This document shows positions 1-64,000 of a stretch of 64,000 nucleotides of DNA, piece by piece. This DNA is from an uncultured Methanoregulaceae archaeon (GTDB lineage: Archaea; Halobacteriota; Methanomicrobia; Methanomicrobiales; Methanospirillaceae): positions 832,001 to 896,000 of the forward strand of contig CAWJAX010000003.1 of NCBI GenBank assembly GCA_963841015.1, given 5' to 3'. Within the stretch, counting starts at the first letter, position 1. The number at the start of each line of letters is the position of its first letter. The translations under genes were made by a program, and so were the position numbers. Below the pieces are notes generated by a model. That model worked only from the letters and a program-made list of their open reading frames with translations, was not told the origin of the DNA and did no database searches.

Positions 1-469
1 CCATGCCTGCACCCATGGTTACCCGCGGACTTGCATTATGCTCCGGGAACGGGACATGCGCAGCACCGATACCCAGAATAAGGGAGGGGTCGATCTCAAG
101 GTGGGTATGATCCGGCGTTACATTCTCCGGGTTCATCGCGATGAGGAGATCTTCTTCCTCTTCTGCATCAATGAACTCAATCAGTCCGCGCTGGACAAAA
201 GAGGATATGTCAACTTCCTTTTTAGCCAGTTTTACAAGGTCTTCACCCGTAATAAGCGGTTCACCGTTTTTCAGGACAATAAGCGGGCGGCGGGCTCGGC
301 CACGGTCGGTAAGAATCACAACATCCCCGTTGTATTCCTTGTGTGAAACATTCACTTCATATGAGATAGCACCCTGACGTCGCATAGACCTGATATTGGC
401 CACAAGTGCTTTTGCATCATCATCGAGTCCGATAAGGGCCCCGTCAACAAACACGCGGGACTTCTTCAT
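1..469 (-). CDS. rpoB1: DNA-directed RNA polymerase subunit B' (5' part; runs off window start)
   Basis: Manual translation from ATG at 469, overlapping the rpoB'' stop (ATGA): MKKSRVFVDGALIG...TDRGRARRPL...EFIDAEEEE...HTHLEIDP...PFPEHNASPRVTMGAGM. Not in the ORF track. Confidence 0.95.
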   Translation of the reverse strand, partial: MKKSRVFVDGALIGLDDDAKALVANIRSMRRQGAISYEVNVSHKEYNGDVVILTDRGRARRPLIVLKNGEPLITGEDLVKLAKKEVDISSFVQRGLIEFIDAEEEEDLLIAMNPENVTPDHTHLEIDPSLILGIGAAHVPFPEHNASPRVTMGAGM

Positions 470-2034
470 CGTGCTTCACCCCGGATATGCTCAACACCGA
501 GATTATGCAGAAGTCGCCGGACTTCGGCTTCATCATCAACACCCTTGGATATCTCAACCATCTGTGCAAAGTTCTTGACCAGACCACAATTGGGTCCTTC
601 AGGTGTTTCACTCGGACAGATCCGTCCCCACTGGGTCGGGTGAAGGTCACGAGCTTCGAAGTGTGGCTGTGAGCGCGAAAGCGGGGAAATAACCCGACGC
701 AGGTGGGATAGGACTGCCATATGGTCTACCCGGTCAAGCAGCTGGGAGACACCGGTTCTTCCCCCAACCCAGTTACCCGTCGCGAGCGGATGTAACAACC
801 GCTCAGTGAGAACATCTGCCCGAACCGCAGTTGCGATTGACAAGTCGCGGTGTCGCATGCTGGCGCGTTCAAGCTGGTATTTGATATCCCGTGTAAGCCG
901 GTTAAGGGAAATACGGAAAAGGTCCTCCATAAGATCACCGGCAAGTTTCAACCGTTTGTTGGAGTAATGGTCCTTATCATCAACCCTGCGTTTGTCCAAC
1001 ACGAGATCAAAACACGCCTCTGCCATACGTCCCAGGAAGTGACCCTTTGCAAGTCGCACGGATAGCACGGCTTCCTGGTAGCCCTCGTCTCCTTCCTTTA
1101 AATTTGCAGGCATTGAGTAGTTGAGATGTGGCAGGAGGTAATTGTCCAGCACGAATTCCGCCCGTTTGCGCTGGTAATCCTTCGTCTGGTTGGGTGCGAG
1201 CTTTTTGCCAACGTACATGATACCACCTTCAACTGAATCGCACTCGCTCTCTTCCAGATTCTGCATCATGAAGGTAAGGATATCCTCATCAGGAGAAACT
1301 GCATTTACAACTTCCTGATCGTTCGTCATTCCGAGAGCACGCATCAGGTCAACAAATTTAAGGTGCCCGGCAACTGACGGGAATGATACCTCAAGCAGGT
1401 TCTTTTTATTTCGCTCAACAACGACAAGTGCACGGTACCCACGGAACTGCGAAAAGACTTTTGCGACATAGATCCGCTCATTGTATCGCTCGGTGAATTC
1501 GGTCATAATCTTGTTGGATGCGAGATCCTCAAGGGTCATGAGCACACGTTCAGTACCGTTTACAATGAAATATCCGCCCGGGTCGAATGCGTCCTCACCA
1601 TGGGAGATACGCTGCATATCATCCATACCATAAAGATTGCAGGCATGCGATCCAACCATAATGGGGAGTTGCCCGATTGTGGTGATTATTGGCTCCTGCC
1701 GTTCCTCACCATGTACAAGGGTGAGTCCTAGCTGGATCGGCGCTGCATAGGTAAGATTACGCAGTCGTGCTTCGCAGGGGTACAGTTCTCCCTGAGATCC
1801 ATCTGCTTCTCTGACAAGCGGTCGTTTTACCGTAATCGCGCCTAATTCCACCCAGACAGGCTCATTGTTCTTTCCCCGGTTTTCGATATCCGTTTCGATA
1901 ACCCGCTGCTCGTTGACCACTTTCTGAAGATTGTGCTTTAAGAAATAATTGAAAGAGTCAAGTTGGTGGCGCGCAACATGCTCCCGTGAAAAATACGCCT
2001 TTGATAAAATACTTCTGTCGATCAGACTGACCAC
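466..2034 (-). CDS. rpoB2: DNA-directed RNA polymerase subunit B''
   Basis: RpoB N-half motifs: EARLRNLTY, GGYFIVNGTERV, DDKDHYSNKRL, ICPSETPEGPNCGLVKN. Confidence 0.97.
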   Translation of the reverse strand: MVSLIDRSILSKAYFSREHVARHQLDSFNYFLKHNLQKVVNEQRVIETDIENRGKNNEPVWVELGAITVKRPLVREADGSQGELYPCEARLRNLTYAAPIQLGLTLVHGEERQEPIITTIGQLPIMVGSHACNLYGMDDMQRISHGEDAFDPGGYFIVNGTERVLMTLEDLASNKIMTEFTERYNERIYVAKVFSQFRGYRALVVVERNKKNLLEVSFPSVAGHLKFVDLMRALGMTNDQEVVNAVSPDEDILTFMMQNLEESECDSVEGGIMYVGKKLAPNQTKDYQRKRAEFVLDNYLLPHLNYSMPANLKEGDEGYQEAVLSVRLAKGHFLGRMAEACFDLVLDKRRVDDKDHYSNKRLKLAGDLMEDLFRISLNRLTRDIKYQLERASMRHRDLSIATAVRADVLTERLLHPLATGNWVGGRTGVSQLLDRVDHMAVLSHLRRVISPLSRSQPHFEARDLHPTQWGRICPSETPEGPNCGLVKNFAQMVEISKGVDDEAEVRRLLHNLGVEHIRGEAR

Positions 2035-2042
2035 CCCAATAA

Positions 2043-2294
2043 TTATTTCTTCGGTCTCTTGATTACGAGGCGATATGCCTCAGCCCTGCCAGCCGTATGA
2101 CTAATCCGGACAATTCGTATAACATCGTCAACGCTTGCGCCAATAGATTTGACCGCTGGATCGTCATGGAAAATTTTAGGTAATTGTTCCGTAGTAATGT
2201 TGTAGTGGGAGAGGAGCGCAGATACCTCGTCCTCACTCATGATTTTATGGTCTGGCACCATCACGTGCTTCAACACATTCAGTTTGGTGCTCAA
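2043..2294 (-). CDS. rpoH: DNA-directed RNA polymerase subunit H
   Basis: HVMVPDH, LPKI..DDP and YRLV motifs; directly upstream of rpoB''. Confidence 0.96.
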
Positions 2295-2370
2295 TGAAAA
2301 ACCCCCTCACCTATGAATAAATTTCCTTTCAGATGCATCACCGCAAAAAACCCACGATTCCTCGTGGCAA

Positions 2371-2444
2371 CGGGCCCGGAGGGATTTGAACCCCCGACCA
2401 CCTGGTTAAAAGCCAGGCGCTCTACCGAACTGAGCTACGAACCC
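2371..2444 (-). tRNA. tRNA-Lys (TTT)
   Basis: Reverse complement folds as a cloverleaf: acceptor GGGTTCG/CGGGCCC, anticodon arm CCTGG-CTTTTAA-CCAGG, T-loop GTTCAAATC. Confidence 0.95.
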
Positions 2445-2564
2445 AATGTATACTAAGATGTACAGCATTATAACAATGCCAAAAAACTATATATAGATTC
2501 CCCAAAAAAAAGTTTGAAATCGGACAACATTCAACTGTTTTTTATTCTGAGTTGAAAATTCCCG

Positions 2565-2771
2565 GACTCTGTAGAAATACTCAATCAAAAGCTAAACGTT
2601 CAAGTGGGTTTCACCCCCGCAGCTATGGCTCCCCCGTTGCGATAAACCCCGAACAGGTGCGCCGTCATCATTGTTCAGCGCAGGGGCGGTATGGGGGACA
2701 GGCACTGCCCCCTCCTTCATCGTACCTGCATCTTGAATTTCATATCAAGGGAAAAGGAATGCTGCAGAGCC
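2565..2771 (-). mobile_element. MITE copy 1 (internally deleted, ~207 bp), ISL3-like ends
   Basis: Reverse complement aligns by eye to ~34600-34795. Ends GACTCTGTAG / CTGCAGAGCC are imperfect inverted repeats. Flanks AATTCCCG / TATTCCCG match at 7/8. Confidence 0.75.
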
Positions 2772-2899
2772 TATTCCCGTTTAATCTTCGCCAAAAAGTC
2801 TCAATGCCCTTTAATAGGATATTCTCTCTGCGATAATCTGAATAAAAAAAAGGCAGCCTGAAATTCACCATCTTAATCTGCCATGGTAAAAAAGAAGGA

Positions 2900-3536
2900 C
2901 TACTTTGATGAGGGGTTACCTGATAATTCCCCTTTTATCTGTTGAAGCCGGCTCTCCTGAATTTTTACATTCATCTCCATATTCTTGATTGCGCTTGAGA
3001 TCTCTTCACTGACTCTGACTTTAGAATCATCGAAATTATAGGTAGTCTCGAGAATCTTCATGAGGCGCTTGTTTACATCAATAGTTTTACTTAAGCGGGC
3101 ATATTCAGTGATGATCTCAGCATCGAACCCGGATTGTTTTGCAATGTCAATATCAGATTTGATAGACTGTCTTCTGCTGAGGACATGCTCGATCGCGTCA
3201 TACAATTCGCGGTGAGTGATTGGCTTTAAAACATAATCTTCGATATAAATTCCGTATTCCTGTGCTTCTGCTGGCGAAAGCTCGCTTAGCGGTAAGCATG
3301 AGTACCGGGATCTCCTTGGTCTGGGAATTCTCCTTGATCTTTTCAAGGGTTTCCCAACCGTCCATGGGTTCCATCATGATATCCAGAAGGATCAGATCAG
3401 GAGTCACCGTCTTTAAAATCTCAAGACATTCCTCCCCCCCATATGCAGCAACAGTACGGTAACCGCCTCGCTCCAGCATGGTGACAAATACATCAACGAT
3501 GAATGGACTGTCATCGACAACAAGTATAGTATTCAT
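2900..3536 (-). CDS. Response regulator receiver protein with C-terminal coiled extension (frameshift near 3285)
   Basis: ILVVDDS...LILLDIMMEPMDG...MLTA continues in another frame as DYVLKP (ORFs 3198-3536 and 2900-3346). Confidence 0.85.
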
Positions 3537-3880
3537 CTCTTCGACTCCCCAGACCTCTTTGCATCGCGCTCTGCCGATATTATTGTATCCATGAATGGTA
3601 AGATTTCCTCTTTTACCATGGTCTTTGCACCTGCTGCACTACCAGTTATAATTCATAATGCCTGATTGAACCATATATACATATCTTTTTTTTTCCTCGG
3701 TTGATGGGGTACAGCGAAATGTGCGTTCAAGGTCAGGAATTTCAGTTGAAAATATCCTGCGAGATGAGAGGTCTCACGACGCGTAACTATCCTGTTGGTA
3801 AGATTATTACCTAAAATGCCAATATTTCAATTTTTACGATAACAAGATAAATAAATGAAATAAGCCAATAGTAAGAGAGC

Positions 3881-3954
3881 GGGGCCATAGGGTAGCCTGG
3901 CCATCCTAGGAGACTGGGGGTCTTCTGACCTGAGTTCAAATCTCAGTGGCCCCA
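3881..3954 (+). tRNA. tRNA-Pro (GGG)
   Basis: Acceptor GGGGCCA/TGGCCCC-A, anticodon arm GGAGA-CTGGGGG-TCTTC, T-loop GTTCAAATC. Confidence 0.93.
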
Positions 3955-3994
3955 TTTCAGATAGTGTTTTCGATCCTTGTTTTTGGTTGTTGTT

Positions 3995-4849
3995 ATGAAA
4001 ATTACCGAACTATGCATTGATTGTTTACTTTCCCGTGTGGAACTTGAATGTACATTGTGCGGTGCTGATTCTGCTCTCACGGATGCAACAATGTCTGAGT
4101 GCAGGAGACTGATGGGAGAAATTCGTTCCGCACCGCTCAGCCACCCTCAGATTGCGAGCCGTATCCACCGGAGGGCTTATGATATCCTGGGTAATCCCGA
4201 TCCATTCGCAGAACTCAAAGATCTGGGAAATCAGCAGGCAAGAGAAGTCTGCAAAGAAGTCCGTAAGAACCTGTCAACATTCCGCGATTATGTTCTTGCA
4301 TCCGTAATCGGGAACACATTTGATTATGGGGTCAAAGGTCATACTGTGGAAGAAAATTTTTCTGCTTTTTTCCAGAGAGAATTTGCACAAGGGCTCACTA
4401 TAGATGATACCGATAAAATCGCTCCTCTCTGCTCCCGTGTTGTGTATCTGAGCGACAATTGCGGCGAAATTGTACTCGATCGTCTCTTGATCGAATACCT
4501 CAAGTCGCAGGGATCTCAGGTTACCCTTGCTGTCAAAGAGTTCCCGATTCTCAATGATGCAACATTGAAGGATGCTCATGAACTGGGACTTGACACTCTG
4601 GTTGATCATATCACAACAAACGGCGGAGGTGCGGAGATCGGTATATGCAGGGAAAATATTCCTGAAGATCTTCGGCATGCAATAGCAAAATGCACAATCA
4701 TCATTGCAAAGGGAATGGCAAATTTTGAGTCCCTGTCCGAGATGGACAACCTTCCGCCGGTAGCTTACCTGATGGCAGCAAAATGCAAGCCTGTTGCAGA
4801 TGAGGTTGGAGTTCCCGTAGGCTCAAAGATCGCGCTGTTACGAACCTGA
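3995..4849 (+). CDS. DUF89/ARMT1-family damage-control phosphatase
   Basis: N-terminal CxxC, GNTFDYG, DNCGE, PILNDAT, KGMANFE motifs. Confidence 0.88.
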   Translation: MKITELCIDCLLSRVELECTLCGADSALTDATMSECRRLMGEIRSAPLSHPQIASRIHRRAYDILGNPDPFAELKDLGNQQAREVCKEVRKNLSTFRDYVLASVIGNTFDYGVKGHTVEENFSAFFQREFAQGLTIDDTDKIAPLCSRVVYLSDNCGEIVLDRLLIEYLKSQGSQVTLAVKEFPILNDATLKDAHELGLDTLVDHITTNGGGAEIGICRENIPEDLRHAIAKCTIIIAKGMANFESLSEMDNLPPVAYLMAAKCKPVADEVGVPVGSKIALLRT

Positions 4850-4965
4850 CAGCGGCGATTGTCTCTTCTTTGACCTGTGCTTCACAATTTTTCTTTTTTC
4901 AAAAAATTCATAATGGCAGTTTCCGGATGGTTTTTACCAGATATGCACCTATACTGGGATAAGGG

Positions 4966-5928
4966 ATGTATTATCCGAATTTCAAGGACACAATCGCAGC
5001 ATCACCCTATATTTTCATCCTGGGTGTAGCTGGTGACAGTGGATCAGGAAAGACTACGTTTACCGAAGGTATTCGGAGCATCTTCGGACCAGACCTTGTG
5101 TCCACCCTTACTCTTGATGATTATCACAGTCTCGACCGTGAAGGACGCAGGAAGCAGGGACTGACCGCTCTAAATCCAAAGGCAAACCGGATTGATCAGC
5201 TCGAACAGGATCTTGTCCAGCTGAAAAGCGGGGAACCGGTCGAAAAGCCGGTCTATAATCATACAAACGGAGTATTTGACCCGCCGGTCATCTTTCATCC
5301 GAAAAAAATCCTCATCCTCGAAGGACTTCACACGCTGTTCACCCCTGCGCTGCGTAAATACCTGGATTTTACCCTTTTTGTAGATCCAGCCAAAGAGGTA
5401 AAAACTGACTGGAAGATCCTTCGCGATATGAAAATACGTGGTTATTCCCGTGATGCTGTCATCAAGGAGATAGCCGAAAGGGAACCGGATTACAAGCGCT
5501 ACATCGCTCCCCAAAAAGAGTTTGCTGATGCAGTTATAGGCATTGATTATTCAGAATACGGTCGGCACCTTGGGAAGGAGAGAAATGTTTATCGTATCAC
5601 GCTCTCCCAGAACAGGATGAAACATTCTATTGAGAACATTGATCTCTCCCTTGACCTGTACTCTATCCTGTCCCTTTCAGAGCGAAACTTCTCCCTGAAA
5701 TTTCTTACGAGCGAACATAATGGTCACAAGATGGGAGAGATGATTATGGATGGTGAACTAAGTGAACATGTGGTGAAAAAGCTCGAACTCAGCATCGAGC
5801 AGCAGACCCGGGTTCACCCCATTTCCATCTTTAGAAACCGGAAATACATCACGGCCGGGGATCTTGCACAACTGATTCTCTGCTGGCGCATTATCCACCG
5901 CCGGATATTTATTGAATCACGACAGTAA
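4966..5928 (+). CDS. prk: Phosphoribulokinase (archaeal type)
   Basis: GVAGDSGSGKTT P-loop, LDDYHSLDR, YNH, EGLH, WK..RD...RGYS, R.PDY..YI.PQK are PRK-type motifs. Confidence 0.85.
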   Translation: MYYPNFKDTIAASPYIFILGVAGDSGSGKTTFTEGIRSIFGPDLVSTLTLDDYHSLDREGRRKQGLTALNPKANRIDQLEQDLVQLKSGEPVEKPVYNHTNGVFDPPVIFHPKKILILEGLHTLFTPALRKYLDFTLFVDPAKEVKTDWKILRDMKIRGYSRDAVIKEIAEREPDYKRYIAPQKEFADAVIGIDYSEYGRHLGKERNVYRITLSQNRMKHSIENIDLSLDLYSILSLSERNFSLKFLTSEHNGHKMGEMIMDGELSEHVVKKLELSIEQQTRVHPISIFRNRKYITAGDLAQLILCWRIIHRRIFIESRQ

Positions 5929-5989
5929 TCGTATTTTTGTACTAAAATATATCGGAACGAGAACTTTTCAACCAAGGAAAGACTACTCC

Positions 5990-7030
5990 ATGAAAAAGAT
6001 TGCAGTCATGACAGGAGGGGGAGATTGCCCTGGACTCAACGCGGTAATAAGGGCGGTAGTACGATCGGGTTTGAGCTATGATATTGATACACTGGGAATA
6101 CACGACGGTTGGCAGGGACTTATTGAAGGCAACCTTGAAACGCTCACCGAGGCATCGGTTTCCGGTATCACATCTATGGGGGGCACTATCCTTGGCACAT
6201 CACGGACAGATCCGCTCAAAAAACCCGGCGATTTGGAAAAGATCAGAGATGCAATAAAAAAACATAGTATCGAAGCCCTTGTGGTCATAGGGGGAAACGG
6301 GACGCTCTCCGCAGCGTATGAATTAACCTCAAGGGGCATCCCACTCATCGGTGTACCAAAAACCATAGATAACGATATTTTCGGTACTGATCTGGCTGTT
6401 GGTTTTGACACTGCAGTCTCTACAGTAACCGAAGCCATAGACCGGCTTCACACAACTGCGGAATCACATCACCGGATCATGGTGGTTGAGACTATGGGAC
6501 GTAGTGTGGGTTGGATCGCATTAATGGCGGGTATTGCGGGAGGAGCAGACATGATCCTGATTCCGGAGATACGATTCACCATGGAAAATGTTTGCAAAGA
6601 TCTCAAAGCCCGTTATATGACAGGAAAAAAATTCTCCATTGTGGTAGTGGCCGAAGGGACACATCATGAGGATATCGCAGGTATGGCAGTTCCCGAATGT
6701 AATCGCGATGAATGCGGGCATGAGAAATTTGTCGGCGTGGGGAACCTTCTCGGAAAGGAACTCGAAAAACGGCTCAGTATTGAAACCCGGGTAACTGTTC
6801 TGGGCCATGTCCAGCGTGGAGGTATGCCCACCTCATTCGACAGGATCCTCGCTACGCGATTCGGGGTCTCAGCAATTGAGCAGATTGTTGCAAACAACTT
6901 CGGTTGCATGGTTGCCCTGCAGGGTAACCGTATTGTAACTGTACCACTCAGAGATGTTGCATCGCGGGTTAATGGGGTAAATCATGGTCTCTATTTTCAT
7001 GCAAAAAGAGTAATGAACGCGAGGGGATAA
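5990..7030 (+). CDS. pfkA: 6-phosphofructokinase, PfkA family
   Basis: TGGGDCPGLN, GGTILGTSR, GGNGT, PKTIDND, EtMGR, VAEG, LGHVQRGG motifs. Confidence 0.93.
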   Translation: MKKIAVMTGGGDCPGLNAVIRAVVRSGLSYDIDTLGIHDGWQGLIEGNLETLTEASVSGITSMGGTILGTSRTDPLKKPGDLEKIRDAIKKHSIEALVVIGGNGTLSAAYELTSRGIPLIGVPKTIDNDIFGTDLAVGFDTAVSTVTEAIDRLHTTAESHHRIMVVETMGRSVGWIALMAGIAGGADMILIPEIRFTMENVCKDLKARYMTGKKFSIVVVAEGTHHEDIAGMAVPECNRDECGHEKFVGVGNLLGKELEKRLSIETRVTVLGHVQRGGMPTSFDRILATRFGVSAIEQIVANNFGCMVALQGNRIVTVPLRDVASRVNGVNHGLYFHAKRVMNARG

Positions 7031-7060
7031 ATCCTCAATTCCTCAAGCTTGATGAGATGT

Positions 7061-8353
7061 TCAGATATGCAGCAGATAGGGCAATGCGATGAGGGAAACC
7101 AGCACAACAAGCATGAGATAGCTGACAGCACCGGTAACATAACTTGAATATTTCAGAAGCCCGCGACGATCGAGCAGCCGGTCAACACCTTCTTTAAAGA
7201 TATACCCGCCATCGAGCGGGACCATCGGGATAGCATTGAATATTCCAACATTGATATTGATCCAGGCGCACCAGAAGAGCAGGTGTATAATACCCCAGAA
7301 GCCCTCAAAGGGGACTTTATAGTAGACGGTGTCAGGTGTTTCAAATGCAAGAATCCGGAGGAACTGAATACCGGAATCATTTGCGAAGGGGATGATCAGG
7401 AACTGGAAAAAACCCAGGGGCGATAACATTCCCTGAACAACTGCCATAACTGCTGTACCATCATAATACTCAACACCCATGAATCCACTCGTCCTGTCGG
7501 GGATATCCCCAGGCCAGGCCGAAAGGGTGAGCTGGTAGTCCTTCACAATTTTATCTTTTTCCACCGTGAGAGTCAGCGTGTTTCCGGGTTTTGTTGTATT
7601 CAGGATAGCTGAAACATCAACCCTGCTGGTAACCGGAATTCCATTTACTGCGGTAACTATCGAACCTGGGGGAATTCCGGCGCCGGCTGCAGGATAATCC
7701 TTATAGACTCCCTGAATGACCGGCTGACTGACAGGAGTGACCAGTCCCATGAAGAGGATCAGGAGGATAAAACAGGAAAAACCGACGACAAGATTATTGG
7801 TGATCCCGGCACCGAACATGCGGACCTTGGCCATTCCTTTGGTCTTATCAAGTTCTTCTTCATCGGGCTCAACAAAAAATCCAATAGGAATTACGGCGAT
7901 GAGCGCCCCCATGGTCTTTACTTTGATATTCTCAACGCGACAGAGAATCGCGTGCCCGAATTCATGAACGCCAATGGTGATGATAAATGCAAGCCAGACC
8001 GCAAGGGTTGAGGGAACGTACTCGTTGATACCAGGGAGAAGCAGGATATTCTGCGGTTTATAGATCCCGGTAGGTTCCGGTTGGACGAGGAGTGTATAGC
8101 GGACAGAGACAAAAAGCATAACGGTAATGAAGACCGAAACGATGATGACGGCGATAACGCCGGCCGTCCCATAGATCCGGAAGAACGTGCGGAATGCGGC
8201 AAATTTGTCAAAAAATCCGACTCTGTTCGTTTTGAGCGCAAGAATCGGGCCATAGAAAGTTATGTGATCCTCCCAGAGTTTCCGGGAGTGGATATAGAAT
8301 GCTATCGCAGCGTAAGCAGCGATAAGAAAAATGATCAGGAGGATCCAGTTCAT
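7061..8353 (-). CDS. Site-2 (M50) intramembrane metalloprotease with PDZ domain
   Basis: HEFGH and NAIPMVPLDGG motifs, multiple TM segments, PDZ-like insert. Confidence 0.92.
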   Translation of the reverse strand: MNWILLIIFLIAAYAAIAFYIHSRKLWEDHITFYGPILALKTNRVGFFDKFAAFRTFFRIYGTAGVIAVIIVSVFITVMLFVSVRYTLLVQPEPTGIYKPQNILLLPGINEYVPSTLAVWLAFIITIGVHEFGHAILCRVENIKVKTMGALIAVIPIGFFVEPDEEELDKTKGMAKVRMFGAGITNNLVVGFSCFILLILFMGLVTPVSQPVIQGVYKDYPAAGAGIPPGSIVTAVNGIPVTSRVDVSAILNTTKPGNTLTLTVEKDKIVKDYQLTLSAWPGDIPDRTSGFMGVEYYDGTAVMAVVQGMLSPLGFFQFLIIPFANDSGIQFLRILAFETPDTVYYKVPFEGFWGIIHLLFWCAWININVGIFNAIPMVPLDGGYIFKEGVDRLLDRRGLLKYSSYVTGAVSYLMLVVLVSLIALPYLLHI

Positions 8354-8423
8354 TCGTTATTCATTGCATTGCAGGCCACATAAAACAATGGCTCATAGCA
8401 GTCAGACGGGATGGGAGAAGAGA

Positions 8424-9065
8424 TCAGAAAAATTGTGAGAGCTGGCTCTGCTGTTTTTTTCCGAGCATGGCAGTGACGGTCTTCCAGCTTTTCCTTGCAA
8501 TGGGCGGGGGACATTTGTGCTCATCGATATATGCGGAAAGGAATGCAATGGTGACCGGATCCGAAGGATACCCGCTTCCGATCTCCCCGTACTTTTTAGA
8601 AAGGGCAGTAATCGCCCGGTCGCGGGTAACTTTTGCGACGATGCTTGCAGCAGAGACTACTTTATACGTCTGATCTGCGTTGTGCTCGGATACGACCTCG
8701 CAGCTCGTTTCAAGATGACTTTTCACCATGTCTGCATAGCGGAATGCGTTTACATCGCAGGCATCAACATACGCGATTGCCGGTGAAAGCTTGTCTATGG
8801 CCTGTGCATGCGCCCTGGCAACGCAGGCATTCATGGTCATTCCCGTGCGGATCTCATCAATCTCGTGCGCGTCAATGCGTATTGTTGCCACCCGGAAGCG
8901 CTTCCTGATAGTGATATAAAGATGTTCCCGTACCTTAGGGGATAGCAGCTTTGAGTCAGCCACTTCAACTTCGGCAAATACATTCTCAGAGGATACTCCC
9001 ACAGCAGCGATAACCATCGGGCCCAGCACAGATCCCTTTCCTGCCTCATCCACCCCACAGATCAC
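8424..9065 (-). CDS. rnhB: Ribonuclease HII
   Basis: GVDEAGKG, DSK, VSAASIVAKVTRD, GSGYPSDP motifs. Confidence 0.96.
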   Translation of the reverse strand: MICGVDEAGKGSVLGPMVIAAVGVSSENVFAEVEVADSKLLSPKVREHLYITIRKRFRVATIRIDAHEIDEIRTGMTMNACVARAHAQAIDKLSPAIAYVDACDVNAFRYADMVKSHLETSCEVVSEHNADQTYKVVSAASIVAKVTRDRAITALSKKYGEIGSGYPSDPVTIAFLSAYIDEHKCPPPIARKSWKTVTAMLGKKQQSQLSQFF

Positions 9066-9119
9066 ATGGATTGGTTATTGCGCAAATTATTTCAATGCCG
9101 ATGATGGTAACCGGTAGTC

Positions 9120-9788
9120 ATGTATATTATCATCGTGGGGCTCGGAGGAATCGGCAAAAACCTGGCAAAACAGGCGGTGGAACATGCAAACAATGTTGTT
9201 GTTATTGATCAGGACGAAAGCCGTTGTAGCGACGTTCTCGAGCATTATGATGTACTGGCAGTGACCGGCAATGCAACCGACAAAACTACCCTTGAGGAAG
9301 CCGGGATTGATCGGGCAGATGCCCTGATTGCAACCACAAGTGATGATTCGGTCAACCTTATGACCTGCTGGCTTGCAAAAAAGTTCCGTGTTCAAAATGT
9401 AGTTTCTATCGTCAACCAGTCCTCACACTCGGATTTTTTTAAGGAAGTCGGGGTCAGGATAAGCGAGAACCCTGACGAGCTTGTTGCGTCACGCCTCTAC
9501 TACTGGACGCAGAACCCCCAGCTCCAGCAGCTTGCCTCAATCCCTGGTGGAACCATCTTCGATATCGTCGCCGAGCAGGGTGCTCCCATTGTCGGGCACG
9601 AAATCCGTGAGCTGAAAGTAAAAGATTTCGTGTTCATCGCAATCCGCAGATCCGGGGGCGAACTGATCATTCCAAGTGGCAATGTCAGAATCCAGCCCAA
9701 TGATATCTTCACGGTTTTCACGAAAAAAGAGGCTGAAGATGATTGCCTCCGTCTCCTCAACAGGCAACTAAAAAAATCAGCGGATTGA
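9120..9788 (+). CDS. trkA: TrkA-family potassium uptake regulatory protein (RCK-N/RCK-C)
   Basis: GLGGIG Rossmann motif, GNAT...LEEAGI..AD, C-terminal RCK-C (IIPSG...IQPND). Confidence 0.85.
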
Positions 9789-10973
9789 TGCTGCGAGCGC
9801 GCCCAGATCGAGCATCAGTTTCGGGTTCACCCGGATTATTTCTGTTAATAAAGACAGGGTTGTGAACTCTTTAAGATTCACTTTTGATACGGAGTGAATA
9901 ATGTCGTTCAGTTTGTCATCGGGTTGTTTGATCAAATATTCCTTAATATGGTAGTTACGCTCGATGGTTTTCCCCATTTTTGATGCCCGCCATGTTGTGT
10001 CATATACCATAAGCTCCTTTTTCGAAACGTCTCCTTTCCCGATACATTCCGCAGCTACCTGAGCAGCAAGTCTTCCGGTATACATACTGTTGTAGATCCC
10101 ACCACCGGTGAGCGGGTCTACGACACGGGCTGCATCACCGGCAATTATGAGACCATTCGCAACCGTACAGTCAAGAGGCTTGCAGACGGATACACCACCG
10201 GCAATACATTCGATAAATTTCCCCTGAGGAAAGGTCTTTTTAACAAACCTGTCAAGGTAGTCTTTCGCCCGGTGACCTTCCCCGCTTTTTTTGCCGGAGA
10301 TCCCTACCCCGACATTTGCGGACCGTTCGCCCTTCGGAAAAACCCAGAGGTATCCCTGGGGTGCAATTTCGTTGCCCAGATAAAAGACGGTTGAGTGCTG
10401 ATCGATATCGATATCAGCCATCACATACTGGGCAGAGCTCATAATTTCACGGACAGGTACGGTGGTATCAATACCACACCATTTTGAGAATTTTGATTCA
10501 ACACCATCAGCAGCAATGACCACGTCAGCAGTAACATTCGATACTGTCCCACAGCACTCAATCTTTGCCCCTCTGACAAATCCATTTTCCATAATCGGGG
10601 CTGATGCACGGGTCTTGACTATAACATCCGCCCCGGCATCGGCCGCTTTCCAGACCAGCTCACGGTCAAAGAACTTTCGGTCAAGGATATATCCGACTTT
10701 GTTGCCTGCGAGCCCGGATTCGAGTTTCATTAAAAAACCATCGGGAGCTACGATGCTCGCCCCGGTCATCTCGACTGAGATACATTTTGGGTCGGGATCC
10801 ATGAACTCATGAAGGGCTTCTTTCCCGATTCCCTCGGCACAGCGGATGGGGACACCAATTGCCGGACGCTTTTCGACCAGACATGCAGAGAGTCCCTTCT
10901 CAACGGCAGTTTTGGCGGCAAGCGCACCTGCCGGACCTCCCCCGATGACCAAAACATCGTACTTATTTTTCAT
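9777..10973 (-). CDS. Digeranylgeranylglycerophospholipid reductase (geranylgeranyl reductase family)
   Basis: [29 protein letters not shown] (PxxYxWxFP), GDAA...PLTGGGI motifs. Confidence 0.9.
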
Positions 10974-11139
10974 GCACGACCTCCAGAGCACCCAGAGGGC
11001 AGACTTTTGCACAGATACCACAGCTCGTGCAATTTTTCTCAACGCAGAGGTATGCGTCAATCAGTTCAAGGGCGCCTTCCGGGCAGACTGACACACAACA
11101 ACCGCAATATCCACAGATATCCCGATGTACTTTGAGCAT
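10963..11139 (-). CDS. 2[4Fe-4S] ferredoxin (58 aa) overlapping the GGR start
   Basis: Manual translation [58 protein letters not shown] has two CxxCxxCxxxCP motifs. Below the ORF-track cutoff. Confidence 0.92.
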
Positions 11140-11217
11140 TGACTAATCATGTTGTTGTTCTGTTTCATTAATATTTACGATTAGATGCCTTGATGCAATC
11201 CCCTGTTGTGCAGGACA

Positions 11218-12339
11218 TCAGACGAGCGAGAAGGTACCGTACTTCCCACCGCCGCCCGGGTGCAGAGTGACATGCCCGCTCCGCAGGGCTTCAATGGCAT
11301 CTGAGGTTTCAGCATGGATGGTGCGGATTTCAGGAATCGGGGCATTGATTAGCACCTCAATCTCATTGCCAAACGTGCTGATAAAGCACTCATAAAGGGA
11401 CCTGCACTTCCTGGTGTGCGGAGATGAGACCCCCATCACGGTCTGGATGATCTGGCCGAGGGGAATAATATGGAGATAGGGGGGACGTTTCCCGGGTTTA
11501 CCACCGGAAGCCAGCTCGTGCGCCCGGTCATACACACCTTTCTTGATGATGCCCCCATCAGCGGGGCACCGCCAGTTCTGCCGGATTGCCAGTTCCGGTG
11601 AATACTGGGTAAAGCATCGGGTGCAGGCCGTCCTGTTATATTTTCCTTCCTCCGGAAAGAACCCGGCGTTCATCTCAATGGCCCCGTTCCTGATGCACGC
11701 CATTACATCTTTGGGGGATAGATTCGCAATCTGAAGTCGGTTGAATTCCCTGCCGATCTTATCCGTTTGCGGACTATGAGCATCCGAATTTGAAAGGAAC
11801 GGCACATTGTAGAGATCCGGAATCGCTGCACCGTACGAGCTGTCTGCTGAGAGACCGAGTTCCAGAAAGTCGATCGACTGGCTGCCATAGCAATCCGCAA
11901 CGCGATCAAAATACGCGTACATCGCTGTCCACGGAGTAAACGCATGTGCCGGGCCGATCATTGCCCCGACTTCATGCACATATTCTGCGATTTTCTCTCC
12001 TGACAGGTAGACATGCGGGCGACCACTGGTGAGAAAACTTTTGCATGTTCCTTCTAAGAGTCCCTGCAGTTCATTGAACTGTGAGAAATCCTCTGCCAAT
12101 ATCAGGTGATGAACCCGGTGTTCGTCTTCAACTTCGCTGGTCGGGAGGATCAAAGTGCCGGCATCATTCTCAAGAAACGGTTCCCAGGTTTTCCGCCATA
12201 CCGGATGGAGCGCGTCACCAGTGCCGAGAATATGGATACCTTTTGTCAGGCAGGCTGATAGCAGGTGCTCCGGTTGCATAAAGCGGGAGACAGCCATCGA
12301 ATACGGAGAGTGTATATGCAGGTCGGCATTTGCTAGCAT
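11218..12339 (-). CDS. PHP-domain TIGR00375 protein, endonuclease Q-like
   Basis: DLHIHSPYS, GTGD, PAHAFTPW, ELGLSAD, NSDAHS, GKY..TAC..C, GGGGKYG motifs. Confidence 0.85.
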   Translation of the reverse strand: MLANADLHIHSPYSMAVSRFMQPEHLLSACLTKGIHILGTGDALHPVWRKTWEPFLENDAGTLILPTSEVEDEHRVHHLILAEDFSQFNELQGLLEGTCKSFLTSGRPHVYLSGEKIAEYVHEVGAMIGPAHAFTPWTAMYAYFDRVADCYGSQSIDFLELGLSADSSYGAAIPDLYNVPFLSNSDAHSPQTDKIGREFNRLQIANLSPKDVMACIRNGAIEMNAGFFPEEGKYNRTACTRCFTQYSPELAIRQNWRCPADGGIIKKGVYDRAHELASGGKPGKRPPYLHIIPLGQIIQTVMGVSSPHTRKCRSLYECFISTFGNEIEVLINAPIPEIRTIHAETSDAIEALRSGHVTLHPGGGGKYGTFSLV

Positions 12340-12340
12340 A

Positions 12341-13099
12341 TTAACCGATATAGCTCAGTTCTTCATCCTTTTGCAACTTGTTGCCTTCGACTAATCCTTC
12401 GATGACTTTTTCCATTTCAGAAGCACGGTCGTTGAGCTTTGTAGGATCGACCGGTACATCTATCAGTTTTGAGAGTGTTGTGAGAACGTTTGCCGCGCTC
12501 ATCGGGTCGACAAGATACCCGCTCGTTTCGCCCATCAGGCATGCTGCATCTATCCCGCGTTTTGCAGAAAGTCCGAGCATCAGTCCGGCTGCGCCGATGA
12601 TCCCGCCGCCGGGTTCATTCCGGTCAAACGTGACACCTGCCTCTTCGAGTTCCGGGCGGAGCTCCGCGCGGTTCACAGCTCCCAGCACCCTTGGCTCATT
12701 TACCAGGTGACCGACACCAAATCCACCAAGCGTGAAAATGCGTTGTACCTTCAGATCCTGTGCGATTTCGCAGTACTGGTCGGCAAGGAGATAGTGCCCT
12801 TCGTTTGAGGTACTCTGGTGATCACCGACGAGAAAAATGAGGTCTTTTCCTGGTGCCCGGTAAAAATAGAGTTCGTTTCGTGCCAACCGGGCAAGACCAT
12901 TTTCTTCAAGGATCACCTGTGGAGGAAAATAGATCGAATGGATCTCCCCTATCTTCTCTGCGCCAAGCATGTGGATCATATATTCGGCAACCAGTTTGCC
13001 CACCTGCCCGATTCCGGGGAGTCCTTCGATCATAACAGGATTGACAAGGTTCTTTTCCCTGAAACCATCGAGATAACCGACAGAGATCTCTTCAATCAT
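12341..13099 (-). CDS. PAC2 proteasome assembly chaperone family protein
   Basis: EGLPGIGQVGKL, TLGGFG, CLMGETSGY..DP motifs; conserved position after nop10. Confidence 0.88.
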   Translation of the reverse strand: MIEEISVGYLDGFREKNLVNPVMIEGLPGIGQVGKLVAEYMIHMLGAEKIGEIHSIYFPPQVILEENGLARLARNELYFYRAPGKDLIFLVGDHQSTSNEGHYLLADQYCEIAQDLKVQRIFTLGGFGVGHLVNEPRVLGAVNRAELRPELEEAGVTFDRNEPGGGIIGAAGLMLGLSAKRGIDAACLMGETSGYLVDPMSAANVLTTLSKLIDVPVDPTKLNDRASEMEKVIEGLVEGNKLQKDEELSYIG

Positions 13100-13247
13100 T
13101 TTTTGCCAGCCTCCGGTATTTCCCATACCGATCCTCAAGAGAAAATCGTGCCGGGTGGGCAATCGCAGTCGGTTTGCCACATACAGGACATGTGGGAGAA
13201 AGGGTATAAATTCGATCTTCTGCGCAGTGACGGATGTGACCGCTCAT
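13092..13247 (-). CDS. nop10: H/ACA RNP protein Nop10
   Basis: Manual translation MSGHIRHCAEDRIYTLSPTCPVCGKPTAIAHPARFSLEDRYGKYRRLAKND; lies between aIF2a and PAC2. Confidence 0.92.
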   Translation of the reverse strand: MSGHIRHCAEDRIYTLSPTCPVCGKPTAIAHPARFSLEDRYGKYRRLAKND

Positions 13248-14032
13248 TGACTCTTCCCGGACTTCGGTTTCTTGACAAGTTTACCTTCGCCGCCGGACTT
13301 TTCCATAACAGAGATCGCTGCATTGGCGGCTTTTTCAATTGCCTTCTCTGCCTTCTTATAATCTGGAGCGGTCACTTTGATTCTGTAGGTCGGCGCGCCA
13401 AGATACAGGATCTCAATATCAACTCCGGCAATTTTTGGTTCAGCACTTTTCAGTGCTTTTTTGATTACGGAGATTCCATCAGGCAGGGTTGAAGTGAGGT
13501 AAAGATGCCCCGTTACTTCGACTTTGGGGACTTTTACATTTTCCTGTGCAACATTCAGAAGAGTCTCGGCAGCCTTCTTTGAGAGATTCAGTTTTTTCAG
13601 GGTTGTTTCGCTGTCGATCACAAGATCTTCAAATACCGGATAGAAAGCCCCGTATTTACTGAAAATCTCGTTCTCAAGAGATTGAGCGGGTTCACCAGTC
13701 TGTTCTGCTACAAAACCCAGCCACTTCTGGGCTTTACTCTCGTTTTTCCATTCACGTATTTTCTCGCGGCGCTGGTGTTCGTTGACATCTTTTAAGGAAA
13801 GATCAATGTGACCACGAGTCCGGTCAACGTTGAGCACCTTACAGACAATCTTCTGTCCTTCACGAATGTGGTCGCGGATATACTTGATCCAGCCGGTTGC
13901 AATTTCAGAGATGGGGATGAGACCCTGGCGGCCACCGTACTCATCCAGAGATACAAATGCTACGAAGTCCTTGACATTCTGTACGGTGCATACAACCAGC
14001 TCCGATTCCTGTGGCCATTCTCTGTCCAGCAT
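13244..14032 (-). CDS. eif2a: Translation initiation factor aIF-2 alpha
   Basis: S1 domain (WP...ELVV, LDEY, SEIATGWIKYIRD, HIDLSLK) and GAPTYRI motif. Confidence 0.95.
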   Translation of the reverse strand: MLDREWPQESELVVCTVQNVKDFVAFVSLDEYGGRQGLIPISEIATGWIKYIRDHIREGQKIVCKVLNVDRTRGHIDLSLKDVNEHQRREKIREWKNESKAQKWLGFVAEQTGEPAQSLENEIFSKYGAFYPVFEDLVIDSETTLKKLNLSKKAAETLLNVAQENVKVPKVEVTGHLYLTSTLPDGISVIKKALKSAEPKIAGVDIEILYLGAPTYRIKVTAPDYKKAEKAIEKAANAAISVMEKSGGEGKLVKKPKSGKSQ

Positions 14033-14040
14033 GGGAAGTA

Positions 14041-14229
14041 TCACTTGAGCTCTGAGAGGATCTCAGCCCGGATACTTGCCTTTCCCCCGGTGGGAAGCGC
14101 AAGATCATGTCCGCAGACGATACACTTCACCAATGTACTTGCTTTTTCAAATACCGTCTGCTCGTTCTCACAGTCCGGACACTTTACTTTGAAAAATTTA
14201 CTTCGGTTTTCCCGAATCTCGCGTACCAT
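14041..14229 (-). CDS. rps27e: 30S ribosomal protein S27e
   Basis: SKFFKVKCPDCENEQTVF...C..CG..LA.PTGGKA. Confidence 0.96.
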   Translation of the reverse strand: MVREIRENRSKFFKVKCPDCENEQTVFEKASTLVKCIVCGHDLALPTGGKASIRAEILSELK

Positions 14230-14236
14230 TATACAC

Positions 14237-14515
14237 TCACTCCGTCAGCTCAAACTTTGCGACCCGGTAACCTTTGCGCAGATGTGCCTTTCCGCAGGTA
14301 ACACAGCGGTACCGCACATTTATCTTTTTGGTCGGCTTGTCGCCTCCAGGCACTTTTGAGAATTTTCCCATATTGCCTACTTTTCCTCTGCGGGCCTTCT
14401 GGCGATCAATCCAGTGAAGGCCGGTTGTCTTGCCTTTTTTTACCCTCTCGACCTCGTGCATCTGATGATTCCTGCAGTGAGGACAATAGGTGTTGAATTT
14501 TGCTGGCATTTTCAT
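14237..14515 (-). CDS. rpl44e: 50S ribosomal protein L44e
   Basis: TYCPHC..H..HEV, KPTKK...RYRC..CGKAH motifs. Confidence 0.96.
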
Positions 14516-14553
14516 AAAATTTTCACCGATAATTTTGATATAGAATACCAATA

Positions 14554-15219
14554 TTATTTACAAAGATTCATATTTAAGACTATGTTGCGTTCACTTAAGA
14601 CCGCAGCATTCCGCTCAGGAAGCGTCACTATATCTCCCTTTGAAAGAGTATAAATCCTCCCATCAATCCCCATAAAGGATTCCATGTCCTCAAGTACCCG
14701 TACGAGTACACATTGTAGCGAGAGGGGTGCCTCTGTCTTTGGTGTTGCATGAAGGGTATCAGATAGACCCGAATCTTCGTCCTGCTCCATCCCGGGTTCG
14801 TCACTTTCGACTATTTCAGGTGTAACACTATTTTTTTGACGGTGGGGCACATTGTGAAGAAGGATTCCCTTGCACTGTTCAATACTGGCAGTGACTGTTT
14901 CAAACATTTCTTTCTCAACGGGGACCATCCGTTTCACTTCTTCGCGATCGTAATAATTACCTTCAGCATGCATGATGGTAAGCGCAAGAATTTTGCGCGA
15001 CCGTAGTGCAAAAAGCTCCCGGAGGGTCTCTTTTATCGCGAGTGTTTCCTCAATAAGGGAGCGGGCTTCTTCAGAGAGCGGGTCTTCAAAAGCGTACACT
15101 TTGCTAATCAGTGAGGCAAGTTCCGTATGCCCCTTGTCAAAGAGATCAGGGGCAACTGCGGTAAGTCTTCCCGTCTCCCGCTCTGAAAGCAGGATGATAC
15201 GCAAATCGTCCAACCCCAT
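14554..15219 (-). CDS. GINS-family replication protein (Gins15-like)
   Basis: Helical A-domain with R.RKI; C-terminal B-domain [32 protein letters not shown]; downstream of priS. Confidence 0.7.
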
Positions 15220-15241
15220 TGGCCCCACGTGTCTTCTCCTT

Positions 15242-16372
15242 TTAGCTGATTTCCGCCATGCCACGGCAGCAAAGAAACACTGCTACCGCTTCCGGTACTG
15301 TAATGATGCCTTTTTGGAGTTCATAAGTACTTCCGAGCATCGGTATCGTGACAGCATGGATAAGGTCAACCCTTACATCCCGCATTGAAAAGACTACGGC
15401 GTCTACAAGCGGTTCAAAGTCCTGGAGATCGCGGAGTTCAAGGGGTTGAACCCGCATACCGCTCCCGCCATGCAGCGATGTTGGCATTCGTATCAGCCTT
15501 TTTGTATCCGTGGTGACAGGCTCATCTGCAAGAGCGGCACGTGAAAGGAGACGTTTTTTAAATTCCCCTTCCTGTTGAATGAAAATAGCATGAAGTACAC
15601 GGTTCTTTGCGATCATACTCGTGGGATGTCGTTCGATGGACCAAATAATCTCCTCGCGGTTTTTCAGGAAGGTGGTTGCTGAATCCCTGCCAATTCCCTC
15701 AATTCCCGTGAGATGTGCTATTGCTTCCTCATCAGTCAGGGTTCCAAGCCAGTGAATATATTCAAGAAGCGTTTCACGATATCGCGACTGCCATCCCGGA
15801 GATGCAGGTTTTTTACCGGAAAGCATTGCGGCAGGATCGATGCCGATCCCACAGACATAGTCAATCAGTTCCCGGCGTTCTGCACTTCCCCATCCTCTGA
15901 AGGCGATATCCTTGACATGCACATGATACCCACGACCGCCGGAAAAGACGAGCTCTATAGTTTTTGAATCGATACAAAATTCAAGGGTGAGCATCGCTAT
16001 GAGCTTCTCTGTTTCCTCCTTCACTCTGGCCAGCATCTGGTCATAAGGGCCTCGTATTATATGGTCTGCATCGAGATCAAAAATGAGATCTGCCCCGCAC
16101 CAGCCTTTTTCTGCCATGGTTCCGGCATCTGGTTTCTCATAGTATGCCGTCGAGTAGTAGGCATGCTGGGGCACGAGATTATGGATGAACTGGAAGAGTT
16201 CATCCTTTCCTGAAAAACCGACATGCCGGCGCATCCGGAGACTGGGGGTATGAGGGTTGAACAGCACAAAACCCCATTCCCGCTGTTCAAGCGATGAAGG
16301 AGCAACAAGAATGGTTTTTTTATAATAATCAGTGAAGCGCTGTCGGAGAAATTCGGTTGTCGCCGGGTTCAT
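15242..16372 (-). CDS. priS: DNA primase small (catalytic) subunit
   Basis: REWG, DLIFDLDAD, FSGGRGYH, D..VTTD.KRLIRMP.SLHG motifs. Confidence 0.95.
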   Translation of the reverse strand: MNPATTEFLRQRFTDYYKKTILVAPSSLEQREWGFVLFNPHTPSLRMRRHVGFSGKDELFQFIHNLVPQHAYYSTAYYEKPDAGTMAEKGWCGADLIFDLDADHIIRGPYDQMLARVKEETEKLIAMLTLEFCIDSKTIELVFSGGRGYHVHVKDIAFRGWGSAERRELIDYVCGIGIDPAAMLSGKKPASPGWQSRYRETLLEYIHWLGTLTDEEAIAHLTGIEGIGRDSATTFLKNREEIIWSIERHPTSMIAKNRVLHAIFIQQEGEFKKRLLSRAALADEPVTTDTKRLIRMPTSLHGGSGMRVQPLELRDLQDFEPLVDAVVFSMRDVRVDLIHAVTIPMLGSTYELQKGIITVPEAVAVFLCCRGMAEIS

Positions 16373-17946
16373 GGCAGCTCCTTAATCATATAGGGTCCTT
16401 TGCGTTCATATCCCTGTTTTTCGTAATAGGGGCGGACACCGATACCACTCATAATCGCCAGACAGGAGAATCCTGCGTCAAGGGTGATCTCTTCTGCCCG
16501 GGCGATGAGCACTTTTCCAAAATTCCTGTGCTGCCATTCTTCAGACTCAGCATCTTTCCCCACCGGAACGAGGCTTCCGTACACATGGAGCTCCCTCATG
16601 ACTGCGGCATTTTCAAGCTCAGCACGGTATACAAGGGAAGGGAACCGGAGCCGGGTAAACCCGATTATTGAATCATCAGACACTGCGGAGATAAAATGTT
16701 CCTGCCCACCGCAGGACACATACTTCGATACGTGGATTTCTGATTCTGCAAGGGAGGGAAGTCTTCCAATCTCCCTGCACCGGATGCAGCGGCAACCCCT
16801 GCCGGTTACCTTGAGACGGTGCTGGGCAAGCTGCCGGAAATTGGAGTGCCGGGAACCGGCAACGATCAGTTTTGCCGGAATATCGCGCTGGATCCGCTGG
16901 AGGCGGGTATACTCAGGGATCAGCGACTTTGCGTAGGCGACCAGATCGATCATGTCCTCCTCATCGTAGGGCATGTATGCACCCCGTTTCCAGTGTTCTT
17001 CAATTTCAGATCCCGGCGTAACAAGCGTAGGATAGATTTTTAGGAAATCCGGCAGGAAACGGGGATCGGAAAAGAGGGTTTCGAACATTTTTTTATCCAG
17101 GTCAATAGTTGAACCGGGAAGATTTGGCATGATATGAAAACCCACTTTCATTCCTGCATCACGAAGGAGTGTGTTTGCTTCAACGGTATCTGCCACACTA
17201 CATCCGCGCCGGTTATACGACAGGATAGTATCATCGACATGCTGCACACCAAGTTCCACTTTGGTTACACCGAGATGCAACATCCGATCAATATGTTCAC
17301 GCCGGCACCAGTCAGGGCGGGTTTCAAACGTGATCGCAACACAGCGGATGGCTGAGGTCTCATTTTCTTCCTGCATGGCGGTCACACTTCGTGGCATAGC
17401 TTCTGCTGTTCCACCCGGGTAGGTGTTCATCGCTTCAATGCAGCGTGAAACAAACTGCTCCTGGTATTCCGGTGTCCGTGCAGTCATAGTACCCCCCATT
17501 ACGATCAGCTCCACCTTGTCTACACGGTGCCCGAGGAGTTCAAACTGCTCAAGCCGGGCATGCACCTGGGCAAACGGGTCGTAGGAATGCTCCCGTGCCC
17601 GCAAAGCGGCGGGTTCCTCACCGGTATAGCTTTGCGGGGATTTGTACGGGTGGTCGGGTCCACCTGGACATGGCAGGCATTTGCCATGCGGACAGGGCGA
17701 TGGAGAGGTCATCACCGCAACAGGAGCTACTCCCGAAAGGGTCCGTGTGGGTTTCACGAGAAGGATCTTCCGGAGTATCTCCCGATCCGCTGGTTGAGCG
17801 ATCGCAAGAATGGCGGAATTTTTGGGAACGGCAGGCAACCGGTATTTCCGGCAGATATCGATCTTCACTGCAACGATAGCATCATCACCGGGCTGAAGGG
17901 TGAGGATGCGGGAGATCATCTCCCGGAACGCCTTCTCCTCATCCAT
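16369..17946 (-). CDS. elp3: Elp3-like tRNA U34 acetyltransferase (radical SAM + GNAT)
   Basis: RTLSGVAPVAVM, CPHGKCLPCPGG, SYTGEEP, ETRPD, RELHVYG, WQH..FG, SGIGVR.YY motifs. Confidence 0.95.
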   Translation of the reverse strand: MDEEKAFREMISRILTLQPGDDAIVAVKIDICRKYRLPAVPKNSAILAIAQPADREILRKILLVKPTRTLSGVAPVAVMTSPSPCPHGKCLPCPGGPDHPYKSPQSYTGEEPAALRAREHSYDPFAQVHARLEQFELLGHRVDKVELIVMGGTMTARTPEYQEQFVSRCIEAMNTYPGGTAEAMPRSVTAMQEENETSAIRCVAITFETRPDWCRREHIDRMLHLGVTKVELGVQHVDDTILSYNRRGCSVADTVEANTLLRDAGMKVGFHIMPNLPGSTIDLDKKMFETLFSDPRFLPDFLKIYPTLVTPGSEIEEHWKRGAYMPYDEEDMIDLVAYAKSLIPEYTRLQRIQRDIPAKLIVAGSRHSNFRQLAQHRLKVTGRGCRCIRCREIGRLPSLAESEIHVSKYVSCGGQEHFISAVSDDSIIGFTRLRFPSLVYRAELENAAVMRELHVYGSLVPVGKDAESEEWQHRNFGKVLIARAEEITLDAGFSCLAIMSGIGVRPYYEKQGYERKGPYMIKELP

Positions 17947-17953
17947 GAATGGT

Positions 17954-18220
17954 TTAATGTTCTGCTGCAACTTTTGTGGATGCAGTCTCTGAAGAATAGT
18001 TCACCACAGGAATATGATGCCCGTGGATATGGGTCACAATCTCATCTCCCAGCGTGAGAAGAGCATCTTTGTGGGCTTTTTTGTCCTTGTGAATGTGGAC
18101 CGGGGAAATTTCAAGGGAATTATAACGACTGGTTCCGATTTCTTCACTGGTGAGTCCTTCGTAGTACTTTTTGATGTGAATCATCAACATGTGTAAATGC
18201 AGCAACTCTTCCTTTTGCAC
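17954..18220 (-). CDS. UPF0058 family protein
   Basis: MQKEELLHLH and Y..L.ISPVHIHK.K..HK.A motifs. Confidence 0.85.
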   Translation of the reverse strand: MQKEELLHLHMLMIHIKKYYEGLTSEEIGTSRYNSLEISPVHIHKDKKAHKDALLTLGDEIVTHIHGHHIPVVNYSSETASTKVAAEH

Positions 18221-18272
18221 ACTATCACCTTCTGCAAGCTGATTCTATTTCCTGTGATACACATATACCTTT

Positions 18273-19172
18273 TTGGTGAGGTTTATAACAGGAAACCTGC
18301 ATGCTGTGGGATCGTTCGTTGCGCTGGCAATTGGGGATGCTTTGGGTGCGCCCCTGGAAGGATCTGCCCGGACTGAATCGTGGGTGGCCGAAATGCTTCC
18401 CGGAGGGCGGCATTCCCGGAAAAAAGGGCAAATTACGGATGATACATTACAGGCAATGGCAGTGGCTGAATCGCTGACTGCATGCGGGGAATTTAACCAA
18501 ATAGACCTTATTTTAAGGTTACTTCACGGGTACGAGAAGCGTCCGGAATGGTACGGCCCGACCTCTTCTGCTTTCTTTAAACTGGTCAAATCCGGCACCC
18601 TGCCGCATCAGGCCGCGTGGCTGGTGCATAAACGACTGCACGGAAGCCGTAGCAATGGGAGCGTAATGCGAGGATTTCCTCTAGGCATCTTCTATCCCTC
18701 ACCATTCGTTTATGAGGTGAGTCTTGCGTGCTCGCAGCTCACGCACTTTGATCCGGTTGCCGCGCATTGTTCAGCCTGGCTGAACGTGATGGTGAGTGAT
18801 ATGTGCCGCGGAATTTCCCGAAATAAGGCATTCCGTCATGCACGATCGCTGTGTACGATTCAGGAAGTGCATACAATACTCGGAAACTATACGGAGTATA
18901 CCCCGGTTGCCTCGCTTGACGCGGTGCTCTGTTCACATGCATCGTTATCCTGCTTCATGAACGCCCACACACTTGAAGGTGCAATCCTCTCGGCGATCAA
19001 TCTCGGGGGGGATGCTGACACCGTTGGTGCCTGCTGCGGTGCACTGGCCGGGGCACACTGGGGGTTTGGAACAATTCCAAAGCGGTGGATAAAGGATATT
19101 GAAGACTACGAAAATATCCTGCATTGCGCAGAACATCTCTGGTATTGTGCAGAACAATTCCTTACACGATAA
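18273..19172 (+). CDS. ADP-ribosylglycohydrolase (DraG/ARH family)
   Basis: GDALGAPLE, TDDT, SNGSVMR, TH, GGDADT.GA..GALAGA motifs. Confidence 0.92.
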   Translation: MVRFITGNLHAVGSFVALAIGDALGAPLEGSARTESWVAEMLPGGRHSRKKGQITDDTLQAMAVAESLTACGEFNQIDLILRLLHGYEKRPEWYGPTSSAFFKLVKSGTLPHQAAWLVHKRLHGSRSNGSVMRGFPLGIFYPSPFVYEVSLACSQLTHFDPVAAHCSAWLNVMVSDMCRGISRNKAFRHARSLCTIQEVHTILGNYTEYTPVASLDAVLCSHASLSCFMNAHTLEGAILSAINLGGDADTVGACCGALAGAHWGFGTIPKRWIKDIEDYENILHCAEHLWYCAEQFLTR

Positions 19173-19264
19173 TCGTATCAGTACCTTTTCGCACCAGGAT
19201 CAAAGACCGGGTCTTTATGAAAAACAGATACTGTGATTTTTAATCCATTTATCTGGAAAGTCAA

Positions 19265-19711
19265 TTACGCCGGCTTAATTTCAACAAGCTTCAGCATCCG
19301 CCCTTTCTCGCAGATATCCGAAGCATTACCAAGTACCGAAGCAACGATGTATTTTTCTCCTTCCACTACACCCTCCGGGTGACAGAGCGGGAAACTCCTG
19401 CAATCGCTCCTTGAACAGGATAATTCAGGTTTGATCTTTGAATTGACAATAGCCATATCTGCATTAATAAGCACCGTGATCGGGGCCTCCATAACCTCAA
19501 CAGCAATGGCACCATCGAGATGAACCGTGCATTCGTGGTGAGTTGTCCTTACAGATACGATGCGGTATTTCCTGCCTGCCTGCAGATTATTGCATGCCTT
19601 TTTTACTTTACAGGTATTACATCCGGCGACTTCACCTTCGTAAATGAACTCGATTCCCTGTTTTGCCAGAACCGTGCCCACCAGCGTCACTTTCGTTTTT
19701 GCCTCTGCCAT
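19265..19711 (-). CDS. UPF0179 family protein
   Basis: VTLVG..LAK.G.EF.Y, C..C....AC, G..Y.I..VR...H.C..H pattern; downstream of egsA. Confidence 0.85.
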   Translation of the reverse strand: MAEAKTKVTLVGTVLAKQGIEFIYEGEVAGCNTCKVKKACNNLQAGRKYRIVSVRTTHHECTVHLDGAIAVEVMEAPITVLINADMAIVNSKIKPELSCSRSDCRSFPLCHPEGVVEGEKYIVASVLGNASDICEKGRMLKLVEIKPA

Positions 19712-19723
19712 CGCAACTATACC

Positions 19724-20803
19724 TCAATCTGCGTAAAGCATCTTTACAAGATTCTGTGCTGATTCGCGTGTTAATCCCATGTCGAGAATTGTGAAGCGTT
19801 CCGGGCGGATAGTCTTTGCCAGAAGAAGCGCCTCAACAGCTGTTTCATCATCAATTCCAACTTCGGAAGGGGTGACCGGAGCACCGATACTTTTGAGTGA
19901 TGCGCGGATTCCCTTCCAGTCACCACCATGCAGGTACATGGAAATAATCGTCCCGATCCCACAACTCTCACCATGAAGTGCCTTACCGGGTGCGAGCTTA
20001 TCAAGCGCATGGGAGAACTTGTGTTCACCACCGCTAGCCGGGCGGGATGAGCCTGCGATGCTCATCGCAACACCGCTGGATACAAGAGCTGTTGTAACAA
20101 ACCATGCAGACTGTTCCTGGTGTGGCTTGATCAGATGGGCATTCTTTACCAGTATCTCAGCCGTCATCTTTGAGAGTGCTATTGCGTACTCACTCATCGA
20201 CTCCCCTTTTACCCGATGGGCGAGCTCCCAGTCAAGGATAGCGGTGTAGTTGGAAATCACGTCCGCACACCCGGCTGCGAGGAGCCGGTGCGGGGCGGAG
20301 GCGATGATGCCGGTATCTGCAACAATTGCAATTGGCGGTTGGGCATCCAGCGAAGCATGCCCCTCAACGGTTGGAACTGATGCGCGGGAAGAAGCAATAC
20401 CGTCATGTGATGCAGCAGTAGGGACAGAAATAAACTGGAGATCGAGGTTGTAAGAAACAATTTTTGCAGTATCGATGACCCGCCCCCCACCGATACCGAT
20501 AACAAAGTCCATCCCTGCCGCCGCTTTTTGTGCCCTCTTAATGATTGGAACACTGATCTCTTCTGCAATAAATGGCTTTACAGAATAGTCTTTTCCAAAG
20601 ATCTTCCGGACGTTTTCTCCGGCGAGATTCATCGTATTCTTTCCTGATATCAGGAGAGCAGACGTTCCAAGTTTGAGATCTTCACAGACCGAAGGTATCT
20701 GCCTGAACACATCATGCCCGATGATAACGTCGCGTGGCAGTTGCATCCACTTGGACTTGTCAAAAACTTTCGGTTTGAGTAATTTTATTGCATCTGCGCT
20801 CAT
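19724..20803 (-). CDS. egsA: sn-glycerol-1-phosphate dehydrogenase
   Basis: GGGRVIDTAK, PTAASHDGIAS, SSRPASGGEHKFSH, HGE.CG, RPERFTIL motifs. Confidence 0.96.
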   Translation of the reverse strand: MSADAIKLLKPKVFDKSKWMQLPRDVIIGHDVFRQIPSVCEDLKLGTSALLISGKNTMNLAGENVRKIFGKDYSVKPFIAEEISVPIIKRAQKAAAGMDFVIGIGGGRVIDTAKIVSYNLDLQFISVPTAASHDGIASSRASVPTVEGHASLDAQPPIAIVADTGIIASAPHRLLAAGCADVISNYTAILDWELAHRVKGESMSEYAIALSKMTAEILVKNAHLIKPHQEQSAWFVTTALVSSGVAMSIAGSSRPASGGEHKFSHALDKLAPGKALHGESCGIGTIISMYLHGGDWKGIRASLKSIGAPVTPSEVGIDDETAVEALLLAKTIRPERFTILDMGLTRESAQNLVKMLYAD

Positions 20804-20814
20804 TCTGATCATGG

Positions 20815-21681
20815 ATGATTAGTGATTTCATATACAAATATTACATCGATCCCATCAGGATGGGACAACCCTATAACATAGTTGACACGCTCACCTATGC
20901 GTTAATACTGGTCCTGGGTGTATATTTGTTGTACCGCTGGATGTCGCAATCGACCTGGCTTTCTGATATCGGATTTAAAATTGATGCCAGATTTATCCTT
21001 GCCACGCTCCCCTATGTGGTTCTTGGAGGGCTGTTGCGTGTTGTGCAGGATACCGGCATGATTACGGGTGATTTCCAGTTTTTACTTGTGACACCGCTCA
21101 TCTATTTCGTGCTCTTTTTTTTTACCATCAGTATGCTGTTTCTCTCCCGCTACCTTACTCTTCAGGGATTTACGAAGAGTTTTCTCACATTTTATACTTT
21201 CGCCGGTATTATGTCAGCATTTGTCGTTTTACTCGTCCTTTTTGCATGGGGTATCAACTATGCCCATGTTGACCTCTTTATCCTCGCGATTATCCCCCTA
21301 ATGGCTCTTACCGCAACCTTCCTGGTCTGGGCATGTATGCGCTATCTCCTCCGGTGGGAATACGTCACTGACCCCCTGTACCTGATACTTATTTTCGGTC
21401 AGCTGCTGGATGCAAGTGCAACGAGTTACGGCATAGACCTTCACCCGTCAGTCCGGTATATCGAACAACATGTTGTCGGTTCTGGTCTTATTGAGCTGAC
21501 CCATACCGCATTTGTAATGTTCCCGTTAAAACTGGTCGTGCTCTTCCCGGCAATCTATATCATGGAGCTCTACCGTAAAGAGGCAAATCCCGCGTTCTGG
21601 CATCTTGTGCTGCTCGCCATGATTGTAGTGGGGCTTGCACCGGGGATCCGTGATATGATGCGGATGGTACTCTATGTCTAA
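20815..21681 (+). CDS. DUF63 family membrane protein
   Basis: YN.VDT.TY, LRV..D, GQLLDASAT, Y.EQHV, GLAPG.RD motifs; multi-TM. Confidence 0.82.
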   Translation: MISDFIYKYYIDPIRMGQPYNIVDTLTYALILVLGVYLLYRWMSQSTWLSDIGFKIDARFILATLPYVVLGGLLRVVQDTGMITGDFQFLLVTPLIYFVLFFFTISMLFLSRYLTLQGFTKSFLTFYTFAGIMSAFVVLLVLFAWGINYAHVDLFILAIIPLMALTATFLVWACMRYLLRWEYVTDPLYLILIFGQLLDASATSYGIDLHPSVRYIEQHVVGSGLIELTHTAFVMFPLKLVVLFPAIYIMELYRKEANPAFWHLVLLAMIVVGLAPGIRDMMRMVLYV

Positions 21682-22240
21682 TTCCCCGTTGACAAATGCA
21701 ATAATTGTAATACTCCTTCTTTTTTGCGCTACGATAACGGTAGGCTGGGTCGGAACAATGCAAAATCCGGTTATCGGTGAAAACCTGATGAAACTATTTG
21801 AAAAAGAGGTCGCAGGTCAGATATTGGGGAAAGATTCCGCGGATATCTTTGTCAAGCTCTTCTTTAACAATCTTGAGGCATGTATCCTGCTCTTTTTAGG
21901 TGGGGCATCGTTTGCAATTCTTACGATATTCATCATAACCCTGAATGGTATTCTCATTGGAGCAATCATGGAGATCGTACATAAAGATCACTCTGTCGCA
22001 TTTGTTGCCGCTGCAATCCTGCCCCACGGTATTTTCGAGATTCCTGCTTTTATCATTTCAGGAGCGATCGGCATCCTGCTCGCTCAATCCCTTATCAACG
22101 AGTGGTATAACGGAACGGATACTGCAGAAGATGCAAAGAAATTCGCCAGGATATTCGTCCTGTACGTAATACCGCTTGTAGCAATCGCGGCCTTTATCGA
22201 GGCTTTTATTACACCAATAATCATACATTTAGTAGTTTAA
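21674..22240 (+). CDS. SpoIIM/DUF95 family membrane protein
   Basis: FFNN, NG..IG, ILPHGIFEIPA, AA.IEAFIT motifs. Confidence 0.88.
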   Translation: MSNSPLTNAIIVILLLFCATITVGWVGTMQNPVIGENLMKLFEKEVAGQILGKDSADIFVKLFFNNLEACILLFLGGASFAILTIFIITLNGILIGAIMEIVHKDHSVAFVAAAILPHGIFEIPAFIISGAIGILLAQSLINEWYNGTDTAEDAKKFARIFVLYVIPLVAIAAFIEAFITPIIIHLVV

Positions 22241-22252
22241 AGGATCTGATTC

Positions 22253-23689
22253 ATGGATGATGATGCGGGCGCCCTGCCGTTAAAAGAAGATTTTTCTGCA
22301 TGGTATAATGATTTGTTATGGCGGGCAGAGATCATGGATGTCCGCTATCCGGTCAAGGGACTGTATGTCTGGTTTCCTTATGGTTTTGCCCTTCGCAAAT
22401 ACGTATACCAGAGACTACGGGATATTCTCGACCGTGACCACCAGGAAACCCTTTTTCCCCTTCTGATTCCTGAACAGGAATTTATGAAGGAAGCCGAACA
22501 TATCAAGGGATTTGAGGAGGAAGTCTACTGGGTGACGCATGGCGGTACAACACCTCTCGAGGTAAAACTGGCACTGCGTCCAACAAGTGAGACCGCTATC
22601 TATCCTATGTATGCACTCTGGATCCGGTCGCATGCTGATTTGCCTATTAAATATTACCAGATTGTAAACACGTTCCGGTACGAAACGAAACAGACCCGTC
22701 CACTGATACGTTTGAGGGAAATCACATCATTTAAAGAAGCTCATACAGTACATGCGACCTGGGAAGAGGCAGAAGAACAAGTTGAGGATGCAATCCGGCT
22801 CTACCGTGAATTCTATGACGGGCTCTGCATCCCGACACTCGTATCAAAACGCCCGGACTGGGACAAGTTCCCCGGCGCTGATTACACAATAGCGGTTGAT
22901 GCAATAATGCCAAATGGCAAGACACTCCAGATCGGCACCGTGCACCATCTTGGCGATCACTTTTCCCGGACATTCAACATTACCTACGAGGATAAAAACG
23001 GTGAGCAGAAGCTCGCACAGCAGACCTGTTACGGTATATCAGAGCGCTCAATTGCAGCCCTGATCAGCATACATGGCGATGACAAAGGCCTCATCCTCCC
23101 CCCGGCAGTTGCCACACTCCAGGCAGTGATTGTCCCTATTACTATCGGAAAACGCCATGCGGATGTGATGGCTGCAGCGCAGAAACTGAAAACAGACCTC
23201 ACCGCTGCGGGCTTCCGGGTGAAACTTGACACCCGTGATATGCGACCCGGGGCGAAATACTACTGGTGGGAACTTCGTGGTGTCCCGCTCCGGCTTGAGC
23301 TGGGGCCAAGGGACCTTGATGCAGGAAAAGTGATGGCAGTGAAGCGTACCGGTGAGAAAACGTCCATTGATCTTGCTTCGGTTATAGCAGGAGTGACCAA
23401 GGTGTTTGAAGAGATCACCGATACAATTCGTGCCGTTGCGGAAGAAAATATGAAAGCACATCTCTGTGCTGTTGGATCTCTGGATAATCTCAATACAACA
23501 CTTGACGAGGGCAAAGTTGCGGTGATCCACTGGTGTCAGCAAAAGGGGTGTGGAGACGCTGTTGAAACACAGACAAACGCGAGTATTCTTGGGACCGAGG
23601 TACGTTCACCGTATGTTCCCGCCGTATCTGGGATCTGTATAATATGCGGGAAACCAGGGAAACCGACACTGGTTGGAAGAGCGTACTGA
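22253..23689 (+). CDS. proS: Proline--tRNA ligase (archaeal/eukaryal type)
   Basis: [34 protein letters not shown] motifs and C-terminal GRAY. Confidence 0.97.
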
Positions 23690-23848
23690 ATTGAAAGGCC
23701 GGAATGTTTGTCATCCTTTTTCACTTCTTTTTTTTACCGGCATTAATAACCACGAGAAAAAACCTATTCCTGATGCCGGACACAATTTTTTCCCCGTTCT
23801 TTTTTTACTGGAAAAGAACATATTACTAGACTATCAGAGGCGGCAATA

Positions 23849-25189
23849 GTGAATAAAAATCCAAAAGACACAGGCCCGATATATCTCCCGGAACGGTACA
23901 AGCAGAAGATTGAAGCAAAGAAGCGATGGCGCCTTATTAAAAATATCGTTGTAATCTGTACAATTGTCGCAATAAGTAGTGTGTTATTTCTGATATTGAG
24001 TGGAGCACTATCAAATTCACTGAACCAACCCCCGCTCGAAATTCCCGGGTCACTGGTATCCGTCCCGGAAATTACCCCGACAACTCTCCCCGTTGAGTCC
24101 GTTATACGTCTGGCACAGAACACGACCGCTATGAGACCTGGCGACACCACGGAAAACAAGGGAGGGACAACGCAATCAATCCACGATATGCAGTCCCAGA
24201 ATAATGCAACTGCTTATCTTCGGCAGGATTATCCGGAATCCGATTATACTCTCATCAGCGTTAATGTAACGGATTTGTATGCAGACCGTACCTTGTATGA
24301 GTATAAAATAAAACAGATAACTGCCGCACCGGATAGTGCAGGATTTTCGGTGTTCATTGATCCCAGAACGGGCGATTTCTTTACGCCGGGACAGGAAAAA
24401 GCCAAAATTACTGCTGACAGGGCAGAATATCTTGTAACAGAAGCGTTTCCACTGCTTCATTCAGAAAGGGTCTGGGTGAGATACAACAACAGTCCGGATT
24501 CTGCACGGGCATGGGAATTTACCAAGTACCGGGATAATTCGATAATCCTCACCGGAGCAATGGACCCGGAGACCGGCCAGATATTTTCATTCACCCGCAG
24601 CATACCATGGACGGGGCGACAGACCGATCCAATACTTGATGTGAATGCGGCACAAAAAATTGCAGATCGCTACATTTCTGATAAGAACAGGGCTTCACTT
24701 ACCCTTAACATGAGTGAGGTACGGTATAACCCGCTGCAATTTCCCCAGAAAACGGTTGCCGGGCTTTACGTTTTTGTCTACAACAGACTGGTTCAGGACA
24801 TTCCCTGTGATACGGAAGGATTCACCATTTCAGTGGATTCACTTACCGGGGAGATCAGTGGATATGACCGCCGCTGGAACATACCGGATAGTGCCTTTTC
24901 CCTGGCCACTGATCCCCTTATAACACGGACCGGAGCAACGTTTGTAGTGTTGAAAAAGGCTCAGGAAACGTACCCGACAGCAGTGGACGGACTTGCCATT
25001 ATCTCTGCTGAAATCAGATGGAAAGACTACCCACCTCAAGGCAGCACTCCCCGCCCGGGAAGTATTCCCCTTGCCTGGAAAATACTATTTTCCGATGAGG
25101 TCATCCGTGCAAAACCGTTGTCTTCACCCGCGGTAGCCTGGGTCGATGTGCAGACGGGGAAAATCCTCGACTTTTATTACGAACACTGA
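23849..25189 (+). CDS. Membrane-anchored extracellular protein with PepSY/YcdB-YcdC-like repeats
   Basis: One N-terminal TM; repeated (I/V/M)D..TG.(F/I) hairpin motifs (IDPRTGDF, MDPETGQI, VDSLTGEI, VDVQTGKI). Confidence 0.6.
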   Translation: MNKNPKDTGPIYLPERYKQKIEAKKRWRLIKNIVVICTIVAISSVLFLILSGALSNSLNQPPLEIPGSLVSVPEITPTTLPVESVIRLAQNTTAMRPGDTTENKGGTTQSIHDMQSQNNATAYLRQDYPESDYTLISVNVTDLYADRTLYEYKIKQITAAPDSAGFSVFIDPRTGDFFTPGQEKAKITADRAEYLVTEAFPLLHSERVWVRYNNSPDSARAWEFTKYRDNSIILTGAMDPETGQIFSFTRSIPWTGRQTDPILDVNAAQKIADRYISDKNRASLTLNMSEVRYNPLQFPQKTVAGLYVFVYNRLVQDIPCDTEGFTISVDSLTGEISGYDRRWNIPDSAFSLATDPLITRTGATFVVLKKAQETYPTAVDGLAIISAEIRWKDYPPQGSTPRPGSIPLAWKILFSDEVIRAKPLSSPAVAWVDVQTGKILDFYYEH

Positions 25190-25280
25190 TCTTTTTATAG
25201 ATCTGTTAATCTTTTTAGTTACCTTAAATTTCAGAGAGTTACATACCATTGCATCGGCTCACAAAAAATGAGTAATTATT

Positions 25281-25725
25281 GGCTCTTTGAGAAACAGACA
25301 TGAATCGTGGTGCTTCACTCCCGAACCATGAAAATCTTAATATTTTCGATGGAAAACCGCTTCAGCGCCTCTCCGAGGCACAGCGGGCAGGGTTTTTTTG
25401 AATTGTTTGTTCCTGATCCGCCGTGGGGGGCGACCGTTTCCGGGCCGGCGGCGATTATCGTACATGGAGGCGTGTGAAAAAAATCTCGTATCATAACTGA
25501 ATAGTTCAATTTTCAGGGGAATTCCTCATTTATACAAGGAAATAAAATATCAGGGCCTGCAACGATGAAAAAGGGCATACTGCCTGACACCTCAAACCAT
25601 AACAGCACTCAGGAGCGAGGCTGATGTCTTATCTGTTTGGGGAGTATCGCATCTGATGGGAACTACCATGGCGAACCGAAACCACTGTTCGAATGGAGCA
25701 GGTTATTGAGCATTTCTCTCGACCC
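25281..25725 (+). mobile_element. MITE copy 2 (~445 bp), ISL3-like ends
   Basis: Aligns end to end with 34357-34795. Left end GGCTCTTTGAGAAA, right end TTTCTCTCGACCC. Flanks TAATTATT / TGATTCTT match at 6/8. Confidence 0.8.
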
Positions 25726-25856
25726 TGATTCTTAAAAGGGGACTAAGGTACTATCTCTAATCCCGCAGGAGAAGGATCTGATTCGGAACTGCCATTTCCT
25801 CTCCATCGTCACATTCACCATTTAACCAGCATCGTTAAAAAAAAATTGTGCAAAGA

Positions 25857-26312
25857 TCAGCACCGTTCGCATGCATATTCAACCACAAGTCGTGTATGGC
25901 GCATGTCGCCGCGGATTGACTTTTTTCCTCCACGGAAGAATAATTTTTGGCACTTTACACAGTGCTTGGGTTTGATCTGGTCCCAGGAATTCATCGGGAT
26001 CTCAAGGGTGAACTCTGTTTTTGTCCACTCTTCAGGGGGCTTCTCCGCATTCTGTTCATAGGTTGCAACAAATTCCATAATCTGGTGGGGAGGGACACCC
26101 AGATCGACAAATTTTTTAAAGACAAAATAATTGAAGATCAGCCAGGAGAGATCCGAACGATCGAGGATTCCTTCATACTCTCCGAACGACTCATCAAAAT
26201 CCTCAAGTGAGCACCCACAAAGCGGGCATTTTCCACCAACAAGCTCGTCGAGAAAAACCTCTTCCTGGCACCCGGGACATGTTGTGTGCGGGGATTGCAT
26301 GCGTGATGTCAT
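25857..26312 (-). CDS. Hypothetical protein with two putative Zn-ribbons
   Basis: CPGC...CPLC at the N-terminus and CVKC...CERC at the C-terminus; AGGAG upstream of the start. Confidence 0.7.
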   Translation of the reverse strand: MTSRMQSPHTTCPGCQEEVFLDELVGGKCPLCGCSLEDFDESFGEYEGILDRSDLSWLIFNYFVFKKFVDLGVPPHQIMEFVATYEQNAEKPPEEWTKTEFTLEIPMNSWDQIKPKHCVKCQKLFFRGGKKSIRGDMRHTRLVVEYACERC

Positions 26313-26473
26313 TCGTATCTCCTGAAGTGTGAAAGATTAGGGATATTCATCGGTAGTTTTCGTAAAACTGTTACAGCAGTAGTAATTGGTGCTAGTATTG
26401 ATCGGGTCTGCACATATAGGTATCACCATTGCATGTGCACCCCGATAAAAATTTTCTGGTCATCCTGGAAATA

Positions 26474-26782
26474 TTAGTCTGCGGAGGGTTCTTCAGGCTC
26501 CATAACCAGAGAACCGAAAATCACTTTTTCAAGAACCTGTGCAACGTACTTGATGTGCATAGCTTTTTCCAGATCTTCGTTACGGTGGACATCTGCATAC
26601 AGCTGGAGCCGCATCAGTGAGAACCGGAACCTGTCCAGGGTGTCATCATCAAGTTTCATAGCCTCACGGTAAATCGGTTCGAGCAGGTCGGGAAATGAGA
26701 GCGGATTTTCAAGGCAGGTAATAACGCCACGGTAAATCGGGAGTGGCAATTCCTTACCGGAGAGGATCCGCAGGAAATCCAT
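26474..26782 (-). CDS. Conserved hypothetical protein (~102 aa)
   Basis: ATG one base after the mrp stop; protein-like sequence MDFLRILSGKELPLPIYRG... Confidence 0.65.
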   Translation of the reverse strand: MDFLRILSGKELPLPIYRGVITCLENPLSFPDLLEPIYREAMKLDDDTLDRFRFSLMRLQLYADVHRNEDLEKAMHIKYVAQVLEKVIFGSLVMEPEEPSAD

Positions 26783-26783
26783 C

Positions 26784-27677
26784 TTATCCCTCAACAACTT
26801 CGATGAGTGCTTCCATAACCTTGTCAACAGCCGCCCAGGTAGGGCTGTCACCACGCCGTATAATAAACGGGCGTCCCTCATCCCCTGCTTTCCGCATCTC
26901 GATATCGATGGGAATTGCACCAAGGAATGGGACCGACAGTTCCTCTGCTATCTTATGGCCACCGCCCCTGCCAAAGAGATCGATCTCCTCTCCACAGTGG
27001 GGACAGACCATCCCGCTCATGTTTTCAATAATCCCCAGCACGGGAACATCAAGTTTCTGGATAAATTTCGCAGATTTCCGCGCATCAAGTGTCGCGACAT
27101 CCTGAGGTGTTGTGACGATTACTGCACCCCGGAGATTAGGCGCGAGCTGGGCGATCGTGAGTGCTTCATCACCGGTTCCCGGGGGGAGGTCCACAACCAG
27201 ATAATCCAGCGATCCCCAGTTCACCTCACTGAGGAACTGCTGGATGGCAGCCATTTTCATTGGGCCACGCCAGATGATCGGAGTGCTCGTGTCCGGCAGG
27301 AGGAACGCCATAGAGATGACGGATAACTTTCCGGTGATGTGCACGGGTTCAATCATTTCACCCATAATCGCAAGCTTGTGATCCTCAATACCCAGCATCT
27401 TGGGGATGTTGGGGCCATGCATGTCAAGGTCCAGAAGCCCGACTCTGAACCCATGGTTGGAGAGGGCATAGGCAAGGTTAACCGAGACCGTGGATTTACC
27501 AACACCACCTTTTCCCGAGAGAACCATTATGACATGCCTGACATCAAGCTTTGCTTTCGGGGGCAGACCTGCAGGCCCGCTCTTTGCTGATGAACAGGTT
27601 GTGGCAGTCGGGCAGCTCGAACACTCATTTGCGCATTCTTCATCAGATGTCTTTTTTTTTGTATCTTTTTTTGTCAT
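26784..27677 (-). CDS. mrp: Mrp/NBP35 (ApbC) Fe-S cluster carrier ATPase
   Basis: SGKGGVGKST, WRGP, DLPPGTGD, TTPQ, ENMS...CPHC motifs; N-terminal four-Cys motif. Confidence 0.93.
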   Translation of the reverse strand: MTKKDTKKKTSDEECANECSSCPTATTCSSAKSGPAGLPPKAKLDVRHVIMVLSGKGGVGKSTVSVNLAYALSNHGFRVGLLDLDMHGPNIPKMLGIEDHKLAIMGEMIEPVHITGKLSVISMAFLLPDTSTPIIWRGPMKMAAIQQFLSEVNWGSLDYLVVDLPPGTGDEALTIAQLAPNLRGAVIVTTPQDVATLDARKSAKFIQKLDVPVLGIIENMSGMVCPHCGEEIDLFGRGGGHKIAEELSVPFLGAIPIDIEMRKAGDEGRPFIIRRGDSPTWAAVDKVMEALIEVVEG

Positions 27678-27797
27678 GGATGCCTCTTGAAAAAAATATA
27701 GTTCTGTACTCTCATCAGTTATCTTTCGTATACAATAAAGATGTGGAGATGTCTGCAGGGAAAGAAAGGTAAATTTTCCTGTGTCTGATTCTGATAA

Positions 27798-28130
27798 ATG
27801 GAGCGCCTCAATATTTCACTGGATTTCCTTAAGTTCCCGCGAACAGTATGCCGGTGATGGCGAAAACCTCTCTCCGGGTCTCCCGCTCAGGGGATTGAAC
27901 GCGGCATCCGTCGCTACATCTCAGCTGTGCAGGGTATAACTGATTATGGGACTATCGGTTATGCAGGTCCCTGCCCCCCGCAAGGTCAGATGATCCAATA
28001 CCAGTTCAAGGTATATTGACTCGACGCGATTCTCGACATCACTGCAGGGTCCAATAAACATGAGCTGGTATCTGCGATGAAAGGTCACGTGATCCGGTTT
28101 GGTGAAGCAATCGCGATTTACTCACGATAA
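27798..28130 (+). pseudogene. Degraded YbhB/YbcL (PEBP) paralog
   Basis: Fragments MERLNISLDFLKFP, YAGDGENLSP and IGYAGPCPPQGQMIQYQFKVY*LDA...MKGHVIRFGEA match the intact neighbour; frameshift, internal deletion and premature TGA. Confidence 0.8.
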
Positions 28131-28213
28131 TCGGCATTCCGATCGATTATGGTGACACACTACTTTTATTATGCACCCCGCATATCATGCATCGTAAAGG
28201 AGGGAAAAACAGT

Positions 28214-28675
28214 ATGGAAGTGCTTAACGTAAAAATTTCTGTAAAAATTCTCCCGGGCGATTACAGCTGTGATGGTCAGGACATATCACCGGAAATTGAT
28301 GTTGGAGGAGTGAACACAAAGATCTCAAAATCTCTGGCAATTATTGTTAACGATCCCGATGCTCCAGGGGGTGGGGGTTTTATTCACTGGATAGCATGGA
28401 ACATGGAACTGGTCAGGATGATCCCGGAAAACATCCCGAAAACGCCGGTTGTCACCTTCCCGCTCAAAGCGGTGCAGGGAAAAAACAGCTTCGGAAAGAT
28501 TGGATACAATGGTCCCTGCCCACCCCGTGGACAGACCCACCGGTACTTCTTTAAAGTCTACGGACTGGATACCAATCTTGATCTTGCCGCAGGAGCTGAA
28601 AAAGATCAGTTCTTCAGGGCAACGGAAGGACATGTCGTTCAGTATGGCGAGACGTTTGTTACGTACGGGCGATAA
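28214..28675 (+). CDS. YbhB/YbcL family PEBP (Raf kinase inhibitor-like) protein
   Basis: CDG.DISP, DPDAP, FIHW, GY.GPCPP.G..HRY.F..Y.LD motifs. Confidence 0.92.
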   Translation: MEVLNVKISVKILPGDYSCDGQDISPEIDVGGVNTKISKSLAIIVNDPDAPGGGGFIHWIAWNMELVRMIPENIPKTPVVTFPLKAVQGKNSFGKIGYNGPCPPRGQTHRYFFKVYGLDTNLDLAAGAEKDQFFRATEGHVVQYGETFVTYGR

Positions 28676-28840
28676 TTTATTCTTTTTTTTGATCCTGCAC
28701 AAAGACCAGGTATGCTTTTTGTCACCTACTCAGAAATTGATGAGATATTCGAATATCATCGATCACGCAGCCAGGAGCATGATTATTGCGGTTTATCAAT
28801 GAGGGAAATTGTTATTAACCCATATCCGCTATCATGTTGT

Positions 28841-29326
28841 ATGCTGCAAAAAGGTCCGTGTATAAAGGCAGTTATTTTCCTGTCATTTCTCCTGATCTGC
28901 ATTGTTCCCGTTGTTGCACAAGATGTCCCGTACAGGTTCACCGTCTCTCCCGTGTCTGCTGAAGGGAGACCCGGAGATACCATTACGTATTCCATCGCCA
29001 TCACTGCTGATCCGGGATTTAAAAATCCGATTGATTTCACCATGGATGTCAGCTCAATGGGGTATAGTAAGAACTTTGTTCTTGGAACCTATGAGGGGCC
29101 GTATCCCAGATCATCTACCTACGTTCTGACCATCCCCCAGAATGTTCCAACCGGAGTGACTGCCGATGTTACAATAAACGGCAGAAGCGGAGGATACCTC
29201 CAGCAACAGAGTCTCAAACTCAAAATTAAAGGATCGGGAGGGCCAATAGAGGATATCACCAGCATCATAACCGATCTTATCAACACAGCTTTGAAGGAAA
29301 TAGCCCGCCTGACCGGAGGAAAATAA
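28841..29326 (+). CDS. Secreted hypothetical protein, single Ig-like/beta-sandwich domain
   Basis: Signal peptide (VIFLSFLLICIVPVVAQ) followed by beta-rich PGDTITYSIAI...; start codon uncertain. Confidence 0.6.
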   Translation: MLQKGPCIKAVIFLSFLLICIVPVVAQDVPYRFTVSPVSAEGRPGDTITYSIAITADPGFKNPIDFTMDVSSMGYSKNFVLGTYEGPYPRSSTYVLTIPQNVPTGVTADVTINGRSGGYLQQQSLKLKIKGSGGPIEDITSIITDLINTALKEIARLTGGK

Positions 29327-29556
29327 TCCACAACATCGCAATTTTTCTCCCCGTTTACAAAACCAATTTCTGAGTCGGGCATCCCCGCCCTGTTGTGAAC
29401 CTATTCAGGAGATTACACCGGTTGAAAGTTCGCACCGGTTATTCACTTTCATTCCCAAAGAACTGACAGCAGGAGATTTTCTTAATTCCCGAATACAACC
29501 ACTGCTCCTTTTTATATTACGGTACAATTAAACTACATAAGGAAGATGTCCTGTCA

Positions 29557-30747
29557 ATGAATCCCGTTCACGATCATAAACGTTCATTTGATCCCGGGCA
29601 GGAATCATCTATTCTGGCATATATCGCCAAGCGGGAATCACTTCTTTCACCTTTGGCCTCGATTAGTGCCGATGCTGTTCGGAGGCATAATCGAAAGCCT
29701 GAAGATATCCGTACCCCCTATTCCCGTGATACTGACCGTATTATCCACACGCGGGCGTACACCCGATACATAGACAAAACCCAGGTCTTTTCACTTGTAG
29801 ACAATGACCACATCACTCATCGCGTCATCCATGTCCAGCTCGTTTCCAAAATTGCAAGAACTATCGGGCGCTGCCTCCGCTTAAACGAGGATCTCATTGA
29901 GGCAATTGCCCTTGGCCATGATATAGGGCATATCCCGTACGGGCATTATGGGGAAACCTGCTTATCGGAGCTCTGCGAACGGTTCGGGATTGGAAAATTC
30001 TTCCACAACGTTCAGAGCGTGCAATTCCTCGACAGGATCGAAGACTGTGACCTGACCATGCAGGTGCTGGACGGAATACTCTGCCACAATGGGGAAACTG
30101 ATGATGTTAAAATTTCTCCTGAACCTTGTGCAACATGGCTGGCATTTGACAAAAAAGTGCAGGATAATGCAGATGGCAGACGCACAAAGGCTCCGATGAC
30201 CCTTGAAGGATGTGTTGTTAAGTTTGCCGACACCATCGCTTTCATCGGCAGGGATTTGCAGGACGCACGGGAGGTGGGGTTGATAGGAAGTTCAACACTC
30301 CTTCCTCAGGAATGCAGGGATACCCTCGGTGACTGCAACAGGGACATTATCAATACACTGATTTACGATTTGCTCGAAAACAGTGATACCGAGGATACGG
30401 GGTATATTTCGTACAGTCCTGAGGTAGAAGATGCACTTATTGCACTGCGCCAGTTTTCCCGGATTCATATCTATGAGAACAAAAAACTTACCACAGAGCG
30501 TGAAAAGGTCAGGCAGATGTATGCAACACTGTTTATAAATTACCTCGAAGATCTTGAAAAAAATACAAGGGATGCGGCAATTTTTACTGATTTTATTGAC
30601 ACAAGCTGGATCAGCCGGAATTACATTCAGTCTGCTACCTGCGCCGAGCTGGTCCGGGACTTTATCGCCGGGATGACCGACAGGTATTTTGCTAAACGCT
30701 ATGAGGAATGCGTAATTCCCCGCAGGGTAAATGGGAAATTCCGATAA
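29557..30747 (+). CDS. dgt: HD-domain dNTP triphosphohydrolase (dGTPase family)
   Basis: RD.DRIIH, KTQVF, T.R..H, HDIGH.PYGH.GE, HN.QS, AD.IA, DFIAGMTD.Y motifs. Confidence 0.9.
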   Translation: MNPVHDHKRSFDPGQESSILAYIAKRESLLSPLASISADAVRRHNRKPEDIRTPYSRDTDRIIHTRAYTRYIDKTQVFSLVDNDHITHRVIHVQLVSKIARTIGRCLRLNEDLIEAIALGHDIGHIPYGHYGETCLSELCERFGIGKFFHNVQSVQFLDRIEDCDLTMQVLDGILCHNGETDDVKISPEPCATWLAFDKKVQDNADGRRTKAPMTLEGCVVKFADTIAFIGRDLQDAREVGLIGSSTLLPQECRDTLGDCNRDIINTLIYDLLENSDTEDTGYISYSPEVEDALIALRQFSRIHIYENKKLTTEREKVRQMYATLFINYLEDLEKNTRDAAIFTDFIDTSWISRNYIQSATCAELVRDFIAGMTDRYFAKRYEECVIPRRVNGKFR

Positions 30748-31013
30748 AAACCCGGATACATACACTCACTCATACTTTCCCTTTAGGCCAGCCCAGCCGG
30801 TAAATCCGCAGTATATGCACCCAATGCCTTCACAATAATGGCACTGCTGTTTAGGTGCGGTCACCAGTACGACTCCGGTTTTGTTGCAGTAGAGACACCC
30901 TATACCGCAACAGTGAGCACAGGTCGCGGATTCGTAGATTTTTTGTCTTTGTGTTATGGTAAGAATCCCCCTTTTGACATCATCTTATCCTCAATAATAA
31001 TCTGAAAACAGGG

Positions 31014-33099
31014 TCATTCATCTTCCTCATCAAGGTACCCGTCTAGTGCATCAAGAAGTTCTGCCGATGACTGATAGCGTTTGGCCGGATCTTTTTCAAG
31101 GCATTTGAGGATAATCTTCTCCACAACTGCTGCATCAGAATTGAACTCTGATGGAGGAATCGGCTGCTCTCTCAGGATCGCATTTCCGACTTCAACAATA
31201 CTCTCACCCCCAAACGGAACAGAGCCGGTTACCAGTTCGTAAAAGACCACTCCGAGCTGGTAGATATCGGTCCGTTCATCGGTCCTTCCAAACTCCGAAG
31301 GAGAGACCTGTTCGGGAGCCGCATAGGCAAGTGAAAAGCCTGCAATGCTGGACTTTTTTACCTCATTGGCAAGCACTTTGCTCATCCCCCAGTCGGTGAT
31401 TTTAGGAACGAAGTCTGTATCAAGAAGGATATTATGTGGCTTGATATCCCGGTGGATGAAACCCTGCTGATGGGCATATTTCAAACCGTCCGCTATACCC
31501 CGAATAAGGTGTACCGCTTTCCAGACGGGGATTGGTTTCTCAATCGACTCGAGAGCATCGGGTACATATTCCATCTCAACGAAGGGAACAGGGAGGATAT
31601 TAACAGCCGTAACTTTTACAATATTAGGATGTCGCAGGGTCTCCCATGCCGCAATCTCGTTGAGAAAAGATTTTCCCGTCATTTCATCGAAACTTATCGG
31701 GATCTTCACTGCGACCATCATTGCATCCGATTTTCGGCGAGCTGAGAAAACCCATGCAATGCCTCCTCGTCCGATATATTTTATCTCAGTATATTTGCTC
31801 TCCAGTTCATTCGGGAAGAAGTTCATTTGTTCTGCAACCGAGGTGAAAGTCCTGGTTGTCCCCGGAACTGTCGTACCCGTTTCGGGGATCGTTGCAGCCG
31901 GGCTAACCCTGGGGGCAGTCCTTGATATCTTTTGTGGGGAGGTTGAATCCTTACTGATAAAAATAACCTCCTGCCTGCTTTCTTTATGTTTCAGCTGCCT
32001 GAAAATGATCAACACTACTGCACCTGCAACCAGCAGCACAATAAGCTCTACGACAAGAAGGGTAGTAGGTTGACCATTGCCGGTTTTATCTGCAGGTGTT
32101 GGAAGGGGAGAAATGGGAATCTGCGTTGCATCAGGAAGGGTAGTTTCAGGGCGTGCCGTTTGTTCAATTACGGGAAAAGTCGGCAAGGCGAATGGCTGAG
32201 GTGTAATCACCCCTCGGGTGACAGGGAGAACCTCGTAGTAAAACGGTAACGGATCCATCAGGGGAAATGCATCATTAATGTTCTGGTAGGATTCAAGGAT
32301 CGCTTTCGGATTTGCCCCGATCATTATGCCATACGGTGTATCTCCAATCCCGTCACCATTTTTATCCTTTCCACGGTAATCACTCCAAAAATTACCCATG
32401 TTGCTCTGTTCATGAACGCCAAGATAGGTATACGCAAAAGGATCCGGGGACGACCAGAGCGAAGTCGGACTCTTGGAAATTACGTTCTGTGGATTGTCAA
32501 AATTGTTCCGGTAGATCTGGTTTGAGAGGGAATACTCGTCAAGCGTGATCCCGATTGTATTTTTTGATACGATATTTTCTTCGATCAGGTTATTATTTGA
32601 GTATTCAAGCGCTACTCCGACCTGGCGGCTGTTGGAAATATTGTTGCCATAAATGGTATTTTTCGTCAGCTGACTCGAGCAGGATTCCTTTGGAATTGTT
32701 CAGGAATGTATTGTGCCGGATGGTGTTCTCACTGGACCTGATGCGCATTCCATTGAGTAACTCAATGTTCTGAAATGTAAATCCTTCAACTCTGCATCCA
32801 TCGGCAAGAATTTCCATCGCGCTTCCATTATTTGCCAGATCAATTATGGGTGGCCCGCCTCCGCTGTCTACCCCGGAAAGAATTATCCTTTTATCAAGCA
32901 GGAGATTTTCCGGGTATGTTCCACTATTCACAATAATGGAATCCCCGGGAAAAGCCTGATTAATTGCTGCCTGGATGCTGGTAAATTCAGCACCGTTGGG
33001 AGCAACGGTATATTCTGAGGCATGCGCTGCAGGTATGCTGATAATTGAAATAAGGATAATGATAACCAGGGAGCAGACAAGACGATGAACTGGAATCAT
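31014..33099 (-). CDS. Receptor-like Ser/Thr (Hanks) protein kinase: signal peptide, NosD/CASH beta-helix, TM, kinase (one frameshift near 32667)
   Basis: FTSIQAAI..A.PGD.I.V..GTY.E and Asn-ladder repeats; GNFWSDY.G.D..GDGIGD; TM; IGRGG, VAVK, HRDIKPHN, DWG, YAAPE, DIYQLG. Removing one base joins the two ORFs. Confidence 0.88.
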
Positions 33100-33189
33100 A
33101 GGCAGCGACTGTAATATTTTATTTCCTGTTGAATTAGAGTTTTTGATATTTTTCTCTCTCTCCTTACGAGCGAGATTAGTTTATGCTAA

Positions 33190-33973
33190 TCAGTCTTTCT
33201 GCGGGATGATGATAAGAAGTTTAACCCCGGATACTCCTTTGGAGAACTCAATGAGATCTCCATCATGGATTAAAACGCGTGTATTTTTTTCAAGGCGCCG
33301 GGTGTTGAGCTGGTACCTCCTGTGCTCCCACAGTCTTCGATGTGCCAGCCTTCGTTAATATGAATAAATCTGCCATGAGGTTTTGATACCCGGGTCACCG
33401 CAGTATAACCATCAGAGAAAACGATATCAGTGTCAGGAGAAAACGCAGCCTGATTCTCAGGATCGATCCGGCCGATACGGATTTGATCCTGTTTCAGCAT
33501 GAACACTTTCCCATCGTCAGGACCGCCAAGTACTATTGCGGTGGGTACATTTCCCAGAACCTCTTTCGAGAGAGTATTTTTTACCTCTTCCAAACGGCGG
33601 GAAATATCGCTTCCCATGATCTGTACCGGGTGTTGGAAAAAAGACCCAGATTCCTTATGATTGCTTCAAGCCCACCGGGTACTATGGAATATTCCCAGAC
33701 CGGATGAATGCCCTTGGATGTGGGGGCACCCAGTCCTGCCTCTTTTTTTATCACACCTACACTCAGGAGCTTGTCAAGATGTTTTTTAGTATTTTCATAG
33801 CTGGTTTCGATCTCTTTTGAAATGGCACGGGCGTCACGGGGCTTTTTTTCGAGAAATTTTAGTATTCTAAGCCGCGCGCTACTTGAGAGCACATCGAGAT
33901 ACTCTGACAGTTCTTCCAGTGAGTCTGAATCTTCACGAATTATAATTGTCGGACTTTTGTCCGCCTGATTCAT
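33190..33973 (-). CDS. ArsR-like wHTH + FHA domain transcriptional regulator (frameshifts near 33625 and 33310)
   Basis: LSSSARLRILKFL...KHLDKLLSVGVI (wHTH), then IRIGR...TRVSKPH...WHIEDCGSTGGT.LN...IHDGDLI (FHA). Confidence 0.82.
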
Positions 33974-34356
33974 TGCACTCCTCCAGGGTCACATCGGATT
34001 TGTTCCATAACCCAATAGTAAATAGACTATACGGTCGTAACGGTTTATATTCTCTCCCTGTACTGTCATTCCTGTTTGTTCATGGCTGTAACTCATCGGT
34101 TCAATAGTCCAACCAATATGATTTTGGGTATTTATCAGTACCTGCCATTAAACAATATACTCAGGTGATACACGAAACGCATTCGGGGTGTCACCGACCC
34201 ATCCAATGCACATTGAACCAGATTAAAACCCCATACTAAAAGACAACAAAGGAACGTTCAAAAACAAGATCTCACTCCAGAGAAAGAGGGATCCAAACCC
34301 CTCTGCAATCATACATTAAAAATAACTAATATTCTTTTTTAAAAAACAGATTAAAG

Positions 34357-34795
34357 GGTTCTGGAGAAGCAGACATGAATCCAGATGGTTCAATCCCGAA
34401 CCATGAAAATCGTAATACATTCGATGGAACCCCGCCTCAGGGATTCTCCGAGGCACGGCGGGCAGGGTTTTTTTAAAATTGTTTGTTCCTGATCCGCCGC
34501 GGGGGCGACCGTTTGCGGGGCGGCGGCGATCATCGTACATGGAGGCGTGTGAAAAAAAATCTCGTATTATACCTGAATAGTTCAATTTTCAGGGAAATTC
34601 CATTTCCATTGATATGAAACTCAGGATGCTGGTGCGATGAAGGAGGGACCCGTGCCTGTTCCCTCATACCATCCCTGCGCTTAACACGAATACAACGTAA
34701 TACCTGTTCTGGAGTTATCGCGTCAGGGGTGCCACAGCAGTGGGGGGTAAACCCTCTTGAGCGTGTAGCTTGTAATTGAGCATTTCTAAAGAGCC
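34357..34795 (+). mobile_element. MITE copy 3 (~439 bp), ISL3-like ends
   Basis: Ends GGTTCTGGAGAA / TTCTAAAGAGCC; flanks GATTAAAG / AATAAAAG match at 6/8; homologous to copies 1 and 2. Confidence 0.8.
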
Positions 34796-34805
34796 AATAA
34801 AAGGG

Positions 34806-35747
34806 TTAGTTCTGTTTCTTTCCTGCCAGAACTCCGCACAGACCAATAATACCAAGCGCAGCAATAGCAAGGACACCGGGAGAAGGTGAGGTGGGTGTAC
34901 TGGCGGGATAGGATGTCGGCACAGCAGTCGTTAATTTTGGGGTCAGTGTTTTTGGAGGGGTAGTTGTGGTTGCCGGTACTTTGGTAACATCTGTTGTTGT
35001 GATGGTGACCGCCAGAGGTTCAGTAAGCCGGACATTATCGATATTGCCTTCTGCATAAATACCCATCATACCATAATCACCCTTGGAACCCGTATATACC
35101 CTGTTCATGCCGTTCAGGTTCTCAGCGGTGTTCAGATAATAACTCCAGATCTCCCGCCCGGTCAACCAATCTTTTACCTTCATGCTGGTGGTTTTTTGAT
35201 CATCATCGTAATGTATGGTTACGTGATAGGTTTTGTTTACTTCATACTTTACCGTGGGCCCGTTATAGGCATTTGGCCCCATTTCTGCTGCCGCATGCTG
35301 GCTGTTCACCTCTAACAGCTTGCCGCCCGTTGTCACCAGGTGAAGCCACATAATCTGCCCATATTTTGCATTGCTAAACATTGAGAGGACGTTTGGACCT
35401 TTTGAAGGATCCATCTCAGTTCCTGATAATCCGAACCTGAACGTTGCTCCATTATCTATTCTGGTCAGAATGAGGTCATATTCAAACGTGAAGGAGCCTC
35501 TTTCATAATCGACCGGTATATATGCATATCCGCCAGTACTGGGTTCATTGGAAAAATGATACATTCCAAGGTTCGGATCCCAGTAATTGGTTGAGGGATT
35601 GTTTGTCAGCCAATGAGGATCCGTGGTGAATGAAGTCTGGTATATTACCTTGACGGTATTGTCATCGGAAAGCGCCTGCGGGGAAGGAATTGACGCCAGC
35701 AGGAATACTGCAATGATAAGGTGCAGGGAATATTTTCGTATCTTCAT
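34806..35747 (-). CDS. Cell-surface protein: signal peptide, beta-sandwich domain, Thr/Pro linker, PGF-CTERM-like anchor
   Basis: N-terminal hydrophobic signal; TTTTPPKT...STPTSPSPG linker; C-terminal PGVLAIAALGIIGLCGVLAGKKQN. Confidence 0.72.
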   Translation of the reverse strand: MKIRKYSLHLIIAVFLLASIPSPQALSDDNTVKVIYQTSFTTDPHWLTNNPSTNYWDPNLGMYHFSNEPSTGGYAYIPVDYERGSFTFEYDLILTRIDNGATFRFGLSGTEMDPSKGPNVLSMFSNAKYGQIMWLHLVTTGGKLLEVNSQHAAAEMGPNAYNGPTVKYEVNKTYHVTIHYDDDQKTTSMKVKDWLTGREIWSYYLNTAENLNGMNRVYTGSKGDYGMMGIYAEGNIDNVRLTEPLAVTITTTDVTKVPATTTTPPKTLTPKLTTAVPTSYPASTPTSPSPGVLAIAALGIIGLCGVLAGKKQN

Positions 35748-36156
35748 AGGTTCTTCTCCGGTTATTTCTCTGAAATGGGGAAACATGTCCGATCTGGTTT
35801 TTTCACACCGCTGTCCGATAGAATGTTCGCACTCTTCACTCAGGGACGTTGGAATCGTAGTGTAAATCTACTGTACATATGCTGTCCAGCCTTTCTTAAA
35901 AATATCGAGCCTTGTATGGGAAAAGCAAGACCTCGGGTGTTTGAAAGGTTTTCGAGGTGACATAACCAAAGTCATCGGGTTGAGAATAGGTGTCAGGCGG
36001 GGGGTTACCGGATTTTTCGATGCGGAAAGATACGCTTCCCCAAGGTTTGTGCCGGTCATATTTTTGATTTCTTTTTTTGGCTGGTCGGCAAGGTTCAAAT
36101 AAACACTATATTTATCTTTAAAATCACGCAATATTAGACAGCAGAAAAGTGATTGC

Positions 36157-36227
36157 GCGATAATAGTCTAGCGGTAGGACAGGAGCTTCCCAAGCTTCTA
36201 ACCCGGGTTCGATCCCCGGTTATCGCA
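36157..36227 (+). tRNA. tRNA-Gly (CCC)
   Basis: Acceptor GCGATAA/TTATCGC-A, anticodon arm GGAGC-TTCCCAA-GCTTC, T-loop GTTCGATC. Confidence 0.93.
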
Positions 36228-36235
36228 TCGGTTTT

Positions 36236-36919
36236 ATGGAGATGGAACCCGAACGCTGTGCAATACGGATTATCGCGGAGAACCGCCAGGGTGTCCTTCG
36301 GGATATCGCAACGATAGTTGCTGAGCACGAAGCAAATATCGTGATGATCAACCAGGAAGTGTTCGATTCCGGCCCCTATACAGGAATGGCGGAACTCTAT
36401 TTCGAATATGATGCGGGGCAGGGTAGTGATCACAACAAGCTTATTGAGGATTTAAACAATATTCCCTCGGTTCGGAATGTTAAGTCATACCAGCCGTTTG
36501 GCCATATTTTCGGGTCAAGGGTTATCATCATTGGCGGGGGGGCGCAGGTTGCACAGGTTGCACTTGGTGCTGTAAATGAAGCAGACCGGCACAATATCCG
36601 TGGTGAAAGAATTTCGGTAGACACTATTCCGCTTGTCGGTGAACGGACACTCGCGCTCGCAGTGGATGCAGTTGCACGGCTTCCCCGTGCATCAATTCTC
36701 GTTCTCGCGGGTTCTATTATGGGGGGTGAGATTTCAAAGGCAGTAGACCGGGTCCGTGAAGCCGGAATCCCGGTCATTGCACTGAAGATGGCGGGAACGG
36801 TTCCCGAACATGCTGACCTCGTAGTTACCGATCCTATCCAGGCGGGAGTTTTTGCAGTAATGCATATCAGCAGCAAAGCGGTATTCGACATCAACCGGGT
36901 CCGTGGGCGTGAGTTCTAG
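36236..36919 (+). CDS. ACT-domain methanogen conserved protein (DUF5612-like)
   Basis: N-terminal ACT (GVLRDIA..VAEH.ANI); GGGAQVAQVA.GA..EADRHNIRGERISVDTIP. Confidence 0.8.
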   Translation: MEMEPERCAIRIIAENRQGVLRDIATIVAEHEANIVMINQEVFDSGPYTGMAELYFEYDAGQGSDHNKLIEDLNNIPSVRNVKSYQPFGHIFGSRVIIIGGGAQVAQVALGAVNEADRHNIRGERISVDTIPLVGERTLALAVDAVARLPRASILVLAGSIMGGEISKAVDRVREAGIPVIALKMAGTVPEHADLVVTDPIQAGVFAVMHISSKAVFDINRVRGREF

Positions 36920-37492
36920 ATGGATATCATCGAAAAAGCAGTATCAGTGCTTATGCATGACGGGACGATCATCTATCCTACAGAAACAATCTACGGTCTC
37001 GGCGCTGATGCTTTTTCTGATGAGGCAATTCTGAAAGTTTACGAAGCAAAAAAACGCCCCCTGGGTATGCCAATTTCCATTGCTGTATCTGATTTTGATA
37101 TGCTCGCCGCGGTTGCTCATGTTGAGCCCCACATGCATGCATTTATTGAGGCTTTTCTTCCCGGCCCGGTCACCGTAATTCTTTGCGCCCGCAGACTGGT
37201 TCCGGATATCCTTACCGGGGGCACGGGAATGATCGGCATCAGGATGCCGGCGCACGACCTTGCACTGCAAATCATCGAACGATTCGATGCTCCCATCACC
37301 GCTACAAGCGCAAACCTCCACGGAGCAAAAGACCCGCAGACACCAGACGAATGCACGGTACCACGCGAGCTTCTTATCGATGGAGGCAGGCTGCCAGGCA
37401 CTTCGAGCACCGTTGTCGATCTCAGAAATAAAACAATCCTCCGCAGAGGCGTACAGGCAGAAGCGGTCGAAGCGTTCCTTAAAAAACTCTGA
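36920..37492 (+). CDS. tsaC: L-threonylcarbamoyladenylate synthase (YrdC-only)
   Basis: YPTETIYGLG, K.RP, PGP.T, GIRMP, TATSANL.G, SSTVVD motifs. Confidence 0.92.
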   Translation: MDIIEKAVSVLMHDGTIIYPTETIYGLGADAFSDEAILKVYEAKKRPLGMPISIAVSDFDMLAAVAHVEPHMHAFIEAFLPGPVTVILCARRLVPDILTGGTGMIGIRMPAHDLALQIIERFDAPITATSANLHGAKDPQTPDECTVPRELLIDGGRLPGTSSTVVDLRNKTILRRGVQAEAVEAFLKKL

Positions 37493-37498
37493 TTTTTT

Positions 37499-38425
37499 AT
37501 GATGCCTGTCCGTTTGCGTGATTTTATCGAGGACTCTGATGGCTGGCTCTATGCAGTTTCTACGTACGATAATGATGAGAAGGTCGGCTGCGTACTCCGG
37601 TATGTTCCCGATGAGACTGGCGAACGTGTAAACCCTTTTGGAATGCGATATAAAAAATATGATTTTGAAGATGCCTACGCTTTCATCGAACAGTACAAAC
37701 CGCAGTATTCAAATCTGGTCCAGCGCGTCCCGATTCAGGACATAAAAAAAGTGTTGAAACCAGAAATTGAAATTCCCCATATTGCCCGGAAACATCTATG
37801 GGTTAAAAAACTCCTTGATCTTTTCGGCCTTCCTGCAGGGACCATAGGTTGTACCGGCTCACTCCTGTGCGGACTGGAGAATGATGCATCTGATATCGAC
37901 ATGGTTGTTTATGGAAAGCACTGGTTTTCCGCACAGAAACTGGTCCGGCAGGGAATTCTTGATGGTCGTATGGAGGGGCTTTCATCCGAAATGTGGCGGA
38001 AAGTGTATGAGAAGCGTAAACCTGATATTTCGTATGACCAGTTTGTGCTTCACGAGCTGCGGAAATGGAACCGTGGACAGATTGATGGCACCTATTTCGA
38101 TATTCTCTATACGCGTTCCTATGACGAAATGAAAAGTGCACCGATGGGAAGAGGAAAGGTACTTGGCAAAATGGAGATAGAAGCACAAGTAAGCGATGCT
38201 TCCCTTGCATTTGACAGCCCGGCAGTGTATGAAGTGGAGCACAAATCAGTGAGAAGGGTCCTCTCATTTACCCACACCTATAGCGGCCAGGCACTTGAGG
38301 GGGAGACCATGGAGGCATGTGGTATCTGCGAGCAGCATGGCGATGAACTCTGGCTGGTTGTAGGGACGACGCGCGAAGCGAGGGGAGAATATATTTTGTC
38401 AAAGACGCTGCTGGAACAGGGTTGA
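37499..38425 (+). CDS. Archaeal nucleotidyltransferase-domain protein (COG1665-like)
   Basis: RLRDF, LRYVPD, GCTGS.L.GL....SDID.VVYG (Pol-beta NTase motif), SFTHTY.GQ. Confidence 0.75.
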   Translation: MMPVRLRDFIEDSDGWLYAVSTYDNDEKVGCVLRYVPDETGERVNPFGMRYKKYDFEDAYAFIEQYKPQYSNLVQRVPIQDIKKVLKPEIEIPHIARKHLWVKKLLDLFGLPAGTIGCTGSLLCGLENDASDIDMVVYGKHWFSAQKLVRQGILDGRMEGLSSEMWRKVYEKRKPDISYDQFVLHELRKWNRGQIDGTYFDILYTRSYDEMKSAPMGRGKVLGKMEIEAQVSDASLAFDSPAVYEVEHKSVRRVLSFTHTYSGQALEGETMEACGICEQHGDELWLVVGTTREARGEYILSKTLLEQG

Positions 38426-38487
38426 AAAAAGATGAGAAATTCATGCTGTTTTTACCTGCACAGTAAGCAATCCAGAGTGAGACCTCA

Positions 38488-38860
38488 TTGAAAACAAAAC
38501 TCATTGCCCCTTGTGGTATGACCTGTGCAATTTGTAGAGCTTTTCTCCTGGAGAGAAACAGGTGTGAGGGGTGCTGGTCACCGGAAAGATAATGCAATAA
38601 ACACTGCACAATTCGTTCATGCATCATGCGGAAAGGGAAATACTGTTTTGATTGTGATCTTTTTCCCTGTACAAGACTCCGGCAGTCAGACTCACGATAC
38701 AGGAAAAACTGTCGGGTGAGCAGGATAGAAAATCTTTGAATCTGTCAGGAACCAGGGTATCCGCAAATTTAACAGAACTGAGAAACAGCGATGGACCCGC
38801 TCAAAAATGCGGCGGAATAGTGTGTGTTCACCGAGGGGTTTGTTTTACCTGTGGGAACCG
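38488..38860 (+). pseudogene. DUF3795-like Cys-rich protein remnant
   Basis: LIAPCGMTCAICRAF...RCEGC....*..HCTIRSC...YCFDCDLFPC.RL...D.RYR...IENL* with two in-frame stops; boundaries approximate. Confidence 0.65.
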
Positions 38861-38902
38861 CAAAGAATAATCCTGCCTTTTTAAAAAGGAGGATTGCCCT
38901 GT

Positions 38903-39577
38903 TCACAACAGCTCCGACAGCCGGTGTCCACTACTGCTCTCGCACCGCTCTTTGTATTTACACTGGTTGCAGGGAGCGTTCAGCGGGTGCCGGGGTAGTT
39001 CTCCTTTCCGGATTGACCGGATTTTGTGCAGGGTGGTAATAACCTGACGCCGGTCCCGGGGCTGGACAGTATGAAATCGTGAGATTCCATCAGGAATATA
39101 TTCCACATTCCCGCCAGTCACTTCTTTTCCGGTCATCTCCTCAATACAGAACGCGATGCATGCAATCCGTAACCGGTCTGCTGCATATGTACCAAACGGC
39201 ATTGCGCCAGCAGCACGTATGATGGAATAGGTCCCATCATCAGTTACACGGTCTGCCATGCCAACAAGGCCGTGTTTTTCTGAAAAAACCCGCACATCAG
39301 ATTGAGCTGCCGGCATCCAGTCTGTTTTATTGCAGGAAGTAATGCAGGTATCCAGGAATAAACGCAGATTAGGATCTATATCAGGGCGAACCGCGAGTAC
39401 CTCACTCCAGATAATCTCTGAATCGAGAGGACTCCCAAGATGATAGGAAAGCTGTTTACAGATCGTGTACCGCCCTGATTCAGTGAGGGGATCGTTTCTT
39501 TCGTAGTAATACCGTACCGGGCATGCATGCACCCGGATCAGATCCGATACTGCGACGTGGTCCCTGTTTTCTGTCAG
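38903..39577 (-). CDS. Stand-alone Cas4/Dna2-like Fe-S protein with degenerate nuclease motifs
   Basis: VSDL..VH.CP...YY at the N-terminus, GLVGMADRV, C-terminal PCNQCKYKERC; candidate CTG start after GAGGAG. Confidence 0.7.
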   Translation of the reverse strand: MTENRDHVAVSDLIRVHACPVRYYYERNDPLTESGRYTICKQLSYHLGSPLDSEIIWSEVLAVRPDIDPNLRLFLDTCITSCNKTDWMPAAQSDVRVFSEKHGLVGMADRVTDDGTYSIIRAAGAMPFGTYAADRLRIACIAFCIEEMTGKEVTGGNVEYIPDGISRFHTVQPRDRRQVITTLHKIRSIRKGELPRHPLNAPCNQCKYKERCESSSGHRLSELL

Positions 39578-39727
39578 GATATCTCCTCATACAAGCGTAG
39601 GGAACCGGGGGGATTATACTTATTGAATCGATATCAGCCGCAAACGAGGGAATGAGTATCAGAAATTGAGTATCAGGAATTTTTTAGAGCCAACATATTT
39701 CATTCCGGTAGTGCAAACCTGATCATC

Positions 39728-40024
39728 ATGACAGGACAGGAAATTTCAGTCAATATTCCACCCACACTCGACCCGGTGTACAGCAACATGATCCAGATCG
39801 CCTATAAGGATGACGAGTTCACGTTTATGTTTCTCCATCAGCTTCCGCAGGTGAACCAGGCTCGGGCTAAGGCAATTGTCTCTATTACACCAGCCCATGC
39901 AAAAAACCTGCTTGGTGTGCTGACAAAGACTGTTGCTGACTATGAGTTAAAATTCGGCACCATATCCCCCCCAAAAGAGACTCAGGGTTCCGAGAAGGTT
40001 ACTACACTGAGCGGGTATTCCTGA
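39728..40024 (+). CDS. DUF3467 family protein
   Basis: PVYSN...I....DEF...F, A..IVSITPAHAK.L...L...V.DYE.KFG.I pattern. Confidence 0.8.
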   Translation: MTGQEISVNIPPTLDPVYSNMIQIAYKDDEFTFMFLHQLPQVNQARAKAIVSITPAHAKNLLGVLTKTVADYELKFGTISPPKETQGSEKVTTLSGYS

Positions 40025-40069
40025 AACGCATATTTTATTAGAGCATGCGTCGATATTGTGAGATATTGC

Positions 40070-40141
40070 GCCGCCGTGGCTTAGCGGCATAGCGGCTGAT
40101 TCGTAATCAGCAGGTCGAGGGTTCAATTCCCTCCGGCGGCT
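40070..40141 (+). tRNA. tRNA-Thr (CGT)
   Basis: Acceptor GCCGCCG/CGGCGGC-T, anticodon arm GCTGA-TTCGTAA-TCAGC, T-loop GTTCAATTC. Confidence 0.94.
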
Positions 40142-40275
40142 TTTAGACAAAACGTTGGATTTCTCTGACGGATATTTTTAAAATTAAACCACTTCCCGGT
40201 CAGCTCACTCTGCCGGAAATACTGCATTCCTCATAGCCTGTTCTTTAAAGAGTAACGGATGATGCACTAAAAAAA

Positions 40276-41781
40276 TTATTTTTGGATGTACCACCCGGTC
40301 ATGGTCTCATCAAGAATCTTTTCGCTGGTCGGTTTGGTCATAAGGCTGACCACAATCATTGCAACGACTGCAATGACAAATGCATAGAAGGAGAAATGCA
40401 TCGGTAATTTTGCCAGCTTGAAGTAGGATATTCCGCCAAAGATGAGGGATACAATCAATCCCAGCGCCATCGAGACGAGTGCACCTTCACGGGTTGCCCG
40501 TCTCCAGTATAATCCGGCAAGCATGGGTACAGCAAACGTTGCAAACATGATCCCAATCCCGGCCCAGATTAGCCAGACCAGCATATCCGGGGGACTGATG
40601 GCAAGGAGCAGCGTTACTGCTGCTGCTGCAAATACCGAGATCTGGCTGACAAGAAGAACCTGTTTGTCCGGTGCATCGGGTTTGAGGATTTTCTTGTAAA
40701 TATCCCAGGAAAAGTAGGTCCCGATGGTCAGCATGAGACGGTCGGTTGTGGACATGACAGCAGCCAGCACAATCACTGCAAATATTCCCCACAGGAACAT
40801 GCTGGGCAATGCAGCCTGGACACCATAGACAAAGACAAAGTCTGAAGCATTCGGGACTTTAGGCAGCTGCATAACACCCTCATTGACAAGAACGATACCG
40901 GCAAACCCGGAAAATTTGAGCAGGAACATCACGACTGCATAGATCCCGAACGCTACGAGTGGCGCCCACTTAAAGGTATTTGCATTTTTTACTGACAGGA
41001 TATTATTGATCACGTGAGGTGCGCAGGCAAGGCCGATGGTGAGGAGGAGGACAAACGAGAAGATATATTCCGGTGTAAATACAGCCCCCGCTCCGGTCAC
41101 CCATGGATCAACATTTGTCGGGTTTACCGCTGCCATCACTTCATTGATATGGGTGAATCCACCGGCTGCCATTATGACAATAGGAGCCATGATAAGGACT
41201 CCGAGGATCAGCATCAGGCCCTGAATGAGTGTTGTCCAGGCAACTGCATAGAGCCCCCCGATAACGGTATAGAGGGTCACAATGGCCGCCCCGATGAGAA
41301 GTGCCATCCAGTGGGGAATCCCGAACAACCACATAAGGACAATACTTATCGCCGTATACTGTCCGGCAAGATAGATCATCGATACAATGATTCCTGCAGT
41401 CGCACTCATGCCCCGCAATGATCTATCGCTCCCAAACCGGTGGGCAAGATAGTCCTGGACTGTCATGTACCCGGATTTTTTTGCAACGGCATGCATCTTG
41501 ACACCAAAAAAGATGATACAGAATGCAATCGAAAGAGGGACGGCAAGCTGTTCCCAGATGGTAGGCCAGGCAAACTTATATCCCAGACCCGAGACACCCA
41601 GCAGGGACATCCCGGAACAGACAGACCCAATCATGAGAAAGGTGAATACCCAGAAATCCAGGGAACGCCCGGCAACGACATAGTCCGACATGTTCTGGAT
41701 CTTTTTTGAAGCCCAGATTCCTATCGCGATCATTGCGATGAAATAGATGACAACGAGAGCGGCTGCGACAGGATCAATCAT
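40276..41781 (-). CDS. Sodium:solute symporter (SSS, PutP/PanF-like)
   Basis: About 13 TM segments; DY.VAGR, LYT.IGG..AV.WT, AAVMST.D, LYWRRAT..GA motifs. Confidence 0.92.
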   Translation of the reverse strand: MIDPVAAALVVIYFIAMIAIGIWASKKIQNMSDYVVAGRSLDFWVFTFLMIGSVCSGMSLLGVSGLGYKFAWPTIWEQLAVPLSIAFCIIFFGVKMHAVAKKSGYMTVQDYLAHRFGSDRSLRGMSATAGIIVSMIYLAGQYTAISIVLMWLFGIPHWMALLIGAAIVTLYTVIGGLYAVAWTTLIQGLMLILGVLIMAPIVIMAAGGFTHINEVMAAVNPTNVDPWVTGAGAVFTPEYIFSFVLLLTIGLACAPHVINNILSVKNANTFKWAPLVAFGIYAVVMFLLKFSGFAGIVLVNEGVMQLPKVPNASDFVFVYGVQAALPSMFLWGIFAVIVLAAVMSTTDRLMLTIGTYFSWDIYKKILKPDAPDKQVLLVSQISVFAAAAVTLLLAISPPDMLVWLIWAGIGIMFATFAVPMLAGLYWRRATREGALVSMALGLIVSLIFGGISYFKLAKLPMHFSFYAFVIAVVAMIVVSLMTKPTSEKILDETMTGWYIQK

Positions 41782-41885
41782 GAGGGTATCTCCTTGAACG
41801 TAAGTCCCCAGTAGAGCAATGCAATGATAATCAGGAGGAATGCTCCCCCGACTAAAACGATAGTTGTAGTAGGCAGTCCAAACAT
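41778..41885 (-). CDS. Small single-TM SSS accessory peptide (35 aa)
   Basis: MFGLPTTTIVLVGGAFLLIIIALLYWGLTFKEIPS; its stop overlaps the SSS ATG (ATGA). Confidence 0.7.
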   Translation of the reverse strand: MFGLPTTTIVLVGGAFLLIIIALLYWGLTFKEIPS

Positions 41886-42329
41886 TCTATCAAAATACTT
41901 TGTGGTATGTTAACATATAACATAATCGAAATTTATTCAGCTCTTGGGCGCCAAAAGGTAAAAAGAGCCATATATAGACTCTGATATAAAATATTATATT
42001 TTTTCACACGGATAAATGAGGAATGCACGAATGCTATCGCTTTATTGCTCTTTTCTGTCATGGCTCTCCTGTATTTGGCTTAAAAGATTGTGGGGATTGC
42101 AAAAAGACGGGGACAAAAGCTACAAACGCCGATGCAGGACTGGTTTTCTCCCTGCAATCCGAGTGACATCAGCGTAATAGTATTTGGGGTAACCTACGTA
42201 AAAAATTCGCTCTATAGATGATACGACCCGGTTATACCGTATTCTCCGGTTTGCACAAAATACGGATCAAAAACTGAATCTGAACATCATGGTTATTATA
42301 TAATCGACAACCACCCCTTTCTTTGAAGA

Positions 42330-42869
42330 ATGAAACCTTTTTTTCAGTTTACAAATGGCTTAAAACTTATAGCAATTGCGCTCATCGGCTTAATAGGTAT
42401 CATAGAAATCCCCCTTGTTGTTGGTTTATATAATCAGAATACAGCAGGCGAAATATTCGGGCTGGTTGTATCCATCTTTATCCTCCAGCCCCTGGCTGTT
42501 GCTATCGGACTCGGGCTCGGTATACATCCCGTTCAGGTAATGCTCATTATGGTGTCATTTGGTATTACGGTTATTTTGGTAGTATTCGGAATATGTGATA
42601 TGTTTGCAGAACGATCGGATTGGCTCAACGGGCACCTTAAGAAAATTGAAACAATTACTCAAAAATCCGAAATGTTCAGGAAATATGGAATGTATGCTTT
42701 TATTCCTTTCATCTGGGTTCCTGGTGTCGGACTATATGGATGTATCATGATTGCATGGCTGTTCAAATGGAGGAGTGTACGGGCAGGAACAATTATTCTT
42801 TCAGGATGGATTCTTGCAGCACTTATTGTCCTGCTGACATCTATCGGGATTTTTCAGATTATCCGATAA
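42330..42869 (+). CDS. Small multidrug-export-like (COG2426) membrane protein
   Basis: Multi-TM with KYG....I.F..VPG.G.Y.....AWL pattern. Confidence 0.6.
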   Translation: MKPFFQFTNGLKLIAIALIGLIGIIEIPLVVGLYNQNTAGEIFGLVVSIFILQPLAVAIGLGLGIHPVQVMLIMVSFGITVILVVFGICDMFAERSDWLNGHLKKIETITQKSEMFRKYGMYAFIPFIWVPGVGLYGCIMIAWLFKWRSVRAGTIILSGWILAALIVLLTSIGIFQIIR

Positions 42870-42930
42870 AAAAAGAAAAGATATTGCTGAAATCGTAATG
42901 ATGGTGCTGCCGATATGCAAATAGAGACGT

Positions 42931-43569
42931 TTAGGTTTTCAGTGTTGCTTTGCTCTCGGAGATTCGCTTTCTGAGTTCCTGTGCAGCTGCGGTAATATCC
43001 TTACTACCGACCACAGAAGAGATCACCGCCACACCGTCTGCTCCTGCTGTGATAACCTCATGTACATTGTCCAGGTTTATCCCCCCTATGGCAATTACCG
43101 GAACAGAAACTTTCTGCCGTATTTCCCGTAAAACCCTAAGACCGCGACCAGGTCCTGCATCATTTTTCGATGCCGTGGAAAATATTGGGCTTACAGCAAG
43201 GTAATCTGCACCATCCTGTTCTGCCTTTAAGGCTTCATCAACAGTTCCCACAGAGACCCCGATAATAAAACCAGGCGGGGCAATCTGCCGGGCAACGCCA
43301 GCACGTATGTCATCCTGCCCGAGATGAACACCATCTGCTCCGCAGGCAAGGGCTGCATCAAGACGATCATTGACAATGAACAATGTACCGGTTTTCATCG
43401 TTATGGTGCGGAGAACCCTGCCGATCTGACAGAGCTTCAGGCACCCGCACGTCTTGTCTCTTAACTGAATGGCATCTGCTCCCCCGGCAATTGCCCGCTC
43501 TGCAATCTCTGCGTGGGTTAAACCACCGGCAATTGTCTCATCGGTAATGACATACAGGGCGTACTTCAT
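42931..43569 (-). CDS. thiE: Thiamine-phosphate synthase
   Basis: LYVITD, QLRDK, IVNDR.D.A, DGVHLGQDD, GADY, T.SK, AIGGI motifs. Confidence 0.95.
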   Translation of the reverse strand: MKYALYVITDETIAGGLTHAEIAERAIAGGADAIQLRDKTCGCLKLCQIGRVLRTITMKTGTLFIVNDRLDAALACGADGVHLGQDDIRAGVARQIAPPGFIIGVSVGTVDEALKAEQDGADYLAVSPIFSTASKNDAGPGRGLRVLREIRQKVSVPVIAIGGINLDNVHEVITAGADGVAVISSVVGSKDITAAAQELRKRISESKATLKT

Positions 43570-43579
43570 GATACCATGA

Positions 43580-44380
43580 TTATCGTGTCCTTATCCTTGC
43601 ACCAGATATCAGATCTTCAGGTTTTAATGCTGCCATCTCATCAAATAGTGCAGTCTTGAACGAATACGGACCCCTTGCACCGGCAGCTGCTCTCTCACCG
43701 GCTAAGCCGAATGCCGCCAGTGCTGCTGCCGATGAAATGACAGGACTGTCAGCTGCTGCAGAAAATGCCCCAATGACGGATGCTGCCATGCAACCAGTAC
43801 CGGAAATACTGCCCAGCATCGGATGGCCATTTTCCACAAGAAGATGGCTTTTGCCATCAGTCACGATGTCCGTTGCACCGCTTACGACTACTGTCAAACC
43901 AGCTTCTTTTGCATAGTGTTGTGCAATCCTAAACAAATCACCAGTCACACCACAAGAGTCAACCCCTCTCACGTGTGCTTCTGCACCGGCAAGGATACCT
44001 ATCTCCCCGGCATTACCCTTGAGGATCGTTATCTTCAGTTCATCGAGCAGCCTCTGTGCACTTTCGGTCCTGAACCGGGTCGCACCGGCTCCTACAGGAT
44101 CAAGAATAATCGGGACCCGCCGATCGTTTGCCATGCCCCCGGCAAGCAGCATTGACTCTATCTGTCCCATGTTGAGTGTACCGATATTGAGGACAAGTGC
44201 ACCGGCAAAGGTAACCATTTCACAAACCTCCTCCGGGGCATCCGCCATAACCGGGGCAGCACCGGCAGAGATCGTGATATTGGCACAGTCATTGACCGTG
44301 ACATAATTGGTAATATGATGGACAAGCGGGCGCTTCTCCCGCACACTGGCGAACACCTCAGAGATTTGTGTATTTTTCAT
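43580..44380 (-). CDS. thiM: Hydroxyethylthiazole kinase
   Basis: [42 protein letters not shown] motifs. Confidence 0.95.
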
Positions 44381-44520
44381 GGGGATTCTCCGGTCTTTAA
44401 AAATCCTGGTATCTTTGAACAGGAAGTCAAAGAGTAGTTTAGACGGGGATTTATTAAATCATGTCCGCGCCGGCTGTAAAGGACAAAAAACGGTAATTCC
44501 GGTTTGCCAGGGTAATTTTG

Positions 44521-47153
44521 TCATCGTGTGAGTTCTTCCAGCGTCGCCAGGAGCATATCGATTTCATGATCCGTGTTGTAAAGTGCAAGGCTCGCCCGCA
44601 CCGTCCCTTCGGGTAATTTGAGATAGTCAGTCAGCGGCTGGCAGCAGTGGTGTCCGGATCGCACCATGATATCCGCAGTCTCATCAAGCTGCTGGGAAAC
44701 TTCATGCGGGTGCATGCCATCAACGGTGAATGAGACCACCCCAATTCCTGGGACGGGATGAGAAGGAGCAAAGACATGAACGTGTTTGATCTGTGCCAGC
44801 CCGTCAATCAACCGATTCGTAAGCCCTTCTTCGTAGTTTCGTATCTTTTCCATGCCGACTTTCTGGAGATATTCAGCAGCAACGCCAAGACCGATCCCCC
44901 CGGCTATATTGGGGGTGCCGGCTTCGTATTTCTGGAAACCTTCTGCGGTTTTGAAACCTGTGGCGGTTACCGTCTCGACCATCCCGCCGCCGAATATCGA
45001 AGGCTCAAGCACAGGTTCCTTCATCCAGAGTACTCCTGTTCCGGTAGGCCCGAGCATCTTGTGACCCGAAAAGGCAAAAAAGTCACAGCCCAGACGAGCA
45101 ACATTTACCGGCAGGTGAGGTACTGACTGGGCGCCATCAACCAGCAGGAGGATGCCTTTTTCGTGGCAGATCTCTGCAATCTCTGGAACAGGAGTAACCA
45201 CGCCGATAACGTTCGATGCATGACTGATCGTGATAAGCCGGTGGCCGGGGTGATCGCCCGTTTCAGTGCATCAAGATCAAGCGAGTAGTCAGCGTTTATA
45301 CCGACGACATCGAGGCTTACTCCCCACCTGGTGAGATTTCTCCACGGCAGCAGGTTTGAGTGATGCTCAAGAATTGTGGTGATCACACGGTCCCCGGTTT
45401 TCCAGACAAGCCCCTGCGCAACCATGTTGATTGCTTCAGTGGTATTTTTGGTAAAAACCGTGACTCCATCGTTACCGCCAATAAACTGTGCGACTTTGTC
45501 GTGGGCATGCCAGTAACGCTGTGAGGAGATCCGGGTGAAACGGTGAACACCCCGCCCCACATTTGCCCGGTAACGGTGTTCAAACTCGACCATCGCTTCA
45601 ATAACAGGCTCCGGAGAAAAGCTTGTTGCTGCATTGTCGAGATAAATGATGTCACCGAGAATCGGGAAATCCTTGCGGATCTCGTTAACCGCAAATCCCG
45701 CACCAGACTGTTTTTCGATTGTTGGTTCCATGGTTGTTCCTTCCTTCATATCAACGGATTCCTTCTTTCTCATGGGGACGGTCTGCAGCGTATAATCATC
45801 ATTGACATTAATCCCCTTCGATTTACACAATTCCCTCATTTTCGGGGGCAATGCCCGCCAGCGCCAGAGCCCCCACGAGCAAAAAGACTCCGGAAACCCT
45901 TTTTTATCAGCCCATGTATCGAGGAATGCATCCCACCGCTTCGCATACTCAGGATGGATGATCCGGAGTTCCTCATACTCACTTTCAAGCATCGCGGGGC
46001 AAAGGTAGCATCCGATTCGTTCGAGTCCTTTATCGTAAAGCGGGTTAATTTCCGCTTTCTGCCACCATAAATAGAGGAATACTTCAAGCGCCCGCCAGTT
46101 CCTGATCGGTGAGACGTTCAGCTGGAGGGGGTTGGCCGGATTCTGGCTCGTCTCATCAAGGTCAGCCCGGTTCCAGGATTCGTACCAGCGGTTTCCCTGT
46201 ATCGTAACGCACGGCCCAACCCCGGCAAGGTAGAGCTTGAGCGGGTGTAGTTTCAGAAGTTTGCAGCACCAGCGGTTATCCTTTCCCGGAGGTCCAGCCT
46301 TCTCTACGGCCTGCCAGAAGTCCCCCGCTTTCTGGACGACCTCGACACCCTGGGATCGCACAAACTCCACTGTTTCGGGAAATTCGATACCGGTGTCAAT
46401 AAAGAATGCTTTTGTTACACCGGCTTTCCGTGCAAGATGCAGGATTGCAGTACTGTCCTTACCTCCTGAGAAGGAAACATTTGCAGTCGGACGGTCATGG
46501 ATATGGTGTTTAATGCTGCGGATGGCATTGCGCTCCAGGTTCTTTAAATGGTACCGGTTCTTTTCGATTGCTACATCCCAGCCGGGATTTGGCGGTGTGC
46601 GGAAAGCGACGGCAATGAGCTCTCTGACTTTGACCGAGCCCTCTTTGACCATGCCAGTCCCGAACCGGTTTTTATATTTCACAATCACCGTACCCTCAGG
46701 TGCAGGAATTTTGAGGGGAATCCTTTTGCCACCGATCCGTCCCTGCTCTTTTCTGGCATCGGTCTGGAGATCAAGATCCACTATCCCCTGCTTCACGAAA
46801 GACAGGATATACGGGAGTGCTTCCGGCGCGAGATCGAAACTGAACTGTCTCGATACCGGATCGAACGTGAGCCAGCCAAACCGTTCCCCGTGCATTATCA
46901 CCAGATCCGCACGATCAACACCGCCGGTTTTGTTCAGGAGAAGAATTTTTGCAAGAGGAACAGTGCCAAAACGTTCATGGACGAGTTTTTTGATGAGTGC
47001 TGCATCCGCTGCAAGTGCAGGGCGGACATCGTAAGGCTGGAGAAGCTCGATCTTTTTCCCCTCGTTACCACACGCACAGCTCTTTGCAATCAGCGGGACA
47101 TTGCAGGTCTCGCACCAGTAAAGTATCTTTTTTACCGGCGGTTCGCGTAACAC
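44521..47153 (-). CDS. Fusion of PAPS-reductase-family [4Fe-4S] domain and SufS-type cysteine desulfurase (one frameshift near 45241)
   Basis: SFSGGKDS, DTG.EFPET, RWCC, GNR.YES, PI..W, NPLY..G..RIGCYLCP continue in frame to YLDNAATS and EHHSNLLPW; after the shift come DGAQS, SGHKMLGPTG and RSGHHC. Confidence 0.88.
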
Positions 47154-47322
47154 ACACAGTGATTTCGCGCTTCAGGAGATAAGAGAAACGATCGGGGGAT
47201 ATGTTTAAGGTGATATTTTAACCTTGGATAACCGTTAATTGAAAAGATCCTCGGGTAGTCCCGCATTTTCAACACTAAAGTATATAAAAAGGGAATCCTG
47301 AATCAACATTGGTGAAGGTACC

Positions 47323-47727
47323 ATGGTGAAATTAACCGCAGAGATGAAGGAGGCTTTCGGGAAGATGAAGGTGTTCCCGGTTGCCACGGCGACAAAAGAG
47401 GGAACTCCGAATGTAATCCCTCTCGGGATTGCATGGCTCATGAGTGATGATACCGTCTGGTTTGTGGACAATTTCATGAACAAGACGCTTTCCAACCTAA
47501 GGGTTAACCCCAGGATCGCGTTCTATCTCTGGGGACCCGAGATCAAGGGCTGTTACCAGGTCAAAGGTGTAGCGGAAATCAAAGCCAGCGGCAGGGAATA
47601 CGATGAAATGAAGGCAAAGATCAATGAGAAGAACCCGGCTCTCCCGGCGCGCTCTCTGGTCATCGTTAAGATAACCGAGATCTTTGAGTGCAAACCCGGA
47701 CCTACAGCCGGGGCTAAAATTCTCTGA
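47323..47727 (+). CDS. Pyridoxamine 5'-phosphate oxidase-like flavin-binding protein
   Basis: ATA...G.PNV, DNFM.KT..NL..NP, YQ.KG, PG..AG motifs. Confidence 0.85.
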   Translation: MVKLTAEMKEAFGKMKVFPVATATKEGTPNVIPLGIAWLMSDDTVWFVDNFMNKTLSNLRVNPRIAFYLWGPEIKGCYQVKGVAEIKASGREYDEMKAKINEKNPALPARSLVIVKITEIFECKPGPTAGAKIL

Positions 47728-47812
47728 TTTTTTTAATTTCTTATTCTTACAAGAAAGGGCAAGAAGATGCCAGCAGTATATACGAAGAGTGATTTTGGTA
47801 CATCACTCTTGC

Positions 47813-48037
47813 TTACGCTTCAATATTGATGATCTGCACCGGGCAGAGATCTGATGCTTCCTGCGCACAGGCTCCGTGTTCTTCAGTGATCGTCCCCTCA
47901 GCAATGTTGCCATTGATCCGGTATTTTTCAATGATCCGGCTGAATGAATCATCCGGGTCCTGCTCAAACAATCCCGGGCAGGTTTCCCAGCATGAACCAC
48001 AGCTCACGCATGTCGCACGTTCAATAATCACGTTCAC
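47813..48037 (-). CDS. Monocluster ferredoxin
   Basis: CVSCGSC...CP and a distal CPVQII. Confidence 0.88.
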   Translation of the reverse strand: MNVIIERATCVSCGSCWETCPGLFEQDPDDSFSRIIEKYRINGNIAEGTITEEHGACAQEASDLCPVQIINIEA

Positions 48038-48178
48038 ACGTATTCACCTTGATTACTGGTTCATGGTTAAGCCGGAACAATAAAGGTGCCGGTTGTACAA
48101 CAGTGCTGCTTTTTTGTAAACGGTATATTACACCGAGCAGGTGCAAATCCACACATCTAAATATACACCCGTTTTGTA

Positions 48179-48950
48179 TTATTTTGCACGGTAATTTTTG
48201 ATCATCAGCGTACCTTTCCCACGGTTGGCTATATCGCCTTTGAACACATCTGCGGTAATCTTCCATTCAGGGAGCATTTTTCTTTCAGTTTTTTCAAATG
48301 TGGGAATCATATCATGGACTGTCCCAAGAATCACGCATGAACCATCCTTCATGTTAGCACAGGGACGGGTTGCTTCACCTTCGATAATCAGCTCTCCGCC
48401 ACGCATCTCCACACCAGGGAAATCTCCGGCACTCCCATGAATATGCACCCTGCCACCTGCAAGGTATTCAGCACAGAAATCACCCGCATTGCCAAACACC
48501 TCCACGCTCCCACCCTGCATACCTTTTTTCTCACCACGGTAACCGGTCGCGCAATAATGGCCGGCATTGCCACGGCAGAGAATCGTCCCGCCACGCATCT
48601 CGCGCCCGAGCCAGGCATCCGCATTTCCAAGGATCTCGATCGTCCCCCCGCTCATGAAATTCCCGCAATGCATACCGATATCCCCGCTGATCAGGATACT
48701 GCCGGTATCCATGTATTCCCCTACCCGCTTGATTCTTGATGTGTCACCTTTGAGAACAACCTCGATATTTTCCGGGGAAACTGCAGTGCCTTCAACAAAG
48801 ATCCAGAACAGTTCGGAAAGCGTGCGTTCCTTATTACCCTCATATACCAGAAGATCCTGTACCTTTCAGGAAATTGCGGGGAATGATTGCTTCTGCTTCT
48901 ATGGGGAGGGTGGGCTTTTTACGCACCTTGCTCTCAAGGATCACCCTCAT
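48179..48950 (-). CDS. fmdC: Formylmethanofuran dehydrogenase subunit C (frameshift near 48857)
   Basis: PIEAE.I.P, YEGN...LSELF, KRVGEYM, GXGXXG beta-helix repeats, GD....GKG. Confidence 0.9.
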
Positions 48951-50648
48951 GTGAATGCCTCCGTATCAACCCGGCGCCCCCTGGGGAGATACAGGTCCTG
49001 TACCGGGTAATTGCTCATTCTCACCGTGTAGAACTCCTGGAACCTCCGGATGAATTCAGGATCGTTGTCAACACGGAGATCTTCGGGAATTTTTGCATTT
49101 GCCCAGAACGTGGCATTTGCACCATCGACAACAATCTCCCCCTCCCGCGATACCACTCGTCCCCTCTTTATCGTGTACCGGGTCTTCTGGAAGCCTTCCA
49201 CTACTTTACGATATTCCCGGGCAGGGTCAACGGAATCAGTCCGGATGGGGTAGATCGCAATATCGGCTTCTGCACCAATTCCCAGGTGTCCTTTGCCCTG
49301 GTTGATGATACCCAGGGCCTTAGCCTGCCCTGCACGGGTCATAACGGCAATATCATGCCAGTCCATCTCCCGCTCAAGAGCACAAAGCGAAGTTCTTTTC
49401 TCCGTATCAGCATGGAGCGTGGCACATTCCTCGTCACGGTACCGCTTGCTCATCAGGAGACCTATCACTTCAGGGTACTTCACGAACGGAGCACCATTGG
49501 GATTGTCTGTTTCGAGCAGGCACTGCCAGGGGCTTTTCGTGAGAAGTGCCAGTTCAAGACCGATAGCCCACATTATACAGTTAACTGCACTTTTCTTGGA
49601 GTAGGTAACGGGGATAATACCGGATCCTGTTTCCAGCTCCACGTCATGGTTGCTCCACTTGTTGTGGTGCAGGCAGTGAAGATTGAACTCCATGGGTCCG
49701 TCAGCGGTCATGGTCATGGTCCGGCAGAACATGATCTGGCCCATGTCAATGACAATCTGGGGTTTGCTGTTGACCGATCGCGTAATGTCTTCTGCCTTTG
49801 AACAGATATTGCGCCATGTCCCGCCACCGTATGCGTGGAACTGCACATGGGTGGCATACAGGGTCTGGCGATCAGGGTTTAAATCAGGCACGAGCTCGAA
49901 CGTATCAAGGGTGGTCTGGTAATTTCCGGGCTTTCCCAGGTTATTGCAGTGCAGGTGCACTGAATGAGGGAGCCGGAGGCAGCTCGTTTGCCCGTATCAT
50001 GGTGCTGATGATCTCGGCAGGTGTTACCTCAAAGTGCGGAACCTTTTCATGGATGCTGGTTAAGTCCTCGCCCCAGCCCCAGGCTTCAGTTCCACCAGGG
50101 TTTGTCAGTTTAATCCCGTAGCCTTTTACCGCATTTAACGTCCAGCCGACGACAGCAGCTGCCTTTTTGATGTTCTTCTCCCGCACCGCGTCCATGACTG
50201 CCCAGTTGCCGTCAAAGAGGGTGTTTGCCATCATGTCCTGGTGAGGAGTCGCCGTGAATTCTTCATGGGTGTGCCGGGCTTCAAGAGGTGCCATCGCACC
50301 TTCGAGCAGGGTCGTATAGCCCATGGCACTATACCGGTAGCTGTTCCCGAACGTGGTGGGGACGTAGTATCCGCTCGTCACATGCATCTTTCCATGCCGC
50401 CGGGTCCTGCCAGCCCGCATATCCTCAGGGCTCATGTACCGCCCGAAGTTCACCTTGGTACCGCAGACATGGGTGTGGGAGTCAATGCCTCCGGGTAGCG
50501 TAAGACACCGTTGTGCATCGATCATTTCAGACCGGTCAGATACTGATTCCACAATCCGTCCGTCACGGATCGCGATATCCATAATTTCGCCGTTGATACC
50601 CCGTATCGGATCAATGACGCATGCATTTTTCACCAGTAACTCAGTCAT
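48947..50648 (-). CDS. fmdA: Formylmethanofuran dehydrogenase subunit A (frameshift near 49979)
   Basis: PGGIDSHTH, GYTT, ARHTHEE, K..NPGG, HSVHLHCNNLG.PGN, H.QF, TD.PNG.PF..YP motifs. Confidence 0.92.
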
Positions 50649-51934
50649 GGTCCCATCCCCCCGTTTAAACGATCATAGATCTTTTTTAAGATTTCTGCGT
50701 CATCAGGATACCCGCGTTCGATCACTTTTTTCAGCCGTATGGGCACCCCGTCCATCCGGTATGCGGTTCCCGCGGCATCAATACCTGCAGCTGTGCAGGG
50801 AATATGGATACGGGAGAGGGCAGTTGTGGCATTCACGTGTGGATCAATAACCACCGTGGGGATCTTTGCAAGGTGGGCAGCAGCGTCCCGGGGGAAGTTG
50901 GCACCCGGATCGCTTGCCACGATAAGAGCGGCGTCGCATTCTTCCCGCCGCAGGATATCCACGGCAGTTGTCTCACCCGGGTTGTAGAATGCAATACCCC
51001 GGGCAAAATCGACAGCAAAGGGATACCCGGTCATCCAGGTGAAGACTTCATTGGAACCATAGACATTCCCATGCCCTCTCATGGGGGAAATTACAAATTT
51101 CGTATGCCGGTTAAGTTCATCGGTGAGCTCAATGGCATTTCTGATGTTCTTGTATTTTCCCCGGCTCATGGTCAGCCCGAGACCAAAGAAGATCGCGCCG
51201 AACTTTGCGTTTTTGCACAACTCTGCGACACGGATCAGTTGCTCTTTTGCAATACCGGCAACTTTTTTGGGGACGACCGCCTCTTTCCCCCTCACAATTG
51301 CCCGGAGGGCGGAAAGAACGGCATAATCACCTCCGGGTTCAACCTGCAGGAATTCATCGGCAATTCCCGTGGTGTCGTTCCTGCGGGTATCAACTACAAT
51401 CACGGTGCGTTCCCGTTGTGCATCCGGTACAAAAAAGCCCGTGGCGTAGGTGGTATACCTGCTCATATGGCGGGGATGCGCCTCGATCGGGTTGCATCCC
51501 CAGTAGATGATCACATCAGCCCTGTTTTTTACCTGCCCGAGAGTGCAGCCGGGGTGGCCAACTTCCTGGATTGCAAGGATGGACGGGCCATGACAGACGG
51601 TGCTTGTATTGTCAATAACCGCCCCGATCAGCTCGGCAATATGGACACCCACGCTCTGTGCCTCCCCGTGCGTGCTGCTCCACCCGTACAGGAGCGGCCG
51701 GTCTGCTTCTTTTAAGATATCCGCGGTCTCTTTAATCGCCTCATCGTACGAGATATCCTCCCAGCCGGTTTTTGTACGGCGGATTGGGCTTGGCAGCCGG
51801 GTATCATGCATGAACGTTGCCTCGGCAAGGGAGCAGCCGTTCTGCACCCGCACTACCCGGTCTCCCTCCACCTCAAGTTCGAGGTCATCGCAGAGACAAC
51901 CGCAGAACGGGCAGACCACATCACTCACGATCAT
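50645..51934 (-). CDS. fmdB: Formylmethanofuran dehydrogenase subunit B (Mo/W-pterin; Cys ligand)
   Basis: CPFCG.LCDD, VCHGP, GCTLGQVKNRAD, HPRHMSRY, PMRGH.NV, GT.YRMD motifs. Confidence 0.95.
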   Translation of the reverse strand: MIVSDVVCPFCGCLCDDLELEVEGDRVVRVQNGCSLAEATFMHDTRLPSPIRRTKTGWEDISYDEAIKETADILKEADRPLLYGWSSTHGEAQSVGVHIAELIGAVIDNTSTVCHGPSILAIQEVGHPGCTLGQVKNRADVIIYWGCNPIEAHPRHMSRYTTYATGFFVPDAQRERTVIVVDTRRNDTTGIADEFLQVEPGGDYAVLSALRAIVRGKEAVVPKKVAGIAKEQLIRVAELCKNAKFGAIFFGLGLTMSRGKYKNIRNAIELTDELNRHTKFVISPMRGHGNVYGSNEVFTWMTGYPFAVDFARGIAFYNPGETTAVDILRREECDAALIVASDPGANFPRDAAAHLAKIPTVVIDPHVNATTALSRIHIPCTAAGIDAAGTAYRMDGVPIRLKKVIERGYPDDAEILKKIYDRLNGGMGP

Positions 51935-52314
51935 AGCGCAGCCCTCCTATCTCTTCCATAAGTTCTCCGACACTCAGAATCCGGTCTTCGGTCGGCTCCA
52001 CATCTACGGACTGGCTTTTGAAATCGGGCATGCCGGTGCCGTGGGTTTCTGATGAGATGATGTGGTTTGCATAGGGCCCAATCGTCACAAAAATCTCACC
52101 ACGGGTTACTCCCTCAGACTGAAAGGGCGCTCAGTACGATAGAACCGGTAGAGGTAGTGATCCTGATCCGGGCTCCGTTCTCGATTCCCAGCACCATCAT
52201 ATCCACAGGATTGAGGAAACAGGAAGACGTTACAGCACGGTACGCATCCGAACCCTTGTGTTCGACTGCTGCCCCTTGTGGGACGGTGCGCCCGGTGTTG
52301 AGGATGCACTTCAC
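51921..52314 (-). CDS. fmdD: Formylmethanofuran dehydrogenase subunit D (frameshift near 52120)
   Basis: LNTGRT..QG, then in the shifted frame G.IFV..GPYAN....ETHGTGMPDFK. Confidence 0.88.
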
Positions 52315-52928
52315 TGCAATCCCTCCTGAACAGGCTGCTGGTATCCTTCAAGGATCCGGGCAATACGGATGGCCCCTGTCGGGCAACTGACTTCGCAGGT
52401 CTTACAGCCCGTGCATTTATCCTCGTGGATTACCACAATATCCCCTTTTTGTACCCGCATGATCACTTCATCGTTTGAGGAATGCCCGCCTGCACCCATC
52501 TGTGCGTCAATCCCCTTATTGACCGGGCAGGCAGTACAGCAGTTCCCGCAACCCGTACACAGTTCCAGGTCGATGGCAATGCGGAATGAGAACAGGAGCG
52601 ATGTCCCTTCGCGCTCCATAGTCTGGAGAATCCGCCCGCTTTTCAGCACTCCGTTCGGACACGCCTCAACGCAGAGCCCGCAGCGGATGCAGTGCCCTTT
52701 GTGGATCCGCGGCATCCAGCCGTCCCCTGCATGCACAACCTCGATCGCTCCTGGTGCCGGGCATGCCATCATACAGAAAAGAGCATGCTGGCAGGTCTTC
52801 CCTGTAGGTTCGGGAAATCCCCGGAAGTGTGAAGGGGTTACCAGCGGGGCGGTTTTTGCAAACAGGAACTTTTTGATCCACTCCGTGCGGGCGAATTCTT
52901 TCAGGTACCAGACCAGCGACAGTCCCAT
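52311..52928 (-). CDS. Polyferredoxin: Eha ferredoxin-like (EhaP/NuoI-type) N-half fused to FwdG-like C-half
   Basis: FRGFP, CQHALFCMMACP, CIRCGLCVEACP, then CTGCGNCCTACPVN...EVIMRV..G...CTGCKTCEVSCP. Confidence 0.8.
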   Translation of the reverse strand: MGLSLVWYLKEFARTEWIKKFLFAKTAPLVTPSHFRGFPEPTGKTCQHALFCMMACPAPGAIEVVHAGDGWMPRIHKGHCIRCGLCVEACPNGVLKSGRILQTMEREGTSLLFSFRIAIDLELCTGCGNCCTACPVNKGIDAQMGAGGHSSNDEVIMRVQKGDIVVIHEDKCTGCKTCEVSCPTGAIRIARILEGYQQPVQEGLQ

Positions 52929-52929
52929 G

Positions 52930-54015
52930 TTACCGCTCCGTACATGCAATGCAGGGATCAGCAGAAACAAACGTCGATGTGACATCGGCAATCGAATCTG
53001 CTCCGATGATCATCTCATGGCAGCATGCCTCGATATTCATAATGGACGGAGTCTGGATCTGGATCTCAACGATCCGTCCGAACTCGTCGCTTTTAATAAA
53101 GTATGTCAGCTCCCCGCGGGGTGCCTCGCCACTGTATCGCGTCTCTCCCGCTTTGCAGACACCACCACCCCGTATGACCCCTTTGGGAAGATCGTTTAAG
53201 CATTTCCTGATAAGGCCGATGCTCTGGAAGACCTCGTCGAACCGGAGCATAACCCGCGCAAAGTTATCACAATCCGGACGGCTGACCGGCACAAACCCGA
53301 GGTACCGGTAGGTAGGATGGCTGACCCGGCAGTCAACCGCGATCCCGCTTGCCCGTGCAGTCGGGCCAACTACATGGGCCCTTTGTGCTGCTTCCTTCGT
53401 GAGGATACCGACACCCCGGCTGCGCAGTGCGATCATCGGACCTTCGGCAAACATCCCGGAATACCTGTGCAGATCCCGCTCGATCCGGTCAAGCGATGCG
53501 CGTAACAATTCTGCGTCCGGCAGGGGGATATCACACCGGACACCCCCAGGAATAATATAGGCGCAGGTGACACGGGCACCGGTTAAGCGTTCAAGTTCAT
53601 CCATGACCTGTTCCCGCAGATCAAGCAGGTACATTCCCAGAGTCTCATGCTCGATGGTGTAGCAATACGAAAAGTTTGCCAGAAGATGGCTCTGCATCCG
53701 GTCAAGTTCGTTTGCGATCACCCGGAGGTATGCAGCGCGTGGCGGCACGGAAATACCACTGATCTGTTCCATTGCTTCGATAAAGACCATGTTATGGATG
53801 ACCGAGCAGATCCCGCAGACCCGTTCTGCGAGGAACATGACTTCCTGCCATGGGCGTCCTTTCATGATCCGCTCGATCCCCTTCTTCATGTACCCGAGCT
53901 CGACTTCAGCGGCGACAATGCGTTCACCTTTCGCCTCGCACTTGAGCCGGGCCGGTTCTTTAAAACAGGGATGAATAGGCCCCAGGGGAATATTGACATC
54001 CACCGTCCGTTTCAT
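52930..54015 (-). CDS. ehaO: Energy-converting [NiFe] hydrogenase Eha large subunit
   Basis: GPIHP..KEP, ERVCGICS..H, GPTARASG, EAPRGE, DPCIACTER (no C-terminal extension). Confidence 0.92.
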   Translation of the reverse strand: MKRTVDVNIPLGPIHPCFKEPARLKCEAKGERIVAAEVELGYMKKGIERIMKGRPWQEVMFLAERVCGICSVIHNMVFIEAMEQISGISVPPRAAYLRVIANELDRMQSHLLANFSYCYTIEHETLGMYLLDLREQVMDELERLTGARVTCAYIIPGGVRCDIPLPDAELLRASLDRIERDLHRYSGMFAEGPMIALRSRGVGILTKEAAQRAHVVGPTARASGIAVDCRVSHPTYRYLGFVPVSRPDCDNFARVMLRFDEVFQSIGLIRKCLNDLPKGVIRGGGVCKAGETRYSGEAPRGELTYFIKSDEFGRIVEIQIQTPSIMNIEACCHEMIIGADSIADVTSTFVSADPCIACTER

Positions 54016-54467
54016 GGGTGACTTTCCTCCCAGTTGGCAAAGACCGAATCGCGAACCGAAAGAATTGCTAAAAGGATCTCGGTAGGACGGGGCGGACAGC
54101 CTGGTACTTCTGCTGCGATCGGGATGTGTTTTTTTACCGGGGGGTCAACAAAGGATCCCTTCCGGTCGAACAGGCACCCGGATATCGGGCAATTCCCGAT
54201 AGCAACAGCTGCTTTGGGATCCGGAATCTTCTCCCAGACCATGGCAAGTTTCTCTTCCCATCCCGGGGTATAAGCACCAATGACAAGGAGTACATCTGCC
54301 TCCCGCGGGTTATTGTGGACGAAGATGCCGTACTGTTCAATGTCATAGCGGGGTGCCAGGCAGGCCAGCACTTCGATATCGCACCCATTGCACGAGCCGA
54401 CATCGACATACGCCACATGGATCGAGCGTGATCTGACCTTGTTTTTTATCCGCTGGAGTAGGGTCAT
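54012..54467 (-). CDS. ehaN: Eha small subunit
   Basis: GSCNGCDIE, NPREAD, GNCP.SG, PGCPPRP motifs. Confidence 0.92.
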   Translation of the reverse strand: MTLLQRIKNKVRSRSIHVAYVDVGSCNGCDIEVLACLAPRYDIEQYGIFVHNNPREADVLLVIGAYTPGWEEKLAMVWEKIPDPKAAVAIGNCPISGCLFDRKGSFVDPPVKKHIPIAAEVPGCPPRPTEILLAILSVRDSVFANWEESHP

Positions 54468-54853
54468 CTTCGCAATTCCTCCCGTATCTGTGCCCTGCCA
54501 TACATAATCGCGTCCTGCACGGGAATACCTGTACGTACACGGTCGCTTACTGCATGGAAAATGGATTCCATTGCGGCACCGGATAGTATCTGGAGATACA
54601 GGGTATATTTTTCCCGGCCCAGTGCCCGTGCAACCGGATCATCCGGATCACCATGAACATCAGCCATTTCAGCCCGGGCAGGGAGGTTTTCGAGCAGCAT
54701 CATGTCAAGGTGCTCGATTAAATATTTTCGCAGTTCCTGGACCGGTATATCCAGTTCTGCAGCAATATTCCGCACGAGGGTGTCGTGGCGGTTTGCAACC
54801 AGGATCCGGTATTTCTGGGGCACAAGATCTTTTTCATACAGATACGTGGTCAC
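54464..54853 (-). CDS. ehaM: Eha subunit M-like (DUF1959)
   Basis: Soluble helical protein immediately upstream of ehaN; assigned mainly by position. Confidence 0.65.
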   Translation of the reverse strand: MTTYLYEKDLVPQKYRILVANRHDTLVRNIAAELDIPVQELRKYLIEHLDMMLLENLPARAEMADVHGDPDDPVARALGREKYTLYLQILSGAAMESIFHAVSDRVRTGIPVQDAIMYGRAQIREELRR

Positions 54854-55092
54854 AGAAATCCCCCGTACTTCAACAAACCGTAGACCATGAACAGCAGCAC
54901 CGCCGCCCAGAGAGCAATAATTTCTGATGTATGGAGCCGGTGTTCATCATGGATCAGGTAATACGCTGTGGCGATTGCGAGGATAATTGCTACAATAATC
55001 CCTTCAGACCATATAGACGGGCGGTCGATAATCTGGGCAATTGTAATGAGAACATACAGTACACCCCCGAAAAGGATTGCTTCACGGATCAT
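54850..55092 (-). CDS. Small Eha membrane subunit (K/L position)
   Basis: Three TM segments; start and stop overlap neighbouring genes in the operon. Confidence 0.6.
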   Translation of the reverse strand: MIREAILFGGVLYVLITIAQIIDRPSIWSEGIIVAIILAIATAYYLIHDEHRLHTSEIIALWAAVLLFMVYGLLKYGGFL

Positions 55093-55934
55093 GAAAGCAC
55101 CACCAGAATGACTGCAGCATAGACAAGCATTATCCCGGTAACCATTACCTGGATGGTCACTGAATCGAAGGGGGACATCATCGGCGTGATCGCACAGAAA
55201 AAAGCGAGGAGCACAACGAGAAGAATCATCCCGATAATAAGCCAGGGCAGCGACAGCGACCCGATAAATACCGCAAGGAAGGTGGCAAGCAGTACAAAGG
55301 TTTTAAGGCCATTACAGACCTCAAGCCCGGCCCGCCAGATGCCGAAGTGCTCGGTCTTGTACCCGCTCACCAGTTCCTTTGCTTCAACAATGGAGAAGGG
55401 TCCAAAGGGCATCTTGGACAGGATCACCAGGAACATTGCACAGGCTGCAGGAAATGCGATAAGGAGCAGCGGGCCATTCACTTCCTGGTACTGCATGATG
55501 GAACTGAGATCCAGCGATTGCGTATAGACTGCTATAACGGCGACACTGACAAAGAGGGGAATCTCCGATGCTGCTGAGATGACCGACCTCACACCGCCAT
55601 ATTTACCGTATGGCGATCCTGAAGACAGGCCAAAACCGTGTTCTACAATCTTGTGGAGCATATAGATGCCCAGGATGACCAGCAGGCTCCCGCCACTGAC
55701 CAGCACATAAAATGCTGCGGTCCAGATACCAATGGCAATAAGAACGACAGCAACAAAGAGAGTCGAACTTGCGGTCACCGGGATCCAGGTCGTTTTAAAG
55801 GAGAACTTGAGCATATGCAGGATCTCCTGCCAGATTGGAGGGCCTGGTCTGCGTTGGATCCGTGCGATCAGTTTCCGGTGAATGCCTAAGAGGAGCAGGC
55901 CAAAGAGCGTGGCAAGGACAAGTTCTGCGATCAT
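55089..55934 (-). CDS. ehaJ: Eha NuoH/HyfC-like membrane subunit
   Basis: GI.RK..ARIQ.RPGPP..Q, S.SPY...G..R, PF...EA..ELVSG..TE motifs. Confidence 0.85.
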   Translation of the reverse strand: MIAELVLATLFGLLLLGIHRKLIARIQRRPGPPIWQEILHMLKFSFKTTWIPVTASSTLFVAVVLIAIGIWTAAFYVLVSGGSLLVILGIYMLHKIVEHGFGLSSGSPYGKYGGVRSVISAASEIPLFVSVAVIAVYTQSLDLSSIMQYQEVNGPLLLIAFPAACAMFLVILSKMPFGPFSIVEAKELVSGYKTEHFGIWRAGLEVCNGLKTFVLLATFLAVFIGSLSLPWLIIGMILLVVLLAFFCAITPMMSPFDSVTIQVMVTGIMLVYAAVILVVLS

Positions 55935-55935
55935 A

Positions 55936-56142
55936 TCAGTACCCGATGAACGGGATGTCACCTCCGGATTGTCCTGCCATCCACCAGAAAAAGAGTGCCA
56001 GGACTGTGATGGGGAACGTAGGTACAAGCACCGCTGCACAGACAGGAAACGGTATCATCCCCATGAAATAGAGGCCGGACGCGATCATACAGATTGCCGC
56101 ACCCACCCAGAAAATCCGTGCAATGGTTGTTTTCTTCATCAT
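55936..56142 (-). CDS. Small Eha membrane subunit (I position)
   Basis: Two TM segments, ends DIPFIGY; lies between the ehaH-like gene and ehaJ. Confidence 0.6.
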   Translation of the reverse strand: MMKKTTIARIFWVGAAICMIASGLYFMGMIPFPVCAAVLVPTFPITVLALFFWWMAGQSGGDIPFIGY

Positions 56143-56144
56143 TG

Positions 56145-56804
56145 TCACCCCAGCATTACAATTTCGACTACCCGCAAAAAGATCAGGAGAGAGGAGAGAG
56201 AGCACATGATCACATACGGGGCTCCCGGGGCGCGGAACATCTCGGCTTTTGCCGCGTAGAACGGGGCCATTCCCTCACCAATCACGCCAATAACGAGCAG
56301 GGCTTTTGCTATCAGGGGGACAGGGGGCAGGGTACCTTTCATGAGTTCGATCATGGAAAGCGAGCCGGTCACTGCTGCGTAGACTGCTGCACCCGCAAAA
56401 AGGGGGATCGTTGCCGCGAGCGCAACAAGCCCGTACTGGTATGCAGCATCCTGCACGTGCGGGCTTTTTACCGCAGCGACAATCCCGACATTGGTGATCC
56501 CGACCATTGCAGTAAAGAGGGCAAAATTGAAGATATCCCCGGTCACCATTGCACCCATTGAGGCAAGACCACAGGCAATCGCCATAAAACGCCGGAACCG
56601 CATTTCAGACAGACTGATTTCCTTGGTCCGGTATGCATCACCGCCAAAGGCAATATCCACCTGTTTTTCCGGACGGCTGATGATTACCAGCACGGTAAAT
56701 GTCAGCGCGAGCAGAAAGAGGGTGATTGTGTAGGGTGTGAAGTACACGAGCTCATCGCCGAACTCGAGAATATAGTAGGGTGTACCGCCGATGAGCTCAA
56801 TCAT
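56145..56804 (-). CDS. ehaH: Eha antiporter-like membrane subunit
   Basis: GD.FNF..F, AA.QYG, GEG.APFY..KAE.FR.PG motifs. Confidence 0.75.
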   Translation of the reverse strand: MIELIGGTPYYILEFGDELVYFTPYTITLFLLALTFTVLVIISRPEKQVDIAFGGDAYRTKEISLSEMRFRRFMAIACGLASMGAMVTGDIFNFALFTAMVGITNVGIVAAVKSPHVQDAAYQYGLVALAATIPLFAGAAVYAAVTGSLSMIELMKGTLPPVPLIAKALLVIGVIGEGMAPFYAAKAEMFRAPGAPYVIMCSLSSLLIFLRVVEIVMLG

Positions 56805-57402
56805 GCTTCTCACCCCACATGGTACCCACAAGGGACATTTTGACGGTCACTTTCAGGAGGATCCCGATAGCAGCCAGCATGAGCGCAACAAACCAGTATT
56901 GTGGCAGGAACATGAAGACAAAAAAAGCAAAGATCCAGAGCGCCCATGAGAGGCCGCTTGCCATTTCGAGCAGGTTCAGATCCTCGCGGTAACTGCGGGA
57001 TATGAAGAGAACGACGAGACCGAGCCCTGCCACGGCACCCCCGGTGAATCCCGAGAGGATCAGGCCATACGTGACAAGGAAGATAGAGATGATCAGCGGT
57101 GCGTCCGCCTTTGCGATCACTTCAATATTGAGCCCTCTGACGGGCATCTCCCGGATCCCTTCTTTTGTGCAATAGATCTGGGAGAGTGCGAGCAGTTCAG
57201 CGATTCCTACGGTAAGACCCGGAAGGATCAGGGCTTCTGCAAGATCGGTACCAAGCAGTGCGATCGCACCGAGTCCGGCGATCTCAACGAGATCGAGAAG
57301 GAGGAGTTTGTGGAGGTCATCTCTTTCCTTTGAAAGCGCAAAAAATGCGATGACCGCTGCGGCCATAACAATGAACAAACCGTAGCTGTACTGTCCCCAC
57401 AT
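56797..57402 (-). CDS. ehaG: Eha subunit G (DUF2105-like)
   Basis: TDLAEALILPGL...AE, LSGF.GG.V motifs. Confidence 0.75.
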   Translation of the reverse strand: MWGQYSYGLFIVMAAAVIAFFALSKERDDLHKLLLLDLVEIAGLGAIALLGTDLAEALILPGLTVGIAELLALSQIYCTKEGIREMPVRGLNIEVIAKADAPLIISIFLVTYGLILSGFTGGAVAGLGLVVLFISRSYREDLNLLEMASGLSWALWIFAFFVFMFLPQYWFVALMLAAIGILLKVTVKMSLVGTMWGEKHD

Positions 57403-57404
57403 GA

Positions 57405-57848
57405 CTACGGCCTCCGGTAGATGTACGAGGCGATAGCAAACGCTATGAAAAGGATCGTAGCCTCGACAACCGTATCCAGTCCCCGGGTGTTGTACAGGAT
57501 TTCGTCAATAATTCCCCCGGGGTGGGCGACAATGGTAGTGCCCAGGTGCTGAGTCATCTGCGACAGGTAAAGAGACAAAGGCGTCAGGTATGATGTTACG
57601 AGACCAGCGGTGGGAGAATTTTCCGGGTACTGCGAGACGATAGTCACCTGTGTGAAAGGAGGTCCGCCACGATCGTACGGGTCAAGCGAGCTGTTACGGT
57701 CAATGGTTTTGGGATACAGCTGGTTCGGTTCGTACGTGAGGGGCAGCAGGAGAATTCCCGCAAAAAAGATAAGGGCACAGGCACCGGCAAACAGCGGCAC
57801 GATGTTTTCATAATTGCACAGGAAATGCGAGATCTTTCGGATGATCAT
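57405..57848 (-). CDS. ehaF: Eha subunit F (DUF2106-like)
   Basis: QLYP, PYDRGG, YLTP, GTTIV..PGGI.DEILY.TRG.DTV.E motifs. Confidence 0.8.
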   Translation of the reverse strand: MIIRKISHFLCNYENIVPLFAGACALIFFAGILLLPLTYEPNQLYPKTIDRNSSLDPYDRGGPPFTQVTIVSQYPENSPTAGLVTSYLTPLSLYLSQMTQHLGTTIVAHPGGIIDEILYNTRGLDTVVEATILFIAFAIASYIYRRP

Positions 57849-58096
57849 GCTGCAGCCTCCCGTTTTTGTATCACGCGGACATAGATGAACGTCGAGAGTA
57901 CGGATATTGCCCCGAAGGTGAAAAGGGCGAGCGCCTCATTATACGAGAGCATGATGAGCAGGAGACCAAATCCGGGGATTTCGAGATTGATCAGCCGGGT
58001 CAGATAATTATGGGGACGGGGAAATGCTGCCGCGATCGTACCGGCAACAAGTATAAAGAGGCCGACAATGAATTCCGGAGCGTAACCATATATCAT
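57845..58096 (-). CDS. ehaE: Eha subunit E (DUF2107-like)
   Basis: RLINLEIP.FG..L..LSYN..LAL.TF motif. Confidence 0.72.
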   Translation of the reverse strand: MIYGYAPEFIVGLFILVAGTIAAAFPRPHNYLTRLINLEIPGFGLLLIMLSYNEALALFTFGAISVLSTFIYVRVIQKREAAA

Positions 58097-58326
58097 AAGG
58101 GCACTTTCCTCTGGCAGGCCATAAGGATAAAAATAGTGGAAAGCGGGGCAATCAGTGCCAGTGCAGCAGCCACATCAAGAAATCCGCGGTCGACAATAAA
58201 CGGAAAGATCCCGGCGATCATAACAGAGAGCGAGATAAGCTTGTTAAACGGGTCGCGCTCGAGAATGGCAGAAAAGGTGCCGATCAGGACAAGCACAATG
58301 CTTGCGGCCATCACAATCTCATCCAT
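58093..58326 (-). CDS. ehaD: Eha subunit D (DUF2108-like)
   Basis: DP.NKLI, LDVA...ALI.P..TIF motifs. Confidence 0.72.
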   Translation of the reverse strand: MDEIVMAASIVLVLIGTFSAILERDPFNKLISLSVMIAGIFPFIVDRGFLDVAAALALIAPLSTIFILMACQRKVPL

Positions 58327-58564
58327 TGCGTTTCATCCCTCCGGACCAGGTGCTCGCGATCGCATTTGATTCGAAGGTAGATCCCACAAAAAACGCTGCT
58401 GCTGCAAGGATGGTAAGCGGGTGTGGCAGCAGAAGTGCTATGATCCCGGTAACGGCAAACGAGACCACATTTAAGAAAGGCAGTTTACGCATCGTGTTCC
58501 GCTCAATGATCACACGCAGTGCCGCATACACCGCAATAACTGCACAAACGTATATCGCGATCAT
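58319..58564 (-). CDS. ehaC: Eha subunit C (DUF2109-like)
   Basis: RKLPFLNV..F.....I.L..P.PL......AFF..ST.ESNAIA motif. Confidence 0.75.
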   Translation of the reverse strand: MIAIYVCAVIAVYAALRVIIERNTMRKLPFLNVVSFAVTGIIALLLPHPLTILAAAAFFVGSTFESNAIASTWSGGMKRNG

Positions 58565-59070
58565 GTGCACCCCCGCAACAACCGGCACCTGATCTTCCAT
58601 AACCGCGCAATAAGCCGGCTCGCATGGACTGAAGATAATCCCTGGAGGGTAAGGATGGCAATCACCATGCCGGCGATGAAATCCGAAGCTGCAAACCAGC
58701 CCGACTGGACAGCCCCGTACACGATCAAGGTGGCAGTGATACAACCCGTTGTGCCTGCATAACCGGGATCATAACAGATCCGGTTACCGATATACACGAG
58801 CAGTGCGGCAAAAAGGCCACCGGGAAGACCGGCGCAGTACACCCCGCAGCTCGCAAGAAGGGTCCCTGCCGATGCATCAGGGGAAGAGACGATATTGCCC
58901 ATCATGAAACCCCCGTTCAGGTTCCCACCGCCTTTCTCAACTTCCTGTGCGATCGCGGTTGCCCCGGAAACGCCGCCCCGCTCCGGTAATTTAAAGATCA
59001 GATCAATAATCATGAAGTTGAACCAGCAGATGAGAGCGGCAACAAGAATCCGGAAGGGTTCATCAAGCAT
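58561..59070 (-). CDS. Eha membrane subunit (EhaB-like), first gene of the operon
   Basis: LPE..GV.GA, GG...GNI.SSPDASAGTLLA, GNRIC.DPGYAGT motifs. Confidence 0.65.
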   Translation of the reverse strand: MLDEPFRILVAALICWFNFMIIDLIFKLPERGGVSGATAIAQEVEKGGGNLNGGFMMGNIVSSPDASAGTLLASCGVYCAGLPGGLFAALLVYIGNRICYDPGYAGTTGCITATLIVYGAVQSGWFAASDFIAGMVIAILTLQGLSSVHASRLIARLWKIRCRLLRGCT

Positions 59071-59153
59071 GGGATGCACCGTATATAAACTAAACCTGAT
59101 TAACACTGTAGATCAGAGGGATAACGGATAAAGGTTCTGATATTAACGAATTA

Positions 59154-59216
59154 CAGTTAAAGTGGAAAAACAAGAAGTAAGAGAAGAAACCGAATTCGTA
59201 AAAGAAGAGGCTCCAG
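59154..59216 (+). repeat. 63-bp direct repeat of 63125-63187 (gene remnant)
   Basis: 58/63 identical by manual alignment to the VKVEKAVVKEETEVVKEEAP-coding segment. Confidence 0.85.
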
Positions 59217-59707
59217 TTCCGCAGCAGGTGCAGTGGATCCTGATCGTCTTTATCTCATCTGCCAGGCATTTCAGAGAGCACGCAAAAAGACGATTTTTTT
59301 CGTGTACAGCACGATAATACGATAGGGAACCGGAACAAACTGAGGTGAGCCCATAAAGTTACCCGATCCTCAGGTTGATATGGGTACCGTGAATGTATTA
59401 AAATACAGATAGATCCCGAATCACGTGCATGATCTGTTCACTCATGTCATCCAGAAACATGAAAACATAAGGGGATCTCGTATCTGCTTTACTCTATTTT
59501 CATACTAGGAGATTTCCCGGTATTGACCGGTGTATCAGGAAGGCAAAAAGAGCCTAAAATGGGCTTATTTTCTCTTATGTCTGTTATTATGGCATTCTAT
59601 TTTCACTGCAAACGCAATAAAAATCAGACCGCAAAAAGGCAGAGGAACTGGGGATTACTTCCATTTATCCCATTTTTCAGGCCGTTACCCTATTGTGCAT
59701 ATAATGT

Positions 59708-61019
59708 TCAATCGGTAGATTTCGATGGAACTCGGGTGACCAGCACCTTGTCGATCCTGTTTCCGTCCATATCCACGACTTCATAGCGCAGTCCGCCGAC
59801 TTCCAGATGATCACCGGTTTTTGGTATCCGCTCCAGGATGAACAGGATCAGCCCGGCAATGGTCCGGTAATGTCCCTGTTCCTCTGCCGGAAAGGAATCC
59901 ACAGATAAGATTTTCTTGATATCTTCAACAGGTGTATCCCCATTGATCAGCCATGAGCCATCCTCCCTTACGACAACAGGTATATCCACCGGTTCTCCAA
60001 GAGTCCGGACATCGCCCACGATCGCTTCAAGGATATCATGCAGGGTAATGACGCCCTGAATGCTTCCGTATTCATCAGTGACCAGAGCAATATGCACACC
60101 GGTTTCTTTGAATGATGCAAGGAGTTTCAGGATGGGTAGGCCCTGAGGGGCCAAGAGCGGTTTCGTGACAGCGGATTTGATATCGGGTGTACAGCCATCA
60201 ACCATCCTCGCCAGAACATCCTTTACGGAAACCATGCCAACAAGATTATCCAGATTTCCCTTATACACCGGAAAATTTGATCGAGCGCTCCTGGTCATTT
60301 TCCACAGGTTCTCCTCATCGTCATCATTCAGGTCGAGCGCGATGACATCAGACCGGTGTGTCATCAGGGATTCAACCCGACGATCTCCAAGATTAAACAC
60401 ACCTTCTACCATGCTCACTTCGGCCTTCTCGAATACCCCGGATTCAGTGCCTTCTTCGAGCATAATTTTTATTTCCTCTTCCGTTACCGGCGGTTCCCTG
60501 GTCTCCCGTACACGCATAATCCAAAGCACGGCTTCAGTTGAGCGACTGAGAATGAATACCAGCGGGGAAGCGATAACCGACAGGAGGCGCATCGGTTTTG
60601 CGACGGAAGAGGCGATATTTTCAGCATTATTCAGCGCGAGGTGTTTCGGGACGAGTTCTCCAAAGATTAAGGTCAGATACGTGATTACGACTACAACAAG
60701 AATGATTGCCAGAATCTCGCTGTAGGGCGCAAGCAGAGGGAATTCTTTGAGATACGTTGCGAGCTCCTCAGCTATTATCAGCTCCACCGAACGCACCGGC
60801 CAGGATCCCCACAAGGGTAATGCCGATCTGTATTGTCGAGAGGAAATGGGTGGGTTCTTGTGCAAGTTCAAGTGCAGCTGCTGCCCGTTTGTCTCCTTCC
60901 AGTGCCCGTTGCTGGAGTCGTGTTTTTTTAGCTGAAACAATGGCAAATTCTGCCATAGCAAAAATGCCATTGATGAGGATAAGGACCAGGATGATAACGA
61001 TTTCAAAGAGATACGACAT
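59708..61019 (-). CDS. Hemolysin/CNNM (DUF21-CBS-CBS-CorC) Mg2+/Co2+ transport family (frameshift near 60785)
   Basis: NG.FAMAEFA, LSTIQIGIT, GELVPK, V.DEYG...G.ITL.DILE.IVGD, VVDMDGNRIDKV motifs. Confidence 0.9.
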
Positions 61020-61248
61020 TTTGCTGATAATATCTTTCGGACTACAATTAAAACTATTTAACGAATCGAAGGGGGGTTGCGCCACCTTCATTTCAGGTAC
61101 GCAAAAAGAATTTGCCGGATTATAATGGGGTAAGGAGGTTATTCTCCTTGATTATGATGGGCAGAGAGACCCTGCGGATGCTCGGGAATCTATAGGGAAA
61201 ACCAGATATTCTCTATGAATAATTATCCTTTGACAATAGGAGAACGCA

Positions 61249-62382
61249 ATGACGGAATTCAGTTTCCCGGTAGGCTACCACCAGTTCCATACCGTGAAGA
61301 TCATAAATTTCCAGCTCAACCGCTGGCACTCGCTTGGGTATGCACGCTTTGGGGATCTTGTAAGAGCAGCCCAGATGATCAAAACGTTGGATGACTGGAA
61401 AGGTGTTATGGTGAACCTGGCACAGGAAGCCGAGGCTGAACAACGGTGGATGAATGCTGCTTTCTATTACCGGGCTGCAGAATTCTTCGTGCTGCCCTCG
61501 GTGCCGGACAAAGAGGTCCTGTACAACAAATTCACCGATATTTTTTACACCAAAGTATTTGCCGGTGAATCGTTCAAACGATTTCTCGTCCCGTACGAAC
61601 ATACCCATCTCCCCGCCATTTGTATCCCCTCGGCACTGCCTGAATCCAAAGGGACGATTGTCATCCAGGGAGGATTTGACTCATTCATCGAAGAGTTTTA
61701 CTCTCTGGCGGTATACTTCTCCAGTCAAAGGTTTGATACAATCATGTTCGAGGGTCCGGGACAAGGGGCTGCATTAAAAAAATACGGTCTTCCGCTCACT
61801 TGTAAGTGGGAAAAACCGGTGAAGGCAATATTGGACTATTTTCATCTGGACGACGTGACCTTGCTCGGAATATCCATGGGAGGCTGGCTGTGTTTCCGTG
61901 CAGCGGCATATGAGCCAAGAATTCGCCGGGTTATCGCACTGAGTATCGCGTTTGACTACATGCAGATCCCCTCTCTGCCCATCCAGCTGCTGGTGAAGAT
62001 CCTGCTGCAGTCGAGGGGGCTGATGGATTATCTTGCCCGGATAAAAATGAACGCAAATTACCAGGAGCGGTGGGGGATCAACAATCTGATGTATATCACA
62101 AAAACAACAACGCCGATGGATGCAACGGATGTACTTCTCCAGTTCAATGAACACAACCTGCATTCAGAACTCGTGAAACAGGATGTCCTGATCCTGACCG
62201 GGGCTGAAGATCATTTCATCCCGTTAAAAATGCATTACAAACAGGTAAATGCCCTCAAAAATGCCAAATCGGTGACCGCCCGCATCTTTACGCAAAAGGA
62301 TCAAGCCCAGAACCACTGCCAGATCGGGAACATCGGGCTTGCCCTTGATGTCATGGAGAAATGGATCGAAGCGAAGTCGTAA
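61249..62382 (+). CDS. Alpha/beta hydrolase (FrsA/DHPON-hydrolase-like)
   Basis: GGFDS..EE, FEGPGQG, GISMGG nucleophile elbow, EDH, HCQ.GN motifs. Confidence 0.88.
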   Translation: MTEFSFPVGYHQFHTVKIINFQLNRWHSLGYARFGDLVRAAQMIKTLDDWKGVMVNLAQEAEAEQRWMNAAFYYRAAEFFVLPSVPDKEVLYNKFTDIFYTKVFAGESFKRFLVPYEHTHLPAICIPSALPESKGTIVIQGGFDSFIEEFYSLAVYFSSQRFDTIMFEGPGQGAALKKYGLPLTCKWEKPVKAILDYFHLDDVTLLGISMGGWLCFRAAAYEPRIRRVIALSIAFDYMQIPSLPIQLLVKILLQSRGLMDYLARIKMNANYQERWGINNLMYITKTTTPMDATDVLLQFNEHNLHSELVKQDVLILTGAEDHFIPLKMHYKQVNALKNAKSVTARIFTQKDQAQNHCQIGNIGLALDVMEKWIEAKS

Positions 62383-62454
62383 TCCATGGGTCAATTTTCC
62401 AGGTGAGGAGTTCTCCAGATTGAAAAATTAATAAATTTAACACTAAATTTATCT

Positions 62455-62928
62455 ATGGGACTTTTTGTTGATTATGTCATAACATCTTCCACAATAATTG
62501 ACGTGACTCCTGAACAGATCTGGAATTTTTTTTACCATATCGAGAAAAATTATGAAACCTGGCATGATGACCATGATTTTTGGCACTGGACGAAGGGAGA
62601 CCCTCTTGAAGTAGGCTCAAAAATTGATTCTCAGGAAACCGTCGGGGGGCATAAAGGAGGAATAAAAGCAACGGTTATCGAGTCTGTTAAAAACCAAAAA
62701 ATTGTGTTAAGGCCTGCCTGGCCTCTCTCTTTCATGTGTCCCAAACTCGAATGGATAATTGAAAAAAAAGGTGAAGATACATATTTTATCGCTCATACAC
62801 ACTATGTTTTCGGAAAAATATTCCTTACTTTTAAGAAAAAATCCGTTGATGAAATTTTATTTTTAACACAGAAACACATGGAAGAAGAAGGAGAGAATTT
62901 GAAAAGAATCTTAGAGAAAAATAAATAG
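62455..62928 (+). CDS. SRPBCC/START-like family protein
   Basis: I...PEQIW.F......Y..WH pattern; C-terminal HM.EEG.NLK..LE helix. Confidence 0.65.
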   Translation: MGLFVDYVITSSTIIDVTPEQIWNFFYHIEKNYETWHDDHDFWHWTKGDPLEVGSKIDSQETVGGHKGGIKATVIESVKNQKIVLRPAWPLSFMCPKLEWIIEKKGEDTYFIAHTHYVFGKIFLTFKKKSVDEILFLTQKHMEEEGENLKRILEKNK

Positions 62929-63102
62929 GATCTATTGAGTTCCTCATTGAGAATAAGAAGCAAGAACGTTGCATACAGTTTTACAAAGAGCGTTTGGTCG
63001 ATACTCCCGGTTTCCGGAACCGGATGTCTGGCGTGTTTTCCCATAAATGAAGAGAAATGCTTTGTAGAAGAGATTCATAGAGATATGCACAGTGAAAAAG
63101 TC

Positions 63103-63330
63103 ATGGCAAAAAAATCCAAGCCACCAGTTAAAGTGGAAAAAGCAGTAGTAAAAGAAGAAACCGAAGTCGTAAAAGAAGAGGCTCCAGCATCAGTTAAAGA
63201 AGAGACTACAGTATCAGGAAAAGAGGGGGAGGGAATTGATTTTTTCTATATACTTGCTGGGGGAGGGGCATTGATAGGAGTAATTCTTCTCATTTTTCTC
63301 ATTTTCCGTTATGTGTTACATATGATATAA
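63103..63330 (+). CDS. Small tail-anchored protein (Lys/Glu/Val-rich, C-terminal TM)
   Basis: MAKKSKPPVKVEK..(VKEE)x3...FFYILAGGGALIGVILLIFLIFRY. Confidence 0.6.
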   Translation: MAKKSKPPVKVEKAVVKEETEVVKEEAPASVKEETTVSGKEGEGIDFFYILAGGGALIGVILLIFLIFRYVLHMI

Positions 63331-63473
63331 TTCTCGCAAATCGTCATTTTTTTACCCAATGCTGAACGATGCAGACAGATTTCATTTCTGAAGTTCCTCT
63401 CTTGTAGTCTTTTTTTATTTTAAAAAAATGAAAACGCAAATGTTTTCGTGTTTCCTTTCAAAACTACAGGGTA

Positions 63474-64000
63474 ATGGCTTTTCTCTCACCGTCGTCATCT
63501 AAAATTGTCAAAGCTCTTGGGGTTGTTTTTGGAGATATCGGCACCAGCCCCATTTACACAATCGGTGCCATCCTGCTTTTTATCCTGCCCACAATAGAAA
63601 ATATTCTCGGACTCCTCTCCCTCATTGTCTGGTCGCTAATTATCATCATTTCCGTGCAATATGCATGGCTTGCCATGAATCTCGGAAGCAAGGGAGAGGG
63701 GGGAACAATAGTGCTCAAAGGTCTGCTCACTTCTGACCTGAAAAATCCACAGGCGATTTCGTTCGTATCTGTACTTACCCTAATCGGTGTAGCCCTTTTC
63801 ATTGGGGATGGAGTGATTACTCCTGCCATCAGTATCCTGTCAGCGGTTGAAGGTATCCGGCTGATACCGGGGTTTGCCGGGATCTGGGGCGGGTGGATTC
63901 TATTGACCGGTATCTGTATTGCTTGTGCCTTGTTTATATTCCAGAAAAAAGGGACGGAGCGTGTCGCCTGGGCGTTCGGGCCGATCATGCTGGTCTGGTT
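63474..64000 (+). CDS. kup: KUP/HAK/KT potassium transporter (5' part; runs off window end)
   Basis: Manual translation: ALGVVFGDIGTSPIYT, GEGG, GDGVITPAISILSAVEG, FQKKGT..V...FGP.M..W. Confidence 0.93.
   Translation, partial: MAFLSPSSSKIVKALGVVFGDIGTSPIYTIGAILLFILPTIENILGLLSLIVWSLIIIISVQYAWLAMNLGSKGEGGTIVLKGLLTSDLKNPQAISFVSVLTLIGVALFIGDGVITPAISILSAVEGIRLIPGFAGIWGGWILLTGICIACALFIFQKKGTERVAWAFGPIMLVW

Follow-up and report, generated by a model that had tools for sequence, protein, structure and literature searches.

DNA phosphorothioation systems use the same two enzyme classes that are joined in the protein described here (PMC12707154 and PMC12839542, both available in part). In methanogens, a genome survey of Methanomicrobiales recorded SufS in 30 of 32 genomes and SufE in 0 of 32 (PMC8351635, available in part). 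Weak APS reductase activity has been reported for MJ_0973 of M. jannaschii, an ‘Apr homolog’ (PMC3448663, available in part) that may belong to the family treated below.

The protein branches inside the PRK13795-type family of archaea (NCBIfam NF010366-NF010369; Zn ribbon, PUA, PAPS_reduct and ferredoxin). This family comprises 278 clusters at 50% identity (E <= 1e-30), is spread over methanogens, Methanoperedens, Thermoplasmata, Asgard archaea and Thermoproteota, and is labelled merely ‘hypothetical’ or ‘PAPS reductase family’ in databases. A literature search outside subscription journals and supplements found no paper on the present domain architecture, nor any on MJ0066.

A single-chain fusion with one missing base

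The fusion gene lies in a stretch of 64,000 nucleotides (the window) from an uncultured Methanoregulaceae archaeon (contig CAWJAX010000003.1). Its protein carries the database name class V aminotransferase and nothing else. From N to C terminus, the domains are a Zn ribbon, a PUA-derived domain, a PP-loop/PAPS-reductase-fold domain with CC...CxxC cysteines, a disordered linker and a SufS-type desulfurase:

44521..47153, minus strand: whole fusion gene, ~877 codons with the missing base restored
47070..47117, minus strand: conserved cysteines C14, C17, C26 and C28 of ORF1, a putative metal-binding Zn ribbon
46584..47066, minus strand: pre-PUA and PUA-derived domain, residues ~30-190, rich in beta strands and, in this clade, degenerate
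45816..46580, minus strand: PP-loop/PAPS-reductase-fold catalytic domain, residues ~192-446 (Pfam PF01507 and Foldseek)
46452..46475, minus strand: canonical PP-loop SFSGGKDS, residues 227-234, with S-G-G-x-x-S invariant in 115 sequences
46263..46268, minus strand: Cys296-Cys297 of RWCCK, presumed [4Fe-4S] ligands, aligned to the CC pair of 2goy
45999..46010, minus strand: Cys382-x-x-Cys385 of GCYLCP, presumed [4Fe-4S] ligands, invariant and aligned to the CxxC of 2goy
45684..45815, minus strand: charged disordered linker, residues ~447-490 (pLDDT <50 at orthologue residues 467-486)
45242..45683, minus strand: SufS domain, first part, Aminotran_5 positions 1-142 (Pfam)
44521..45240, minus strand: SufS domain, second part, Aminotran_5 positions 155-371 (Pfam), with the PLP lysine and the persulfide cysteine
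45058-45060, minus strand: codon of the PLP lysine of SGHK (motif)
44641-44646, minus strand: persulfide cysteine in HHCC (motif)
45239..45242, in the minus-strand gene: one-base loss, the plus strand reading GG at 45241 where relatives show GGG

As assembled, the gene consists of two ORFs, one of 682 aa (45105..47153, minus strand; ORF1) and one of 226 aa (44521..45201, minus strand; ORF2). The orthologue P0001 is an unbroken protein of 880 aa, 87% identical across ORF1 residues 1-641. Pfam places Aminotran_5 profile positions 1-142 at ORF1 residues 503-640 and positions 155-371 in ORF2 (1.9e-72); this is therefore a single class V enzyme that has been severed, and the break is confined to the SufS part, as had been proposed from the first reading of the sequence.

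Three-frame translation together with the DNA puts the frame switch within AITPAT/RLITISHASN, at the slash. At the locus of the nearest species (L023) the gene is intact and reads GGG where the window has GG. The missing G is also present behind 45239 in the sole covering contig of study X1 and in that of study X3, so that near-identical strains carry the gene intact, while other single-base indels in the same window disrupt fwdA and fwdC. The break near 45241 is therefore most likely an assembly error and, since the frameshift is most likely such an error, the gene is probably functional. RNA-library contigs of X15 cover parts of the fusion gene; this is contig overlap alone and no proof of transcription.

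According to the preliminary description of this DNA, one chain joins a PAPS-reductase-fold enzyme of the PP-loop/[4Fe-4S] type to a SufS-type desulfurase. The Pfam domains and the intact orthologues confirm that this fusion is real. Its junction is intact and does not come from chance read-through, with stop-free frames of 877-967 aa at 20/20 of the best places of relatives listed with loci, and every motif that had been named (W-C-x-x-C...C-x-C, SFSGGKDS, RWCC, GCYLC, SGHK and RSGHHC(C)) was found.

N-terminal and catalytic domains

The Zn-ribbon cysteines show at least 90% conservation across 115 family sequences and are invariant in 40 N-terminal sequences, and the AF2 model of the N-terminal region has pLDDT values >90 except around residue 135. 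Pfam PUA (PF01472) gave no match for the fusion protein even at E <= 10. The paralogue in the same genome matches Pfam PUA at 2e-15, and an N-terminal profile built from the whole family, not from this clade, matches PUA structures at 2e-6 to 5e-3. The PUA proteins matched include 3d79 (2.1e-6), 1q7h (2.2e-5), ArcTGT 1iq8 (8.5e-4) and Cbf5 2apo (1.7e-3). Besides ArcTGT and Cbf5, the named proteins whose PUA domains are matched are Nip7 and an archaeal PUA-containing nucleolar protein homologue.

Foldseek with the N-terminal model listed alignments of ~200-320 columns that lie mostly in the catalytic domain, and yielded no structure-based fold for residues 1-190. A protein atlas queried with the N-terminal 215 residues matched the same family alone, at scores of 0.76-0.78. 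The suggestion of an RNA target, made in the preliminary description, thus gains some support from the match of the family profile to RNA-binding PUA proteins.

Pfam PAPS_reduct (PF01507) covers ORF1 residues 225-387 (3.7e-36; 125.2 bits against a gathering score of 22.5). The best Foldseek matches are APS/PAPS reductases, CysD, the PAPS domain of FAD synthase and TtuA. SFSGGKDS aligns with the degenerate SFSGAEDV of the APS reductase 2goy. Across the 115 family sequences C296 never varies and conservation of C297 reaches at least 90%, and the PP-loop, RWCCK and GCxxCP are retained in 52/52 long forms. From this alignment, the CC...CxxC cysteines would bind a [4Fe-4S] cluster. The linker that follows differs in length and sequence between orthologues, and complex prediction of the PP-loop half with the SufS half scored 0.00, which gives no answer either way.

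The nearest solved folds and sequences are those of APS/PAPS reductases, the cluster cysteines sit as in 2goy, and the weak activity of MJ_0973 would agree with an archaeal-type assimilatory or sulfite-producing (P)APS reductase. We nevertheless regard such an activity as very improbable. The PP-loop is of the canonical ATP type, not the degenerate CysH form, and the thioredoxin-type ECG[LI]H tail of CysH, already reported as missing, occurs in neither ORF1, ORF2 nor P0001. Models of CysH and APS reductases score far below their cut-offs (TIGR00434, 38.6 against 165.1 bits; TIGR02055, 55.5 against 235.3; NF002537, 60.2 against 154). In this genome, which is 94% complete, ATP sulfurylase, searched with PF01747, gave no match, and the APS kinase matches are merely P-loop-length (42-52 of 152 profile positions, 21-23 bits). 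A fused desulfurase, which releases reduced sulfur from cysteine, would moreover make no sense for sulfate reduction. By its canonical PP-loop and missing ECGLH tail, in a genome where PF01747 found no ATP sulfurylase, the fusion falls outside the CysH-type reductases.

Distribution and origin of the fusion

The fusion is unbroken in 36-39 of the 60 Methanomicrobiales genomes sampled: in 36 of them the match extends through the start of SufS (frames of 876-1082 aa), and three further genomes have frames of 912-966 aa. The remaining 21 have frames of 448-548 aa. The fusion was found in at least seven genera. In the tree, the SufS-fused forms make up a single clade of 51 rows (SH-aLRT 99), nested within a Methanomicrobiales clade of 55 rows (SH-aLRT 100) with four basal short forms, and the stem branch is long (0.77). 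The SufS fusion has a single origin, is old and has been retained. A paralogue of the gene occurs in all 41 genomes compared.

Relatives outside Methanomicrobiales have a conserved S-P-C-x-A-G-G-Y-S stretch and a Fer4 dicluster at the position of SufS. This exchange would suit a module that supplies sulfur or electrons. By tree and alignment, the N-terminal 450 residues fall within the large uncharacterised archaeal PRK13795-type family, of which the fusion is a Methanomicrobiales-specific variant. The usual Cys domain and 2x[4Fe-4S] ferredoxin module would have been lost first, and SufS gained in its place afterwards. A search for longer fused relatives with a ferredoxin-type homologue as query (1125-3210 aa) found none, the length range being ill-chosen and the search weak, and the protein atlas gave nothing usable for the middle domain of a ferredoxin-type relative.

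Next to the paralogue lie hisH, a regulator and an antiporter subunit, which are uninformative. The genes that recur beside the ferredoxin-type relatives differ by lineage and are mutually unrelated, comprising an AI-2E transporter, an FAD oxidase, a GltD-like oxidoreductase, arginine decarboxylase, an M50 peptidase and ThrRS.

The SufS domain and its sulfur acceptor

An orthologue model aligns in Foldseek with solved SufS structures at 38-45% identity and target-normalised TM-scores of 0.81-0.85. The best NCBIfam model for the orthologue C-terminal domain is sufS (TIGR01979), whose 430.6 bits fall just below the cut-off of 475.1. The SufS lysine and cysteine are retained in 48/51 long Methanomicrobiales forms. 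The fused proteins L028, L050 and L055 retain neither the PLP lysine nor the catalytic cysteine, and the fused domain itself is therefore no sulfur donor in those lineages.

The fusion is the sole SufS-type gene found in this genome. A genome search returned no SufE, and the only IscU/NifU gene adjoins NifS on another contig; in this search no competing acceptor for SufS came to light.

Could the two halves instead form a DndC+DndA, SspD+SspA or BrxP type of defence or epigenetic system, which inserts sulfur into the DNA backbone? PADLOC returns BrxP as the best match of the PP-loop half (4.4e-35), and its SspA and DndA models match the SufS half. The ‘DndC+DndA-like’ label of the preliminary description nevertheless has to be given up. 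The DndC model TIGR03183 left the fusion gene unmatched at E <= 0.001 and matched the paralogue alone, with 40.8 bits against a cut-off of 290.4, and the PADLOC DndC match was marginal (5e-5, with 0 passing stretches). The SufS half (orthologue C-terminal domain) scores 430.6 bits with sufS against 140.9 with DndA (TIGR03235, cut-off 480). DndD (TIGR03185) found no match in the genome, and no defence-type partners recur among the neighbours. Vertical inheritance across the order, with the paralogue in 41/41 genomes, is the pattern of a housekeeping gene and not of a mobile defence island. A role in DNA phosphorothioation is hence very improbable.

Genomic neighbourhood

Two thiamine genes follow the fusion on the same strand:

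43580..44380, minus strand: thiM, downstream of the fusion
42931..43569, minus strand: thiE, downstream of the fusion

At least in Methanoregula, the fusion might supply sulfur for formation of the thiamine thiazole. The thiM-thiE pair lies downstream on the same strand at nine Methanoregula loci, with thiM nearby at three more loci; Thi4 occurs in 1/8 sampled Methanoregula and was not found in this genome, and ThiG occurs in 0/13 Methanoregula genomes. Against this stands the presence of Thi4 in most fusion-bearing genera (74/101 genomes of the order; 15/19 in genus g5, for example). ThiM is a salvage kinase, and thiM-thiE without a thiazole synthase therefore fits salvage. For many archaea of the wider family, thi genes are not among the recurrent neighbours. 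As a general clue to function, the thiM-thiE neighbourhood, which the preliminary description had cited for alternative roles in sulfur supply, fails, being seen at 12/37 Methanomicrobiales loci, nine of them in Methanoregula. We consider a thiazole role very improbable.

At 10/37 Methanomicrobiales loci, spread over several genera, FdhD adjoins the fusion, in either orientation. It is a neighbour as common as the thi genes in other genera, and follows SufS. This neighbour, the place of the fusion as an order-wide variant of a far larger archaeal family whose members usually end in a ferredoxin domain, and the probable artefact at the break are points that the preliminary description missed. 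Elsewhere, an unfused PP-loop copy (L033) lies head-to-head with a NifS-like gene, and the present genome has a cluster in which NifS and FdhD are grouped with two PP-loop sulfur transferases, LarE and an NcsA-like protein.

Such neighbours raise the question of whether the halves are largely independent and the fusion a by-product of gene order. SufS would then be a general type II desulfurase serving Fe-S assembly and FdhD (for sulfuration of the Mo/W-bis-pterin cofactor used by formate and formylmethanofuran dehydrogenases), and the PP-loop half would be unrelated. Consistent with this, L119, L121 and L122 have standalone SufS-FdhD pairs accompanied by a divergent NifS-like gene, fwdCAB genes lie ~1 kb from the fusion gene in the window, and this genome yielded no SufS-type gene besides the fusion. 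Independence is nonetheless unlikely. The fusion has been retained over at least seven genera from its single origin, and the unfused PP-loop gene is likewise paired with a NifS-like gene. The inactivated SufS domains are still kept on the PP-loop protein, which points to physical coupling and not to a free-standing SufS role, and the module replaced in other archaea is also Cys plus Fe-S.

A candidate self-contained sulfur-insertion enzyme

Our best reading, to which we give a probability of roughly 0.55, is that the fusion is an ATP-dependent thiolation enzyme that carries its own sulfur donor, with RNA as the likeliest target. The C-terminal SufS domain would remove sulfur from L-cysteine in a PLP-dependent reaction and store it on the HHC(C) loop in persulfide form. 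The PP-loop domain would use ATP to adenylate a substrate oxygen, the [4Fe-4S] cluster on CC...CxxC would receive or relay the sulfur, and AMP would then be displaced by it. The Zn ribbon and the PUA-derived domain would grip the substrate, for which RNA (tRNA or rRNA) is the likeliest class and a nucleotide-like cofactor the second. Of these steps, we infer the adenylation, the hand-over of sulfur between domains and the substrate. The logic of adenylating a substrate and inserting cysteine-derived sulfur had been put forward in the preliminary description, and it is kept here.

Several points favour thiolation, namely the domain architecture, the canonical PP-loop, the kept cluster cysteines, the age of the fusion, the exchange of modules, the failure to find a competing SufS acceptor, the links to desulfurases and the PUA profile matches. 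The union with SufS suggests insertion of sulfur, probably into RNA, and not sulfate reduction as the task of this widespread enzyme family. Other points count against thiolation. The analysis turned up no clue to a particular substrate, the PUA region of this clade is too degenerate for Pfam, three fused proteins lack the catalytic SufS residues, and MJ_0973 has been reported to have weak APS reductase activity. The four kept cluster cysteines match APS reductase, unlike the three-Cys sites of TtuA-type thiolases. In addition, ThiI and NcsA/TtuA-like tRNA thiolases are encoded in the same genome, and with these already present no obvious orphan thionucleoside is therefore left. Supply of coenzyme M or sulfite was dropped as a role, the family being common among non-methanogens.

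More tentatively, and with the odds against it, the Zn-ribbon/PUA/PP-loop/[4Fe-4S] family as a whole could be a new archaea-wide class of RNA sulfur-insertion enzymes, placing an orphan thio-modification on the base or even the backbone; in Methanomicrobiales it would have captured a SufS of its own. If this were true, one polypeptide would move sulfur from free cysteine all the way to RNA.

Conserved in nature, the fusion with a cysteine desulfurase serves as a Rosetta stone that turns ‘PAPS reductase-like’ into a testable claim of persulfide-using sulfur insertion. For type II methanogens, in which SufS is recorded without SufE in the part of PMC8351635 available, it makes the fused domain a candidate for the missing acceptor and bears on sulfur trafficking in methanogens. 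Genera with cultured members carry the fusion (Methanoculleus bourgensis, Methanospirillum hungatei and Methanosphaerula subterraneus), so the enzyme can be produced and assayed.

Comparison with known systems

With CysH (2goy, 7lhr and 4bwv) the fusion has a common fold, matched by Foldseek at E ~1e-9 over ~200 columns, and equal CC...CxxC positions. It differs in its ATP-type PP-loop, its added N-terminal domains and its lack of the ECG[LI]H tail, in a genome where sulfate-activation genes were not found. DndC, SspD or BrxP acting with DndA or SspA resemble it as a PAPS-reductase-fold PP-loop protein that works with a cysteine desulfurase. The fusion, however, begins with a PUA-type region where DndC and BrxP have parts specific to them, stays below the DndC cut-off and has no DndD/E partners among the neighbours seen.

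TtuA/TtcA/NcsA and LarE, PP-loop sulfur transferases of the [4Fe-4S] or sacrificial type, have in common with the fusion the proposed chemistry of adenylating and then inserting sulfur, along with a Zn-finger and PP-loop layout, and TtuA structures are among its fold matches (8e-7). TtuA/TtcA/NcsA belong to PF01171, whereas the fusion belongs to PF01507 and has four, not three, cluster cysteines. Pfam ATP_bind_3 (PF01171) was not listed for P0001 at E <= 10, and the relative L035 reached 17.6 bits against a cut-off of 27. The sulfur donor of the TtuA type is a thiocarboxylated carrier; in the fusion the donor is attached as a domain.

SufS itself (E. coli, B. subtilis and T. onnurineus structures) is alike in its PLP lysine, HHC persulfide loop, sequence and fold. 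Here it sits behind another enzyme, scores under the cut-off, occurs in a genome where no SufE was found and has lost the lysine and the cysteine in three orthologues. The eukaryotic Moco sulfurase ABA3/MOCOS, in which a NifS-like domain is fused to its acceptor domain, is similar in joining a desulfurase to a sulfur-using domain; its acceptor is MOSC, not a PP-loop enzyme, and its domain order is opposite to that of the fusion. The FdhD neighbour is likewise a link to Mo/W cofactor sulfuration.

The PRK13795-type proteins are 36-44% identical to the fusion over the N-terminal 450 residues and have the same Zn-ribbon, PP-loop and CC...CxxC residues. NF010366 matches the fusion at 1.5e-120 (403.3 bits against a cut-off of 745), covering profile positions 36-516 of 667. 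The PRK13795 type ends in a Cys domain and a 2x[4Fe-4S] ferredoxin, whereas the fusion has SufS there, together with a degenerate PUA region.

The fusion gene and its one-base break

The gene encoding a Zn ribbon, a probably PUA-derived region, a PP-loop/PAPS-reductase-fold domain, a linker and a cysteine desulfurase appears in the ORF list as two frames:

45105–47153, minus strand: ORF1, 682 aa
44521–45201, minus strand: ORF2, 226 aa

Pfam places PAPS_reduct at ORF1 residues 225–387 and divides Aminotran_5 between the frames, with its first 142 profile positions at ORF1 residues 503–640 and positions 155–371 in ORF2. In NCBIfam, the N-terminal 450 residues match NF010366 (PRK13795.1-1, an archaeal ‘hypothetical protein’ model) at 1.5e-120, spanning profile positions 36–516 of 667 with 403 bits, under the cut-off of 745, while sufS (TIGR01979) is the top model for both C-terminal pieces. 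The DNA and its three-frame translation locate the frame switch inside ...AITPAT / RLITISHASN.... Together, these data bear out the preliminary description of a one-frame PP-loop and SufS gene with a single break. Every motif quoted there was found, and a motif search confirmed that ECG[LI]H is missing.

At 45241 the window is one G short of the GGG run of the nearest species (L023), whose protein is 95% identical. Contigs of four public sequencing runs were compared. The sole contig of X1 over the break has an additional G behind 45239, as does the sole contig of X3, from a different study; neither X9 nor X15 covers this position. Relative to L023, single-base insertions also occur at 48858 (fwdC), 49980 (fwdA) and 50661 (window 48713–50661). 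Coinciding with these extra indels, the first 77 profile positions of fwdC are missing and fwdA is broken at profile positions 223/231 into ORFs of 235 and 337 aa. Formylmethanofuran dehydrogenase is central to methanogenesis, and because its genes are also broken, scattered assembly errors are the simplest explanation. The break at 45241 is thus probably an artefact of an assembly with scattered one-base errors, and a strain-specific pseudogene is unlikely.

Distribution of the fusion

The junction is intact in relatives, as had been proposed: each of the 20 best places for which the relatives search gives loci has an open frame of 877–967 aa, with no stop between the domains. The orthologue P0001 (locus L004) is intact at 880 aa. 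Distribution was assessed in 300 genomes of the phylum plus the window’s own, and all 60 other Methanomicrobiales genomes of this sample carry a homologue.

Table. Homologues in the 60 other Methanomicrobiales genomes of the sample.
Match extends into the SufS part, frame 876–1082 aa: 36/60
Frame 912–966 aa, listed match stops at residue 463–482: 3/60
Frame 448–548 aa without SufS: 21/60

When the junction region was used to query 5.8 billion word-indexed proteins, 730 matched at E ≤ 1e-10. The best 120 of these all combine PF01507 and PF00266; those that bear a name are called ‘aminotransferase class V-fold PLP-dependent enzyme’ (in Methanoregula and Methanoculleus bourgensis) or ‘cysteine desulfurase/selenocysteine lyase’. 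Judging by contigs with taxon names, the fusion occurs in Methanoregula, Methanoculleus, Methanolinea, Methanosphaerula, Methanospirillum and Methanocorpusculum, and also in Methanocalculaceae. These results show a genuine, ancient fusion that has been conserved.

The wider archaeal family

With the N-terminal 470 residues as query, a full HMMER search against 1.84 billion representatives yielded 278 clusters at E ≤ 1e-30. Of the 150 listed, most measure 560–700 aa, and P0121 (933 aa) is the only full-length representative with the SufS fusion among the matches listed. The 600–700-aa relatives (33–44% identity) occur in Methanosarcinales, Methanotrichaceae, Methanoperedens, Methanomassiliicoccales, other Thermoplasmata, Asgard archaea and Thermoproteota. 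Their PP-loop domain is followed by a segment bearing a conserved S-P-C-x-A-G-G-Y-S motif and by a two-cluster ferredoxin domain; their recurrent gene neighbours are lineage-specific and uninformative. In P0224 (733 aa) an EF-1A/EF-Tu C-terminal-like domain replaces the ferredoxin, which may be a true fusion or a gene-calling artefact.

All 41 genomes of the relatives search also encode a 470-aa paralogue, about 36% identical and with a clear Pfam PUA domain. Like the fusion, the paralogue is uncharacterised; its copy in the window’s genome is:

G000:C3:458738–460096: paralogue L002, Zn ribbon, Pfam PUA and PAPS_reduct

The N-terminal part was placed in a maximum-likelihood tree (LG+G4, quick search, 102 rows) rooted on the paralogue. 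Methanomicrobiales proteins group in a single clade (55 rows, SH-aLRT 100) with a long stem branch (0.77), and four short forms are basal inside it. The SufS-fused clade (51 rows, SH-aLRT 99) includes L055 and the secondarily short L032 and L033. The deep branching order is unsure, since the tree tool flagged joins of long branches close to the root. In the most parsimonious scenario, the Cys and ferredoxin end was lost first and SufS was then captured once.

Structure and predicted chemistry

AlphaFold2 modelled the window protein’s first 470 residues with a mean pLDDT of 93.7 and pTM of 0.93, and the full-length orthologue with a mean pLDDT of 87.4 and a disordered linker at residues 467–486. 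Foldseek matched the catalytic domain to the APS/PAPS reductases 4bwv, 6vpu and 2goy (E about 1e-9, 22–25% identity, about 200 columns), and also to CysD and the FAD synthase PAPS domain, with TtuA lower in the list. Conservation across 115 family sequences is complete or almost complete for all four cysteines of the Zn ribbon, for the PP-loop S-G-G-K-D-S and for R-W-C-C-K and G-C-x-x-C-P. In a pairwise alignment, the cluster cysteines of the APS reductase 2goy pair with the CC and CxxC of the fusion protein, and a degenerate SFSGAEDV lies opposite its SFSGGKDS. In this superfamily a canonical PP-loop is the hallmark of enzymes that split the alpha–beta phosphate bond of ATP to adenylate a substrate (CysD, DndC, ThiI, TtuA, LarE); it is lost in CysH enzymes.

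A (P)APS reductase, which would serve sulfur assimilation, is therefore very unlikely: the CysH-type catalytic tail is absent, curated CysH/APS reductase models reach a quarter to two fifths of their cut-offs, and the search of the 94%-complete genome found no ATP sulfurylase and only APS kinase matches of P-loop length. In its favour, one paper cites a report that an ‘Apr homolog’ of M. jannaschii, which may or may not belong to this family, has weak activity as an APS reductase (PMC3448663).

The DndC+DndA-like label of the preliminary description did not hold. The DndC model misses the gene at E ≤ 0.001, the PADLOC DndC match is marginal and DndD was not found, although the PADLOC BrxP model matches the shared fold at 4.4e-35. 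Order-wide vertical spread and a universal paralogue form a housekeeping-gene pattern, and we give Dnd-like DNA phosphorothioation hardly any credence. Pfam ruled out a PF01171 thiolase.

We consider it somewhat probable (roughly 55%) that the fusion thiolates its substrate at the expense of ATP and brings its own sulfur donor, a predicted chemistry that rests on homology and architecture. RNA would be the most likely substrate class, followed by a nucleotide-like cofactor; RNA is favoured by the probable PUA origin, by the Zn ribbon and by a distribution typical of a housekeeping gene. The N-terminal region of the fusion clade has no Pfam match. A profile of 40 N-termini, drawn from the whole family and not the fusion clade alone, matched solved PUA proteins (PH0734, 2.1e-6; 1q7h, 2.2e-5), archaeosine tRNA-guanine transglycosylase across the pre-PUA and PUA parts (8.5e-4), Cbf5 (1.7e-3), 5zvd, an archaeal PUA-containing nucleolar protein homologue (4.9e-3), and Nip7 (0.02).

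The desulfurase domain and its gene neighbourhood

By sequence, the C-terminal half is assigned to the SufS rather than the DndA/IscS type: the sufS model scores 430.6 bits, just missing its cut-off of 475.1, against 140.9 for DndA. Solved SufS structures match it at 38–45% identity with target-normalised TM-scores of 0.81–0.85. The PLP lysine and persulfide cysteine are retained in 48 of the 51 long Methanomicrobiales forms, a set that includes duplicate loci from one genome. L028, L050 and L055 keep the domain and have lost both residues; the L028 genome also holds a standalone SufS–FdhD pair (L121). SufS enzymes are dimers, and recruitment of an active partner by a dead domain would be consistent with a requirement for physical coupling.

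We gene-called 86 loci, 37 of them from Methanomicrobiales, and clustered four neighbours per side. FdhD (PF02634) is a neighbour at 10/37 Methanomicrobiales loci, in both orientations, in Methanoculleus, Methanolinea, Methanospirillum, Methanosphaerula and others. The order’s standalone SufS genes (L119, L121, L122) have FdhD after them and a divergent NifS-like gene before; at L033 the unfused PP-loop gene is head-to-head with a NifS-like gene. E. coli FdhD passes sulfur from a cysteine desulfurase to the Mo/W cofactor of formate dehydrogenase. Given this uptake and the standalone pairs, FdhD seems to travel with SufS, and the fusion probably originated in a PP-loop-gene/SufS/FdhD row. A loosely coupled fusion whose SufS serves mainly FdhD and Fe-S assembly is conceivable but doubtful.

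SufE was not found in the window’s genome; a published survey of Methanomicrobiales reports SufS in 30/32 genomes and SufE in 0/32, and its main text uses neither ‘fused’ nor ‘PAPS’ (PMC8351635). The same genome has a ‘sulfur island’ (L128, contig C4, 38000–52000) with NifU/IscU, NifS (618.9 bits, above cut-off), a LarE-type PP-loop sulfur transferase and FdhD, adjoining an NcsA/TtuA-like tRNA thiolase. In this genome, then, PP-loop sulfur transferases habitually lie close to a desulfurase.

The fusion gene is flanked by:

47323–47727, plus strand: small PPOX-class, F420-type oxidoreductase-like gene, divergent from the fusion gene and kept in place in the close relatives L004 and L023
42931–44380, minus strand: thiM-thiE, downstream as first described

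At the Methanomicrobiales loci, thiM is a neighbour in 12/37 and thiE in 7/37; nine Methanoregula loci have thiM directly downstream on the same strand, and L045, L048 and L061 have it elsewhere. Thi4 occurs in 74/101 genomes of the order and in 1/8 sampled Methanoregula, and was not found in the window’s genome; ThiG occurs in 0/13 Methanoregula genomes. Most Methanoregula thus lack both known thiazole synthases and yet retain thiM-thiE behind the fusion. Many genera with the fusion also carry Thi4, which does not fit a role of the fusion in sulfur supply for the thiamine thiazole, and we regard this role as highly improbable. The Methanoregula pattern reflects either thiazole salvage, most simply, or an unknown route.

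Comparison with known systems

Searches of openly accessible main texts found no paper on this architecture; the protein is already in public databases under generic names. The value of the fusion lies in the functional clue it offers to a large, unstudied archaeal family. The architecture is that of a predicted PP-loop/Fe-S sulfur transferase, a known kind of enzyme, with a desulfurase fused on as a new variation.
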